Shown here piece by piece: positions 1 to 64,000 of a stretch of 64,000 nt of DNA (its first letter is position 1; every line of letters begins with the position of its first letter). The translations under genes were made by a program, and so were the position numbers. This DNA is from SAR202 cluster bacterium (GTDB lineage Bacteria > Chloroflexota > Dehalococcoidia > Lucifugimonadales > Australimonadaceae). The stretch is from positions 5,210 to 69,209 of the forward strand of contig VGZX01000005.1 in the NCBI GenBank assembly GCA_016872415.1. The letters are read 5' to 3'. Below the pieces are notes generated by a model that saw only the letters and a list, made by a program, of their open reading frames with translations, was not told where the DNA came from and ran no database searches.

Positions 1-368
1 GCCGTCAACCGCATCCGGCGAGAGAATCCGGCGCTACGGCAAACGAACGACATTCACTTTCACCAAGTCGACAACGAAAATGTCATCGCATACAGCAAGC
101 GCTCGGGTTCCAACGTCGTGCTCATCGTCGTGAACCTCGAGACGCGGTGGACCCACTCGGGCTGGATCACGCTGGACCTTGCCAGTCTGGGTTTGGACGG
201 CGTCGAAGAATACGACGTCACCGACCTCGTGTCGGGAGCGCGCTTCCGATGGCGTGGCGACCGTAACTACGTGGAGCTGAACCCCGACGTCCTTCCGGCG
301 CACATCCTGCGGATCGAGCACCCGCGGCCCGAGCCGGTGACGCAACCAATCCAACAGCCGGTGGCACC

Positions 369-387
<19 letters not shown>
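1..387 (+). CDS. glgE: alpha-1,4-glucan:maltose-1-phosphate maltosyltransferase GlgE, C-terminal end (5' truncated by window edge)
   Basis: Frame 1 is open from base 1 (AVNRIRRENPALRQTNDIHFHQVDNENVIAYSKRSG..VVNLETRWTHSGWITLDL). This reads like the GlgE C-terminal domain. It overlaps the start of treS-mak, the usual GlgE-pathway neighbour. Confidence 0.7.
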
Positions 388-3760
<3,373 letters not shown>

Positions 3761-3764
<4 letters not shown>

Positions 3765-5818
3765 GCGCTCCCAGCCGGCTGCACGCGCTGGCATATCTCA
3801 ACGGCGTTCAGACGAGCTATCGCGGTGCCGGCGGTCGCATGGTCCAAGCCTCGGATGAGTCGCTGCTCCACGTCCTGCGGGCGTTGGGCATCCCGCTCTC
3901 CAGCGCCGACGAAGCGGACGACGCGCTGCGAGCGGGCCGCCTCCAGGCGTGGCGGCAGGTCCTGCCGCCGGTGGTTCCCGTGTTCGCGGGCGAACCGGCC
4001 GACGTGACCGTGCGGTTGCCCGCGAGCGAAGCCGGCGGCGTCGCCGCGGAGCTACGATTGGAGGCGGACGCGGCGGTGCCGGTGGATTGGGGAGCGGCCG
4101 CGCGCCAGGCCGAAGGCGCCATCGACCTCGACGGCCGGCGCTTCGTGGCATGCCGCCTCCCGCTGCCGGACGGCCTACCCTTGGGGTACCATCGCCTCGA
4201 CCTTCGATTCCAGTCCGGCGAGGCGAGCGCGTTGGTCATCTGCGCCCCCGCCAGCGCCCCGGCGGCGAAGCGGGCTTGGGGGGCGTTCCTCCCACTTCAC
4301 GCGGCGCGGCCAGCCGCCGGCGAGCCGGCCGCGACCTACACGGACCTAGAGCGGTTGTGCCGCTGGACCCGCGCGCGCGGTGGCGCGTTTTTCGGCACGC
4401 TGCCATTGTCGCCGACGTTCGTCGAGCAGCCCTACGAGCCGAGCCCGTACTCGGCCATCTCCCGGCTCGCCTGGAGCCCCTTTTACGTCGACCTGACGCG
4501 CGCGCCCGGCTTCGAGCATTCGCCGCCCGCCCGCGCCCTGGCGAGCGATCCCGCGTTCCAGGCCGAGGCGCGGGCCCTGAGCCAGATGCCGCTGGTCGAC
4601 TACCGCCGGACGATGGCATTGCGCCGCCGCGTGATGGAAGCCCTGAGCGCGGAGCCGGCGAACGCGCGCGGCTCGTTGGCCTTCGCCGCGAGCCAGCCCC
4701 ACGCCGCTTCCTACGCGCGGTTCATGGCGGCCACCGAGCGCCACGGCACCTGGCCCACCTGGTCCGACCGAATGCGCGACGGCCATTTGGACGCGGGAGG
4801 CTACGATGACCGCGCGGTCGCCTACCACCTCTATGCCCAGTGGGCGGCGCACCTCCAAGCGGAGCGCGCGGCCGAGTCCGGGGCGGGCCTGTACCTCGAC
4901 TTCCCCCTTGGCACCAATCGAGACGGTTTCGACGTGTGGCGGTTCCAACGGCAATTCGCCGTGACCGCATCCGTCGGGGCCCCACCTGACCCGCTGGCCC
5001 TGCAAGGCCAGGACTGGGGCTTTCCGCCGCTGCATCCGAGGCGATCGCGCGAGCACGGCCACGCCTACTTCATCGAAAGCGTGCGCCACCACATGCGCCA
5101 CGCCGCGATGCTGCGGATCGACCACGTGATGGGGCTGCACCGCCAGTTCTGGGTGCCCCACCCGCTGCCCGCCAGTCATGGCGTTTACGTCCGGTATCCA
5201 GATCGCGAACTCTACGCTATCCTGACGCTCGAAGCGCACCGGCATGCCGTGGCGATCACCGGCGAAGACTTGGGCACCGTGCCCGGTTATGTCCGCGCCA
5301 CCATGCGCCGCCGTGGCTTCATGCCCATGTTCGTGGCCGAGTTCTCGTTGCACGCCGACGAGACGGCCGCCATGGACCCAGTGCCGCCGGGCGCCGTCGC
5401 CAGCCTTGGCACGCACGACACGCCGACGTTCGCCGCCTTCCTGCGCGGCCACGACGCCGCGCTGCGCGGGACGTCGGGACAGTTGACCGCCGAGCAGGTC
5501 CCCGGCGAGCAGCGCGGGCGCGCCGAGCTGCGGCGTCGGCTGGTCGCTTGGCTTCGCGGACAAGGTTTGCTCACCGGCGCCGGCGACGACGCGGAAATCG
5601 TCGCCGCGATGCTCAAGGCACTCTCGGCCAGCGATGCCGGCGTCGTCCTGGTGAACCTGGAAGATCTGTGGCTTGAGGAAGAGCCGCAGAACGTGCCCGG
5701 CACGGGACAGGAGCTTCCGAACTGGAGACGGAAAGCCCGGTACGCGCTCGACGAGTTCGAGCGGTTACCCGGCATTTCGGACCTCCTGCGACAACTCACG
5801 GAACTTACCGTAGACTGA
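3761..5818 (+). CDS. malQ: 4-alpha-glucanotransferase (amylomaltase, GH77), long N-terminally extended form
   Basis: 685 aa with [31 protein letters not shown] motifs. ATGA overlap with the treS stop. Confidence 0.85.
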
Positions 5819-5823
5819 GGCGC

Positions 5824-7773
5824 ATGATGCGCCACCCCGCCGATCACGGCGTCGCCGCCGTCCGCCACGACTTCTCGCTGCTCACCGACAACGACGTGTA
5901 CCTGTTCAACGAGGGCACTCACTTTGACCTGCACCGGAAGCTGGGCGCCCACCAATGCACGGTCGACGGCGTGCGCGGCACCTACTTCGCCGTGTGGGCC
6001 CCGAGCGCGGAATCGGTCATGGTCTTCGGCGATTTCAACCAATGGAACCGTTCGAGCCACCCGCTGCGGCCCCACGCGTCATCCGGCATTTGGGAGGGCT
6101 TCGTTCCCGGCGTCGGCCAGGGGACGATCTACAAATATCTCGTCGCCGGGAGGTATGGCGGCAGGGTCAACGAGAAGGCGGACCCATTCGCGTTTCACGC
6201 CGAAACGCCGCCAAAAACGGCCTCGATCGTCTGGGACATCGGCTACGAATGGGGCGACGCGGAATGGATGTCAGGACGCAAGCGCCGCAACGCGCTGAAC
6301 GCGCCCATTTCCATTTACGAAGTGCACTTGGGCTCGTGGATGCGCGTGCGCGATGACCATGACCGCTGGATGAGCTACCGCGAGATCGCCCCCAAGCTGG
6401 CCGACTACGTCGCTGACATGGGCTACACCCACGTCGAGCTGCTGCCCATCATGGAGCACCCCTTTTACGGGTCATGGGGCTACCAAACGACCGGCTACTT
6501 CGCCCCCACCAGCCGCTTCGGCACGCCGCAAGACTTCATGTACCTCGTCGACCACCTCCACCAGCGGGGGATCGGCGTCATCCTCGATTGGGTGCCCTCC
6601 CACTTCCCCAACGACCCCCACGGGTTGGCGACGTTCGACGGCACCAGCCTATACGAGCACCAAGACCCGAGAGAGGGCTTCCATCCCGATTGGAACTCCT
6701 ACATCTTCAATTATGGCCGGCACAAGGTGCAGGCGTTTCTCATCAGCAGCGCCATGTTCTGGCTGGAAACCTACCATGCCGATGGCCTGCGCGTGGACGC
6801 CGTCGCGTCAATGCTCTACCGCGACTATTCACGCAAGGCCGGCGAGTGGATTCCCAACCAGCATGGCGGACGCGAGAACTTGGAGGCCATCGCCCTGCTC
6901 CGTCGCATGAACGAGGAGGCGTACCGCCGCTTCCCCGACGTTCAGACCACCGCCGAGGAGTCCACGGCCTGGCCCATGGTGTCGCGCCCCACCTACGTCG
7001 GCGGCCTCGGCTTCGGCTTCAAGTGGGACATGGGCTGGATGCACGACACGCTGGAATACATGCGGCAGGACCCCATCCACCGCTCCTACCACCACCACGA
7101 GTTGACCTTCCGCGCCGTATACGCCTTCAACGAAAACTTCATCCTGCCGTTGTCCCACGACGAAGTGGTGCACGGCAAGGGCTCGCTGCTCGCGCGGATG
7201 CCGGGCGACGCCTGGCGGCAGTTCGCCAACCTGCGCTTGTTGTTCGGCTACATGTTCGGCCAACCGGGAAAGAAGCTGCTGTTCATGGGCGGCGACTTCG
7301 CCCAAGGCCGCGAGTGGTATCACGAATCCAGCCTCGACTGGGACCTGCTCGCCATCCCCTGGCACGAGGGTGTGCGACGGCTTGTCCGCGATCTAAACCG
7401 CCTCTACCGGACCTTGCCCGCGCTGCACGAGCTGGACAGCCAGCCGGCCGGATTCCAATGGGCCGAGCTCAACGACAGCGCCAATAGCGTGCTATCGTTC
7501 GTTCGGCTCTCGTCCGACTCCCGCCGCGAGGATGGCGTGCTCGTCGTGTGCAACTTCACGCCGGTGGTCCGCCAGGGCTACCGCGTCGGCGTGCCATACC
7601 CGGGCCAATGGCGCGAGGTGTTGAACACCGATGCCGCGGTGTACGAGGGCAGCGGCATCGGCAATGGCGACATCGTCTCCACCGACCGCACGCCAATGCA
7701 CGGCAGGGCGCAATCGCTGTCGCTCACGCTGCCGCCGCTCGGCGCCCTGTTTCTCAAGCACGAGGGGGCATGA
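5824..7773 (+). CDS. glgB: 1,4-alpha-glucan branching enzyme
   Basis: 649 aa. Typical GlgB blocks: [73 protein letters not shown]. Confidence 0.92.
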
Positions 7774-10169
7774 CGACCCAGCGGTTCATTTGCGTCCACG
7801 GCCACTTCTACCAGCCACCGCGCGAGAGTGCCTGGCTCGAGGCGATCGAAGCCCAGCCCAGCGCATATCCCTACCATGACTGGAACGAGCGCGTTGACGA
7901 CGAGTGCTATGCCCCGAACACCCAGTCGAGGGTGCTGAACGGCGACGGCGCCATCGCCGACCTGGTGAACAACTACGCCCACGTCTCGTTCGACATGGGC
8001 CCTACCCTCCTTTCCTGGATGGAGCGCCACGCGCCCGGCGCGTATGCCGCCATCCTGGAAGCGGACCGGGAAAGCCGGCGGCGGTTCTCCGGCCACGGCG
8101 CGGCCATCGCCCAGGCCTACAACCACATCATCATGCCGCTCGCCACGCGGCGCGACCGCGTGACGCAAGTGGTCTGGGGCATCCGCGATTTTAGCGCGCG
8201 GTTCGGCCGCGACCCCGAGGGCATGTGGCTGCCCGAAGCCGCGGTGGAGAACGAAACGCTCGCGATCCTGGCCGACCATGGCATCCGTTTCGTCATCCTG
8301 GCGCCACGGCAAGCCCAGCGCGTGCGTTCGTTGGACAGCCTCCTGTGGCTCGACGTGGGCGAATCAACCGTCGACCCGAAGCAGCCGTATCGCGTGTGGC
8401 TGCCGGGCGGCCAGCAGATCACGGCCTTTTTCTACGACGGGCCTGCCTCGCAGGCCGTGGCATTCGAGAACCTGCTGCTCACCGGCGAGCGTTTCGCCGA
8501 ACGGCTGCTCAACGGGTTCGACCGCGACAATCCACGGCCACAGCTCATGCACATCGCAACCGACGGCGAAACCTACGGCCACCACCACCGCTTCGGCGAC
8601 ATGGCCCTGGCCTACATGCTGCGCTACGTTCAGCAGCGCGGCCTCGCCAAGCTCACCGTCTATGGCGAGTACCTGGACCACCACCCGCCGACGCACGAAG
8701 CGCAGGTGCGCGAAAACACGTCGTGGAGCTGCAGCCACGGCATCGAGCGTTGGCGCTCCGACTGCGGCTGCAAGGACGGCGGGCACCCGACCTGGCATCA
8801 ACGTTGGCGCCGGCCGCTCCGCGACGCCCTCGACTGGCTGCGGGACCAGATCGCTCCGGCCTACGAGGCGCAAGCGGCCACGCTGCTCCGCGAGTCGTGG
8901 GCCGCCCGCGACGCCTACGTGGACGTGGTGGTCCGCCGCGACGAGGCATCGCTGACGCGCTTCCTGCGCTATCACGCCGGCCACGTCCTGACCGACGGCG
9001 AGCGAAGCCGCGTGTTGCGGCTGCTGGAGATGCAGCGGCACGCGATGCTCATGTTCGCCAGCGACGCGTGGTTCTTCGACGACCTCGCCCGCGTGGAGCC
9101 GGTGCAGGCGATGCGCCATGCCGCCCGCGTGATCGAATTGGCGCGCGACGAGCTCGGCCTCGACCTTGAGGATGGATTTCTGCGCGAGTTGGCGGACGCG
9201 GCGAGCAATGATCCTCGGCACGGCGACGCCCGTCAGATCTACGAGCGCATGGTGAGGCCGGAGACGGTGGACTTGCCCCGCGCGGCCGCCCATTACGCCA
9301 TTTCCAAGGCGATGGGGCTGCTCACCACCGAGCCGTCGTTCTACACCTACGCCGTGGACCAGGCCGACGCCGTCACGGCGGCATCCGGCCCCGTGAGACT
9401 GATGAGCGGCACGGCGCGGCTTCGCTCGACGCTGACGGCGGAGCAGCGAACGTACAACTTTGGCGTGTTGCACGATGGCCGCCTGGGAATCCATTGCGGC
9501 GTGCGGCCCAGCGACGAGCGCAACTCCATTGGCCTCCGTTCCGAGGGCGATGCGTTGATGACGGCATTCGAGGCAGGCTACGACGCGGCGCTATCCGCGC
9601 TACGTCTGCGGTTTGGGAACGGCCTGTACCGCATCGACGCCGTGTTCCCCGACGAGCGCGCCGTATTGGTCGAGCGCCTCGCGGCCGGGGCCATGACCTC
9701 GGACCTGAGCGATGGCAAGTCCCCGCTGCGGACCCTTGGCGTGCCCTTGGCGCCGAACCTGCAGCCGATTGGCGCGCTTGCGTTGAACGCTCGCGCCCAC
9801 GCCCTGCTTCGAGAACCGGACATCGACGCGGAGGCGTTTCGGTCCGTTGTAGCGCAGGCGGCATTATGGGGGGTGCGCTTCGACCAGGAAGGCCTCGCGC
9901 ACGCGTTGTCCAAGCACATCGCCGCGCTGCTGGAGCGACTGCGGACGGCGCCGCTCGACACCGACGCGCTCTCCTCGGCGTTGAATTGCGCGCGTCTCGC
10001 GTGGCAGCTGGGCTGGCCGGTCCGGCTGTGGCGTCCTCAAAACACCTACTGGCTCCTCTCGCGGGAACCGCTTGCCGAGCAGGAAAACCACGCCGCCAGC
10101 GGTGACCGCGTCGCTGCCCAATGGGCGCACGACTTCCGGTCGTTGGGGCGCGCCCTGCACATGCGGTAG
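7770..10169 (+). CDS. glycoside hydrolase family 57 protein with long C-terminal helical extension
   Basis: The ATG at 7770 overlaps the glgB TGA (ATGA). N-terminus [27 protein letters not shown] plus [20 protein letters not shown] are GH57 hallmarks. The upstream part of the 873-aa track ORF lies inside glgB and is discarded. Confidence 0.85.
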
Positions 10170-10184
10170 ATTTGTTAAAAAGCG

Positions 10185-10190
10185 TAGAAT
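10185..10190 (+). promoter_or_regulatory. -10-like TAGAAT in an AT-rich spacer upstream of glgP
   Basis: gcgTAGAATtcaacc lies in the only AT-rich stretch between GH57 and glgP. No clear -35 is present. Confidence 0.35.
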
Positions 10191-10230
10191 TCAACCAAAT
10201 GTCCATATCCACCGTACCGAACAGACAACG

Positions 10231-11931
10231 TTGATTGAGACCTATTCCCCCTGCGTCGCCTATTTCTCCATGGAAGTCGGCCTCGAGCCTGCCATGCCCA
10301 CCTATTCCGGGGGCCTCGGCGTGCTCGCTGGCGACACCTTGCGCACCGCGGCCGATCTGGGCGTGCCGATGGTTGGCGTTTCCTTGCTCTACCGGCAGGG
10401 CTACTTCGCGCAGCACATCGACGAGTCCGGCCGCCAGATCGAGAAGCCCGAGAAGTGGTCGCCCGAGCAGTTCCTGCGACCCATGCGGCCCCGCGTCCAA
10501 ATGGAGATCGAGGGCCGCACCGTTCACCTCACGGCGTGGCGCTACCTCATCGTCGGAGCGCGCGGCCACAGCGTGCCGGTCTACTTCTTGGACGCCGACC
10601 TGCCGGAGAACAGCGAATTCGATCGCAGCCTCGCCGGGCAACTCTACGGCGGCGACCAGCGCTACCGCGTGTGCCAAGAGGCCTTGCTGGGCATCGGCGG
10701 CCTGCGGATGCTCGAGGCGCTGCGCCACGACAACATCCGCGTGTTCCATCTGAACGAGGGCCACGCCGCATTCCTGACAATTGGCGTGCTGGAACAGGAA
10801 ACGCACGGCAAGGGCATCCATCTCGCGACGGACCTCGACATCGAGGCCGTGCGCGACCGCTGCGTCTTCACCACGCACACGCCCGTGCCGGCCGGGCATG
10901 ACCAATTCCCAATCGACCTCGTCCGGAGCGTCCTCGGCGATGGAAGGGTCTCCGCCCCCGCAATCGCGGCGACCATCATGGACGGCCGTATCAACATGAC
11001 GTACCTCGGCATCCACTTTTCGCGGAGGGTGAACGGCGTCGCCATGCGGCACGCCCAAGTCACCCGCACCATGTTCCCCCACACCGCCATCAACGCCATC
11101 ACGAATGGCGTGCATGCGGTGACTTGGGCCGCCGAGCCGATGCGCCGGCTATTCGATCACCACATTCCGGAGTGGCGGCGCGACAACCACTATCTGCGCT
11201 ATGCCTCCAGCATCCCGAAGACGGAGATCCGGCAGGCGCACCAGGAGTCGAAGCTGGCCCTGGTGGACATGGTGCGGCAACGCACCGGCCGCGTCCTCGA
11301 CCCCGATGTGTTCACCATCGGGTTCGCCCGCCGGGCGACGGCATACAAGCGGATGCGCTTGCTTTTCTCCGACCTGAACCGCCTCCGGCGGATCAGCGGC
11401 GACGTGGGCCCCATTCAAATCGTGCTCGGCGGCAAGGCCCACCCACGCGATGAACAGGGCAAGCACCTCATTCAAATGGTCGTCAACGCGTCGCGGGACC
11501 TCAGCGAGTCGGTGCGCGTCGTCTTCGTCGAGGGCTACGACATGGGGACCGCTGCCATGATGTGCGCGGGGGTCGACCTGTGGGTGAACACCCCCCAGAA
11601 GCCGATGGAGGCCTCCGGCACGAGCGGCATGAAGGCCGCCATCAACGGCGTGCCCAGCCTCAGCGTCATGGACGGGTGGTGGATCGAGGGCTACGTCGAG
11701 GGCGTGACCGGCTGGGCCATCGACGAGCACTGGAAGGCGGCCACCACCGACGAAGGCGAAGCCGCGTCGCTCTACGACAAGCTGGAGCGCGTAATTGTCC
11801 CCATGTTCTACCGGAACCCGGACGCCTACGCCAGCGCGATGCGCTCGGCCATCGCCATCAATGGCTCGTTCTTCAACTCGCAGCGCATGGTGCAGCAGTA
11901 CGTCGAGAACGCTTATCCCGTGCTGTCGTAG
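10231..11931 (+). CDS. glgP: alpha-glucan phosphorylase (GT35, maltodextrin/glycogen phosphorylase family)
   Basis: VAYFSMEVGLEPAMPTYSGGLGVLAGD, SLLYRQGYF and the PLP-lysine block EASGTSGMKAAINGVPSLSVMDGWW. The start is placed at an in-frame TTG at 10231, after the GH57 stop. The ATG at 10270 would cut conserved N-terminal residues. Confidence 0.85.
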   Translation: MIETYSPCVAYFSMEVGLEPAMPTYSGGLGVLAGDTLRTAADLGVPMVGVSLLYRQGYFAQHIDESGRQIEKPEKWSPEQFLRPMRPRVQMEIEGRTVHLTAWRYLIVGARGHSVPVYFLDADLPENSEFDRSLAGQLYGGDQRYRVCQEALLGIGGLRMLEALRHDNIRVFHLNEGHAAFLTIGVLEQETHGKGIHLATDLDIEAVRDRCVFTTHTPVPAGHDQFPIDLVRSVLGDGRVSAPAIAATIMDGRINMTYLGIHFSRRVNGVAMRHAQVTRTMFPHTAINAITNGVHAVTWAAEPMRRLFDHHIPEWRRDNHYLRYASSIPKTEIRQAHQESKLALVDMVRQRTGRVLDPDVFTIGFARRATAYKRMRLLFSDLNRLRRISGDVGPIQIVLGGKAHPRDEQGKHLIQMVVNASRDLSESVRVVFVEGYDMGTAAMMCAGVDLWVNTPQKPMEASGTSGMKAAINGVPSLSVMDGWWIEGYVEGVTGWAIDEHWKAATTDEGEAASLYDKLERVIVPMFYRNPDAYASAMRSAIAINGSFFNSQRMVQQYVENAYPVLS

Positions 11932-11937
11932 CCGGCC

Positions 11938-12906
11938 TCAGGCGATTTCGCTCGGCATGTGCCGTCCCGCGCACGCCGCGATGACGTTCCGCACCGCCAT
12001 CACCGCCATGCGTCGTCGCGTCGTCTCGGTCGCGCTGCCGATGTGGGGCGTGATCAGCACCCGCGGCTCGCGGAACAGCGGGTGCTCCGGCGGCAGCGGC
12101 TCCGGCGTCGTCACGTCGAGCGCGGCGCCGCGGATGTGGCCTCGGCGCACCGCGTCGAGCAGCGCGTCCTGATCCACTACGCCGCCGCGGCTCGTGTTGA
12201 TGAGCGTCGCACTCGGCTTCATGGCCGCGAAGGCGGCCTTGTCCATCAGATTGCGCGTATCCACCGTGAGGGGAACGTGCAACGATACGAAGTCGGCTTC
12301 GCGCAGCAACTCCTCCAACGTGGGCACGAACGAGGCGCCGGTTTCCCGCTCGGCGTCCCCGTGCCTCTGGCGCGAGGTGTAGCGCACGCGCATGTCGAAG
12401 CCGCGAGCGCGCCGCGCGACCGCTCCGCCGATCTTGCCCATGCCGACGATGCCGAGCGTGGCGCCGTGCGCGTCGACGCCGAGCCAGCCTCGCGGGTCCC
12501 AGGGCCCCCATCGCCCATTCCTCGCGGCCTCCGCCGTCTCCACGATGCGGCGCGCGGACGCCAACAGCAACGCGAGCGCCAGGTCGGCGGTCGTCTCCTC
12601 CAGCACGTTCGGCGTGTTCGACAGGCGCACGCCTCGCGCCCGCGCCGCCTCCACGTCGAAGTTGTCGTAACCGGTGGCTACGTTCGCGACGACCCGCACC
12701 GAGCGCGCCGCGTCCAGCAGCGCAGCGTCCACCCGCTCGGTGAGCATGGTCACCAACGCCAGGCAGCCGGCCGCGCGCCGGCGCAGCTCGTCGGGCGCCG
12801 GTGGCCGCTCGTGCTCCCACACGTCGACCTCGACGAAATCGGCCTTCAGCAGCCGTAGCGCCTCGTCGTCCACCCGCCGGGTCACGAATACACGGCCGTC
12901 GATCAT
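11938..12906 (-). CDS. D-isomer-specific 2-hydroxyacid dehydrogenase (glyoxylate/hydroxypyruvate reductase-like)
   Basis: 322 aa. NAD-binding GIVGMGKIGGAVARRA, and the catalytic region TLINTSRGGVVDQDAL..PHIGSAT. GAGGAGG RBS before the ATG at 12906. Confidence 0.88.
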   Translation of the reverse strand: MIDGRVFVTRRVDDEALRLLKADFVEVDVWEHERPPAPDELRRRAAGCLALVTMLTERVDAALLDAARSVRVVANVATGYDNFDVEAARARGVRLSNTPNVLEETTADLALALLLASARRIVETAEAARNGRWGPWDPRGWLGVDAHGATLGIVGMGKIGGAVARRARGFDMRVRYTSRQRHGDAERETGASFVPTLEELLREADFVSLHVPLTVDTRNLMDKAAFAAMKPSATLINTSRGGVVDQDALLDAVRRGHIRGAALDVTTPEPLPPEHPLFREPRVLITPHIGSATETTRRRMAVMAVRNVIAACAGRHMPSEIA

Positions 12907-13005
12907 GGTCGCCTCCTCGCGGCTATCCTACCGGAGCCGAGCCTGTACGGAACCGCCGTTGTGTGATGAAATGCCCGCAACCTGCATGGAGGTAGGCGCC
13001 ACCGC

Positions 13006-13374
13006 ATGCCAGATATCGCCGACGAACGGTGCGCCCCGGTCCGGGCGGGGTCGCCCCGCGTCACGGAAGCCGATCTGCCGGCCCTGCTCGCCCGGGTGCC
13101 GGGTTGGGAGGTCGTGGTCGACGACGGCATCCGCGCCCTCCGCAAGCGATTCAAGTTCCACGAGTTCGACGACGGGCTCGCCTTCGTAACCGCGGTCGCC
13201 AAGGAGGCTGACGTGGAGGACCACCATCCGAAAGTCGTGCTGGAGTTCCAGTCGGTGACCGTGTATTGGACGGCGCACGCCATAGCCGATCTCCACCGCA
13301 ACGATTTCATCATGGCGGCCCACACGGACCGCCTCTACGGCGGACCGCCATCCGGCTCGCTGCGACCGCGCTGA
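13006..13374 (+). CDS. pterin-4a-carbinolamine dehydratase (PCD/DCoH family), copy 1
   Basis: 122 aa with FKFHEFDDGLAFVTAVAKEADVEDHHPKVVLEFQSVTVYWTAH..LHRNDFIMAA, the PCD fold signature including the HHP motif. Confidence 0.85.
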   Translation: MPDIADERCAPVRAGSPRVTEADLPALLARVPGWEVVVDDGIRALRKRFKFHEFDDGLAFVTAVAKEADVEDHHPKVVLEFQSVTVYWTAHAIADLHRNDFIMAAHTDRLYGGPPSGSLRPR

Positions 13375-13390
13375 ACGACAAGGAGGCACC

Positions 13391-13753
13391 GTGCCCGATC
13401 TGACGAAGGAGCGATGTATCGCTTGCACTCCCGCCTCGCCGCACGTCACCGAGGGGGAAATGCTCTCGCTGCGCCCCAGCGTGCCCGAGTGGCGCGTGGT
13501 CACCGAAGGCTCGGCGAAGGCGCTGTGGCGTTCGTTCCGCTTCCGTGGATTCTCGGACGCGCTCGCCTTCGCCAACGAGGTGGGCCGCATCGCCGAGGAA
13601 CAGGGCCACCACCCGGTGATGACGATCGAGCTACGCAAGGTCACCGTCGTCTGGACCACGCAAGCGATACACAACCTGCACCGCAACGATTTCATCATGG
13701 CCGCGAAGACCGACCAACTCCATGCCGGCCGGTCGTCCGGCGCGGCGCGCTGA
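13391..13753 (+). CDS. pterin-4a-carbinolamine dehydratase (PCD/DCoH family), copy 2
   Basis: GTG start at 13391 preceded by AGGAGG. FRFRGFSDALAFANEVGRIAEEQGHHPVMTIELRKVTVVWTTQ..LHRNDFIMAA. It is a diverged tandem paralog of the previous gene. Confidence 0.85.
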   Translation: MPDLTKERCIACTPASPHVTEGEMLSLRPSVPEWRVVTEGSAKALWRSFRFRGFSDALAFANEVGRIAEEQGHHPVMTIELRKVTVVWTTQAIHNLHRNDFIMAAKTDQLHAGRSSGAAR

Positions 13754-13762
13754 GGCACCGCC

Positions 13763-14630
13763 GTGGAACCACAAGTGATCGTCGACGAGCCGTCCATCCT
13801 GGGCGAGAACCCCCTTTGGCACCCCGTCGAGCAGCGGCTCTACTGGACCGACATCGACGGCAAACAGCTGCTCCGCTGGGACCCGCGCACCAAGAAGCGC
13901 GAGGTGGTGTTCCAAGGGCGCACCGTCGGCGGCTTCACCTTCCAGCAGAACGGCACCATCCTGCTGTTCATGGATCGTGGCGGCATCTCCATCTTGCACG
14001 GCGACCACCTGCACGACGTCGTCAAGGAGCTGCCGGACGAGTTGGAGAGCCGCTTCAACGATGTCATCGCCGATCCCGCCGGCCGCGCCTTTTGCGGCAC
14101 CATGCCTTCGCCCGATCACAAGGGCGCGCTCTATCGTGTCGACCGCGACGGCAAGGCCACCAAGCTGCTTGATCGGCATCGGCATCTCGAACGGCCTCGA
14201 CTTCTCCCGCGGCGAGAAGCGCCTCTACTACACCGATTCGGAGGCGCGCCGCATCTACGTGTTCGACTACGACCGGCGCACGGGCGCCATCGCCAACCAG
14301 CGCGTATTCGCAGACGAATCCGGCAAGGAGGAAATGCCGGACGGCATGACGCTCGACGCCGACGGCAACGTCTGGAGCGCGTCGTGGAACGGCTGGAGCA
14401 TCGTGCGATACGGCCCCGACGGCCGAGAGACCCAGCGGATCAAGTTCCCCGCGAAGAAGATAACCAGCGTGATTTTCGGCGGGCCGAATCTCGCGACCAT
14501 GTACGTCACCTCGGCCTCGCCCCGGCAGAGCGAAGCCGAGGACAACGGGTCGGATGCCGGGAAGGTGTTCACGCTCCAGATTCCCGGCGTGCGCGGCCTG
14601 CCCGAGTTCTATTCCCGTATCGGGATGTAG
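13763..14630 (+). pseudogene. SMP-30/gluconolactonase/LRE-family lactonase interrupted by a single-base frameshift
   Basis: The N-terminal half is in frame of 13763 (ILGENPLWHPVEQRLYWTDIDGKQLLRW..GALYRVDRDGKATKLLD). The C-terminal half is in frame of 13977 (GIGISNGLDFSRGEKRLYYTDS..MPDGMTLDADGNVWSA..KITSVIFGGPNL). Deleting c14174 joins them into ..KLLDGIGISNGLDFS.. Confidence 0.8.
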
Positions 14631-14673
14631 TGACCGAACATCGAATGGAGCCGCGAGACCGAGGAGTAGGCAC

Positions 14674-15231
14674 ATGACGACGCAACGGACCGAGCTGGCG
14701 ACCCTGGCGGGCGGGTGCTTCTGGTGCTTGGAGGCGGTGCTTCAGCAGCTACGCGGCGTGCGCGCCGTCAAGTCCGGCTATGCCGGCGGCCACGAACCCA
14801 ACCCGACGTACGAGGCGGTATGCACCGGCGCCACCGGTCACGCCGAAGTCGTCCAAGTCGCCTACGACCCCGATGTCGTCTCCTACCGCGAGTTGCTCCA
14901 GGTCTTCTTCACCATTCACGACCCCACGACGTTGAACCGCCAGGGGCCGGACGTGGGCACGCAATACCGCTCGGCCATCTTCCACCATTCGCCGGAGCAG
15001 CGAGCGGTCGCGGAGGACGTGATCGCGGAGTTCACCCGCAAGCGGGTGCGGAAAGACAAGATCGTCACGGAGGTCGTTCCCTTCACGGACTTCTACCCCG
15101 CGGAGGCCTACCACGACGACTACTTCTTGCGGAACGGCTCGCAGCCCTACTGCGTGTTCGTCGTGCAGCCCAAGGTGGCGAAGTTCCGCAAGCAATTCGT
15201 CGACAAGCTGAAGGTGGGGGCCGGCAAGTAG
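14674..15231 (+). CDS. msrA: peptide-methionine (S)-S-oxide reductase
   Basis: MTTQRTELATLAGGCFWCLEAV..GYAGG..TGHAEVVQVAYDP. The ATG at 14674 is chosen; the upstream part of the track ORF overlaps the lactonase. Confidence 0.9.
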   Translation: MTTQRTELATLAGGCFWCLEAVLQQLRGVRAVKSGYAGGHEPNPTYEAVCTGATGHAEVVQVAYDPDVVSYRELLQVFFTIHDPTTLNRQGPDVGTQYRSAIFHHSPEQRAVAEDVIAEFTRKRVRKDKIVTEVVPFTDFYPAEAYHDDYFLRNGSQPYCVFVVQPKVAKFRKQFVDKLKVGAGK

Positions 15232-15241
15232 CGCGGCGCCC

Positions 15242-17365
<2,124 letters not shown>

Positions 17366-17389
17366 GGGCCACCTAGCATGGCACGCGGG

Positions 17390-17665
17390 CTAACAGCCCT
17401 GCACGCCCATGTAGAACTCGTCGCTTTCCTTGCTCGGCTGCCACCACAGCTTCCGCACCGCCTGCTCGGCCTTGAACGCCTCGCCTTCCATCTCCCAGTC
17501 CATCGCCAGCGCCAGATAGTTCAGGTTCGCCTGCACGATCCGCAGGGTGTCGATGGCCTTGCGCTCGTTGCGGTGCTTCTTGGCCCACTTCAACGCATCG
17601 ATCGCGTCCTCGACGCCCTTCTCGACCTGGGATTCGACATGCTTCTGTAACGCATTCGTGGTCAT
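17390..17665 (-). CDS. hypothetical 91-aa helical protein directly upstream of the CDC48-like gene
   Basis: ATG at 17665 with AGGAG 8 nt upstream. MTTNALQKHVESQVEKGVEDAIDALKWAKKHRNERKAIDTLRIV... The stop is 24 nt before the cdc48-like ATG. No family recognised. Confidence 0.55.
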   Translation of the reverse strand: MTTNALQKHVESQVEKGVEDAIDALKWAKKHRNERKAIDTLRIVQANLNYLALAMDWEMEGEAFKAEQAVRKLWWQPSKESDEFYMGVQGC

Positions 17666-17746
17666 CGCGCGGGCTCCTGGGTGTGAATCGTGCCGTCCTG
17701 ACGCCATGTAGTGTACCGCGCGCGCCCACATCGGGTCATCGTGTCG

Positions 17747-19408
17747 TCATGCGGGAACGGGGTAGCCATCGCATCGGGGGTCTGTGCCACCATGGCGGAC
17801 GCCCGTTGTCTGATCGATCTCGATCACCTGCATCGCGCCGCCGGACTCGCCCGCCGGCAGCCTGGTCAGCCGGTGGCCGCGGGCCGCCAGCTCGTCGCGC
17901 GCGGCGGACGAAAACCCGTCCTCCAGGCGCAGCTCGAACGGCTTGCCGACCGCCGCGGCATCGGAGCCGGGATAGACGTTCCAACGCGGCCGCTCGACGG
18001 CGTCCTGAACGTTCATGCCGTGGTCCAGCAAATTGCTGATGACCTGGACATTCCATTGAGGCTGCCGGTCGCCGCCGGGCGTGCAACCCAACAACATCGG
18101 CTTACCTTGGTCTAATACCATCCAGTTCTGGATCGTATTGATGGGGCGCTTCCCGGGCGCAAGCGCGTTCGGGTGCGCGGGGTCGAGGAAGAAGCTGCGG
18201 GCCACCCGGTCGTTGAGCAATATTCCCGTCTCGCCGGCCACCCAGCCGCAGCCGAAATACATCGAGAGGCTGTGGATGAACGAGACGGCGTTGCCCTCGC
18301 GGTCGACCACGCAGAAGCCGGACGTGCTGGAGTGCCCGCTGGACAGCGCCAGCGCCCCGGCCTCCACCCGCTCCGCCGCGCGGCGCGGGTCGATCCGCGG
18401 CCGGCGCTCGGCGGCGAAGCCCTTCGACAGCAGCGCGTCAATGGGCACGGCCCCCCGCGTCGGATCGCCGACGTATGCCAGACGGTCGGCGAAGGCCAGC
18501 TTGGCGGCTTCCGCCGTCGCATGCACCGCGTCCGCGCTGTTGGCGCCCAGGGCCGCCATGTCGAAACCTTCGATGATGTTCAGCAGCTCGAGGATGAGAT
18601 AGGACTGGGACGGTAGCCGGTTCGCGGCGACGAAGTAGCCGCGGTACGTCGTGGTGAGTGGCGGCTCGTAGATCTCCGTCGTGTGTGCCGTCATGTCGTC
18701 GAGCGATAGGAGACCGCCATCCCGCCGCGCCGCGTCCACGATCTCTCGCGCGAGGTCGCCCTGATAGAACTCATGGCGGCCGCCCTCGGCAATACGGCGA
18801 ATGCTGCGGCCCAGGTCGCGCTGCACCAGCACGTCGCCGGCCTGCCATGGGGCGCCACGGTTGGCATGGATGGCGGCGGTGGTGGGAAAGCGCGCAATCT
18901 TCTCGCGCCAATGCGTGAAATAGGCGGCCGTCCTTGGGGGCAGCGGGAAGCCCTGCTCCGCGATCTCGGCCGCCGGCGTGATGAGCGCGCCCAGCCTCCG
19001 CGTGCCGAAGCGGTTGACGATGGCGTCCCACGCGTCCACCTCGCCCGGCACCGACGCGGCCACGGGGCCAAGCGAGGGCATGGTCTCGTGTCCGTCCGCG
19101 ACGAAGCGTTCGCGCGTCGCCGCCATGGGGGCGCGGCCGCTGCCCGTCACGCCGTGAACCTTGCCGCTCTTCGCCTCGTAGAGGAGGGCGAAGACCTCGC
19201 CGCCAAGGCCGCACATCATGGGAATGGTCACCGCCTCGGCCGCGGCGACCGCCACCGTGGCGTCGAACGCGTTGCCGCCCTCGCGCAGCACGCGCGCGCC
19301 AATGGCGCCGGCCAGGGGCGAGGCGGTGCAGATCAGCCCGCCCGTCGTCATCAGCGGGCTTCGCGCACCGCCGGAGCCAAGGGACGCCGCCGCGTTCCGC
19401 TTCGCCAT
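17747..19408 (-). CDS. ggt: gamma-glutamyltranspeptidase-family N-terminal nucleophile hydrolase, no obvious signal peptide
   Basis: GGT blocks GGNAFDATVAVAAAEAV, MMCGLGGE, TSGFCVVDREGNAVSFIHSL and TPGGDRQPQ. Start at ATG 19408, preceded by GGGAGGTG. Confidence 0.85.
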   Translation of the reverse strand: MAKRNAAASLGSGGARSPLMTTGGLICTASPLAGAIGARVLREGGNAFDATVAVAAAEAVTIPMMCGLGGEVFALLYEAKSGKVHGVTGSGRAPMAATRERFVADGHETMPSLGPVAASVPGEVDAWDAIVNRFGTRRLGALITPAAEIAEQGFPLPPRTAAYFTHWREKIARFPTTAAIHANRGAPWQAGDVLVQRDLGRSIRRIAEGGRHEFYQGDLAREIVDAARRDGGLLSLDDMTAHTTEIYEPPLTTTYRGYFVAANRLPSQSYLILELLNIIEGFDMAALGANSADAVHATAEAAKLAFADRLAYVGDPTRGAVPIDALLSKGFAAERRPRIDPRRAAERVEAGALALSSGHSSTSGFCVVDREGNAVSFIHSLSMYFGCGWVAGETGILLNDRVARSFFLDPAHPNALAPGKRPINTIQNWMVLDQGKPMLLGCTPGGDRQPQWNVQVISNLLDHGMNVQDAVERPRWNVYPGSDAAAVGKPFELRLEDGFSSAARDELAARGHRLTRLPAGESGGAMQVIEIDQTTGVRHGGTDPRCDGYPVPA

Positions 19409-19467
19409 GTCGCACCTCCCGGTTCGCGCGACGGTAGCACCGGGCCATCCAGTGGTCAACGGCGCCC

Positions 19468-19505
19468 GGCTTGCGTGCTACACTGGCGCGGAGCGAACGC
19501 AAGCC
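19468..19505 (+). promoter_or_regulatory. 9-bp inverted repeat (GGCTTGCGT..ACGCAAGCC) in the divergent ggt / Rieske oxygenase intergenic region
   Basis: Perfect 9-bp arms at 19468-19476 and 19497-19505, just upstream of the Rieske oxygenase RBS. It could be an operator or a 5'UTR hairpin. Confidence 0.35.
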
Positions 19506-19526
19506 CGGCGGTCAGGAGGATGGCGC

Positions 19527-20768
19527 ATGGTGAAGGAGCGGGAAGACCAGCAAGACGTGCAATCCGAGTTGGACCAGGCCCAGCGCCGGAAGCCGTGGCA
19601 ACGCTACCTCGAAGCCTCCCTCGGTCTCCGGAACTACTGGTATCCCGCCCTCTTCTCCCGCGAGCTGCCGGAGGACCACATGCGCGCCGAGATCATTGCC
19701 GGCGAGCGCCTGTTCTTCAAACGCATCGACGGCAAGGTCTACTGCGTCGAGGACCGCTGCATCCACCGTGGCGTTCCGTTTTCACCACGGCCCGAGTGCT
19801 ACACCGACAACACGCTCACCTGCTGGTTCCACGGCTTCACCTACGATTGGCGCACCGGCAAGCTCGTGCAGATCCTGACCGAGGAAGACAGCGCCCTCCT
19901 CGGCAAGGTCGGCATTAAGGCTTATCCGACCCAGGAGGTCGGCGAGACCATCTTCGTCTACATCGGCGATGGCGCGCCGCATGACATCCGCGAGGACGCG
20001 CAGCCGCGCCTCTTCGACGCCGACCTGGTCGTGGAGCCACTGGTGCGCTATAAGATCAAGTGCAATTGGCGCGTTGCCGCCGAAAACGGCTTCGACGCCG
20101 CTCACATCTACGGCCACCGTGACTGGGTCGGCTTCAGGCGCGGCGGCCTCACGGCCTACCCGCTCGGCACCTACCCGTCGAGCAAGGACATCGTCCGCGT
20201 TTTGGAGGAAGACGGAAAGCCCAAGGGCGTCTTGAAGCGCGACGACACGCAGGTCTACGCGGCCGAGATCGACGGCGTAGACATACGGGTGGAGGGCTAC
20301 CCGAAGGACGCTCCCCGCGTGCGCCACGAGCCTCGCGAAACCGAGGTGTCGTGCTTCATGCCGGCGGGGCTGCAAGTCGTCGGGTTCCCCAAGCGCGGGA
20401 TGGTCCACTTCGAATGGTACGTGCCCATCGACGACGACCACCACATGTACACCATCCTCCAAGGCGGCTACGCCAAGACGCCGGAGGAGCGGGAGGCGTT
20501 CAAGCGCGAATGCCGCGAGGTGCTTGGCCCCCTCGTGTGGAACGAGCCCGGCAAGGAGCCCGCCGGCTTCAACAACTTCGATTCGTTCGGCCGCAAGTGG
20601 ACGCACCACGCCTACGCGAAGGAGGACTGGTGGCACCGCGAGCGGCTGTTCAAGCCGGACTACATCATCATGCAGTGGCGCATGCTCGTCGCCAAGCACG
20701 CCCGCGCCATACAGACCTGGGGCAATTGGCAGAAGCCCGACGAGGACGACATCCCGCAAGTGCCGTGA
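19527..20768 (+). CDS. Rieske [2Fe-2S] non-heme iron oxygenase, alpha-subunit type
   Basis: Rieske motif CIHRG..CWFHGF. Catalytic-domain motif NWRVAAENGFDAAHIYGH. ATG at 19527 with AGGAGGA upstream; the earlier part of the track ORF overlaps ggt antisense. Confidence 0.85.
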   Translation: MVKEREDQQDVQSELDQAQRRKPWQRYLEASLGLRNYWYPALFSRELPEDHMRAEIIAGERLFFKRIDGKVYCVEDRCIHRGVPFSPRPECYTDNTLTCWFHGFTYDWRTGKLVQILTEEDSALLGKVGIKAYPTQEVGETIFVYIGDGAPHDIREDAQPRLFDADLVVEPLVRYKIKCNWRVAAENGFDAAHIYGHRDWVGFRRGGLTAYPLGTYPSSKDIVRVLEEDGKPKGVLKRDDTQVYAAEIDGVDIRVEGYPKDAPRVRHEPRETEVSCFMPAGLQVVGFPKRGMVHFEWYVPIDDDHHMYTILQGGYAKTPEEREAFKRECREVLGPLVWNEPGKEPAGFNNFDSFGRKWTHHAYAKEDWWHRERLFKPDYIIMQWRMLVAKHARAIQTWGNWQKPDEDDIPQVP

Positions 20769-20872
20769 CCGGCAGCCGCGATGCCGACGCCGGAGGTGGG
20801 GGTTGCTCGCGCCCTGGTCGCCGCCACCTCGCGCGAGTGCCGCGCCCCATGCCGGGCCTCCGTTGCCGGTCA

Positions 20873-20904
20873 TTGCGTTGACGGACGCCGGCAAACGATA
20901 GAAT
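20873..20904 (+). promoter_or_regulatory. sigma70-like promoter candidate for the LysR gene (TTGCGT/TTGACG .. TAGAAT)
   Basis: -10 TAGAAT at 20899-20904. The -35 candidates TTGACG (15-nt spacer) and TTGCGT (20-nt spacer) are both non-ideal. Confidence 0.35.
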
Positions 20905-20942
20905 CTATAAACACAGCCTATCGCTCGTAGACGGTTGGTGCT

Positions 20943-21854
20943 ATGGAACTCCCCCAGCTCGAAGCGTTCCTCAAGGCCGTCGAGCACCGCAGCTTCAGCC
21001 GCGCGGCCACGGCGCTCGGCATCTCGCAGCCGTCGCTCAGCGCGCGCATCCAGACGTTGGAGGAGGATGTCGGCGAGCAACTGTTCCAGCGCGTCGGCCG
21101 CGGTGTCCGCCTCACCGACGCGGGCCGCACCTTCCTGCCCTACGCCCAACGCTCGCTCGATGCCCTCCGCAGCGGCCGCGAGGCGCTCGACGCCAGCCGC
21201 ACCGCTTCCGGTGGGCAACTGTTCATCGGCGCGGCGCGCAGCATCTCCGCCTACGTGCTCCCCGGCATCCTCGATACCTTCCATCACCGCTACCCCGGCG
21301 TGGAGCTCTCGATCAAGACCGGCCGCTCCTCGCAGATATTGGAAATGGTGATCGAGGAAGGCATCCAGATCGGCCTTTCGCGCGCGCTCTACCACCCCGA
21401 CGTGACCACCACCCACCTGTACGACGAGGAGGTGGTGCTGGTCACGCACCCAGACCACCCCTTCGCGAAGGCCGGCAGCGCCAGCATTTACGAGGTCGCC
21501 TCGCAGCCGCTGATCGTCTACGACAAGGACAGCACCTACTTCCTCCTCATCGAGCGCGTCTGCCGCGAGGCGGGCATCGTGCCCAACATCCAGATGGACT
21601 TGGACAGCATCGAGGCGACGAAGAAGATGATCGAGCGGGGCCTCGGCGTCTCGTTCCTGCCGCGCAACGCCCTCACGCGAGAGTTCTCGCAGGGCACGCT
21701 CTCGCAGGCGGCGCTGAAGGAAGGTCATCGCATCACCCTGCCCACCGCCGCGATGGTGCGACGCGGCACCAACCACAGTGCCATCCTCAACGCGTTCCTG
21801 GGCCTGCTCAACGAGCTCTACCCCCAGGCCACCCAGCTGCGCGCCGCCAGCTGA
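20943..21854 (+). CDS. LysR-family transcriptional regulator
   Basis: N-terminal HTH MELPQLEAFLKAVEHRSFSRAATALGISQPSLSARIQTLEEDVGEQLFQRVGRGVRLT, followed by a LysR substrate-binding domain. Confidence 0.9.
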   Translation: MELPQLEAFLKAVEHRSFSRAATALGISQPSLSARIQTLEEDVGEQLFQRVGRGVRLTDAGRTFLPYAQRSLDALRSGREALDASRTASGGQLFIGAARSISAYVLPGILDTFHHRYPGVELSIKTGRSSQILEMVIEEGIQIGLSRALYHPDVTTTHLYDEEVVLVTHPDHPFAKAGSASIYEVASQPLIVYDKDSTYFLLIERVCREAGIVPNIQMDLDSIEATKKMIERGLGVSFLPRNALTREFSQGTLSQAALKEGHRITLPTAAMVRRGTNHSAILNAFLGLLNELYPQATQLRAAS

Positions 21855-21881
21855 GACGCATCCAGCCCGGTGGCGCGACGA

Positions 21882-21909
21882 AGCCCCGGAACCGGTCACC
21901 GGTCCGGGG
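21882..21909. terminator. GC-rich hairpin between the convergent LysR and dienelactone hydrolase genes
   Basis: GCCCCGGAACCGG tca CCGGTCCGGGGC, a stem of about 12 bp with one bulge. No clear U-tract. Confidence 0.45.
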
Positions 21910-21946
21910 CCTCGTCCCATCACTCACGCGCGAATGGGCGGCTCCC

Positions 21947-22702
21947 CTAGCCGGCGGCCACCGCGCCGACACCCAGATGCTTCTTGAAGAACGCCACCGT
22001 CTTGGGCCAGGCGTCGTGGGCGGCGGCCTGGTTGTAGCTGCCGCGGTCGTCGCACATGAAGCCGTGCCCCGCGCCATCGTAGCGGTGCACCTCGATCGTC
22101 TTGCCCGCCTGTTTCAACGTCTGCTCCAGCTTCGTCACGTCGTCGGGCGATGGGTTCTGGTCAAGGTTGCCGAAGAGGCCGATGATCGGCGCCTTCACCC
22201 CTTTGGCGTAGTCCAACGGCACGGGCGCGCCCGGAGCCGCCGGGTTGCGGACGATGCCGCCGCCATAGTAAACGGCGGCAGCCTTGATGCCCTTCACCTT
22301 CGCGGCGGCGATGAATGCCACGCGCCCGCCGAAGCAATACCCGGTGATGGCGATCTTGTCGCCCTGCACGTCCGGCCGACCCTGGAGGTACTCCACGACG
22401 GCATTCAGGTCGTTCACGATGCGCTCCTCCGTCAGCTGCCCAGCCTGTGCCCGCCCGCTGTCGAAGTCGGTGTAGGGAATCTGCTTGACGGGGCCGCCGC
22501 GGTAGAACAGGTCGGGCGCGGCCGTGACGAACCCCTCGTCGCGAAACTCCTGGGCAATGGCCTGCGTGTTACGGTTCACGCCGAAGATCTCTTGTATCAC
22601 GATCACCGCCGGCCGCTTTTGGTCGTCCTTGTGGCCGTACGTGAAGACGGGCATCTCGCCGTCCTTCGTCTTGACGTTCAGCACCTCGGATAGCAAAGCC
22701 AT
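21947..22702 (-). CDS. dienelactone hydrolase family protein
   Basis: MALLSEVLNVKTKDGEMPVFTY..PAVIVIQEIFGVN..ITGYCFGGRVAF..AGHGF. ATG at 22702 with GAGGAGGAG upstream. Confidence 0.85.
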   Translation of the reverse strand: MALLSEVLNVKTKDGEMPVFTYGHKDDQKRPAVIVIQEIFGVNRNTQAIAQEFRDEGFVTAAPDLFYRGGPVKQIPYTDFDSGRAQAGQLTEERIVNDLNAVVEYLQGRPDVQGDKIAITGYCFGGRVAFIAAAKVKGIKAAAVYYGGGIVRNPAAPGAPVPLDYAKGVKAPIIGLFGNLDQNPSPDDVTKLEQTLKQAGKTIEVHRYDGAGHGFMCDDRGSYNQAAAHDAWPKTVAFFKKHLGVGAVAAG

Positions 22703-22803
22703 TGGACTCCTCCTCATTGATGGTTCACGCGGCATTGTAGGGGCGCCTTGACAGGGCGGGCAATCCTGGTACGTTGCGTCTCGCTTGCGGCGAGGAGACA
22801 TGG

Positions 22804-24198
22804 ATGCAGGGTAAGTGGCGCGCGACGTGGGCCGGGAGTTTCTTCTTCATCGCGGGCACGATCGAGAACGGATCGTGGCCCATCCTGCTTCCCGTGATCG
22901 CCGACAACTTCGACGTGTCGGTCGCCACCATCGCGTGGACGCTCGTTGCCTTCGCCCTCGGCATGGCCGGGGCCGCGCTCACCAGCGGGCGCATCAGCGA
23001 TGTCATCGGCCATAAGAAGATCGCGCTCGTGGGCGTGACCATGGAGGCTGCATTCCTCGCCCTGTGCGCCATCGCCCCCTCGTTCTGGATCATCGTCGTG
23101 TTGCGGTTCTTCCAGGGCATGTCGCGCTCCGTCGCGCTCAACGGCGCGAGCGGCCTCGTCATCAGCGCATGGCCTCAAGCCGAACGCGGCCGCATTCTCG
23201 GGTTGCGAAATGGCATGGCCGCCGGCGGCCTGCTGCTCGGTCCAGTGTATGCCGGCGCCGTGGGCGATGTGTCGAGCTGGCGTTGGGCATTGCTGGGTGT
23301 CGTCGTGCTCTACGTGGTTCACTTCGGCCTCGTCGCCGCCCTTGGGCGCCGCGATGCCGCCCGCGACGCCAAGGCGTCCGACATGCTGCGACGGCTCGAC
23401 TGGGCCGGCGCCGTTGCGTTTCTCGTGGCGATCTGCTCGTTCCTCTATTCCGCGCAGCTCGTCCGTAACTGGTCATCGCTGCCGTTCGCCATCGCGGGCT
23501 TCGGCCTCGCGGCGGCCGCGCTCTACGCCGCCATCAAGTTCGAGGGCCGCTCGGCCATGCCGGTGCTCAACCTGGGCCTGTTCAAGTCACGTCAGTTCTC
23601 CGCGGCCGGCGCCGGGCTCATCGGCTTCAGCATGACCTTTGGCGCCGTCACGTTCCTGTTCCCCTTCTACATGCAGCGCGGCATCGGCTGGTCGCTGGCG
23701 TTCGCCGGCCTCGTCATGACGACGCTGAACTTCGTGCAGATCTGGGGCTCGCCCTTGATGGGCTGGCTCTCCGACAAGCTCGGCGCCCGGACGATCCAAT
23801 CGGTGGGCCTGGCGGCCATGGTCGCGGCGCTGCTGCTCGGCTCGCGGCTCGGCGGCGCGCCCGCCACCTGGCACGTCGTCGCCGTCCTGCTCATCGTCGG
23901 CGCCGCCATGAGCATCTACACGCAGCCCAACAACCGGGTCATCTTCAACGCGGTGCCGCCGAACGCCATGGGCTCCGCCAACGCCATCAGCGCCGTGGGC
24001 CGTTACATCGGCCAATCGCTCGGCACCGCTGCGGCCGCCGCCATGTTGGCCGGTCAGACCTCCGTGCCGCAAGCGTTCAGCTCCGCGATGGTCGTCTTGG
24101 CCGTGGTGACGGCGGTCGTCATCACGGCAACGTTGCTGGTGCCGGGTCGGTCCGCCGTGGCCGTGCCCACCCCCGGTCCCACCGCCGGCCGCCGATAA
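22804..24198 (+). CDS. MFS transporter (drug/H+ antiporter-like, about 14 predicted TM segments)
   Basis: Hydrophobic repeats with the MFS motif GRISDVIGHKK. ATG at 22804 after GAGGAG. Confidence 0.85.
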   Translation: MQGKWRATWAGSFFFIAGTIENGSWPILLPVIADNFDVSVATIAWTLVAFALGMAGAALTSGRISDVIGHKKIALVGVTMEAAFLALCAIAPSFWIIVVLRFFQGMSRSVALNGASGLVISAWPQAERGRILGLRNGMAAGGLLLGPVYAGAVGDVSSWRWALLGVVVLYVVHFGLVAALGRRDAARDAKASDMLRRLDWAGAVAFLVAICSFLYSAQLVRNWSSLPFAIAGFGLAAAALYAAIKFEGRSAMPVLNLGLFKSRQFSAAGAGLIGFSMTFGAVTFLFPFYMQRGIGWSLAFAGLVMTTLNFVQIWGSPLMGWLSDKLGARTIQSVGLAAMVAALLLGSRLGGAPATWHVVAVLLIVGAAMSIYTQPNNRVIFNAVPPNAMGSANAISAVGRYIGQSLGTAAAAAMLAGQTSVPQAFSSAMVVLAVVTAVVITATLLVPGRSAVAVPTPGPTAGRR

Positions 24199-24210
24199 CG
24201 AGAGGAGACG

Positions 24211-24414
24211 ATGATGCAGTCGAGAAGTGGCCCGCCGAAGGATGCGTTCATGGCCCTTGCCGCGCAGCTCGGCTTCGATCCGGCCGACCCGCACACCGAG
24301 GCGCTGTACGCCGAAGTGTGCCTCCGCGCCTCGTTCGCCGACGCGCTGCGCCCGCTCGACCTGGAAGGCGTCGATCCCATCGTCCTGCCGCCCCGGCCGG
24401 AGGCGACACGATGA
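24211..24414 (+). CDS. GatC-like small protein (AtzG-like amidase partner)
   Basis: 67 aa, GAGAGGAGA RBS. The C-terminal LDLEGVDPIV resembles the GatC LDTEGVEP motif. Its TGA overlaps the amidase ATG (ATGA at 24411-24414). Confidence 0.6.
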   Translation: MMQSRSGPPKDAFMALAAQLGFDPADPHTEALYAEVCLRASFADALRPLDLEGVDPIVLPPRPEATR

Positions 24415-25787
24415 CGACATCGCTCACCGAGGCCACCGTCGCCGAGCTGTCGCGCCTCATCGCCGCGCGCGAGACCTCGCCTGTCGAGGTAGCGAAGGCC
24501 CACATCGACCGCATCGACAAGGTCGAACCGTCCGTCGGCGCCTTCATCACGCGGCTCGACGACGCGCTGATGACTGCCGCGCGCGAGGCCGAGCGCGAAA
24601 TCGCCTCGGGCAACCATCGCGGCCCCCTGCACGGCATCCCCTATGGCGCCAAGGACCTGTTCTGGACCGCCGGCACCCGCACGACGAACGGCTCCGACGT
24701 CGATCGCGATTTCGTGCCCCGCTCCAACGCGACCGTCATCGACCGTATGAGCGGTGCCGGCGCGCTCCTGGCCGGCAAGCTGAACATGACGGAGTACGCC
24801 TTCGGGCCGACGGGCGAGAACTCGCACTACGGCACGCCCCGCAACCCCTGGAACCCCGAGCGCTTGTGCGGTGGGTCCAGCAGCGGCTCCGGCGGCGCGG
24901 TCGCGGCGCGCATGCTGCCATTCGCCCTCGGCACCGACACGGGCGGCTCCATCCGCATCCCCTCGTCGCTCTGCGGCCTCACCGGCATCAAGCCCACGTT
25001 CGGCTTGCTGGACCGTGGCGGCGTCACCCCGCTCGCTTGGAGCATGGACACAGTAGGTCCGTTGGCGCGGACCGCCGAGGACGCCGCGCTGGTCCTCGAC
25101 GCCCTCCGCGGCAGTGGCGCGGGCTACGCGCGCGGCCTGCGTGGCGGCATCCGCGGCCTGCGCGTCGGCGTGCCGGAGGCATTCGCCCTTGCCATCGCCG
25201 ATCCAGAGGTCGCGGCCGCGTTTCGCGCGGCGCTTCACATCCTCGAAGGGCTGGGCGCCGTCGTCACCACGGCCGAGGTCCCGGAGTTCGCCCATGCCGA
25301 CGCCGCGTTCGGCGTCACGATCGTCACCGAGGGCGCGGCCGCGCACCGCGAGAAGGTGCTGCGGGAGGGAAAGCATTACGACGCTCCGGTGCGCCTTCGC
25401 ATCGAAGCGGGCCTGTTCATGCTGGCGGAGTCATACCTGCTGGCGCAGCGTTTCCGCGAGCTGCAGCGCCGCGCGATGGAGCGGACGTTTGGCGAGGTCG
25501 ATGTGCTCGCCATGCCGACGACGGTGATACCGGCGCCCAAGCCTGGTCAGATGCGCGTCGTCGTGGAAGGCAAGGAGATGCCCCTCCGCGACCTCATCCT
25601 CAAGCTGACCCGCATCATCAACCTCACGGGCCATCCCGCCTTGTCGGCGCCTTGCGGTTTCACGAGGGAGGGCTTGCCCATCGGCCTGCAGCTGGTGGGG
25701 CGCTACCACGAGGACGCATCGTTGTTGTCGGCCGCGCATGCCTACCAGCAAGCAACCGATTGGCACGTGCGGAAGCCGCCGATCTAG
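24411..25787 (+). CDS. amidase-signature (GatA-like) amidase
   Basis: MTTSLTEATVAELSRLIAARETSPVEV..GPLHGIPYGAKDLF..CGGSSSGSGGAVAA..GTDTGGSIRIPSSLCGLTGIKPTFG. This contains the Ser-cisSer-Lys family blocks. Confidence 0.9.
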   Translation: MTTSLTEATVAELSRLIAARETSPVEVAKAHIDRIDKVEPSVGAFITRLDDALMTAAREAEREIASGNHRGPLHGIPYGAKDLFWTAGTRTTNGSDVDRDFVPRSNATVIDRMSGAGALLAGKLNMTEYAFGPTGENSHYGTPRNPWNPERLCGGSSSGSGGAVAARMLPFALGTDTGGSIRIPSSLCGLTGIKPTFGLLDRGGVTPLAWSMDTVGPLARTAEDAALVLDALRGSGAGYARGLRGGIRGLRVGVPEAFALAIADPEVAAAFRAALHILEGLGAVVTTAEVPEFAHADAAFGVTIVTEGAAAHREKVLREGKHYDAPVRLRIEAGLFMLAESYLLAQRFRELQRRAMERTFGEVDVLAMPTTVIPAPKPGQMRVVVEGKEMPLRDLILKLTRIINLTGHPALSAPCGFTREGLPIGLQLVGRYHEDASLLSAAHAYQQATDWHVRKPPI

Positions 25788-25901
25788 CCGGAACCCCCGC
25801 CGGAGCCGACCACCTGCGACCCGCGCGTGCGGCCTCGTTCGCCACGCGTGTCTATACTGGTCTTCACGAACATCTGGTTCCGACGAGGTCGAACAGCATC
25901 C

Positions 25902-27716
25902 ATGCGGCGTCCGCGCGGGTCGGAAGTCATCTCCTCCGCGACTGCGATGAGCGGCGCCAACCTCTGGCGCATCTGGGGCTTCCTCCGTCCATATTGGCCC
26001 AGCCTCCTGCTCATCCTGGCCGCCGTGGGCGTCGCCGCCGGCCTTGGGCTCATCCCGCCCCTGCTCGTGCGCCCCATCATCGACCGCGCCATCGCCGGCG
26101 CGGACCGCGACCTGCTCGCTTGGCTTGCCGGTGGCCTCATCGCCGCCGCCCTCGCCGCCGGTTTCGTCGGCGTCCTGCGGAGCTACCTCAACACGCTCGT
26201 CAGCCAGCGCATCATGTTCGACCTGCGGATGCAGATGTACACACGGTTGCAGGCGCAGTCGCTCCGTTTCTTCACCGAGGCCCGCACCGGCGAGCTTATG
26301 GCGCGCCTCACGAGCGACGTCGCCGGCATCGACACGGTCATCTCCGGCACCCTCGTCTCGATACTGTCGAACACGCTCATCCTCACCACCACGCTCGTCG
26401 CCATGGTGGCGCTGGACTGGCGCCTCACGGTCATCGCCTTGTCGCTGCTGCCGTGGCTCATCGTGCCGACCCTCACCGTCGGTAACGTCCGCCGCCGGCT
26501 CCGCGCGCGCCGTCAGCAGCAAAGCGCCACGGTCAACTCCTTCATGGCCGAGACGCTCGGCGTCAGTGGCCTGGTGCTCATCAAGACCTTCACCCGCGAG
26601 CGCGACACATTGCGCCGCTTCACGACCGAGGCGCGCGAGCTCATGCGGGTGCAAATTCGGGAAGCCCTCGTGGGCCGGTGGTATTTCATGCTGCTCGGCC
26701 TCGTCACCAGCGGCGGGCCGGCCGTTATCTACTTCGCGGGCGGGCTCGACGTCATCGCGGGCGCTCTCAGCGTCGGCACCATCGTCGCGTTCGTCGCGTT
26801 GCTCGGACGCCTCTACGGCCCCGCCACCGACCTCATGTCGCTGCACGTCGACGTGGTGACGTCCGCCGCCTACTTCGAGCGCATCTTCGAATATCTGGAC
26901 CTCCAGCCCGACATCGTGGACGCGCCGGACGCCCGAGAGCTTGCCGACGTCGAGGGACACATCGCCTTCGAGCGCGTCACCTTGGAATACGTGCCGGGCC
27001 ACCCCGCGTTGCGCGAGGTGTCCATGGAGGTGCTGCCCGGGCAGCTCGTCGCGCTCGTCGGCCCCAGCGGCGCCGGCAAGACGAGCGCCACCTATCTCAT
27101 CCCAAGGCTCTACGAGGCCACGTCGGGCCGCGTGCTCGTCGATGGTCGCGACGTGCGCCAGGTGACCATGGAATCGCTGCGGCGCCAAATCGGCTACGTC
27201 ACGCAAGAGACGTTCCTGTTCCACGCCTCGGTGCGCGACAACCTGCTCATCGCCCGGCCCGACGCGACGCAGGCTCAACTCGAGCACGCCTGCCGCACCG
27301 CCCAAATACACCACGTCATAGAGTCGCTCCCGCGCGGCTACGACACGGTCGCCGGCGAGCGCGGCTACCGTCTCTCCGGCGGCGAGAAGCAGCGGCTCGC
27401 CATCGCCCGCATCGTCCTGAAAGACCCGCGCATCCTGCTGCTCGACGAGGCGACCGCGTCGCTCGACACCCACTCCGAGCGCGCCGTGCAAGCAGCCCTG
27501 AGCGCCGTCATGGCCGGCCGCACCACCATCGTCATCGCGCACCGGCTGTCGACGGTGCTCGCCGCCGACCAGATCCTCTACTTCGAGGGTGGACGCATCG
27601 TGGAGCGCGGCACGCACGCCGATCTGCTGGCGCTCAATGGGCGCTACGCCCAATTGTACGAGCAGCAGTTCGCGGCCAAGGGCGATGTGGCCGCTCCCGG
27701 CCTGCGCGACCGCTAA
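25902..27716 (+). CDS. ABC transporter, fused permease/ATP-binding half-transporter (MsbA/MdlB type)
   Basis: Six-TM N-terminal domain, then Walker A GPSGAGKTS, signature LSGGEKQRLAIAR and Walker B ILLLDEATASLD. The start is ambiguous between ATG 25902 and ATG 25947. Confidence 0.88.
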   Translation: MRRPRGSEVISSATAMSGANLWRIWGFLRPYWPSLLLILAAVGVAAGLGLIPPLLVRPIIDRAIAGADRDLLAWLAGGLIAAALAAGFVGVLRSYLNTLVSQRIMFDLRMQMYTRLQAQSLRFFTEARTGELMARLTSDVAGIDTVISGTLVSILSNTLILTTTLVAMVALDWRLTVIALSLLPWLIVPTLTVGNVRRRLRARRQQQSATVNSFMAETLGVSGLVLIKTFTRERDTLRRFTTEARELMRVQIREALVGRWYFMLLGLVTSGGPAVIYFAGGLDVIAGALSVGTIVAFVALLGRLYGPATDLMSLHVDVVTSAAYFERIFEYLDLQPDIVDAPDARELADVEGHIAFERVTLEYVPGHPALREVSMEVLPGQLVALVGPSGAGKTSATYLIPRLYEATSGRVLVDGRDVRQVTMESLRRQIGYVTQETFLFHASVRDNLLIARPDATQAQLEHACRTAQIHHVIESLPRGYDTVAGERGYRLSGGEKQRLAIARIVLKDPRILLLDEATASLDTHSERAVQAALSAVMAGRTTIVIAHRLSTVLAADQILYFEGGRIVERGTHADLLALNGRYAQLYEQQFAAKGDVAAPGLRDR

Positions 27717-27862
27717 CGCATTTCCTGCCGATCGCGGCACTTCTGGGCGTTCTCCGGCGCCGCCGCCGGTCGTATAGTAGCATCGTGCGCACCCCATCGC
27801 CGGCGCGCGGCGGCAGTGCCCGATTGCCGTGCACCTTCCGCCCAACCGGCTGGCCCTACCCC

Positions 27863-28249
27863 ATGGTCGTGTCGTTCGGGTTCCACGTGCCCATCGACGC
27901 CGAGCACGCGCTGTATCACCAGGGCATGGCGCGTTTCACGAAGAACCCCATTTCCCGCCTCGTGTTCCGGCTCAAATACATGCTGTGGCACCGCTGGGTC
28001 GGCGAATGGCGGTTCAACAGCCAAGACGGCTCCATGGTGGCCGAGATGACCAGCAACATGAAGGCGGAGCGCCTGATGAATACGGACGCCTCCATCACCG
28101 GCTGGCGCAAGATGGTGGAGCGCCCGGCGCGCGGACAGGTTGACCAGTGGCGGTCCATCGAGGTGGAGCACGTCGCCGACCTACAGCTGGAGTTCACCGG
28201 TAAGGCCCGTGCCACCGCGGCGGCCGATCGAGGCGAGGCTGGCGCTTAA
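27863..28249 (+). pseudogene. C-terminal remnant of a second Rieske-type oxygenase catalytic domain
   Basis: PCTFRPTGWPYPMVVSFGFHVPIDAEHALYHQG..FNSQDGS..ERL..ITGWRKMV aligns with SCFMPAGLQVVGFPKRGMVHFEWYVPIDDDHHMYTILQG..FNNFDSF..ERL..IMQWRMLV of the 19527 gene. The Rieske and iron-binding parts are absent. Confidence 0.65.
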
Positions 28250-28274
28250 TTTCCCACTGGGCACTGGCATGCAC

Positions 28275-28324
28275 GGACGGAGGGGCGGTCCCGGTTTTAC
28301 CGGGCGACGCCCCTCCTCCGTTTA
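28275..28324 (+). terminator. intrinsic-terminator-like hairpin after the oxygenase remnant
   Basis: GGAGGGGCG..(inner hairpin cccggttttaccggg)..CGCCCCTCC, followed by TCCGTTTAACC. Confidence 0.5.
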
Positions 28325-28390
28325 ACCGTCACGCCGGGCGCACCCTGTTATCCTAGTAGCCATGGCCGCAGCCCAACCGTGGAGCGAGCG

Positions 28391-28972
28391 ATGACCGTCA
28401 CCCGCAACCTACCCGCCGCGCGAGCATTGGACGCGTCCGACGCGATGCGCTGGGCGCGGCTCGTGATCGGATCGTTGGGCCTCAAACCCGGCGCCTTGGT
28501 GCTGGGCTTCGGCGACCCTGGCGACGCCCACTTGCAAGCCCTCGCCTCGTTGGGCATGGACGTGACCGTGCAGCCGGCCGACACCCCCTATTTCGAGAGC
28601 ATCGCCGACGTCCGGCTCACCATTGGCTGTCGCATTGAGGCCGCGACCGACGGCTCATATGACGGCCGCTTCGATGCCGTCGTAAGCGTGGCGCCGTCGT
28701 TCGGCGGCATGGGCGCCGCCGGCGCCCAACGCCTGCTCACCGCGATGTCCAATGCCCTTCGCGGCGGCGCCAAGCTATTCCTCGACCTGCCGAACCCCGG
28801 CGGGCGCGCCGGAAGCGGCGAGGCGGCATGCGACCGCGCGACGATGGTCGGCATGCTGCGCGAGGCCGCCTTCGTGTTCGAGGGCGCGCATGGCGATGCC
28901 GGCGGCGCGGGCTACCACGAATCCACCAGCCCACGCCTCATGCTCATCGGCCGCAAGCCGGACGGTTGCTAG
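28391..28972 (+). CDS. class I methyltransferase-fold protein with a degenerate SAM motif (hypothetical)
   Basis: LVLGFGDPGD in place of VLDLGCGTG, then FDAVVSV and LRGGAKLFLDLP resembling MTase motifs II and III. ATG at 28391 after GGAG. Confidence 0.55.
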   Translation: MTVTRNLPAARALDASDAMRWARLVIGSLGLKPGALVLGFGDPGDAHLQALASLGMDVTVQPADTPYFESIADVRLTIGCRIEAATDGSYDGRFDAVVSVAPSFGGMGAAGAQRLLTAMSNALRGGAKLFLDLPNPGGRAGSGEAACDRATMVGMLREAAFVFEGAHGDAGGAGYHESTSPRLMLIGRKPDGC

Positions 28973-29085
28973 GCGGCGCTCGCTGGCGGGCGGCGCGATG
29001 TTATGATGGCGCCGCTGTCGCGGCACCCTTCCGGCCCAAGGCCACGGCTCCGCTTCGCAGCTAAACGGCACGATGGTCACGGACG

Positions 29086-29868
29086 ATGCTCACACTTGCT
29101 GGCAGGGGCGTGATCCTCGCGGGCGCACGCCGCATCGGCGCCGATGTGGCGCGCCGGCTGGCCGCCGATGGCATCCACGTCGCCATCGCCTACCGCAGCT
29201 CCCGCGCCGAGGCCGACCTGCTGGCCGACGACCTCCGCTCCGCGGGAGTCCGCGCCGCATTGGTCCAGGCGGACCTCGCCGATGAAACGAGCGTCGAGCG
29301 GCTCGTCACCGAGGCCGCCGAAGTCCTCGGTGATCTCTCGTTCGTGGTCAACCTCGCCTCCGACTATCCCCGCACGCCGCTCGACCGGCTGGATGCCGTG
29401 GCCTGGGACAAGGCGATGGACACCGCGAAGGGCAGCTACCTGCTGGCCGTGCATGCCGCCCGCCGCATGCGGCGCAACCCGGCGCCGACGCGCGGGCACA
29501 TCGTGCTGTTCGGCGACTGGGCAGCCGGCGAAACCCCCTACGTCAACTACTTGCCCTACCTGACGGCAAAGGCCTCCATCCACTTCCTCACGCGAGGTCT
29601 CGCCGCGGAGCTTGCGCCGCATGGCATACTGGTGAACTGCATCGCCCCCGGCCCCACCGCCCGCCCCCACGAGATATCCGAGGCGGAATGGCGCCAGATC
29701 ATCGCGGCCAAGACGCCGCTCGACCGCGAATCGTCGGCCTCCGACATCGCCGAGCTCATCGCGACGCTGCTGAAAAGCGAAACGATCACGGGCGAGGTCA
29801 TCCGGGTCGACGCGGGTCGCCATATCGCGGGCCCCGGCATCGAGAGGAGACGCCATGCCAGTCCATAA
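29086..29868 (+). CDS. short-chain dehydrogenase/reductase of the FolM / pteridine reductase type
   Basis: Cofactor motif LAGARRIG (compare E. coli FolM TGGGRRIG), catalytic YLTAKASI, VNCIAPG, and a C-terminal ITGEVIRVDAGRHI like FolM/PTR1. Confidence 0.75.
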   Translation: MLTLAGRGVILAGARRIGADVARRLAADGIHVAIAYRSSRAEADLLADDLRSAGVRAALVQADLADETSVERLVTEAAEVLGDLSFVVNLASDYPRTPLDRLDAVAWDKAMDTAKGSYLLAVHAARRMRRNPAPTRGHIVLFGDWAAGETPYVNYLPYLTAKASIHFLTRGLAAELAPHGILVNCIAPGPTARPHEISEAEWRQIIAAKTPLDRESSASDIAELIATLLKSETITGEVIRVDAGRHIAGPGIERRRHASP

Positions 29869-30265
29869 GGTCACCAAGACCATCGACTTCTGCTACGGTC
29901 ACCGCCTGCTCGATTACGACGGCAAGTGCCGTCACCTCCACGGCCACAACGGCCTGCTGGAAGTGGACGTGACGAGCGAGCGCCTCGACGGCCTTGGCAT
30001 GGTCATGGACTTCACCGACATCCGCGAGATCGTGAAGGGCTGGGTCGACGCCAACCTCGATCACCGGATGCTCCTCAGCCGGCGCGATCCCGTCGTCCCC
30101 ATGCTGCAGGGCATTGGCGAGCCGTTGTACCTGCTCGACGACAACCCCACCGCCGAGAACATCGCCAAGCTCATCTTCCGCGAGGTGCGCGAGCAGGGCT
30201 TGCAGGTGAGCGAGGTGCGGCTGTGGGAGACGCCAAACAGCTACGCGACGTACCGGGAGGACTGA
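29855..30265 (+). CDS. queD: 6-carboxy-5,6,7,8-tetrahydropterin synthase / 6-pyruvoyl-tetrahydropterin synthase family
   Basis: 136 aa. FCYGHRLLDYDGKCRHLHGHNG (Cx3HGH) and MVMDFTDIRE. Overlaps the SDR gene by 14 nt, with GAGAGGAGA RBS. Confidence 0.85.
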   Translation: MPVHKVTKTIDFCYGHRLLDYDGKCRHLHGHNGLLEVDVTSERLDGLGMVMDFTDIREIVKGWVDANLDHRMLLSRRDPVVPMLQGIGEPLYLLDDNPTAENIAKLIFREVREQGLQVSEVRLWETPNSYATYRED

Positions 30266-30939
30266 TGGAGCCCATCGCCGTGCTCACCAGCGGCGGCCTC
30301 GACAGCTGCGTCATGCTGGCCGACCTCGCCCGCACCCGCATCGCCCATCCCATCTACGTCCAAGCCGGCTTGGCCTGGGAGGCCGAGGAACGGAAGGTGC
30401 TGGAGGCCTACATCGCCGCCCTGCGCGACGTCAACGTCCGGCCGCTCACGACCCTCTCCGTCCCCGTGGCGCCGATGTATGGCCGTCACTGGAGCATCAC
30501 CGGCGAAGGCGTGCCCGGTGCCGACGCTCCCGACCGAGCGGTGTTTCTGCCGGGGCGGAACATCCTGCTCATCGGCCTGGCCGCCGTGTGGTGCAGCACC
30601 CACGACACGCACGAAATCGCCATCGGCTCGCTCGAAGCCAACCCGTTCCCCGACGCCTCGCCCGAGTTCTTCGACCTCTTCGGCCGCGCCCTCACCATGG
30701 GCCTGGGCCACGATGTCCGCGTCGTGGCGCCTTATCGCGGCCTGTTCAAGTCGGAGCTGATACGCCGGAACGCCGGCCTGCCCCTGGAGCTCAGCCTCAC
30801 CTGCGCCAATCCGCGGAACGGCGTTCACTGTGGCGATTGCAACAAGTGCGCCGAACGCCACGGCGCCTTCATCGACGCCGGCGTCACCGACAAGACCCGC
30901 TACGCAAAGCCCCTTGAAGGAGGGCGACGACATGGATAG
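30265..30939 (+). CDS. queC: 7-cyano-7-deazaguanine synthase family (PP-loop ATPase)
   Basis: MEPIAVLTSGGLDSCV PP-loop, FLPGRNILLIG, and a C-terminal zinc cluster CANPRNGVHCGDCNKCAERH. TGATG overlap with queD. Confidence 0.8.
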   Translation: MEPIAVLTSGGLDSCVMLADLARTRIAHPIYVQAGLAWEAEERKVLEAYIAALRDVNVRPLTTLSVPVAPMYGRHWSITGEGVPGADAPDRAVFLPGRNILLIGLAAVWCSTHDTHEIAIGSLEANPFPDASPEFFDLFGRALTMGLGHDVRVVAPYRGLFKSELIRRNAGLPLELSLTCANPRNGVHCGDCNKCAERHGAFIDAGVTDKTRYAKPLEGGRRHG

Positions 30940-31549
30940 GACGGAACGCTACGAGAAGCTGGTGCCGCTGCTGCGAGAGGTGTTGGTCGCCCTCGGCGAG
31001 GACTCTCATCGTGAAGGCATCGAGCGCACGCCCCAGCGTTGGGCCGATGCCCTGCTCACCTACACCGCCGGCAACGAGGTCGACCCCAAGGAGCACCTCA
31101 AGGTGATCTTCCAGCTCGAGGAGGATGACCTGCCCATTGGCTCCGACGACCTGATCATGCAAGACCACATCGAGTTCACGTCGACCTGCGAGCACCACAT
31201 CGCGCCATTCCACGGCGTGGTCCACCTCGCCTACATCCCCAATCCGGAGAGCCGCGTGATCACCGGGCTCTCCAAGCTGTCGCGCGTGGTCGACGTGTTC
31301 GCCCGGCGGCTCCAAGTGCAAGAGCGCATGACCCAGCAGATCGCCCGCGCCATCGACGAGAACCTGCGCCCGCTTGGCGTCATCGTGGTGGTGCAGGCCG
31401 CGCACTTCTGCATGGTGCAGCGCGGCGTGCAGCAGCGCAGCAGCGCCACGCTCACCACCGCGCGGCGTGGACTGTTCCTCACCAACCCAGACCTGGAAGC
31501 CCGCTTCCAAAACTACCTGCGCCTGCGGGTCCGCCCAAAGGACGACTAG
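30932..31549 (+). CDS. folE: GTP cyclohydrolase I (FolE type IA)
   Basis: REGIERTPQRWADAL, FTSTCEHHIAPFHGVVHLAYIP, ITGLSKLSRVVDVFARRLQVQERMT and VVVQAAHFCMVQRGV. GAAGGAGGG RBS. 8-nt overlap with queC. Confidence 0.92.
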   Translation: MDRTERYEKLVPLLREVLVALGEDSHREGIERTPQRWADALLTYTAGNEVDPKEHLKVIFQLEEDDLPIGSDDLIMQDHIEFTSTCEHHIAPFHGVVHLAYIPNPESRVITGLSKLSRVVDVFARRLQVQERMTQQIARAIDENLRPLGVIVVVQAAHFCMVQRGVQQRSSATLTTARRGLFLTNPDLEARFQNYLRLRVRPKDD

Positions 31550-31938
31550 GCGCGGCCGTTCGCCCCCGCCCAGCGGTCAGGCGGCTCCGGCAGGCGCGCC
31601 GCGATGCGGAGCAGCCGGCTCAACTCGGCCTCGTCGATCTCGCTCGCGCTCCGCACCTTCACGCGGCGCAGGCTCTGGCCGATGCCTTGCAGCAGGCTCG
31701 GTTCCATCCGCGCGCCCGCGAAAAAGCCGAAATTCACATGGTTCCGATAGGAAACGATCCACGCCACGGCCTTGCCATTCGTGGCGAACACCGGATTGCC
31801 CCATGAATTGAGGCTCTCCGCCACCTGCTCGAGCGTCTCGCGCACCAGTGCCCGCAGCCGCTCAACGATCGCCGAGAGCCTCGGGTCGAGCGCGGCGACG
31901 TATTCCTGGACCGTCCTTGGACGGGCATGCTCGCTCAC
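31546..31938 (-). CDS. DUF1801 (YdhG-like) domain protein
   Basis: 130 aa, GTG start after GGAGGA. VQEYVAALDPRLSAIVERLRALVRETL..WGNPVFATNGKAVAWIVSYRNHVNFGFF. Confidence 0.7.
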   Translation of the reverse strand: MSEHARPRTVQEYVAALDPRLSAIVERLRALVRETLEQVAESLNSWGNPVFATNGKAVAWIVSYRNHVNFGFFAGARMEPSLLQGIGQSLRRVKVRSASEIDEAELSRLLRIAARLPEPPDRWAGANGRA

Positions 31939-32000
31939 GGGTCATCCTCCGGCGGCCGAGGATACTATACAGCAATGTGGGCGCACCCCCCTGGGCTGAA

Positions 32001-32038
32001 GGGCGGAGCGAAGGGATTTGAACCCTCGGTCTCCAGGG
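32001..32038 (-). pseudogene. tRNA 3'-half remnant (anticodon-stem 3' strand, variable loop, T-arm, acceptor 3' strand)
   Basis: The minus-strand sense CCCTGGAGACCGAGGGTTCAAATCCCTTCGCTCCGCCC matches tRNA-His 62838-62875 at 35 of 38 positions. The upstream sequence cannot form acceptor, D or anticodon stems. Confidence 0.6.
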
Positions 32039-32080
32039 CGACAGGCCCCCGCGGGCTGGGGCGCGAAATCGACGCTGGCC

Positions 32081-32086
32081 TATAAT
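32081..32086 (+). promoter_or_regulatory. TATAAT -10 box 6 nt upstream of the MFS ATG (leaderless-type spacing)
   Basis: ggccTATAATccgccgATG. There is no SD sequence between the box and the ATG. Confidence 0.4.
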
Positions 32087-32092
32087 CCGCCG

Positions 32093-33396
32093 ATGGACCC
32101 TCCAAGGCACTCCACGCCGGGCCCTGCCGCGCCTCCCGGACCTCGACGGCGGTTTTACTACGGATGGGTCATCCTCGCCGTCGGTGTCATCGGCACCTTC
32201 ATATTCAGCCCCGGCCAAACCTACGTCGTGTCCGTGTTCGTCGACCCCATCCAGCAAGAGACCGGCTGGTCGCGGACGCTCATCGCTGGCCTCTACACGC
32301 TCGGCTCGCTCACCGCGGCCACCGCCATGTTTCTCATTGGCCGGCTGATGGATCGTTACGGCGCCCGCGTCATGCTCACGGCGGTGGGCGTGCTCTTCGG
32401 CCTCGCCGCCCTGTGGATGAGCCAGGCCGGCCACCCCGTCCAGTTCTATGTCGGCTTCGCCCTGCTCCGCATCCTCGGCCAAGGCTCGCTCACGCTGCTG
32501 CCGTCCACCATGGTGGCGCTCTGGTTCACGCGGCTTCGCGGGCGCGCGCTCTCCATCACGGCGCTGGGCTCCGTCCTCGGGCAAGCGACGTTCCCGCCGC
32601 TCATACACCTCGCCATTGACCGTACGGACTGGCGCATGGCGTGGATCATGCTCGCGGCGGTCATTTGGATCGTGCTGCTGCCCCCGCGCTGTTGCTGGTG
32701 CGCCGCTCGCCCGAGTCGATGGGCTTGCTGCCCGACGGCGACACGCCCGAGCGGCCGGGCCGCCCGCGCGCCGGTTCCGGCGTCGAGCGAGCCAACGATT
32801 TCGCGTTCCGTGATGCGGTCCGCACCCGGGCATTTTGGCTGCTCATGTTCGCGGGGTCGTCGCACTCGTTCATCGCCACCGCGCTCACGTTCCACCACGT
32901 CTCGTTCATGGGCAGCAAGAGGCTCGACGCCACCATCGCCGCCTCCGTGTTCACGGTCATGGCGCCCTCGTCGCTTGCCGGCACCCTCGTCGTCGGCTAC
33001 CTGGCCGACCGCATGCCAGGCCGCCACCTGCTCGCGTTCTCCCAGGTCGTCCTCGCGGGGGCCGTGCTGTGGTCGTTCACCGTGTCCGCACCGTGGCAGG
33101 CATTGGTCTACGGCGGCCTGCTTGGGATCAGTGGCGGATTCGGCCTCACGCTTCAGTCGATCATCTGGCCGAACTACTTCGGGCGAAAGAGCCTTGGCTC
33201 GATTCGGGGTGCCGCCACCACGAGCATGGTCGCGTCGGCGGCCATCGGCCCGCTGCCCTTCGCATGGCTGCAAACGCTGGGCGGCGACTACGCCCTCGCC
33301 GTCCTCGCCTTTCTCGCCCTGCCCGCGCTGTGCGCCGTCGCGGCATTGCTTGCCGTGCCGCCCCGCGCGCCCGCGCCGGTTGCCGCGAACCCCTGA
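32093..33396 (+). pseudogene. MFS transporter interrupted by a single-base frameshift
   Basis: Frame of 32093 reads FYYGWVILAVGVIGTFIFSPGQ..WIMLAAVIWIVLLPP. Frame of 32641 continues ALLLVRRSPESMGLLPDG..WLLMFAGSSHSFIATAL... The join lies at the C5 run 32681-32685, where one base appears to be missing. Confidence 0.8.
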
Positions 33397-33611
33397 CGTC
33401 GGCCGGTGCACATCTCGGCCCGCGCTCGCGTCCAGGCAAGTGGGTATAACGCGTTTGTCATGCCGACGGACGATGATTGTCGCCCCCTATTCCGCGCCCG
33501 GCCATGCCGCCGCACCCGCTCCGGGGCCCCCCGCGCGCTACGGTGGTCGCCGTGCCGCTTGCACCGGCCGACCCGGCCTCATGATCGACACTCTAGCGAG
33601 GGGACGACACG

Positions 33612-33770
33612 ATGAAGGCGTACGAGGCTCCTAGCCGCGAGGCTCTTGGTAGCGTGTTCGTGGTGACGCGGACCGTGCTGAAGACGATCGGCGTCGGCGA
33701 CGGCGTGATTTTCGACCCGGGTAACCCCGGCCCCATCCCCGCATCGCCCATCGGCGGCTCCGCGATCTAG
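33612..33770 (+). CDS. 52-codon ORF with a lasso-peptide-like leader (candidate RiPP precursor, orphan)
   Basis: Below the ORF-track size cutoff. GAGGGGA lies 8 nt upstream of the ATG. MKAYEAPSREALGSVFVVTRTVLKTIGVGDGVIFDPGNPGPIPASPIGGSAI. Codon third positions are GC-rich like neighbouring genes. Confidence 0.35.
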   Translation: MKAYEAPSREALGSVFVVTRTVLKTIGVGDGVIFDPGNPGPIPASPIGGSAI

Positions 33771-34043
33771 CCTCGGTCGGTGCGGGATTGGCGACCCGCC
33801 ATCGCGGGCGGAAGCGTGATGAGCAGGCCAATCGGATGCGTGCCCGCCGGTAGCGGAGCGGGCGCGCCTGCCTGGTCTGCTCGTCGCTTTCGTTCAGTCT
33901 CGCGCGCCGGTGCGGGAGCGACGGTCACGCGGTCGGCTGCGTCATCCTTGCCGCCGCGCCTCGTCGCCGGACGTTCGGCGTAACGCGGCGCCCCACCGGC
34001 AGCCGGACCGGTAGGGCGCTTCGCTATGCGTGGGCGTCTGCCT

Positions 34044-34295
34044 CTACGGACCGGCGCAGTACGAGTCGACCAGATCGTGGAGCTCTTGCACCGTGAAACC
34101 AAGGGCCTTGGCCACATTCGCGAAACCGTGGATGTCCACGGCGCCGCCCAGCTGCGCCAAGTACGCTACGGTCTGCCTTTTGCAGTTAGGTTCCCCCGGC
34201 ACGCCAGGCTCCGTCTGAGCCGCGAAGGCGCTACCGGACATGAGACCGACCATGAGGGCGCCAGCCACGAGAATTGCCGCCAGCTTCCTCTTCAT
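34044..34295 (-). CDS. small secreted protein (83 aa, Sec signal peptide, two Cys)
   Basis: GGAGGATG RBS, then MKRKLAAILVAGALMVGLMSGSAFA|AQTEPG with an AFA-A cleavage motif. The mature part has CKRQ and YCAGP. Confidence 0.6.
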   Translation of the reverse strand: MKRKLAAILVAGALMVGLMSGSAFAAQTEPGVPGEPNCKRQTVAYLAQLGGAVDIHGFANVAKALGFTVQELHDLVDSYCAGP

Positions 34296-34929
34296 ACTCA
34301 CATCCTCCACAAGGGGTTTTTGGCCCTTCGCCACCACCGGCCTGGCAGCTCGGCCATGGCCACTCTACACCCCGCCCCTCGCGCGGCCGCTCCCTACGAT
34401 GTGTGAGTGCGACGCGACCTCAACGGACTAGTGCGATTGCGGAATGGACCGTCGCGGAGCGGTGACGCGACACCGCGAGTGTCTGCCGTGCGACATATGA
34501 CAACGGGCACGGTATACTGTTGTTGCTTCTGCAAAGAACCTCCACAAGGGTGTTGCCGAGGCATTGGGCCTGCCCGAGCCGGCTACTTGGGCTGGCCCTC
34601 TCGCTGGCCGCGACGCGACAGCCTCCCTGCGGGCGGCGGCCTCCACTCCCCCCAATCTTCGTAACTGCCGCCACGCGCGGGATGCTGGACTTCTCCCGTC
34701 GCTCCCGGCAGTCGGGTCCCTCGGCACCTATCGCCTTCGCGAAGGCGAACTCCCAACTCATCTCCGCGCACCGCCGGCTCGGCGACAGACGACGCTCCGG
34801 GCACCCTTGCCCATGTCGATTGGGCCGGCGATTCCCATTGCCAAGTTGGTGTGCCACCGGCTTCGGCGGCCGGCTTTCAGTGGCCGCGCGCAAGCGCGGG
34901 AATGCCGCTCCGGAACCCCATGACGGCAT

Positions 34930-35004
34930 TGGTGGACGCTAGGGGATTTGAACCCCTGACCCCCTGCTTGCAAAGCAGGTGCTCTCCCGCTGAGCTAAGC
35001 GCCC
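34930..35004 (-). tRNA. tRNA-Ala (anticodon TGC)
   Basis: Sense GGGCGCT TA GCTC AGCGGGA GAGC A CCTGC TTTGCAA GCAGG GGGTC AGGGG TTCAAAT CCCCT AGCGTCC A CCA. It has the G3:U70 identity pair and an encoded CCA. A TATAAT -10 lies at 35020-35025 on the same strand. Confidence 0.95.
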
Positions 35005-35095
35005 ACGAAACGCCATGCCATTATAAAGGCCCGCGCACGCGCCGTCGCCCAACGCGCGCCCGCTCGATGCGACCCCAGCCTCGCGAGCGTCGCCA

Positions 35096-36856
35096 CTAGC
35101 CTTCTTCGTCTTGCTGGAACAGCTGATCGCCCCGGTGCAGCCGGAACGCCGTGTCATACGTCTGCCCGACCGACCGCACCGTCGGAGCGTGCGCCGACAT
35201 GTACCGGATCGCCGCCACCAGCACCGCCCTGCCCTGCGCCGTCCCACGCCTCGGCGCGTATTGCTGGAACGCCGCGTCGACGAGTTGGAACAGATGGAAG
35301 CCGGCGTCCTCGCGCAGCAACGCATGGCCCATCGCGGCAAGCAAGGCGTCGTCCGGAGCGCCGGCGTCGAAGTAACGGGCGACGAGCGTCGCCGCCGGCG
35401 TCACCTGCCGCTGCCGGTTCAGCAACTCCAGCAGCTCATCGAGCATCGAGGCGGTGCCGTCCGCGCCACCCACGCTGGCGGCCGGCATCGCCGCGGGCGG
35501 CATGTTGAGGAATCGGTCGTGATAGACGGCGATCGCGGTGTCGAACACCGCCCGCAGCAAGTCGACCGAGGGCGTGCGGCGCAACGCTTGGTGCAGGGCG
35601 TTCGCGGCCGTCAGCGTGTTGTGCACCGTCTCCCAATCGCCGAACTCGTTCGATAGGTGGAACCGCGCCATGCGGAGGAAGGCGGCGAACGCGACGGCGC
35701 CGGCGACCGCGTCGGGCGCGGCTCCGGCGGCGATGGCGTGCTTCAATTCGTCGATCGTGGCGGCGGGGTCGTCGCCGAGGATGGTCTCGGCGAGCCGGTC
35801 CTCGCCAGTCCACCGCTTCGTCGCCTTGCGGCCCTGCTCCACCAGCGCCGGCAGCTCCGCGCGGGCCGCGTACACCATCGCCGCCACGTCGACCGGATGC
35901 CGCCACGACGACGACTCCTCGCCGCGGCTGGCCTCGGTGATCCGCGGGACGAGGCTGGTGAGGGTCAGCGGGGCGTGCCGCCAGCCGATGTGCTCCAGTA
36001 GTTCGAACGCCTTGTTGGCATAGTCGAGCGTGTGCCCGCCGTCGATGTAGAGGTGGTCCGTGATGGCCGAGAAGATCATGCCGGCCACGGCCTCGCGCGA
36101 CATGCCGGCGTCGATCGCCGTGCGCAGCGTCCGCTCGGCCGCCTCGTTGTCGCGTACCTCGACGAATCGCCGAAGCCAGCCGGCGAGCCGGTCGGTCCGC
36201 GCCACCGCCGGGTTCAGCGGCGGCACCGGCACGCGCGCCGGCGCTCCGGCCGCGTCCTGCGCCACGTGCAGCAGGCCGGCGAACAGCGCCCGGGGGCGGT
36301 CGTCCTCGAACAGACGCGGCAGTATGTTCGCCGCCGCCGTGAGGATGGTCATCGCGTTGGTCCAGCCGTTGCTGGCGCGCGCCGCGGCGAACTCCGCCCC
36401 GAGTGTAACTGGCCGGCGATAATCCCTTCCAGCGTTCATCAGCCCGATGACCGACCGGGCGATGACGAGCCGGATGCCGTGCGCCAGCCCCTCGTCGAGC
36501 CGCCGCTCCCACTCGGCCGCCTGGTCGCCGGCGCGCGGCTGGACCTGCACGTACACGTCGCCATTCACCACGCGCACCCCGAAGGTCGGCACGTCGCCGG
36601 CGAAAAGGTCGAACGCGTTGCCGGAGGCGACATCGAACCGGGCGTGGTGCCAGTGGCAGGTGAGCATGCCGTCCCGCAGGGTCCCCTGGTGGAGGGGGAA
36701 ACCCATGTGGGGGCACCGGTTGTCCAGCGCGTGCAGGTCGTCCCCCTGGGCGAACACGGCGATGGTGTGGCCCGCCCCCGTTACGACGCTGCACCCGCGG
36801 CCGCTCACCTCCGCGAGCGTGCCGACACGTATCAGCCCCTGCACGTCAGTTGCCAT
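35096..36856 (-). CDS. Rieske [2Fe-2S] ferredoxin domain fused to a helical domain of about 470 aa with unknown function
   Basis: N-terminus CPHMGFPLHQG..CHWHHARFD (Rieske). The rest (..DGGHTLDYANKAFELLEHIGW..FHLSNEFGDWETVHNTLTAANALHQ..) matches nothing I recognise. GAGGAGGGG RBS. Confidence 0.8.
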   Translation of the reverse strand: MATDVQGLIRVGTLAEVSGRGCSVVTGAGHTIAVFAQGDDLHALDNRCPHMGFPLHQGTLRDGMLTCHWHHARFDVASGNAFDLFAGDVPTFGVRVVNGDVYVQVQPRAGDQAAEWERRLDEGLAHGIRLVIARSVIGLMNAGRDYRRPVTLGAEFAAARASNGWTNAMTILTAAANILPRLFEDDRPRALFAGLLHVAQDAAGAPARVPVPPLNPAVARTDRLAGWLRRFVEVRDNEAAERTLRTAIDAGMSREAVAGMIFSAITDHLYIDGGHTLDYANKAFELLEHIGWRHAPLTLTSLVPRITEASRGEESSSWRHPVDVAAMVYAARAELPALVEQGRKATKRWTGEDRLAETILGDDPAATIDELKHAIAAGAAPDAVAGAVAFAAFLRMARFHLSNEFGDWETVHNTLTAANALHQALRRTPSVDLLRAVFDTAIAVYHDRFLNMPPAAMPAASVGGADGTASMLDELLELLNRQRQVTPAATLVARYFDAGAPDDALLAAMGHALLREDAGFHLFQLVDAAFQQYAPRRGTAQGRAVLVAAIRYMSAHAPTVRSVGQTYDTAFRLHRGDQLFQQDEEG

Positions 36857-37050
36857 GCGCCCCTCCTCTCCCGCCTACTGGTTGCTGAACGGCCGCGCGG
36901 TCTGCCTCCATGCGAAGTCACGGAGAGCCTGCGACTGCCGAGCGCGATGGCGCCCCGGTTGCCGATGGGCGCGTATGTGGCGCGGGCTGACGCGGCTCCC
37001 CGGCCGGTGAGCAAAATGTACGCGCGTCACGTCCGACGGTCAACGAACGG

Positions 37051-38904
37051 CTACGGCGTGTCGAGCCGCAGCCCGTCCAACGTCTCGCCGACCACCTGGT
37101 AGCGGTGGAATGGCGGCATGAAGTAGGCGCCGGCGATGTGCGGGCGGGCGCCCAGCAACAGTTCCTTGCTGATTGCGATGCCCGTCGCGGCCGCATCCTT
37201 CGACTCCTCCATGCGCTTGAAGACCGCATCGGGAATGCGGATGCCTGGCACCTCGTGGTGCAAGAAGGTGGCGTGGCGCATTGTCCGCAGCGGCAACACG
37301 CCCAGCAGCAATGGCAGCGGAAATCCGCCGAGCCTGTTCGCGACGCGCTCCACCACCTCGGCGTCGAACACCGGCTGCGTCAGAATGAAATGGGCCCCGG
37401 CCCGCACCTTGCGCTCCAGCACGCGTAGTTCCTGGTCCAGGTCGGGCGCGTTCAGGTTCAGCGCGCAGCCGATGACGAACGACGTTGGCTGATCGATGGG
37501 CCGCTCATTCGCATCGACGCCTCGGTTGAATCCCGCGATGAGCTTGATCAGGCCCGACGTGGTGATGTCGCTCACCGCCGTCGCCTGCGGATAGTCGCCC
37601 TTCACCGGAACGTCACCCATCACCGTGAAGATGTTTCGCACGCCGAGCGCGTGCGCGCCAAGCAAGTCGGAGTGCAGCGCCACCATGTTCCGGTTGCGGA
37701 TAGCCATGTGCATCACGGTCTCGATGCCCAGCCGCGACTGGATGAGGCTGCACATCGCCAACGCGCTCATGCGTCCCTGCGCGCGGGGGCTATCGGCCAC
37801 GTTCACCGCATGCAGGTGCCCCGCCATGCCGCGTATCTTGTCCACCGTCTCGCTGATGTCGAACCCCCGGGGCGGATCGACCTCCATCGTCGCGACGAAC
37901 TGCTTGCGCGCCAGCCGCTCGGCCAACGCCGAGGCATGACGTCGAGCCGTGGGCGCGGGTGGCGAGGGCGCCACGGGCGCCTTGGGGACCGCCGGGGCTC
38001 GCTGCGCGCCGCGGGGCGGACGCACGCCGCGTATGTTGTCGCGGATCGCCGCGATGTGCCCCGGCGTCGTGCCGCAGCAGCCGCCCAGCAGCACCGCTCC
38101 GGCTTCGGCCGCCCGCCGCGCGCGCTCCGCCGTGTACGCCGGGTCGGCCGTGTACGCCAGCTTGCCGTCCACGTAGGTCGGCAGGCCCGCGTTCGGCTGC
38201 GACGATAGCGGCGTGGTCGCGCTGATCGCCATTCGCTCGATCACCTGCAACAGCTGCTCCGGACCGACGCTGCAATTGCCGCCGATCGCCGCGAGCCGCA
38301 GGTTGTCCAGCACGACCGCGACCTCCTCGGGCGACTCGCCCATCGGCGTGACGCCGTCGTCGGTGAACGTCATCTGCGCGACGATGGGAATCGAGGCCAC
38401 CGACCGCACGGCCTGAATGGCGAGCTTCATCTCGGAAAGCGACGTGAACGTCTCCAACATGATGAGGTCCACGCCGGCCTCGATCAGCGCCGCCGCCTGC
38501 TGCGCGAACGCGTTCTGGCTCGCCGCCGAGTCCAAGGCGCCGATCGTGAGCCCGTCTCGACCCAGCGGCCCCATCGAGCCCGCGATCCAGATGTCTTGGC
38601 CCGTCAGCCGCCGCGCCTCGTGCGCGACCGCCACCGCCTTCCGGTTGATCTCGTCGGCGCGCTCCACCAGGCCCGCCGCTCCCAGTCGGGCCGTGTTCGC
38701 CGCGAAAGTGTTGGTCTGGATGATCTCCGCCCCGGCGCGGATGTAGTCGAGGTGGACGCCTCGCACCAGCGCCAGATGCGTGAGGTTCAGCTCCTCCAGC
38801 GGCCCCCCGCGCGCGCTCCCGGCGCGTGCCATCAGTTCCGTGCCCATGGCGCCATCGCAAAGGATCACACCCCGGGTCAGTCGGTCGACGATTGAAATCG
38901 GCAT
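37051..38904 (-). CDS. bifunctional homocysteine S-methyltransferase / 5,10-methylenetetrahydrofolate reductase (YitJ-like)
   Basis: N-terminal Hcy-binding domain (VILCDGAMGTEL..IIQTNTF..LLGGCCGTTPGHI). C-terminal MTHFR domain (FVATMEVDPPRG..VNVADSPRA..HFILTQPVFD). The start at ATG 38904 is downstream of an extended -10. Confidence 0.85.
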   Translation of the reverse strand: MPISIVDRLTRGVILCDGAMGTELMARAGSARGGPLEELNLTHLALVRGVHLDYIRAGAEIIQTNTFAANTARLGAAGLVERADEINRKAVAVAHEARRLTGQDIWIAGSMGPLGRDGLTIGALDSAASQNAFAQQAAALIEAGVDLIMLETFTSLSEMKLAIQAVRSVASIPIVAQMTFTDDGVTPMGESPEEVAVVLDNLRLAAIGGNCSVGPEQLLQVIERMAISATTPLSSQPNAGLPTYVDGKLAYTADPAYTAERARRAAEAGAVLLGGCCGTTPGHIAAIRDNIRGVRPPRGAQRAPAVPKAPVAPSPPAPTARRHASALAERLARKQFVATMEVDPPRGFDISETVDKIRGMAGHLHAVNVADSPRAQGRMSALAMCSLIQSRLGIETVMHMAIRNRNMVALHSDLLGAHALGVRNIFTVMGDVPVKGDYPQATAVSDITTSGLIKLIAGFNRGVDANERPIDQPTSFVIGCALNLNAPDLDQELRVLERKVRAGAHFILTQPVFDAEVVERVANRLGGFPLPLLLGVLPLRTMRHATFLHHEVPGIRIPDAVFKRMEESKDAAATGIAISKELLLGARPHIAGAYFMPPFHRYQVVGETLDGLRLDTP

Positions 38905-38936
38905 CGGTGGGCGCACGCTCCGTGGGCAGTCGACCC

Positions 38937-38945
38937 ATTCTACCA
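38937..38945 (-). promoter_or_regulatory. extended -10 promoter element TGGTAGAAT for the yitJ-like gene
   Basis: The reverse complement of 38937-38945 reads TGgTAGAAT, about 33 nt upstream of the 38904 ATG. Confidence 0.4.
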
Positions 38946-38961
38946 GGGGCGCGCCGCGCCG

Positions 38962-40665
38962 TTGCCTCGTGGCGCTCCGTGGCGTATTCTCAGTCATCAC
39001 GCGGCGCCGGTCGCGATAACGCCTCCGTCAAAGGACACGGCCACGGGCCCTGACCTGAACGCCCTCAGCTGGATACTCGCCGCGCTCCCGGTGTTGTTCC
39101 TGGTCGTCGCGATCATGCGGTTGCGCTGGAGCGCCCCCCGCGCCGGCGGCCTCTCCTGGTTGCTGGCGGTCCACATCGCCATGCTGGCTTTCGGCGCCAG
39201 CGGCACCATCGTCGCCACCGCGAGCGCCAAGGGCCTCAGCCTCACCCTATTCGTGCTCACCATCCTGTGGGCGTCCGTGTTCATGTTCAACCTCGTCGAC
39301 CGGCTGAAGGGCATCGAGGCCATCGGCCGCACCACGGCCAGGCTCGCGTCGGACCCGCTCGTCCAGGCGCTGCTCATCGGCTGGGGATTCTCCTCGTTCA
39401 TCCAAGGCGTCACCGGCTTCGGCGTGCCCGTCGCCGTCGCCGCGCCCCTGCTCATCATGGTCGGCTTCTCCCCGCTTCGTGCCGCCGCCATCTCGCTCGT
39501 CGGCCACGGATGGGCCGTCACGTTCGGGTCCATGGGCTCGTCGTTCTACACCATTCAGCTGGTGACGAAATTCCCCGAGCAGGTCATCGGCCCCCACATG
39601 GCGCTGCTCTTCGCCCCGGTCACCATCGCCAGCGGCATCATGGTCGCGCACATCCAGGGCGGCTGGCACGGCGTCCGCCGCAGCCTCCCGCTCGTGCTCG
39701 TGGTGGGCACCGCCATGAGCTTCGCCATGTGGCTCATGGCATTCCTCGGCGCGCCGCAAATCGCCTCGTCGGTGCCGGGCATCGTCGCCCTCATCGGCGT
39801 CGGGTTCCTCGCGCGCACGCCGCTGCTCATCAAGCCGAGCGTCACCGGCGATGCGTCGGGCATCGGCCCGGAGCCCGGCGCCGCGACGCAGCGCGCGGCC
39901 CCCGTCACCGCCAAGCCCATGACCGCGATGCTTGGCTTCCTCCCCTACATCGTGCTCATCGCCCTCAGCATCGTTGCCCAGCTCGGGCCGGTGAAGTCCG
40001 CCGTCAGCGGGCTGGCGTGGGGGCTCGACTATCCCGAAACGGTCACCGCCGATGGCTTCGTCGCGGCCGCCGAGCAGGGCTACGCGCGCATACGGCTGCT
40101 CAACCATCCGGCCCCGCTCATCATCATCTCCGTCGCCATCGCCATGCTGGTCTACCGGCTCGGCGGGCGTTGGAAGCGCGGCGTCGCCTGGGAATCCCTG
40201 CGTCTTACCTATAGCCAATCGGTCACCACCACGCTCGGCGTGGCGACCATGGTGATGATGGCGGTGGTGATGGCCGACACCGGCATGACGACGCTGTTGG
40301 CCCAGGGCATCGCCAGGGCATCCGGGCCGGTGTTCCCACTGGTGTCGCCCTTCATCGGCCTGCTCGGCTCCTTCATGACGGGCAGCAACACCAATTCGAA
40401 CGTCATGTTCGGCATACTGCAAGTGGAAACCGCCAGGGAGCTCGGCATCGGCGCGGTGACCATCGCCAGCGTGCAGTCGATTGGCGGCTCGGTGGGCAGC
40501 TCCATCGCGCCGGCCAAGGTGCTTGTCGCCGCCACGTTCGTCGGCATGTCGGGCAAGGAGAGCGAGATATGGCGCGTGATCACTCGTTACGTGCTGCTGC
40601 TGACGCTGATCGCCGGCCTCGAGGCCCTGCTGCTCATATGCCTGCTGCCCGCATGGACGAGGTGA
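38962..40665 (+). CDS. lctP: L-lactate/glycolate permease (LctP family)
   Basis: LNALSWILAALPVLFLV, GWGFSSFIQGVTGFGVPVAVAAPLLIMVGF and FMTGSNTNSNVMFG. TTG at 38962 is the only in-frame start upstream of TM1, so the start is uncertain. Confidence 0.85.
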   Translation: MPRGAPWRILSHHAAPVAITPPSKDTATGPDLNALSWILAALPVLFLVVAIMRLRWSAPRAGGLSWLLAVHIAMLAFGASGTIVATASAKGLSLTLFVLTILWASVFMFNLVDRLKGIEAIGRTTARLASDPLVQALLIGWGFSSFIQGVTGFGVPVAVAAPLLIMVGFSPLRAAAISLVGHGWAVTFGSMGSSFYTIQLVTKFPEQVIGPHMALLFAPVTIASGIMVAHIQGGWHGVRRSLPLVLVVGTAMSFAMWLMAFLGAPQIASSVPGIVALIGVGFLARTPLLIKPSVTGDASGIGPEPGAATQRAAPVTAKPMTAMLGFLPYIVLIALSIVAQLGPVKSAVSGLAWGLDYPETVTADGFVAAAEQGYARIRLLNHPAPLIIISVAIAMLVYRLGGRWKRGVAWESLRLTYSQSVTTTLGVATMVMMAVVMADTGMTTLLAQGIARASGPVFPLVSPFIGLLGSFMTGSNTNSNVMFGILQVETARELGIGAVTIASVQSIGGSVGSSIAPAKVLVAATFVGMSGKESEIWRVITRYVLLLTLIAGLEALLLICLLPAWTR

Positions 40666-40669
40666 CGCG

Positions 40670-40843
40670 ATGACGCTCTCGAAGCCGATGAAACAGCGGT
40701 TGCGCCATGTCGCCGTCGTCGGCATAGCCATCGCGTTCCCGCTGCTCTACGTCGGGGCCGTCTCGCTGGGCGGCGCGGGCCTGACGGCGGCCGCGCTGGC
40801 GGTCACGGGCATCGTGTGCGTGCTCGCCGCGTTGGCGTTCTAG
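40670..40843 (+). CDS. 57-aa two-TM membrane mini-protein downstream of lctP
   Basis: Below the track cutoff. GAGGTG lies 6 nt upstream of the ATG. MTLSKPMKQRLRHVAVVGIAIAFPLLYVGAVSLGGAGLTAAALAVTGIVCVLAALAF. Confidence 0.4.
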   Translation: MTLSKPMKQRLRHVAVVGIAIAFPLLYVGAVSLGGAGLTAAALAVTGIVCVLAALAF

Positions 40844-42459
40844 CCGCCGGACCGTTGCTTCCCCGCCGCTTCGCGCGGCACATCCCCCAATGTCACGGCG
40901 ACACCGGCGCCCGGCTGCACGACCACGACCGTCACCGCCGGCGCATCGGCTCCGGTCATGGATGCGCCGCCCTTCGCGACCGAGTCGCCGACACCGGCAT
41001 CGTCCAGCCGGGCCCCGCCGCGCGTCTCGGTCAGCACCTGCACCACGCGCACCTTGCCCGTGGCCGTCTCGCGGATGATGCGGACTCGCACGCCCAGGCT
41101 CACGTCGGCCAAGCCCGCTTCCTTCTCGCCGAACGTCAATCGAGGCCCACCACGCTCGATCAGCACGCGGACCCCATGGCCGTTGGTGAGCTGCACCTTC
41201 AACAAGATGCCGCCGCCGCTTTCGGAGCGGACGAGGGTGACGCCCGTGATCCGCCCTTCGACGGCCTGCATGACCTCCGGCGGCTGTTCGCGCTTCGGCG
41301 CCGGCGTGGGAGTCGACGGCGATGCCGTCCGCGCGGCCGGCGTCGGCATTGCTTCCGGCGCCCGGCTGGGAGTCGGCGTCGGCGCGGAAGTCTCGTTCGT
41401 GGTGAACGGCGGTGACGTCTGCTGATTGGGCAACGGCAGCACGGGCTTAGTGCTGGGGCGCGCGGCGGGCTGCGCCGTCGGCGCCTCTTCCGCTCCCACG
41501 TTCGTCAAATCGCTCGACGCCGTCGCCGGCGTGGGCGTGGGCACCACCACCGTGATGGTGATGGGGGTCCGATGCAGCGAGTCGGCCTTGCGTAGCACGG
41601 CAAGCAGCTGCTCCCGGCGCTCGCGCAACGACGCCGTCAGCCGTTCCAACGCGGCGCGCGCGCAGGCGTCCCGCGTGATGGCCTCCAACTGGGCGATCTT
41701 GGTTTCCAGCGCCACCATCTGTTGATTGAGCTCCAACAAGCGGTCGGCTGGTATCTCGGCCGTCGCTGGCCGCGAGGCCGTCACCGCGCCCGGCGTGTGG
41801 GCTGGGGGCGCCTCCGTCGCATTGCCCAGCGCCACCATGCTTGGCAGATCGGCGACGGCGTGATCGACCGGCGCCACGACCAACCTGTCGGCCCGGTCCG
41901 CGTGGTGCTCGATGCGTTCGGCGAGACCGGGCACGAACCGTGTCCGCTCCTCCTCCGTGACCACCTGCAACTCGTGCACGCGGCGGTCGAGGAGTTTTGC
42001 ATGGAGGCCGGCTTCCCGCGAATCGGTGAAGGCCAGCGGCAACTGCGCCTGCTCGGCGGCGCGCTTCACCGGATAGAGGGCATCGCCCGGCACGCTGCTC
42101 GTGGATGCCACCACGGTGCCGGCGCCGCCCAGCAGCACCGCCGCGACCACGGCGGCGGCGGTCGCCAAGCGGCGTCCGCCCCACAGCACGTCGCGCAGCA
42201 GGCCGACGGGCGATGCCTTGGCGGCGGCGATCTGCCGGCGCTCGATGGCATCGTGCAGCCGCAGCCGCGCCGCGCGCTTCGCGTCCGCCGACGGCGTGAA
42301 CGAGGCGGCCTTGCGCACCGCCATGGCCGTGCTCAACGCCTGGCGCAGGTCTTGGGCATGCTCGGGATACTCGGCGACGACCGTGTCGATCGACTCGCCG
42401 CGCATCGTCACGCGGTCGAGGCACTCGTCCAGTATGTCCGCGAATGAACGCTCCGTCAT
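40840..42459 (-). CDS. anti-sigma factor-like membrane protein (single TM, Pro/Thr-rich linker, C-terminal beta domain)
   Basis: Overlaps the sigma gene stop. Cytoplasmic N-terminus, TM LATAAAVVAAVLLGGAG, and DALYPVKRAAEQAQL as in DUF5667-type anti-sigma proteins. Confidence 0.7.
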   Translation of the reverse strand: MTERSFADILDECLDRVTMRGESIDTVVAEYPEHAQDLRQALSTAMAVRKAASFTPSADAKRAARLRLHDAIERRQIAAAKASPVGLLRDVLWGGRRLATAAAVVAAVLLGGAGTVVASTSSVPGDALYPVKRAAEQAQLPLAFTDSREAGLHAKLLDRRVHELQVVTEEERTRFVPGLAERIEHHADRADRLVVAPVDHAVADLPSMVALGNATEAPPAHTPGAVTASRPATAEIPADRLLELNQQMVALETKIAQLEAITRDACARAALERLTASLRERREQLLAVLRKADSLHRTPITITVVVPTPTPATASSDLTNVGAEEAPTAQPAARPSTKPVLPLPNQQTSPPFTTNETSAPTPTPSRAPEAMPTPAARTASPSTPTPAPKREQPPEVMQAVEGRITGVTLVRSESGGGILLKVQLTNGHGVRVLIERGGPRLTFGEKEAGLADVSLGVRVRIIRETATGKVRVVQVLTETRGGARLDDAGVGDSVAKGGASMTGADAPAVTVVVVQPGAGVAVTLGDVPREAAGKQRSGG

Positions 42460-43028
42460 GCTTGGGTTCCTTCCTCCCCAACGCCGAAGCGCACCTTTTC
42501 GAGATCGTCCCCCAGCCTGCCGCGCAACGCCTTCAGCACCGTCCGCTGCAACTCGCGTATCGCGCCTTTCGTGCGCCCCATCACCGAGCCGGCCTCCTCG
42601 GACGACAGCCCCGCGATGAACCGCAGCGTGATCACCTGCTGCTGCGCCGGGTTCAGCTGCGCCATCGCCTGCAGCACCCGGTCCATGATGAGCTTCTGCT
42701 CGACCTCCCCCTGCGGCTCATGGTCGGAGGGCAGCTCCAGCGCCTCGTCCAACGGCACATTACGACGGCGGCTGCTCCGCCGGTAATGGTCGATCACGAT
42801 GTTGTGGGCAACGCGGAACAGCCACGCCTGCAACGGCACCCCGCGCTGCTCGAACGAACCGATGGATTCCGCGCAACGAACGAACACGTCGCCGGCAAGG
42901 TCTTCTGCGAGGTCACGGTTGCCGATGCGCGCCGCGATGTAGCGGGTTACGCGGTCGTAGTACTGCTCGTAGAGGTCTGCCAATGCGGCGGCGTTCGACT
43001 CGGCGCTGTTCCGGCCTCGCAGGGCCAA
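42456..43028 (-). CDS. ECF-type RNA polymerase sigma-70 family factor
   Basis: Region 2 LADLYEQYYDRVTRYIAARIG..AEDLAGDVFVR..WLFRVAHNIVIDHYR. Region 4 LNPAQQQVITLRFIAGLSSEEAGSVMGRTKGAIRELQ. Confidence 0.9.
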   Translation of the reverse strand: MALRGRNSAESNAAALADLYEQYYDRVTRYIAARIGNRDLAEDLAGDVFVRCAESIGSFEQRGVPLQAWLFRVAHNIVIDHYRRSSRRRNVPLDEALELPSDHEPQGEVEQKLIMDRVLQAMAQLNPAQQQVITLRFIAGLSSEEAGSVMGRTKGAIRELQRTVLKALRGRLGDDLEKVRFGVGEEGTQA

Positions 43029-43203
43029 GGCATCGTGCTCCTGAGTTAACGCCTGAACGCGTGCGGTGCGCGGCCAGTATAGGATTCGCTCCCTCAGCCT
43101 CCCGAGCCTTCATGACGAGCCAAAGCCGTTCTTCCGTGCTTGTCCCTGCTTGCCCCTGCTCGCGACATCGCGAATGGCCCTGCCCCACCCGGATTCACTT
43201 TCT

Positions 43204-43228
43204 GGAACGGATTCCTCGCGTTAACGTC
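43204..43228 (+). promoter_or_regulatory. ECF-type promoter candidate GGAAC-N16-CGTC facing the methyltransferase gene
   Basis: tctGGAACggattcctcgcgttaaCGTCagg. A sigma70-like TAGAAT at 43277-43282 is an alternative promoter. Confidence 0.3.
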
Positions 43229-43308
43229 AGGACACGCCCATCGCCGCGCCACCCCGCGCCGGCCGCGCGGGTGCGCTAGAATGCCCGTCAAACCACCGGA
43301 GGGCCGCC

Positions 43309-44097
43309 ATGGCAATATCCCCGAAGCCCCAGCGCAGCGCTCGCGAGCAGTTCGGCGCCACGGCGGCCAACTACACGGTCAGCGCCGGCCACCGCGGCGG
43401 CGAAAGCCTCTCGGTCGTCACCGAGCTCATCGCCAAGGGCGGCCGCCGCTTCGACCGCGCGGTCGACATCGCCACCGGCCCCGGCTTCACCGCGTTCGCC
43501 GCCGCGCCCCATGCCGGCAGCGTGCTCGCGACCGACCCCACGCCGCAAATGCTCCGCGAGGTGCGGAAGCTCCGCCGGGAGCGCGGCATCGCCAATGTGG
43601 GCATGGCCCTCGTCGTCGCCGAAACCCTGCCCTTCGCTGACGAATCGCTCGACCTGGTGACGTGCCGCACCGCGCCGCACCACTTCCTCGACGTGCCCCG
43701 CTGGCTCGGCGAGTGCCGCCGCGTCCTGAAGCCGGACGGGGTGTTCGTCCTCGCCGACACGTGCGCCCCCGAAGACCCCGAGCTCGCCGCCTGGATGAAC
43801 GACATGGAGGTGCGCCGCGACCCCAGCCACGTCCGCAACTACGCGCCCTCCGAATGGGTGCGGCTCGTGCGAGAGGCCGGCCTCGACGTGACCGACGAGG
43901 CGTTGTGCATCCTCAACCAAGAGATGCCGGATTGGGCGCACCGCTCCAATAGCACCCCGGCAATGACCGAGGAGTTGGCGCGCGACTTCCGGAACGCCTC
44001 GCCCGCGGCGAAGGAGCACTTCGCGATCGCGCCGCGCGACGATGGCACCATCGGCTTTCGTTGGTTCGTGGCGATCTTGCGGGCCGAGAAGCCCTAG
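43309..44097 (+). CDS. class I SAM-dependent methyltransferase (Methyltransf_11-like)
   Basis: VDIATGPGFTAFAAA, LPFADESLDLVTCRTAPHHF and LKPDGVFVLAD. GGAGGG RBS. Confidence 0.85.
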   Translation: MAISPKPQRSAREQFGATAANYTVSAGHRGGESLSVVTELIAKGGRRFDRAVDIATGPGFTAFAAAPHAGSVLATDPTPQMLREVRKLRRERGIANVGMALVVAETLPFADESLDLVTCRTAPHHFLDVPRWLGECRRVLKPDGVFVLADTCAPEDPELAAWMNDMEVRRDPSHVRNYAPSEWVRLVREAGLDVTDEALCILNQEMPDWAHRSNSTPAMTEELARDFRNASPAAKEHFAIAPRDDGTIGFRWFVAILRAEKP

Positions 44098-45287
44098 TCG
44101 GCGGTCGCCCGCCCCGCGTAAACGCGCTGCGCCGCCGCCACGCTGGCGCCCACCGCCACCTCGTAGTCGTTGGCCTGCAGCGCATCCTCGAACGCGGAAA
44201 GAAACGTGAAAACGGTGGACGGCGAGCTGTTGTAGCCCATCAGTCCCACCCGCCACAGCTTGCCCGCCTGTTCGCCCAGCCCGGCGCTGATCTCGACGTT
44301 GTGCTTTGTCAGCAGGTGCCGCTTGACGGGCGCGTCGCTTATGCCGTCCGGCACGCGGATGGCGGTCAGGCTCGGCAAGCGGTGACCCTCGGGCGCGAGC
44401 AGGCTCAGGCCAAGCGCCTGCACGCCCGCTCGCAGCGCCGCGCCATGCAGCTCATGGCGCCTCCAGCTCTGCTCCAAGCCCTCTTCCAGCAGGATACGCA
44501 GCCCCTCGCGCAGCGCGTAAATCATGCTGATGGGCGCCGTGTGGTGATACGCCCGCTCGTGCCAATACTGGCGCAGCTTCGTCAGGTCGAAATAGAAGCT
44601 CACCACCGGGCTCTGACGCCCCTCCATCGCTTCCACCGCCCGATCGCTCATTGTGATGGGCGATAGCCCCGGAGGACAGGCCAGGCACTTCTGCGTGGCG
44701 CTGTAGCAAATGTCGACGCCCCAGTCGTCGATGCGCAGCTCGCTGCCGCCCAGCGACGTCACGGCATCGACGATCAGCAGCGCGCCCGCCTCGTGCGCCA
44801 CCTCCGCCATTTCGCGCACCGGCGACAGCACCCCGGTCGACGTCTCGGCGTGGACCATCGCCAGCGCCTTCACCCGTGGCAGGCGGCGCAGCTCGTCGCG
44901 CACGCGGCCGACATCCACCACTTGCCCATAGGAATGCGTGACGGTGACCACGTTGGCGCCAATGCGCGAGCCAATGTCCACCAGGCGCTGGCAGAAGTAG
45001 CCGTTCGCGGCGACGACCAGCGTGTCGCCGGCCTCCAGCACGTTCACCAGCGAGGCTTCCATGCCCGCCGTGCCGGTTCCGGACACGGGCAATGTGATCG
45101 TGTTGCTCGTCTTGAACGTGAGGCGCAACATCGCCCGCACGTCGTCCATGATCTGTAGGAAGTCGGGGTCCAGGTGGCCGAGCAGCGACGCGGTCATCGC
45201 CCGCAGCACCCTTGGGTGAGGATTCGCGGGGCCCGCGCCCAACAGCAGCCTGGCAGGCGGGGCAAGCTCGGTCATATGGCGTTCCAT
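44094..45287 (-). CDS. class V aminotransferase (alanine-glyoxylate / serine-pyruvate aminotransferase family)
   Basis: LLLGAGPANPHPRVLRAM, HAETSTGVL, DAVTSLGG and YSATQKCLACPPGLSPI (PLP-lysine block). Start at ATG 45287 after GAAGGA; ATG 45275 is an alternative. Confidence 0.85.
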   Translation of the reverse strand: MERHMTELAPPARLLLGAGPANPHPRVLRAMTASLLGHLDPDFLQIMDDVRAMLRLTFKTSNTITLPVSGTGTAGMEASLVNVLEAGDTLVVAANGYFCQRLVDIGSRIGANVVTVTHSYGQVVDVGRVRDELRRLPRVKALAMVHAETSTGVLSPVREMAEVAHEAGALLIVDAVTSLGGSELRIDDWGVDICYSATQKCLACPPGLSPITMSDRAVEAMEGRQSPVVSFYFDLTKLRQYWHERAYHHTAPISMIYALREGLRILLEEGLEQSWRRHELHGAALRAGVQALGLSLLAPEGHRLPSLTAIRVPDGISDAPVKRHLLTKHNVEISAGLGEQAGKLWRVGLMGYNSSPSTVFTFLSAFEDALQANDYEVAVGASVAAAQRVYAGRATAD

Positions 45288-45483
45288 GAGCCGATTCCTT
45301 CGATAACGATGCGGCATTCGCTACGGAATTTGCGGCATTATAGCAGCAGCGCATGTGGGGGAAACCGCGCCCGCCCGTCGAATCCCCGCGCGGCCTGGAA
45401 CCGCGAACCACCGGCGCCATCCCGACGCGCGAGGTGCGCCCACGTGCGCCGCCCCCACTCCACGGTCAACACGTCTGGTCGCT

Positions 45484-45723
45484 ACCTATTTTGTATATCG
45501 ATTAGATTTTCTACTACATTTTGTAGTTATATCGCTGCCATTGTCGAGCCGTGTTGCCGGCGTGCAACGGCGTGCCTCCCGGCCGCGGCCCAGGCCGAAT
45601 TTCATGCTGGCGACGCGGCCTCTATCGAGCTAACCTCACTCGCAAACAATTAGTCGAAAATCTATGTAATTGGATAAGAAAAGCTATTGAAGCGCATCTA
45701 TGCCAAAGTTAGTGTTCTCCACA
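45484..45723. other. two AT-rich patches with short direct and inverted repeats upstream of rsmH
   Basis: ATTTTGTA at 45488 and 45518, each followed by TATCG. TAGATTTTC at 45503 and its reverse complement at 45656. DnaA-box-like TTCTCCACA at 45715 and TTATCCAAT on the reverse strand at 45669-45677. Confidence 0.6.
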
Positions 45724-45767
45724 TCCTCGGCCCGGCTCCCAAGTTTCACCGTTACGGGTGGTTCGCG

Positions 45768-46670
45768 ATGCAGCACGACCACATATCGCCGGATGCCGAT
45801 GCGCGCACCTATCACCAGCCGGTGATGCTGGAAGAGGTGCTGTGCGGCCTCGACGTGCGCGAAGGCGGCAACTACATCGACTGCACCCTTGGAGACGCGG
45901 GCCACGCAATGGCGATCCTCGAGCGTAACGGCGACGGCCGCTTGCTCGGCCTCGACGCCGACCCGGAGGCGACCGCCACCTGCCGGCAACGGCTCGCCCG
46001 CTTCGGTGGCCGGGCGGTGGTGGTGAACGCGAACTTCGAGGACTTGGAGCCCATCGCGCAGGCTCACGGCTTCGTCCCGGCCGACGGCGTGCTCTTCGAT
46101 CTCGGCCTGTCGTCCCGCCAGCTCGACGCCGAAGAGCGCGGCTTTTCGTTCCGCCGCGCCGATCCGCTCGACATGCGGTTCACTCCCAGCGCCAGCGCCA
46201 CCGCGGCAGACATCGTCGACACGAGCAGCGAGGAAGAGTTGGCGGACATCCTCTACCAGTTCGGCGAGGAGCCTCGGTCGCGCCGCATCGCCCGGGCCAT
46301 CGCCGCCGCCCGGCCCATCGCCAACACCATGGAGCTTGCTGAAGTGGTGCGCCGCGCGTCCGGCTATGGGCGTGGCCGCACGCACCCCGCCACGCGCACG
46401 TTCCAAGCCCTCCGCATCGCCGTCAACCGCGAGATGGAGCGGTTGGAAGCGGGCCTCGCCTCCACCGGGCGCGTGCTGGCCCACGGCGGCCGCATGGCCG
46501 TGATCGCCTATCACAGCGGCGAGGACCGGATCGTGAAGCGGTTTCTGGAGCGCGAGCAAGGCATGGGCTTCCGGCGCCTGACGAAGAAGGTCATTAAGCC
46601 CAGCTCGGTTGAAGTGCGGCAAAACCGCCGCGCCCGCAGCGCGCGGCTCCGGTTGGCGGAACGAGTCTAA
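45768..46670 (+). CDS. rsmH: 16S rRNA (cytosine1402-N4)-methyltransferase
   Basis: HQPVMLEEVL, DCTLGDAGHA, DGVLFDLGLSSRQLD, FQALRIAVNRE and AYHSGEDRIVK. ATG at 45768. Confidence 0.9.
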   Translation: MQHDHISPDADARTYHQPVMLEEVLCGLDVREGGNYIDCTLGDAGHAMAILERNGDGRLLGLDADPEATATCRQRLARFGGRAVVVNANFEDLEPIAQAHGFVPADGVLFDLGLSSRQLDAEERGFSFRRADPLDMRFTPSASATAADIVDTSSEEELADILYQFGEEPRSRRIARAIAAARPIANTMELAEVVRRASGYGRGRTHPATRTFQALRIAVNREMERLEAGLASTGRVLAHGGRMAVIAYHSGEDRIVKRFLEREQGMGFRRLTKKVIKPSSVEVRQNRRARSARLRLAERV

Positions 46671-46723
46671 ACACGGCAATGAGCGGGCCGGCGACGGCCC
46701 GCCATGCGAGGAACAAGGCGCAT

Positions 46724-47992
46724 ATGGCACCAGTGCGAGAGCAGCTGTACGCCGCCATCGACGTCGGCACCACGAAGGTGGCGACGCTGGTGGCCCGTGT
46801 CGGCGCCAGTGGCGCCATCGAGGTGGTCGCGGTCGGCCGCGCGTCGTCGGAAGGCATGAAGAAGGGAATGGTCGCCGACGCTGACGCGCTCACCCAGTCG
46901 GTGCGAGCTTCCGTCCGCTACGCCGAGGAGATGCTGGGTCACCCCATCCCGTCCGCGTTCGTCGGCATCACCGGCGCGTTCCTCGTCAGCGAGAACGTGA
47001 CGGCGCGCATGTCGGACGGCGGACAGCAGCCGGTCTCGGAACGCGACGTCGACAGGCTGATCGAGGACACCGTCGCGGAATACGGCGCGCGGCGCCCGGT
47101 TCTGCACGTCATACCCCGCATGTACCAGGTGGGCGGCGTTCGCAACGTCCGCAACCCCCTCGGGCTCAACGGCGCCGGCCTCGCCACGCAAGCCCACGTC
47201 GTCTACGGCGCGCCGGAGCCGATCGCATTGCTCAACAAGGTCATGGCCGACGCAGGCGTGAAAGTGCGCGGTTTCATTATTGAGCAGCTCGCGAGCGCCG
47301 AGGCGGTGCTCACCGCCGACGAACGTGAGATCGGCGCGGTCCTCGTCGACATCGGCGGCGGCACCAGCGACCTCGCAGTCTACAAGGAAGGCACGCTGGC
47401 CCACAGCGCGGTCATCCCCGTCGCCGGCACCCAGTTCACCACCGACCTCGTCATCGGCCTGGGCATCACGCCCGCCGCCGCCGAGGCCACGAAGCTCCAC
47501 TTCGGTTCGTGCGACACGATGGGCGTGAGCGAGAAGGAGTCGGTCAATGTCGACACCGGCATGGCCGGCCACACGCGCCCCGTGTCGTGCTTCCACATCA
47601 ACAAGCTGCTGCGCGACCGCGCCATTGAGCTGACCCGCCTGGTGCTGTTCAAGCTGCGCGAGGGCGGCTTCGACCGTGTCCCCGCCTCCGGCATCGTGCT
47701 CACTGGCGGCAGCGCCAATCTGCGCGGCCTGGCCGAGGTGATGCGGGAATACGCCCATTGCCGTGTTCGCGTCGGCACGCCACTGGCCGCCTTCGGCCTG
47801 CCCGACGAGCTGCGCGAATCGGCCTTTTCCACCGGCGTCGGGTTGCTCGCCTGGGGTATACAGCGGCGTCACGCCGGCGCCGTCGCGCCCGCCATCACCG
47901 TGTCGGAGCCGGTGTCGAGCAAGCTGCGCGGCTGGCTCGCGTCGCGGTTCCACTGGAAGCGTTCCGAGAAGTCGTTGAGCGCACTCGCATGA
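46724..47992 (+). CDS. ftsA: cell division protein FtsA
   Basis: LYAAIDVGTTKVATLVAR, GMKKGMVAD, VLVDIGGGTSDLAVY and GIVLTGGSANLRGL. ATG at 46724. Confidence 0.9.
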   Translation: MAPVREQLYAAIDVGTTKVATLVARVGASGAIEVVAVGRASSEGMKKGMVADADALTQSVRASVRYAEEMLGHPIPSAFVGITGAFLVSENVTARMSDGGQQPVSERDVDRLIEDTVAEYGARRPVLHVIPRMYQVGGVRNVRNPLGLNGAGLATQAHVVYGAPEPIALLNKVMADAGVKVRGFIIEQLASAEAVLTADEREIGAVLVDIGGGTSDLAVYKEGTLAHSAVIPVAGTQFTTDLVIGLGITPAAAEATKLHFGSCDTMGVSEKESVNVDTGMAGHTRPVSCFHINKLLRDRAIELTRLVLFKLREGGFDRVPASGIVLTGGSANLRGLAEVMREYAHCRVRVGTPLAAFGLPDELRESAFSTGVGLLAWGIQRRHAGAVAPAITVSEPVSSKLRGWLASRFHWKRSEKSLSALA

Positions 47993-48096
47993 ATTCCGGG
48001 ATCGATGAGCGGCAACCGTTTTGCGGGCCGCTTTACGCATAACGCAAGAGGCCGTCACGGGCCAAGCGAAGCAATTAGCAGAAGGGGGTTGGAGCC

Positions 48097-49191
48097 ATGG
48101 CAGAGTCCTACGGGTTGGGCCAGACGGTCGAAGGGCTGGCGAATGTGAAGGTCATCGGTGTCGGCGGCGGCGGATGCAACGCGGTGAACCGCATGCTCCG
48201 CGAGCGCATTCCGGGCGTGGAATACCTGGCGGTGAACACGGATGCCCAGCACCTGATGCGGCTGGACGTGCCCCTGAAGATTCGCATTGGCGACAAGCTC
48301 ACCCGTGGCTTGGGCGTCGGCGGCAACCCCGAGATCGGCCGCGCCGCCGCCGAGGAGTCCCGCGAGGAGCTCTATGAAGCCGTGCGCGGCGCCGACATGG
48401 TCTTCGTCGCCGCCGGCATGGGCGGCGGCACCGGCACCGGCGCGGCCCCCATCGTCGCCGAGATCGCCAAGGAAACCGGTGCGCTCACCATCGGCGTCGT
48501 CACCCGCCCCTTCAGCTTCGAGGGGCGCCGCCGCGCGAAGAACGCCGACGACGGCCTCGCTCACCTCAAGGAGCATGTCGACACCCTGCTCGTGATCCCC
48601 AACGACCGCCTGACGCACATGTGCGACGAAAAGGTGACCACCGAAAGCGCCTTCAAGATCGCCGACGACGTGCTGCGCCTGGGCGTGCAGGCCATCGCCG
48701 AGCTCGTCACCTCCGCCGGCGAAATCAACGTCGACTTCGCGGACGTGAAGACCATCATGAGCAACGCCGGCCCCGCCTGGATGTCCATCGGCAACGGCCG
48801 CGGCGAGCACCGCGCCGTCGACGCCGTCAAGGCGGCCATCAACAGTCCCATGCTCGACGTCAGCATCGAGGGCGCCCGCGGCGTCCTGTTCAACATCACC
48901 GGTGGCACTGACCTGACCCTCCGCGAAGTGCAGGCCGCGGCCGATGTCATCAGCCGCGTCGTCGATGCCGAGGCCAACATCATCTTCGGCATGACCACCG
49001 ACCTGAAGATGGACGACGAGATCCGCCTCACCATCATCGCCACCGGCCTGCCCGCCGCCGTGCCGCAGGCCACCCTCCGCGACGACAGCATCTCCGAGTT
49101 CCTGCGGCAGACGCTCGGCACCGAAAGCCAGTTGGACCTGCCTCCGTTCCTGCGGCCGAACAGCGGCAACAAGAACCCGTTCCGTCGCTAG
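48097..49191 (+). CDS. ftsZ: cell division GTPase FtsZ
   Basis: [44 protein letters not shown] and NVDFADV. Confidence 0.97.
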
Positions 49192-49206
49192 CACGCGAAA
49201 GGCATC

Positions 49207-49236
49207 GGGGTCCCACGGCGGCCGCCGTGGGACCCC
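49207..49236 (+). terminator. perfect 30-nt GC-rich palindrome right after ftsZ
   Basis: GGGGTCCCACGGCGGCCGCCGTGGGACCCC, 16 nt after the ftsZ stop. No U-tract. Confidence 0.5.
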
Positions 49237-49283
49237 CTAGAAACGACAACAAGGTCCGGACCCCCCCTCTCCCCGGACCTTCC

Positions 49284-49400
49284 CCGGAATAGTCCTTCCC
49301 CAGGCTGTTCCAGTTCTCTCTTCCGACCGCTCCTGTGCGCCATGGGAAGCGGTCAAGACCCGGGCCCTGCAGCACCCACTGCGGGGCCACTCTTTTTAAC
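49284..49400 (+). repeat. pyrimidine-rich intergenic element, copy A, ending in an intrinsic terminator (candidate sRNA or 3'UTR element)
   Basis: Homologous to 53106-53222. CU-rich blocks (tccttcccc, ttccagttctctcttccg), then an 8-bp stem 49363-49370/49381-49388, then ACTCTTTTTAACCC. An upstream hairpin at 49253-49279 has the loop ACCCCCCCTCTCC. Confidence 0.6.
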
Positions 49401-49530
49401 CCTCGTTAACCATCGCGAGCGGCTCCCGCCCGCTAGCCGCTGCGCTTGCCACCGGTTCTGCATTCCTACTACTGGTTGTGCTAATCCCCGCGCATATCTC
49501 CTAGAGTTGCGAAAATTCGCTCGCCCACCC

Positions 49531-49559
49531 TTGACTTTGCTCGCCCGGCTTCCGAGAAT
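49531..49559 (+). promoter_or_regulatory. sigma70-like promoter for nrdR-nrdJ (TTGACT-17 nt-GAGAAT)
   Basis: TTGACT at 49531-49536, a 17-nt spacer, and GAGAAT at 49554-49559. Confidence 0.5.
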
Positions 49560-49607
49560 GGCGCTCGTAATCAGCGGCCACCGTCCCTAGTAGCCGCCGC
49601 ACCTTAA

Positions 49608-49623
49608 AATACTATATATTGGC
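49608..49623 (+). promoter_or_regulatory. NrdR-box-like palindrome
   Basis: aatACTATATATTggc compared with the consensus acaCwAtATaTwGtgt, about 85 nt upstream of the nrdR ATG. Only one box was seen. Confidence 0.45.
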
Positions 49624-49706
49624 GCCACCACTACCGAGTTCACCGGATCCCCGTGTGGCCGTCCTCCACGGCCACGCGGGGTCCGGTTGAGAAACCCCGG
49701 AGGCGC

Positions 49707-50300
49707 ATGCGCTGTCCGAACTGTGGAGACCCCGACTCTCGCGTTACCGACTCGCGCGACACCGGCGATGAGATCCGCAGGCGCCGCGAGTGCGCGCAGT
49801 GTGGCGTGCGCTTCACCACCTACGAGCGCGTCCAGCGCGCCGCCCTCATGGTGGTCAAGCGCGACGGCCGCCGCGAGGAGTTCAACCGCGAGAAGCTCAT
49901 CCGCAGCATCCGGCTCGCGTGCGTCAAGCGCCCGCTGCCCACCGGCGTCATTGAAAAAGTGGTCGATGAGATCGAGAGTGACCTGCAGCGCCTCGGACGC
50001 GCGGAGGTGCCTGCCACCGTCATCGGCGAGGCCACGCTCGACAAGCTGCGCGAGATCGACACCGTCGCCTACATCCGCTATGCCAGCGTCTACCGCGATT
50101 TCGACGACGCCAGCGGTTTCATTCGCGAGATCCAGGCGCTCCAAGAAGAGGAGCAGGCGGAGGCCATGCGCGCCTTCGCGAGCCAGCTGCCGCTGATCCC
50201 CAACGAATTCCAGATCCCACCGAAACCGCGCGCGCGCCGTGGCCGCCGTCCCAGCATGACTCCTCCGGTCCGCGAGAACGGCGCCGTCGAGGTGAGTTAG
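49707..50300 (+). CDS. nrdR: transcriptional repressor NrdR (zinc ribbon plus ATP-cone)
   Basis: MRCPNCGDPDSRVTDSRDTGDEIRRRRECAQCGVRFTTYERV, followed by an ATP-cone. GGAGG RBS. Confidence 0.95.
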   Translation: MRCPNCGDPDSRVTDSRDTGDEIRRRRECAQCGVRFTTYERVQRAALMVVKRDGRREEFNREKLIRSIRLACVKRPLPTGVIEKVVDEIESDLQRLGRAEVPATVIGEATLDKLREIDTVAYIRYASVYRDFDDASGFIREIQALQEEEQAEAMRAFASQLPLIPNEFQIPPKPRARRGRRPSMTPPVRENGAVEVS

Positions 50301-50311
50301 GCAAGGCCGCT

Positions 50312-52567
50312 ATGCCCACCATGCCTCGCCTGTCGGACAACGCGCTCACCATTCTGAAGACGCGCTACCTGCGCCACGGCGAAACGCCGGCCGACCTCTT
50401 CCGCCGCGTCGCCAGCGCCGTCGCGGCCGCCGAGGAGCGCGACCGAGAACAGTGGGCGGAGCGATTCTACGAGCTGATGGCCCAAGGCCTGTTCCTCCCC
50501 AACTCGCCGACGCTGTTCAACGCCGGCACCGGCGCGGGAACCCTCTCGGCCTGCTTCGTCATACCGATCGAGGACACTATGGAGTCGATCATGGCCGCCG
50601 CCACTACCAGCGCCATGATCCAGAAATACGGCGGAGGCGTCGGCTACTCGTTCGGCAGGCTGCGGAGCAAGGGCACCCGCATCGCGAGCACGCATGGCAA
50701 GGCATGCGGCGCCGTGGCCGTGCTCAAAATGCTCAGCGGGCTCTCCGAGATGATCACGCAGGGCGGCAAGCGCGGCGGCGCGAACATGGGCATCTTGCCC
50801 GTGTCGCACCCCGAGGTCCTCGAGTTCATCCACCTGAAGGACGACTTCGTCACCGCGCAGAACTTCAACGTCTCCGTCGCCGTCACCGACCGGTTCATGG
50901 ACGCCGTCGAGCGCGACACCGAGTGGCAGCTCGTCGATCCGCACACCCACCAGGTGGCGGACCGCCTGCCCGCCCGATCGCTCTGGCAAGCCATCGTCGA
51001 CAGCGCGTGGCGCACGGGCGACCCCGGCCTCTACTTCATCGACGAGGCTAACCGGCACAACCCAACGCCGCATCTCGGCATGCTGGAAAGCACCAACCCC
51101 TGTGGCGAGGTGCCCCTGCTGCCCTACGAAGCCTGCAACCTCGGCTCCATCGACCTCGCCCGGTTCGCGCGGCTCGGCGCTCCTACCGCCGCCGCCTTCG
51201 ATTTCGACGCCCTCGACGATGTGGTCCGCGTCGCCATCCGCTTCTTGGACGACGTGGTGAACATCAACGAATTCCCGACGCCGGAAGTGCGCGAGGCCGT
51301 CGGCAAGACTCGCAAGATCGGCCTCGGAGTCATGGGCTGGCACGACGCGCTCATCCGCCTCGGCATACCCTACGCCGACGCCAAGGCCCGCGAGCTGGCC
51401 GAGCGCGTGATGTCGCGCATCGACGCTGTCGGCGATGAAACCTCGCGGGCCCTGGCCCGCGAGCGCGGCCCCTACCCCGCGTCCGTCGGCGACCCGATGC
51501 GGAACGCGACCCGCACCTGCATCGCGCCCACCGGCAGCATCAGCGCCATCGCCGGCGCCTCCAGCGGCATCGAGCCGGTGTTCGCCCTCGCCTACGTCAA
51601 GAACGTGCTCGACGGCAAACGTCTCCGCGAGGTGAACCCCTATCTGGAGGCGGTCGCGAAGGAACGCGGGTTCTGGTCCCAAAGCCTGATGGACGAGGTC
51701 GTCCGCACCGGCAGCGTCCAGGGAATCGACACCGTTCCCGCCGACGTGAAGCGCCTGTTCGCCACCGCCATGGAGATCCCCTACGCCGCGCACGTCGCGA
51801 TGCAGGCGGTCTTCCAGCGCCACACCGGCCTCGCCGTCTCCAAGACGATCAATATGACCCACGCGGCCACCCCCCACGATGTCGAGGATGCCTACTGGCT
51901 GGCATATCGCTCCAAGTGCAAGGGCATCACCGTCTACCGCGACGCCAGCAAGCCCGCCCAGGTGCTCGAGGTTCCAGGCAGCCAGCCGGCGACGACCACC
52001 GCCGAGCGCGCCGCGCGCGTCAAGCGTGAGCGTCCCCGCAGCATCCGCGGCGTGACCGACCGCGTGCGGACCTCGCAGGGCAACGCCTACATCACCGTCA
52101 ACTTCGACGAGTCGGGCGAGCCGTTCGAGGTGTTCACTACGATCAGCAAGGCAGGCGGCAACGACCAGGCGAACCTGGAGGCCGTCTCGCGCCTCGTGTC
52201 ATTGGCCCTCCGCTCCGGCGTTCCGGCGGTCGAGATCGTTGAGCAGCTGCGCGGCATCACCAGCGAACCCGTGTGGGACAGCGGCCGCCTCATCATGTCC
52301 GCCCCCGACGCGGTCGCGCAGGTGCTGGCGGCGCACTCGCTCGGTGCAGCGACCGCTACCGGACACGCCACCGGCACCGCTTTCGCCGCGCAGCCACGCC
52401 TGCCCATGGATGGCTCGCTCGATGAGCCTCCCGACGGCGCCGCGCCAATCTTCGCCGACCCGGTGCTGCTGGCGCGGCAGCAACGCTGCCCGGACTGCGG
52501 CGGCCCCCTGGTGCTGCAAGAGGGTTGTATCGCATGCTCCTCCTGCGGCTTGAACAAGTGCGGCTGA
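50312..52567 (+). CDS. nrdJ: adenosylcobalamin-dependent (class II) ribonucleotide reductase
   Basis: FLPNSPTLFNAG, LSACFV, GGGVGYSFGRLR, TNPCGEVPL and a C-terminal zinc motif CPDCGGPLVLQEGCIACSSCG. Confidence 0.92.
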   Translation: MPTMPRLSDNALTILKTRYLRHGETPADLFRRVASAVAAAEERDREQWAERFYELMAQGLFLPNSPTLFNAGTGAGTLSACFVIPIEDTMESIMAAATTSAMIQKYGGGVGYSFGRLRSKGTRIASTHGKACGAVAVLKMLSGLSEMITQGGKRGGANMGILPVSHPEVLEFIHLKDDFVTAQNFNVSVAVTDRFMDAVERDTEWQLVDPHTHQVADRLPARSLWQAIVDSAWRTGDPGLYFIDEANRHNPTPHLGMLESTNPCGEVPLLPYEACNLGSIDLARFARLGAPTAAAFDFDALDDVVRVAIRFLDDVVNINEFPTPEVREAVGKTRKIGLGVMGWHDALIRLGIPYADAKARELAERVMSRIDAVGDETSRALARERGPYPASVGDPMRNATRTCIAPTGSISAIAGASSGIEPVFALAYVKNVLDGKRLREVNPYLEAVAKERGFWSQSLMDEVVRTGSVQGIDTVPADVKRLFATAMEIPYAAHVAMQAVFQRHTGLAVSKTINMTHAATPHDVEDAYWLAYRSKCKGITVYRDASKPAQVLEVPGSQPATTTAERAARVKRERPRSIRGVTDRVRTSQGNAYITVNFDESGEPFEVFTTISKAGGNDQANLEAVSRLVSLALRSGVPAVEIVEQLRGITSEPVWDSGRLIMSAPDAVAQVLAAHSLGAATATGHATGTAFAAQPRLPMDGSLDEPPDGAAPIFADPVLLARQQRCPDCGGPLVLQEGCIACSSCGLNKCG

Positions 52568-52668
52568 CCGCCTGAAACCACGCCCGCGGCCCAGCCCAAT
52601 CGCCCGGCCGGCTCCACTCGGCCGAGCGGCCATGCCATCGCGGCATGCACCCACGCAAGGAGGCACTC

Positions 52669-53094
52669 ATGGAAGCGTCAGCGTTCCGTTGGCTGTTGGA
52701 TGTCGACCTGCCCCATGTGGCCTCCGACGACCTTGACGCCCTGCACGTTCAGGACTTCGACCGGCTGCCGGGACACGCGGGGCTGACGGAGGCGAAATCG
52801 CTGGGACGGACGCTCGTCACCGCCAACCTCGACTTCGCTGGCGCCTGGCAAATACCGGGCAACCATCCCGGCGTCGTGATGTTCGAGGCCCCACCGCACG
52901 ATCGCGAATCCCTGGAACGGAACCTGCACCACGTCCAGTTCCGCCTCCGCCAATACGGCCGAAGCCTCACGCTGGCGGGCAACCGTTTCCTCGTCAAGAC
53001 CGACTGCACCATGGAGCAATTGCTGCCGGATGGCCGGCAGGTGCGGTTGGAACCGTGGCGAACCGTCCGGGCCCCCGTCCTCGCGGCAACGTAA
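52669..53094 (+). CDS. DUF5615-like (PIN-like) domain protein with an extra C-terminal region, no adjacent DUF433 partner
   Basis: GGAGG RBS. MEASAFRWLLDVDLPHVASDDL..GRTLVTANLDFAG..HPGVVMF follows the DUF5615 pattern (fLlDenLP..vlTkDkDF..GvI). Confidence 0.55.
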   Translation: MEASAFRWLLDVDLPHVASDDLDALHVQDFDRLPGHAGLTEAKSLGRTLVTANLDFAGAWQIPGNHPGVVMFEAPPHDRESLERNLHHVQFRLRQYGRSLTLAGNRFLVKTDCTMEQLLPDGRQVRLEPWRTVRAPVLAAT

Positions 53095-53105
53095 CCACGC
53101 CAATT

Positions 53106-53222
53106 CCGGGGCGTTCCTCCCCAGAACGTCCCACTTCCCTCCTCCGCAGGCCCCCCCGACGCGCCACGGGAGTGGGCCAACCGGGCCCCGCTGGTTTCCC
53201 CACCACGGGGCCCACCCTTTTT
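53106..53222 (+). repeat. pyrimidine-rich intergenic element, copy B, ending in an intrinsic terminator
   Basis: Blocks ttcctcccc and tcccacttccctcctccg, gcgccacgggagtgggccaa, stem GGGCCCCG 53173-53180 / CGGGGCCC 53196-53203, then ACCCTTTTTAACCC. It abuts the stop codon of the convergent MFS gene. Confidence 0.6.
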
Positions 53223-54537
53223 AACCCACCGGCGACACGGCCGCCGCCGGCCGCCGTTTCACCGGGGTTGGGACCAGGTAAACCATCGCCATCGAAAGGG
53301 CGGTCAGCGCGATGAACAGCAGAAACACGTTGCGGTAGCTGCCGAAGAAATCGAAGAAGAACCCGGCCAGCACGGTGCCGCTGCCCTGGGCCACCGCTTG
53401 AAACGGCACCGCGATGCCAAGAATCGTCCCCGCCGACGCTCGCCCAAAGTAGCTGGCGTAAATCGTCCGCTGCACCATGCCGAAGCCGCCATAGCCAATG
53501 CCCATCGCGATGCCCAGCGGAATCACCATCCACGCGCTATAGGCGAACATCGCCAACACCGTGAACAGCAGCACCACCGACGCCGCGCCAACGAGCACCA
53601 GGCGAGCCTGATACCGGTCCAGCAGCCAGCCCCATATCGGGCTCGACGGAATCATGGTCACGCCGGCGACGCTGAACGTGAGCGCCGCGACCGTGGCGCC
53701 CACGCCCCGGTCCGTTAGGAGCGGCACCAAGTGGACCGCGAGCCCCAAATTGCCGAGCGCGATGGTGCAGAGCCCCATCACCAGCACCCAAAAGGTGCGC
53801 GTTCGCACCGCCTCGCGCGCCGTCCATTGCACCTCCGTCGCCGCGGTGCGCTCGCCCGGCCGCGCCCGCGGCGGTGGCGCGCCATCGCGCTCGCCATCGA
53901 TCGCCTGGCCCACGTCGCCCGGCGCGCGCCGCAAGAACAGCACCGCCGCCGGCACCGCCATCACGAATGTCGCGATGCCGAGCGCCCGCCATCCCATGCG
54001 CCAGCCCGCCTGGTCCAGCACGAGCGCGCCCACGGCCGGCATCGCCACGAACCCCAGCCCCAGCAGCAGGTTGACGATGCCCATTGCCCGCCCGCGCTTG
54101 CGGACGAACCACTGGGCGATCACCGCGTTGATGCTGACCCGGGCGATGCCCGCGTTCACCGCGAAGGCGAAGCCCGCCAGCGCGTAGAACGCCGGCAGCG
54201 AGTTCACGGACCCCACCAGCGCCAAGCAGAACGCGACCAAAGTGCCACCGATGCTCAACACCGGCCGCGCGCCGTAACGGTCGATCAGCCGCCCCGCCAG
54301 CGGCGCCGCCGGAATCACCATGAACGTCCCGAACAGCACCGCGGCCGACAGCTCCGTCCTCGTCCAGCCGAATTCGTTCGCCATCGGCGTGAAGAAAATG
54401 CCCACCATCACCGGGCTCTCCGCCACGCCTGCGAACGAGATGAGGCCGGTGACCGTCGCGATCACCCACCCATAGTAGAAGGGCAGCCGCCTCGCGGCCG
54501 GTCGTGCGAGTGACAGCATCCGCCGGCTCCTCACCAC
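53221..54537 (-). CDS. MFS transporter (12 TM, oxalate/formate antiporter-like architecture)
   Basis: 438 aa, hydrophobic throughout. FYYGWVIATV N-terminus like the 32093 MFS, and a GRLIDRYGARP motif. Confidence 0.85.
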   Translation of the reverse strand: MVRSRRMLSLARPAARRLPFYYGWVIATVTGLISFAGVAESPVMVGIFFTPMANEFGWTRTELSAAVLFGTFMVIPAAPLAGRLIDRYGARPVLSIGGTLVAFCLALVGSVNSLPAFYALAGFAFAVNAGIARVSINAVIAQWFVRKRGRAMGIVNLLLGLGFVAMPAVGALVLDQAGWRMGWRALGIATFVMAVPAAVLFLRRAPGDVGQAIDGERDGAPPPRARPGERTAATEVQWTAREAVRTRTFWVLVMGLCTIALGNLGLAVHLVPLLTDRGVGATVAALTFSVAGVTMIPSSPIWGWLLDRYQARLVLVGAASVVLLFTVLAMFAYSAWMVIPLGIAMGIGYGGFGMVQRTIYASYFGRASAGTILGIAVPFQAVAQGSGTVLAGFFFDFFGSYRNVFLLFIALTALSMAMVYLVPTPVKRRPAAAVSPVG

Positions 54538-54625
54538 GATCTTCGTCGAACGATAACAAGCGCGACCCCCAAGTCAAGGATTGGCCCATCCCGGCCCCCG
54601 GCGGGCATAGCGGTCCGCCTCCGGC

Positions 54626-54631
54626 TATACT
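54626..54631 (+). promoter_or_regulatory. TATACT -10 box 6 nt upstream of the pdxA-family ATG (leaderless-type spacing)
   Basis: ggcTATACTgctcgcATG has the same geometry as 32081-32095. No SD sequence is present. Confidence 0.4.
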
Positions 54632-54637
54632 GCTCGC

Positions 54638-55642
54638 ATGGCGCATCAAGCGACGCTCGCGATCACGCTCGGCGACCCCGTCGGCATCGGCCCCGAAGTC
54701 ACGGCCAAGGCCCTGGCGAAGCCGGAGTTGCGCTCCATCGCCCGGCCGCTCGTCATCGGCAGTACGCCCGTGCTGCAGCGGGCCATCGACCTCGTCGGCG
54801 CGTCGCTCACCGCCCGCGCCGTCGCCTCGGCCACGGAGCCCGTCGGTGACGACGAGGTCGCCGTGCTCGACGACGACCTCGCCGAACGCCTCCTCCATTT
54901 GCCGCTCGGCCGCATCGCCGAGGATGCGGGCCGCGTCAGCGTGGAGTGGGTGCTGCGCGCCGCGCGCCTCGCCATCGACGGGCAGGTCGACGCCATCGTC
55001 ACCGCCCCCATCAACAAAGCCGCCGCGCACCTCGCCGGCTACACGGATGTTGGGCACATGGAGCTGTTCCAGTCGCTCACCAAGTCGCCCAACGTCGCCA
55101 CCATGCTGCTCACGCCGGGCCTGCGCGTCGTGCACCTCACCACGCACCGCTCGCTCCGCGTCGCCTGCGACTATGTGACCACCCAGAATGTGCTCGCCAA
55201 GCTCCGCCTCACGCACGGCTTTTTCACCCGTTACGGCTTCCCCATGCCGCGCATCGGCGTCGCCGCGCTCAATCCCCACGGAGGCGAGGAAGGACTCCTG
55301 GGCCGCGAGGAGATCGACCAGATCGCGCCCGCGGTCGAGGCGGCGCGCGATCTCGGCATGGACGTGACCGGCCCCATCCCCGCCGACAGCGTTTTCAACC
55401 AGGCGATTCATGGCAAGTACGACGTCGTGCTCGCCATGTACCACGACCAAGGCCACATCGCCATCAAGGTACACGGCTGGGAGGAGAGCATCACGCTCAA
55501 CCTTGGCCTGCCGTTCCTCCGCACCTCCGTCGACCACGGCACGGCGTTCGACATCGCCGGAAAGGGCATCGCCGACGCCACCGGCATGGAGGTTGCCATC
55601 CGCGTCGCCGCATCGCTCGCGGGCATGGGCAAACTGCCGTAG
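54638..55642 (+). CDS. pdxA: PdxA-family 4-hydroxythreonine-4-phosphate dehydrogenase-like oxidoreductase
   Basis: LAITLGDPVGIGPEV, IVTAPINK, GHMELF, AALNPHGGE, MYHDQGHIA and TSVDHGTAFDIAGKG. Confidence 0.88.
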   Translation: MAHQATLAITLGDPVGIGPEVTAKALAKPELRSIARPLVIGSTPVLQRAIDLVGASLTARAVASATEPVGDDEVAVLDDDLAERLLHLPLGRIAEDAGRVSVEWVLRAARLAIDGQVDAIVTAPINKAAAHLAGYTDVGHMELFQSLTKSPNVATMLLTPGLRVVHLTTHRSLRVACDYVTTQNVLAKLRLTHGFFTRYGFPMPRIGVAALNPHGGEEGLLGREEIDQIAPAVEAARDLGMDVTGPIPADSVFNQAIHGKYDVVLAMYHDQGHIAIKVHGWEESITLNLGLPFLRTSVDHGTAFDIAGKGIADATGMEVAIRVAASLAGMGKLP

Positions 55643-55704
55643 GCCTCTGCTATACTTCCTGATCGTGGCCTTGCGCGCGGCAGCGCCGCCACCAGGAGCT
55701 GTTT

Positions 55705-56514
55705 GTGCGTATCGCCTTCATCGGCGGCGGCGTGATGGCGGAAGCCATCCTGAGCCGTGCCATCGCCCAGAACGTCACGGTCGCCGCCGATGTCGTCGTG
55801 TCCGAGCCGGTCGAGGCGCGCCGCGCGCAGCTCGCGCAACGCCACGCCGTCACCGTCGCCGCCTCCAACCGCGATGCCGCCCGCGACGCCTCACTCGTGG
55901 TGCTGGCCGTGAAGCCGCAGCACATTTCCCACGTCTATCACGACCTCGGCGACCAGCTCTCCTCGGCCCAAACGGTGCTCTCCATCGTGGCCGGCGTCGG
56001 CATCGCCAAACTCTCGGCCGGCCTCAACCACCCGCTCATCGCCCGCGCCATGCCCAACACCCCCGCCCAAGTCGGCGCCGGCGTTACTGTGTGGACCGTC
56101 TCCGAAAGCGTCCCGGCTGAAAGCCGCAACGTCATCGCGTCTCTGCTCGGCTCCATCGGCCGCGAGATATTCGTCAGCGACGAGGTATACCTCGACATGG
56201 CGACCGCCGTCTCCGGCAGCGGCCCCGCCTATGTGTTCCTCTTCATGGAGGCGATGACCGAGGCCGGGGTGCATGCCGGCCTGCCGCGCGACATCGCCTA
56301 CTCTCTCGTGCTCGACACCGTGCTCGGCTCGGCGCAGCTCGCCAAGGAGAGCGGGCGGCATCCGGGGTTGCTGCGCGAGATGGTCACCTCTCCGGGCGGC
56401 ACCACCGCGGAGGCGTTGCGTGCCCTGGAGCGTGGCGGCTTCCGCTCGGCGCTCCAAGAAGCGGTCGCCGCCGCCCACCGCAAAGCCCAAGCCCTTGGCG
56501 GAGGCTCCGCGTGA
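55705..56514 (+). CDS. proC: pyrroline-5-carboxylate reductase
   Basis: GTG start after AGGAG. IAFIGGGVMAEAI, VLAVKPQ, RAMPNTPAQVG and VTSPGGTTAEAL. Confidence 0.92.
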   Translation: MRIAFIGGGVMAEAILSRAIAQNVTVAADVVVSEPVEARRAQLAQRHAVTVAASNRDAARDASLVVLAVKPQHISHVYHDLGDQLSSAQTVLSIVAGVGIAKLSAGLNHPLIARAMPNTPAQVGAGVTVWTVSESVPAESRNVIASLLGSIGREIFVSDEVYLDMATAVSGSGPAYVFLFMEAMTEAGVHAGLPRDIAYSLVLDTVLGSAQLAKESGRHPGLLREMVTSPGGTTAEALRALERGGFRSALQEAVAAAHRKAQALGGGSA

Positions 56515-56780
56515 ACGACCTGTTCAAGACCCTGCTGCTCGCGCTCGTCCAGGTGCTCTACTACGCCATCCTCGCCCGCGTGCTCATCTCTTGGCTGGTG
56601 ATCGCCGGCCTTCGCAACGATTTCCTGTTCCGCCTGGACCAAGTGCTCGGCACGTTCAGCGACCCCATCATGCGCCCGCTGCGCCGTATCATCCCCCCCC
56701 TCGGCATGATCGACATCACGCCGCTGGTCGCCATCATCCTGCTCGTCGTCATCCGCGAGGCCATCGCCCGCACGCTCTAG
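56511..56780 (+). CDS. yggT: YggT-family membrane protein
   Basis: 89 aa. ILARVLISW..DPIMRPLRRIIPPLGMIDITPLVAIILL. GTGA overlap with proC. Confidence 0.85.
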   Translation: MNDLFKTLLLALVQVLYYAILARVLISWLVIAGLRNDFLFRLDQVLGTFSDPIMRPLRRIIPPLGMIDITPLVAIILLVVIREAIARTL

Positions 56781-57043
56781 GCGCCGCGCAGCCGCCGCAA
56801 CGCCTCCTCCTTCTCCAGCGGCACCTCCACCTGCTTCACCCGCGCGGCGCGCCCCCGCACGACGCGCACGTCGCGCCTCGCCACGCCCAAGGCGTCGGCC
56901 AGCAACGACTCCACCGCCGCGTTGGCCGCCCCGTCGCTCGGCGCCGCCGTCACCTGAACCTTGATTGCTTCACCCTCGTCGATTACGACCGTATTTCGGT
57001 TGGCCTTTGGTCGAACCACGATTGTCAAACGGGACAGAGCCAT
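56777..57043 (-). CDS. DUF167 (YggU-like) protein
   Basis: 88 aa, GGAGG RBS. LTIVVRPKANRNTVV..IKVQVTAAPSDGAANAAVESLLADALGV. Convergent with yggT and overlapping it by 4 nt. The longer track ORF is rejected. Confidence 0.8.
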   Translation of the reverse strand: MALSRLTIVVRPKANRNTVVIDEGEAIKVQVTAAPSDGAANAAVESLLADALGVARRDVRVVRGRAARVKQVEVPLEKEEALRRLRGA

Positions 57044-57166
57044 CCGGCCTCCGACCGCGTACAGATAGGTGAGCGACCAATTCGTCAGGATTCTTGCCCT
57101 TGACGGCGGGTTCGGCCATCCAAATAAGATGGCTTGTACCTGGGCCGCCGGGAAGGAGGTGGGCTC

Positions 57167-57499
57167 GTGTATCAGAAGGAACTGCTCAGAGGTAGCACGG
57201 AGACCCTCCTGCTGGCCGTCGTGGCCGAAAAGCCCATGTACGGCTACCAGCTCGTCAAGGAGATCCAGCGCCGCAGCAACGGCTACTTCCAATTCAAGGA
57301 AGGCACGCTTTATCCGGCGCTGCACCGCTTGGAGAACGCGGGTCTCATCTTCGGCGCCTGGGCATCCGCCACCAGCGGCCAGCCGCGACGCTACTACAGC
57401 ATCACCGAAGCCGGCCTGCGGCACCTGTCAACCAAGTCCGAGGAGTGGCGCTCGTTCGCGCACGCCGTCCATAGCGTGCTCCAACCCGCCACCGGCTAG
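57167..57499 (+). CDS. PadR-family transcriptional regulator
   Basis: GTG at 57167, 6 nt after GGAGGTG. LLLAVVAEKPMYGYQLVKEI..FKEGTLYPALHRLENAGLI..RRYYSITEAG. Confidence 0.88.
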   Translation: MYQKELLRGSTETLLLAVVAEKPMYGYQLVKEIQRRSNGYFQFKEGTLYPALHRLENAGLIFGAWASATSGQPRRYYSITEAGLRHLSTKSEEWRSFAHAVHSVLQPATG

Positions 57500-57511
57500 C
57501 GCCGAGGAGCA

Positions 57512-58498
57512 GTGATGCTCGATATTCCAGAGTACGTCAGCTTCCTAGAGCAGCGCCTGCGGATCGAACCTCAGAAACGGTCCGAGGTGCTCTCGGAAGT
57601 GTGGTCGCACGTCATGGAACGCGCCGGCGAGCTCCGCCAGTTCGGCTTACCGCCCGAAGTGGCCGACCAGCACGCCATCCGCGACTTCGGCGACCCCAAG
57701 TCCATCGCCGACCAGTTCTATGCCGCCCACTCCACCGGCAACGCCACCAGCATCCTGCTCGCCATGGCTCCGCACCTCATCCTCGCGGCCATCTTCGTCC
57801 TCCACCTGTGGACCGACTATTTCTGGGTCGCCGCCGCGTTGGCGGTCGCCACGCTCTTCACCGTGGGCGCCTGGCGACGCGGCCTCCCCCTGTGGACCTA
57901 CCCCTGGGTGGGCTACGCCGTGCTGCTTCCGGCCCTCACCATGCTGCTCGCCTTCGCCCTCATCGGCTATGGCCTCATCCAGCACATCCAATACCGTTCC
58001 GCGCCGTTGACGTGGTGGTCATACGCCCTCATGGCCCTGTGGATACCCATCGCCACCGCCATCACCGTCATGGCCGTGCGTCGCGCCGTCCGCCACGACT
58101 GGATCGTCGTCTCCTTCGCGGCGCTGCCGGTGCCATTCCTCACCCTTTGGTTTTTCGCCCTACACTGGCATGGCGGCGTGCTCGTCCCCAACCTCATCCG
58201 CACCACCGAGGTCGATTCCGCCACCTCCTCCATCTTCCTCGCGCTCGCCGTCACCACGGCCCTGTTCATGCGCGTCGGCCATCGGCTGTGGCGCGTCGTC
58301 ATCCTGGCCGTGCCGTCCCCGGTGCTGGCGGTCGTGGCGTTCGTGTTCTACGCACAGTCGGTCGCCAACTTCGACATATTCGTCGCTTTCACGTTCAGCG
58401 CCGGGTTCCTGCTCAGCCCCAGCCTCTTCGACCGCATGGTGCGGAGGGCCATCCCTCGTTACCTCAGCCGGCTCACCTACCCCACGGCGCCCCTATAG
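57512..58498 (+). CDS. PadR-associated multi-TM membrane protein (N-terminal soluble helix region plus about 8 TM)
   Basis: MMLDIPEYVSFLEQRLRIEPQKRSEVLSEVWSHVMERAGE.. resembles the N-terminal domain of membrane partners commonly encoded after PadR. The start could instead be ATG 57515. Confidence 0.7.
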   Translation: MMLDIPEYVSFLEQRLRIEPQKRSEVLSEVWSHVMERAGELRQFGLPPEVADQHAIRDFGDPKSIADQFYAAHSTGNATSILLAMAPHLILAAIFVLHLWTDYFWVAAALAVATLFTVGAWRRGLPLWTYPWVGYAVLLPALTMLLAFALIGYGLIQHIQYRSAPLTWWSYALMALWIPIATAITVMAVRRAVRHDWIVVSFAALPVPFLTLWFFALHWHGGVLVPNLIRTTEVDSATSSIFLALAVTTALFMRVGHRLWRVVILAVPSPVLAVVAFVFYAQSVANFDIFVAFTFSAGFLLSPSLFDRMVRRAIPRYLSRLTYPTAPL

Positions 58499-58500
58499 CC

Positions 58501-59367
58501 GTGCCCGGCCACGCGACCGCCGTCGTCGCCGACAGCACCGTCTGTCTGCCGCCGTCGCTCACGCGGGGGTTGCCGCTGTTCATCGCCCCGTTAGAGATAC
58601 ACCATGCCGGCCGTGTGCTCCGCGACGGCATCGACATAACGCCCGATGGGTTCTACGACCTGCTGAAGTCCGCCGAGGGCGCCCTGCCGCGAACCTCGGC
58701 GCCGCCCCCCGGCGCCTACCTGAGCGCCTTCCAGCAAGCCTCGCGAGTCGCCCGCGATATCGTCTGCCTCACCGTGTCGGCCAAGCTCAGCTCCTCGCAC
58801 GCCGCCGCGCTCACCGCCGCGCGCGAGGCCGGCGCCTCGATGCCCGACCTCCGCATCCAGGTGGTCGACTCAGGCACGGCCGGCGCCGCCGAAGGCCTCA
58901 TCGCCCTACAGGCCGCCCGCCAAGCAGCCGCCGGAGCGGCCGGCGCCGCCGTCCTCGCATGCGCCCGCGCCGCGGTCTCGGAGGTATGGCTGCTCGGCTA
59001 TCTCGAAACGCTCTACTACATCTGGAAGGGCGGCCGCGTGCCGCGCGTCGCCATGTGGATGGGCCGCCTGCTCGACGTGAAGCCCGTGCTGGAGCTCACC
59101 GAGGGGAAGGTCGGCATGGTGGAGCGTCCGCGCTCGCGACGACGCGCCATCGACCGTCTCGTCGCCATGTCGTCCGCTCGGCTGCGCGGCCGTCGCGCGC
59201 GGGTCGCCGTCATGCACGCCGCCGCGCCGGAGCCCGCCGCCGAGCTCGCCGGCCGCATCAGCCGTGAGCTCTCGCCCATCGAGCTGTTCACCACCGAAAT
59301 GACGCCGGTCATCGGGGCGCACACCGGCACCGGCCTCGTCGCCTGCGCCCTGCTCCCGGAGGCCTAA
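58501..59367 (+). CDS. DegV-family fatty-acid-binding protein
   Basis: GTG at 58501. AVVADSTVCLPP, PRTSAPPPGAYLSAF, VCLTVSAKLSSS and TPVIGAHTGTGLV. Confidence 0.8.
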   Translation: MPGHATAVVADSTVCLPPSLTRGLPLFIAPLEIHHAGRVLRDGIDITPDGFYDLLKSAEGALPRTSAPPPGAYLSAFQQASRVARDIVCLTVSAKLSSSHAAALTAAREAGASMPDLRIQVVDSGTAGAAEGLIALQAARQAAAGAAGAAVLACARAAVSEVWLLGYLETLYYIWKGGRVPRVAMWMGRLLDVKPVLELTEGKVGMVERPRSRRRAIDRLVAMSSARLRGRRARVAVMHAAAPEPAAELAGRISRELSPIELFTTEMTPVIGAHTGTGLVACALLPEA

Positions 59368-59418
59368 CCGACGCCCGGGTTGCCCGGTCCCGCCCGGCTC
59401 GGTATCTTATCGCCCACC

Positions 59419-60012
59419 ATGCGCGAACCTTCGACGGCCGCCGCTCCGGCCCCGCGGAACGCCCTCCCCAGGGAAGATTTGTTCGCGCATCGCCTGCTCG
59501 CCTACCTCATCGACTTCGCGGTCGCTCCCTACTGCATCGTCACCGCGTTGGCGGCGCTGCTCGCGCTGCCCTATTCCTTCTCCGGCACGGTGGTCGCCAC
59601 GGCCTACTTCGGCCCGCTCGTCCTCGTCCCCCTGTTCTCGTTCTCCGTTAGCGCGGCCACCCTCGCGCTGCACTCCGTCGCCTTAATCGGCTATTTCGCG
59701 TACCAGGGAGCCATGTTCCACTACTCGGGTCAGACCGTCGGCAAGCGGATTCTCGGCATCCGCGTCGTAGACGGCGGGACATCGCGCCAAGCGGGCCTGA
59801 CCCGGGGCTTCGTCGTCCGCGAGTTGGTGCGGCGCATGATGTGGCTGTTGCCGTTCATGTCAATAGTCGACACCGCCGTCATATGGTTGCGCTCCGACAA
59901 GCGGACGCTGCATGACGTTATCGTCGATACCGACGTCGTGCGGGCCGCGCCAGGGTCCCGCAACCCCTTCAACCCCACCTCGCGCCCGCCGCCCGAGAAG
60001 ACGCTATCCTAG
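59419..60012 (+). CDS. RDD-family membrane protein
   Basis: AHRLLAYLIDFAV..GQTVGKRILGIRVV..RTLHDVIVDTDVV. Confidence 0.8.
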   Translation: MREPSTAAAPAPRNALPREDLFAHRLLAYLIDFAVAPYCIVTALAALLALPYSFSGTVVATAYFGPLVLVPLFSFSVSAATLALHSVALIGYFAYQGAMFHYSGQTVGKRILGIRVVDGGTSRQAGLTRGFVVRELVRRMMWLLPFMSIVDTAVIWLRSDKRTLHDVIVDTDVVRAAPGSRNPFNPTSRPPPEKTLS

Positions 60013-60046
60013 TGCTCACGGCGAAACGCTTTCCACGGAGTCGCGC

Positions 60047-61567
60047 ATGCCCACTGTAAATGTTGCTTCCGGCGACATCACCGCCATTGCCGCCGATGCC
60101 ATCGTCGTCAACCTGTTCGAGGTCGTGACCTCGCCCGCGGGCGGCACCGGCGCCGTCGACCGGGCGCTGGACGGCGCCATCTCGTCCCTCATTGCCGACG
60201 GCGACATCAAGGGCAAGAGCGGCGAGATCACGCTCATCCACGCCTTTGGCAAGCTGCCCGCGAAGCGCGTCATCGTCGCGGGGCTCGGCAAGCAATCGTC
60301 GTTCGGCCTCGACGAGGTCCGCTCGCTCTCCGGCAACGTCGCGCGCTACCTGCGCCGTCACGGCATCCGGCGCGCCGCCACCCTGGCTCACGGCGCCGGC
60401 ATCGGCGGCCTCGACACCGAAGCCGCCGCGCAAGCCATCGCGGAGGGCACCATGCTTGGGCACTACGCCTTCCGCAAATACCGCTCCTCCGCCAATGGCG
60501 ACCAGCCCGAGAAGGAGCTCGACGAGCTCACCATCGTCGAGCACGACCCCGCGAAGCTCGACGCCCTCCGCTCTGGCGTCGCCACCGGCGCGCTGCTCGC
60601 GGACTGCGCCATCCTCGTCCGCGACATGGTGAACGAGCCCGCGAACGTGATGAACCCCGCGAAGATGGCCGAGATTGCCGCCAACGTCGCCCGCGAGGTC
60701 GGCCTCGACATCACGGTGCTCGGCCGCGAGGAGATGATGACCCACGGCATGGGCGCCCTGCTCGCCGTCGCCCAGGGCAGCGCCAACGAGCCCCGCCTCA
60801 TCGTGCTGGAGCACCACGGCGACCCGTCGGACCCGTCGAACAACATCGCCATCGTCGGCAAGGGCGTCACGTTCGACACGGGCGGCGTGTCGCTGAAGCA
60901 GGCCGCCGGCATGTGGGAGATGAAGAGCGACATGGGCGGCGGAGCGTCGGTCATCGGCGCCATGCGCGCCATTGGCCGCCTCAAGCCAAAGATCAACGTG
61001 TTCGGCGTCATCCCCGCCGTCGAGAACATGCCCAGTGGCACGGCGCAGCGCCCCGGCGACATCGTCCGCGCCATGAGCGGCAAGACCATCGAGGTCGACA
61101 ACACCGACGCCGAGGGCCGGCTCATCCTGGCAGACGCCATCTCCTACATCAAACAGGCCAAGAAGGCCAACCGCGTGGTCGACATCGCCACGCTCACCGG
61201 CGCCATCATCGTCGCGCTCGGCCACGTCACCACCGGCGTCATGGGCCGCTCGCAACCCCTCATCGACGCGGTGCTCGCCGCGAGCAAGGCCACGGGCGAG
61301 AAGATGTGGCAGCTGCCGCTGCACGACGAATACAAGGAGCAGAACCGGAGCGATTGGGCCGACGTGAAGAACACCGGCGGACGCCCGGCCGGCAGCATCA
61401 CCGCCGCGCTCTTCATCGGCGAGTTCACCGACGGCGTCGAATGGGCGCACCTCGACATCGCCGGCACCGCCATGTCCGAGAAGGAGCGCGGCTGGATCGC
61501 GAAGGGCGCCACCGGCGTTCCCATGCGGACGCTCGTGCGACTGGTGCGGGACCTGTCGAAGTCCTAG
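60047..61567 (+). CDS. pepA: leucyl aminopeptidase (M17)
   Basis: VGKGVTFDTGGVSLK, MKSDMGGGA, NTDAEGRLILADA and HLDIAG. GGAG RBS before ATG 60047. Confidence 0.92.
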   Translation: MPTVNVASGDITAIAADAIVVNLFEVVTSPAGGTGAVDRALDGAISSLIADGDIKGKSGEITLIHAFGKLPAKRVIVAGLGKQSSFGLDEVRSLSGNVARYLRRHGIRRAATLAHGAGIGGLDTEAAAQAIAEGTMLGHYAFRKYRSSANGDQPEKELDELTIVEHDPAKLDALRSGVATGALLADCAILVRDMVNEPANVMNPAKMAEIAANVAREVGLDITVLGREEMMTHGMGALLAVAQGSANEPRLIVLEHHGDPSDPSNNIAIVGKGVTFDTGGVSLKQAAGMWEMKSDMGGGASVIGAMRAIGRLKPKINVFGVIPAVENMPSGTAQRPGDIVRAMSGKTIEVDNTDAEGRLILADAISYIKQAKKANRVVDIATLTGAIIVALGHVTTGVMGRSQPLIDAVLAASKATGEKMWQLPLHDEYKEQNRSDWADVKNTGGRPAGSITAALFIGEFTDGVEWAHLDIAGTAMSEKERGWIAKGATGVPMRTLVRLVRDLSKS

Positions 61568-61671
61568 CGCCGTCCCTGCGGCGGCTGCAGCCATTTACAC
61601 CGGAACGCCGACTCCGCATGCTCGTGATGACCGCAACGTCGCCAAAGCCAAGAGGAAAAAGGAGGCGTGGA

Positions 61672-62700
61672 ATGCCAATCCAATTCGCAATGTCCATGTC
61701 GCATGCGCCCAGTCTCTTCCAGCACACCTACACCGGCTGGCAAAAGTGGCACGCGTTCTTGAACACCGGCCACCCGCAGCCCCACGAGACGGAGCTGGAG
61801 AACGAGAAAGTGGTCGCGGAGCGCGTCGAGCGCAGCAAGGCCAACTTCGCCAAGCTCAAGCAGGAGCTCACGAAGTTCAAGCCGGACGTCGTCATCGCCG
61901 TCTGGGGCGACCAGCGTGAGTGGTTCGACGCCGCCAACACTCCGAACATCATGCTCTACACCGGCGCCGACACCTGGACCGTCCACAACACCGACGACGC
62001 CGCCGACCCGAACGCCCCCTTCCCGCCGCCGCCCATGGAAGACCACAAGTATCCGGTGCGTATCGACCAGGAGCTCGCGAGTAAGCTGTTGCGCGGCCTC
62101 ATCGAGCGCGGCTTCGACGTTGCCCACGCCGACGAGGTCCACCTACAGTCGCGGCCCGAGCGCGGCATACCGCACGGCTGGGGCAACATCGGCTACCACC
62201 TCATGCCCAACTTCAACATCCCCACCGTGCAGCTCATCGTCAACACCTACGATGGTCCGCCCGCGATCCTCAACGGCGAGCGCTGCATCGCCCTCGGCCG
62301 CGCCGTCGCCGACATCTGCGCCACGTCGCCCAAGCGCATTGCCATCATCGGCTCCGGCGGCATGTCCCACGACCCGCGCGGCCTGCGCTCCGGCTGGGTC
62401 GACGAGCCGCTCGACAATTGGTTCCTCGGCCAGCTCACCGCCGGCAAGGTCGACGCCCTCGCCGCGCCCTTCAGCTTCCGGTCCGAGTTCACCATCGACG
62501 GCACGGGCGAGCTCCGCTGCTGGGTCGTCGCCGCCGCCGCCATCGACCGCATGAAGCCCGGCCACAAGGCCGTCAAGGTCGACTATTTCCCCGCGCGTAA
62601 GGTCACCACCGGCTGCGGCTGGGTCTACTGGCCCGCCCTCGACGAGGCGAAACCCGCCAGGAAGTCCTCCGCCAAGAAGGAGCCCGTGGCGGCCGGCTAG
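61672..62700 (+). CDS. LigB-type (class III) extradiol ring-cleavage dioxygenase family protein
   Basis: AAAAAGGAGG RBS. SHAPSLF, VVIAVWGDQREWF, IPHGWGNI and IGSGGMSHDP follow the LigB/PCA 4,5-dioxygenase-like pattern. Confidence 0.7.
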   Translation: MPIQFAMSMSHAPSLFQHTYTGWQKWHAFLNTGHPQPHETELENEKVVAERVERSKANFAKLKQELTKFKPDVVIAVWGDQREWFDAANTPNIMLYTGADTWTVHNTDDAADPNAPFPPPPMEDHKYPVRIDQELASKLLRGLIERGFDVAHADEVHLQSRPERGIPHGWGNIGYHLMPNFNIPTVQLIVNTYDGPPAILNGERCIALGRAVADICATSPKRIAIIGSGGMSHDPRGLRSGWVDEPLDNWFLGQLTAGKVDALAAPFSFRSEFTIDGTGELRCWVVAAAAIDRMKPGHKAVKVDYFPARKVTTGCGWVYWPALDEAKPARKSSAKKEPVAAG

Positions 62701-62729
62701 CGCCTCGCGCACCGCATCGACACCTGACA

Positions 62730-62759
62730 GGGGCGGCGCATGTCCGCCCCTGTTCATTT
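62730..62759 (+). terminator. intrinsic terminator after the LigB-type gene
   Basis: GGGGCGG cgcatgt CCGCCCC followed by TGTTCATTT. Confidence 0.6.
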
Positions 62760-62787
62760 GACGGGCAAGGCCACGGCCCGATAGAAT
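62758..62787 (+). promoter_or_regulatory. sigma70-like promoter for tRNA-His (TTGACG-18 nt-TAGAAT)
   Basis: TTGACG at 62758-62763 and TAGAAT at 62782-62787, 12 nt before the tRNA 5' end. Confidence 0.55.
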
Positions 62788-62799
62788 GGATAGCAGCGT

Positions 62800-62876
62800 G
62801 GTGGGCGTAGCGTAGCGGTTAACGCGCCAGGTTGTGGCCCTGGAGATCGAGGGTTCAAATCCCTTCGCTCACCCCA
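62800..62876 (+). tRNA. tRNA-His (anticodon GTG) with encoded G-1 and CCA
   Basis: G GTGGGCG TA GCGT AGCGGTTA ACGC G CCAGG TTGTGGC CCTGG AGATC GAGGG TTCAAAT CCCTT CGCTCAC C CCA. Confidence 0.95.
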
Positions 62877-62967
62877 TGCACCGCGTTGGGCACATCCAAA
62901 AGCGCCACCGCTCACCATCCATCCCCAATTCCTTCCGCATCGCCTCTTCTCAGAAGTTAGGTCCAAC

Positions 62968-63531
62968 ATGCGTAGTGCAGCCATCGTGCTCGGTGCCCTG
63001 TTCGGCCTCGTCATCCTCGTCGGCCTCTTCGTCTGGTCCAGTTACAACGGCCTCGTCACCTCCGAGCTCAACGTCGACAACCAGTGGGCGCAGGTCGAGG
63101 TGCAGTACCAGCGCCGCTACGACCTCGTGCCGAACCTCGTCGAGTCGGTCAAGGGCATCTTCGAGCAGGAGCGCGCCATCATCACCGCCGTGACCGAGGC
63201 CCGCACCCGTTATGGTGACGCCGTCGATCCCGACGCCCAGGCCGCCGCCGCGTCCGATCTCGACAGCGCCCTCTCCCGCCTCCTCGTGATCGTCGAGAAC
63301 TACCCGGAAATCCGCTCCCAGCAAAACGTGCAGTCCCTGATGGACGAGCTGGCCGGCACGGAAAACCGCATCGCCGTCGAGCGCGCCCGCTATAACATCG
63401 CCGTCACCGAATTCAACGGCAAGTTGCGACGGTTCCCCAGCAACCTCGTCGCGCGCATGTTCGGCTTCGAGCGGCGCACGCTCTACCAGTCCACCACCGG
63501 CGCCGATCAACCGCCGCCGGTGAGATTCTAG
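62968..63531 (+). CDS. lemA: LemA-family membrane protein
   Basis: N-terminal TM, then YNGLVTSELNVDNQWAQVEVQYQRRYDLVPNLVESVKG and ARYNIAVTEFNGKLRRFPSN. Confidence 0.9.
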   Translation: MRSAAIVLGALFGLVILVGLFVWSSYNGLVTSELNVDNQWAQVEVQYQRRYDLVPNLVESVKGIFEQERAIITAVTEARTRYGDAVDPDAQAAAASDLDSALSRLLVIVENYPEIRSQQNVQSLMDELAGTENRIAVERARYNIAVTEFNGKLRRFPSNLVARMFGFERRTLYQSTTGADQPPPVRF

Positions 63532-63534
63532 GCC

Positions 63535-64000
63535 ATGCCGCGCGTGGTTCTGGCCGTCACCCTCGCCGTCGCCGTCCTCGCCTTCACCGTTGGCGCGGCG
63601 GCCGCCCAGACTTACCCCGAGCCCATCGGCCACGTCAACGACTTCGCCGGCATCCTATCGCCGTCGGCCGCCGCGGACCTCGACGCCGAGCTCGCCCGCT
63701 TCGCTCGCGAAACCTCGGTCGAGATCGCCGTCGTCACGGTCCACGACGTTGGTGGCACCACCGTCGAGGACTACGCCGTCAACCTGTTCGAGCGCTGGGG
63801 CATCGGCCGGAAAGGCGTCGATAACGGCGTGCTCCTGCTCCACGCCCGGCAGCCCGACGCCGGCGGCCGACGCTGGCGCATCGAGGTGGGCTATGGCATG
63901 GAGCCCTACCTCACCGATTCGCAGGCGGGGCGTATCCTCGACAACGACGTGCTGCCTGACTTCAATGCCGGCAACGTCGACCTCGCCTTCACGCGCGGCG
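63535..64000 (+). CDS. TPM-domain (YgcG-like) protein, 3' truncated by window edge
   Basis: Signal/TM region MPRVVLAVTLAVAVLAFTVGAAAA, then HVNDFAGILSP..IAVVTV..NLFERWGIGRKGVDNGVLLL..IEVGYGME. This is the usual LemA-TPM pairing. Confidence 0.85.
   Translation, partial: MPRVVLAVTLAVAVLAFTVGAAAAQTYPEPIGHVNDFAGILSPSAAADLDAELARFARETSVEIAVVTVHDVGGTTVEDYAVNLFERWGIGRKGVDNGVLLLHARQPDAGGRRWRIEVGYGMEPYLTDSQAGRILDNDVLPDFNAGNVDLAFTRG

Follow-up and report, generated by a model that had tools for sequence, protein, structure and literature searches.

A segment immediately downstream of ftsZ in a SAR202 cluster bacterium (copy A) resembles a second segment 3.8 kb further along the same strand (copy B), which raises the question of whether the two represent small RNA genes of their own, the 3′ ends of the upstream mRNAs, simple terminators or copies of a repeat. 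We analysed both within a stretch of 64 kb, hereafter the window. The FtsZ encoded in the window is a 100% match to an FtsZ of a SAR202 cluster bacterium (P0001) annotated in a metagenome-assembled genome (MAG), and the next-nearest FtsZ, about 82% identical, is from Dehalococcoidia or Chloroflexota MAGs. Pfam matches and open reading frames gave the gene order ftsA, ftsZ, A, nrdR promoter, nrdR, nrdJ, orf149, B, a convergent MFS transporter gene and pdxA (Table 1). The nrdR promoter region contains NrdR-box-like sites and a leader hairpin. Because the nrdR promoter lies 3′ of the A terminator, at a distance of about 135 nt, A is outside the nrdR leader.

Table 1. Positions of genes, promoter and RNA features around copies A and B in the window
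Feature	Position	Strand	Basis or description
ftsZ coding sequence	48097-49191	+	stop codon TAG at 49189-49191; FtsZ match given in the text
Palindromic hairpin	49207-49236	+	perfect, 30 nt; just past the ftsZ stop codon; folds with a 13-bp stem
A-H0 hairpin	49253-49279	+	stem of 7-9 bp, 13-nt C-rich loop ACCCCCCCUCUCC
Copy A, full match	49279-49408	+	covariance model R1
A-H1	49286-49311	+	9-bp hairpin in MFE folds; loop CUUCCCCA, first C-rich motif
A-linker	49312-49324	+	unpaired AGUUCUCUCUUCC, degenerate CUCCUCC
A-H2	49325-49354	+	loop with GCGCCA at 49337-49342
A-H3 and U-tract	49363-49397	+	hairpin 49363-49388; U-tract 49391-49397
nrdR promoter	49531-49559	+	TTGACT-17-GAGAAT; sigma70 scan
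nrdR operon	49707-53094	+	nrdR, nrdJ and orf149; Pfam matches
nrdR	49707-50300	+	ATG start read from the sequence; Zn_ribbon_NrdR with ATP-cone
nrdJ	50312-52567	+	ribonucleotide reductase barrel domain with TSCPD
orf149	52645-53094	+	weak DUF5615 match
Copy B, full match	53101-53232	+	covariance model R1
B-H1	53108-53132	+	9-bp hairpin, loop CUCCCCA
B-linker	53133-53148	+	unpaired ACUUCCCUCCUCCGCA; CUCCUCC at 53139-53145
B-H2	53149-53178	+	GGCCCCCCCG...GGGAGUGGGCC, one-base bulge; GCGCCA at 53161-53166 in the loop
B-H3 and U-tract	53183-53222	+	GGGCCCCG at 53183-53190, CGGGGCCC at 53206-53213; U-tract 53218-53222
Convergent MFS transporter gene	53221-54537	-	stop codon overlaps the U-tract of B

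A blastn search of the window with A revealed B as the sole significant match (69% identity over 113 nt, E = 6e-5), and an nhmmer search with B retrieved A with an E-value of 1.8e-6. With the covariance model R1 described below, the scores were 61.4 bits for A (E 2e-12) and 95.1 bits for B (E 3e-20), and no other match was found on the + strand of the window. The homology had already been claimed in a previous examination of the bare sequence (the sequence-only reading), and all three methods agree with it. The identities quoted there, 14/18 and 15/20, are both correct, and the GC stem followed by AC(T/C)CTTTTTAACCC is indeed present at the end of both copies. The description of the body as unusually pyrimidine-rich holds only moderately, with A at the 86th and B at the 93rd percentile of 79-nt windows; the excess of C over G in B reaches the 98.5th percentile of such windows. 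An origin of the similarity in low-complexity composition, which the same reading had named as a possible refutation, does not fit the results, the similarity being statistically significant and backed by covariation.

The unit has a size of approximately 125-135 nt. A begins slightly 5′ of position 49284, with the covariance-model match starting at 49279 and H1 at 49286. B begins 7 nt past the stop codon of orf149 in the window, and 6-15 nt past the stop codon of the upstream ORF overall. Across species, B copies share a mean identity of 74% and A copies one of 60%; for A against B the mean is 57.5%. The lower identity between A and B than among B copies of different species shows that the duplication is old and predates the divergence of these genomes. 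Judging from these homology measures, one structured RNA module is present as two ancient paralogous copies, of which B is the more constrained.

Independent minimum-free-energy (MFE) folds of 34 distinct sequences displayed the same three-hairpin architecture. The covariance model R1 was built from these sequences and used to realign 36 elements. In this alignment, which was fitted to the model itself and in which the inner pairs of H1 are under-represented as a result of differing stem lengths, standard pairs occupied 89% of the pair cells, compared with 38-60% when the partners were slid by 1-3 columns; changes on both sides were found in 16 of the 30 pairs, and the observed covariation was reached by none of 500 shuffles. 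The stems thus covary in the compensatory-change test that the sequence-only reading had proposed.

The stems of H1 are wholly different between lineages (GGAACGC/GCGUUCC, GGAAGUGCGC/GCGCUCUUCC, GGGACAG/CUGUCCC, GGAGCGGUC/GACUACUCC and others) and covary among orthologues, and 30 of the 36 H1 loops contain a C-rich motif of the CUCCCC type. The following linker carries an unpaired CUCCUC that is at least 97% invariant in the family. H2 consists of 11 bp with a one-base bulge, six of these pairs showing double-sided changes; CGCCA occurs in all 36 loops, usually as GCGCCA, and the GCGCCA loop reaches an invariance of 97% or more. In the long, GC-rich hairpin H3, the outer 8 bp, GGGCCCCG/CGGGGCC (GGGCCC.G/GGGGCC), are invariant in sequence. 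The inner stem and loop of H3 are variable, as is the H1 stem. Altogether, the results support a conserved, structured non-coding element with an intrinsic-terminator-like 3′ end.

The strand of this RNA was assigned from the same data. The alignment contained 83 G-U plus U-G cells versus 33 A-C plus C-A cells. The folding z-score of A was -5.15 on the + strand versus -1.59 on the - strand, and that of B was -4.31 versus -2.66. Covariation, G-U counts and folding z-scores together indicate a + strand RNA. A feature of the opposite strand, either an antisense RNA or a small ORF following GGAGGAG, came into consideration from the reverse complement, in which GGAGGAGGGA precedes a GTG and resembles a Shine-Dalgarno (SD) sequence with a start codon. 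However, the excess of G-U over A-C cells and the weak minus-strand folding z-scores both speak against it, the changes in H1 are compensatory and not codon-like, and a T-tract trails the hairpin on the + strand only, so that we regard this reading as hardly tenable. On the + strand, an 82-aa ORF (49342-49590) was rejected as well; its ATG sits in the loop of A-H2 and is missing from B and from the orthologues. The lack of a conserved ATG and the compensatory, non-codon-like variation in H1 mark the element as an RNA and not a peptide gene.

The distribution of the element was examined in relatives. In the ftsZ loci retrieved from relatives whose FtsZ is 73-82% identical to that of the window, both copies were found in the same two slots, one after ftsZ and the other behind the final gene of the nrdR operon. 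The covariance model found no element at locus L008 of a more distant relative, in which FtsZ is 67% identical and ftsZ is followed by secD. A scan of species-representative genomes with the pattern CTCCTCC...GCGCCA...GGGCCCYG gave at least 119 stretches, and about one quarter of those listed proved to be true elements, each of them from a MAG of Dehalococcoidia or Chloroflexota. The remaining 75% or so of the listed stretches were chance matches in other GC-rich phyla that had no HMM or covariance-model support, and two pattern matches in Chloroflexota (L050 and L061) were coincidences within coding sequences. A metagenome scan using the pattern minus its C-rich motif gave at least 120 stretches, with at least six true loci carrying at least nine elements; 114 of the 120 listed stretches were unrelated GC-rich terminators, such as L155. 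The total is at least 45 elements, at least 36 in genomes and at least nine in metagenome contigs, from at least 30 relatives.

A tblastn search with the window proteins placed all 45 listed true elements in the arrangement ftsZ-[A]-nrdR-(nrdJ)-(orf149)-[B]-pdxA. Among the matches listed, no true element was found outside the ftsZ-nrdR-pdxA locus, and the absence of elements from other loci is thereby strongly suggested. The gene just upstream of B varies (nrdR, nrdJ or orf149) and B stays. In the clade of L036, L070, L110 and L031, only hairpins that carry C-rich loops and a GGGCCCCCG terminator are left of A. Conservation in related genomes, which the sequence-only reading had asked for, was thus found, with A and B kept at fixed positions across SAR202/Dehalococcoidia relatives.

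These data also bear on the idea of a dispersed or mobile terminator cassette (REP- or MITE-like), and on that of a chance similarity between low-complexity GC-rich sequences. The presence of two similar copies on the same strand, 3.8 kb apart, speaks in favour. However, all 45 listed true copies sit in two slots and the other listed pattern matches lack model support, the 64-kb window contains no third copy, the identity between A and B is that of an old duplication, and the similarity is both significant and supported by covariation. The mobile cassette, one of the two possibilities originally offered, is refuted by the confinement of all 45 listed copies to two syntenic slots around nrdR, and we give the whole alternative, chance included, almost no credence.

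We next consider whether A and B are transcribed from promoters of their own. A sigma70 scan was applied to the window and to L002, L007 and L036, with the nrdR promoter as the positive control. The control was passed; the nrdR promoter, in the form TTGAC[T/A]-17/18-[G/A]AGAAT, was detected in four of four genomes scanned. In these four genomes, the scan, which is blind to promoters without a -35 box such as the pdxA promoter, found no sigma70-like promoter 5′ of A or B on the + strand. No conserved -10/-35 block was visible upstream of the elements either. A regular-expression search for promoters was abandoned after it recovered only one of the six known nrdR promoters that served as its positive control. 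In relatives, the stop codon is separated from H1 by a short stretch rich in A and C and by a small hairpin, H0. Because no promoter of their own was detected 5′ of A or B, though the nrdR promoter was detected every time, both elements appear to be 3′UTR ends of the upstream mRNAs. Most likely, A represents the 3′UTR of the ftsZ mRNA and B that of the nrdR operon mRNA, and they are not free-standing genes.

The sequence-only reading had thought first of small RNAs, that is, two independent sRNA genes, which would require non-canonical promoters. The architecture, comprising three hairpins, unpaired conserved motifs and a terminator, is indeed sRNA-like, and the one or two hairpins between the ftsZ stop codon and A-H1 might terminate ftsZ transcription. 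However, the four genomes in which the nrdR promoter was detected gave no sigma70-like promoter for either element, B starts only a few nucleotides past the orf149 stop codon in the window, and the upstream region has no conserved -10/-35 block. A free-standing sRNA gene is therefore not indicated, and we consider this explanation improbable.

The 3′ ends of both copies conform to the sequence definition of an intrinsic terminator. In A, the terminator scan returned an H3 of 10 pairs, eight of them GC, with the tail ACTCTTTTTA (the stem being followed by CUCUUUUU), and in B an 8-bp outer stem of GGGCCCCG/CGGGGCCC and an inner stem are followed by CCCUUUUU. H3 and the U-tract are hence a predicted intrinsic (Rho-independent) terminator. 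The tails of the orthologues contain 4-7 U in the first 10 nt, and such imperfect U-tracts, found in many of them, make the termination efficiency uncertain. In many genomes, a pdxA -10 box (TATAAT or TATACT) is located about 12-60 nt 3′ of B. With the nrdR promoter after A and the pdxA -10 box after B, the module would also separate adjacent co-oriented units.

Such a position might also suit conditional terminators, or attenuators, that determine how much transcription continues from ftsZ into nrdR and from the nrdR operon into pdxA-proC-yggT. Binding of a factor to the C-rich linker or to H2 would switch H3 off, for example through an alternative GGGCC/GGCCC hairpin in which the 3′ arm of H2 pairs with the 5′ arm of H3. 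Both copies lie between co-oriented units of the extended division cluster, the U-tracts are often weak, and an alternative 5-bp hairpin GGGCCAUCGGGCCC can form in B copies. Nevertheless, the downstream genes have their own promoters past the terminator, H2 and H3 together are far stronger than the alternative hairpin, which is not kept in A copies, where the 3′ arms of H2 read GGAUC or GCGGUC, and B in the window precedes the convergent MFS gene, leaving nothing downstream to read into. Attenuation is therefore unlikely. A riboswitch or attenuator leader was rejected as a class for these elements, as the promoters are 3′ of them and no conserved competing antiterminator was found.

What the module does beyond termination is suggested by its unpaired motifs. 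The sequence-only reading had pointed out that its C-rich strings are complementary to SD sequences of the GGAGG type. In the folds, CUCCCC and CUCCUCC are exposed in unpaired positions, and GGAGG-type SD sequences at nrdR and elsewhere are exact complements of these motifs. Folds and conservation thus provide the conserved unpaired seed expected of a base-pairing regulator. The best-conserved bases are unpaired and the stems drift by compensation, which argues for sequence-specific contacts. What survives in the clade with a degenerate A is the C-rich loops and the terminator. By analogy with 6C, RoxS/RsaE and the icaR 3′UTR, which are compared below, an anti-SD regulatory role is plausible, and we favour a base-pairing role for the module, probably as a 3′UTR-derived RNA.

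In the mechanism we propose, the H1 loop displays CUCCCC, the linker carries the unpaired CUCCUCC and the H2 loop displays GCGCCA, whereas H3 and the U-tract would stop transcription just before the next promoter, which is that of nrdR after A and, in most relatives, that of pdxA after B. The C-rich unpaired motifs would then pair with G-rich sequences of the SD type. This could happen in trans, through a stable 3′UTR-derived small RNA processed out within the A/C-rich stretch 5′ of the hairpins; alternatively, the module could act in cis on its own mRNA. By either route, division (ftsZ) and dNTP supply (nrdR) would be linked to how well target mRNAs are translated or how stable they are, in a mode of action like that of the chaperone-independent C-rich RNAs 6C and RoxS/RsaE. 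As a whole, two paralogous 3′-end modules acting by SD-type base pairing are the best explanation that we can offer, with a probability of about one half. More tentatively, the two may form a pair of SAR202 riboregulators, processed from the 3′ ends of the ftsZ and nrdR-operon mRNAs, with CUCCUCC/CUCCCC seeds and a GCGCCA loop read by a second partner, that couple division and dNTP supply to the translation of a regulon with G-rich SD sequences.

Target searches were performed at several levels. In the 64-kb window, the extended complement of the linker (CTGCGGAGGAGGGAGA, GGAGGAGGGA) matched the element itself and otherwise gave chance-level matches only. RNAduplex runs of five seed segments against the whole window found ordinary SD regions, for example at about 42481 on the minus strand, and nothing outstanding among them. 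When the initiation regions of all called genes were ranked in five syntenic loci, there was no consistent best partner, and the SD region of ftsZ never ranked high. yggT looked promising as a partner in L002 and failed in L005, L006 and L007. CCUCC-type strings pair with almost any SD sequence, so complementarity alone discriminates little. Anti-SD pairing does not account for the invariance of the outer H3 stem and of the GCGCCA loop, which hints at a protein or another partner.

The same observations lend some weight to a purely cis-acting 3′-end module that has no base-pairing function. There, H3 would terminate transcription and insulate the next promoter, H0, H1 and H2 would shield the upstream mRNA against 3′ exonucleases or serve as the binding site of a dedicated protein (an RNase or termination factor, for example), and it is by proteins that the invariant GCGCCA loop and GGGCCCCG stem would be recognised. 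Such a module would naturally sit at operon 3′ ends right before the nrdR and pdxA promoters, would leave no target to be found in the window or in the five loci, and would account for the invariance of the outer H3 stem and the H2 loop that SD pairing leaves unexplained. However, a terminator or stabiliser needs only its stems, and yet the unpaired CUCCUCC and the C-rich H1 loop are among the best conserved bases and the stems covary; moreover, these motifs are shared by both paralogues, each of which serves a different operon. We therefore consider a purely cis-acting module possible, though rather doubtful, and continue to favour SD-type base pairing.

The sequence-only reading did not recognise a known family, and comparison with known RNAs bears this out. 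An Rfam 15 scan of the window at gathering thresholds returned two tRNAs only, as that reading had suggested checking. Permissive Rfam scans of A and B gave chance-level matches, the best being BjrC80 with 17.5 bits against a threshold of 80. 6C (RF01066) did not match A or B even at E<=10, and RoxS/RsaE (RF01820) did not match either copy in gathering-threshold or permissive scans. Our literature searches for sRNAs of SAR202, Chloroflexi or Dehalococcoidia found nothing relevant.

RoxS/RsaE of Firmicutes has C-rich unpaired regions and an intrinsic terminator and acts on SD regions. The SAR202 element shares with it several C-rich unpaired regions, in loops and linker, followed by an intrinsic terminator, here a predicted one. 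However, RoxS/RsaE, which comes from another phylum, is a separate gene transcribed from a regulated promoter of its own, whereas no promoter was detected for the SAR202 copies. Enterobacterial 3′UTR-derived sRNAs of the CpxQ, SroC, DapZ and MicL types have their seed in the 3′UTR and a terminator in common with the mRNA, and they are released by processing or transcribed from an internal promoter. Seed and shared terminator have predicted counterparts in SAR202, but the dependence on Hfq and the A/U-rich contexts are features of the enterobacterial RNAs.

In Staphylococcus aureus, a UCCCC motif in the 3′UTR of icaR pairs with the SD sequence of its own mRNA (PMC3868564). A UCCCC-type motif in a long 3′UTR that can pair with an SD sequence is a likeness to the SAR202 element. 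In contrast, the partner of the icaR motif is its own SD, whereas the ftsZ SD region was not preferred in any of the five genomes examined here, and the icaR 3′UTR is not a multi-hairpin module conserved across genera.

6C, known as B11 in mycobacteria, is a small structured RNA of Actinobacteria that needs no chaperone to bind its targets, uses C-rich loops to do so and has been linked to cell division (PMC6486639). Like the SAR202 element, it comes from a high-GC lineage of Terrabacteria. The runs of C in its hairpin loops base-pair with G-rich sites in mRNAs independently of Hfq and ProQ, the kind of pairing suggested for the SAR202 module, and its phenotypes in cell division and DNA replication (PMC6486639) parallel the division link of the latter. 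However, homology is not detectable. 6C needs two stem-loops with at least six C per loop, whereas the H1 loop in SAR202 is of the CUCCCC type with four C and the H2 loop is GCGCCA. In addition, the main conserved motif of the SAR202 element is in the linker and not in a loop, an extra GCGCCA hairpin is present, and the element occurs in 3′UTRs as two syntenic paralogues. A run of seven C was seen only in the lineage-specific H0 of copy A. Since the homology tests failed, loops and architecture differ and no promoter of its own was detected, the element is not a member of 6C, RoxS/RsaE or the icaR 3′UTR. Judged by these comparisons, it is a previously uncatalogued RNA family of a known kind.

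SAR202 ranks with the most abundant groups of bacteria in the dark ocean. We know of no cultured model for it, and the literature searched contained nothing on its regulation at the RNA level. The present results provide a well-supported family of structured RNAs, which is searchable with a covariance model and tied to two core cell-cycle functions, FtsZ on the one hand and NrdR with ribonucleotide reductase on the other. The element can be sought directly in existing marine metatranscriptomes. If it acts as a regulator, it would be a third, independently evolved, chaperone-independent C-rich regulator in Terrabacteria. If the two copies form the riboregulator pair outlined above, they would have arisen independently as a counterpart of 6C and RoxS in Chloroflexota and would be the first regulatory RNA known from SAR202. 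The invariant loop and stem suggest a further partner. Even if the module serves only as a terminator or stabiliser, it improves the annotation of operon boundaries in these genomes.

Two more hairpins precede the A unit (Table 1). The palindromic one is the first hairpin of the ftsZ 3′UTR and is not followed by a U-tract; relatives have a hairpin at the same site after the ftsZ stop codon, with a loop usually of the GCCUCCC type. The second, H0, had been noticed in the sequence-only reading, and its C-rich 13-nt loop ACCCCCCCTCTCC was confirmed. For the segment 49200-49285, the folding z-score was -4.66, and hairpins equivalent to H0, with C-rich loops, are present in relatives.

In many relatives, a pdxA -10 box (TATAAT or TATACT) was found only about 12 nt downstream of the U-tract of copy B, the structured RNA element preceding pdxA. 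With this spacing, the -35 position of the pdxA promoter is taken up by the terminator's invariant 3' arm. In the relatives' loci L002 and L109, the pdxA ATG lies only about 9 nt past the -10 box, a distance that suggests a leaderless pdxA mRNA there. The relatives have pdxA directly after copy B, whereas in the window's genome only, a convergent MFS transporter gene is inserted between them, and its stop codon overlaps the U-tract of copy B (TTTTTAA, 53218-53224).

On the other side of copy B lies orf149, a conserved hypothetical gene. Many relatives have it after nrdR or nrdJ, at 44-48% identity, but it is missing from the clade in which copy B directly follows nrdR. Its sole match was a weak, below-threshold one to the PIN-like DUF5615 (21.9 bits, cutoff 23.8).

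The loop of the first hairpin of copy B, B-H1 (UUCCUCCCCAA), has a perfect 11-nt complement in the Shine-Dalgarno (SD) region UUGGGGAGGAAGGA at the start of a minus-strand gene (42458-42481). Among SD-type matches across the window this one ranked first, but it is indistinguishable from generic SD complementarity.

The first hairpin past the ftsZ stop codon carries a conserved (A/U)GCCUCC(C/U) loop in relatives, and in the window it is replaced by a palindrome with a GGCC loop. The conserved loop constitutes a further CCUCC motif within the ftsZ 3'UTR.

In the nrdR control region of the window, two conserved motifs, CT(A/G)GTAGCC and AAAATACTATATATTG (about 49585-49622), resemble a pair of NrdR boxes, which would serve autoregulation. 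The SD and the nrdR ATG at 49707 both lie 3' of a leader hairpin, and hairpins resembling it occur in relatives. On both strands the leader hairpin gave a sub-threshold Rfam match to 'F6 TB sRNA' (30.4 bits, threshold 46).

Coordinates of features in the window and, in their own numbering, in loci of relatives (L handles)
Feature	Coordinates	Strand	Remark
MFS transporter gene	53221-54537	minus	between copy B and pdxA
orf149	52645-53094		directly 5' of copy B
nrdR control region	49531-49700
nrdR promoter	49531-49559		TTGACT-17-GAGAAT
nrdR leader hairpin	49642-49687		long; directly 5' of SD GGAGG
(A/U)GCCUCC(C/U)-loop hairpins	L002 11095-11130; L005 11098-11130; L006 11118-11142; L007 11100-11132
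Close pdxA -10 box at copy B	L036 5650-5700; L002 12955-12976; L108; L042; others
Direct repeats, two pairs	13254-13749; 15790-16723		about 110 nt each, 72% identity
tRNA gene	34933-35004	minus	Rfam gathering-threshold scan
tRNA gene	62801-62873	plus	Rfam gathering-threshold scan

Elsewhere in the window, the two tRNA genes were the sole Rfam matches at the gathering threshold. Two pairs of direct repeats, families D5 and D6, are spaced by 385 and 826 nt, respectively; repeat families D15 and D19 overlap the second pair. The pairs probably represent either tandem paralogous genes or repeats internal to a gene or region.
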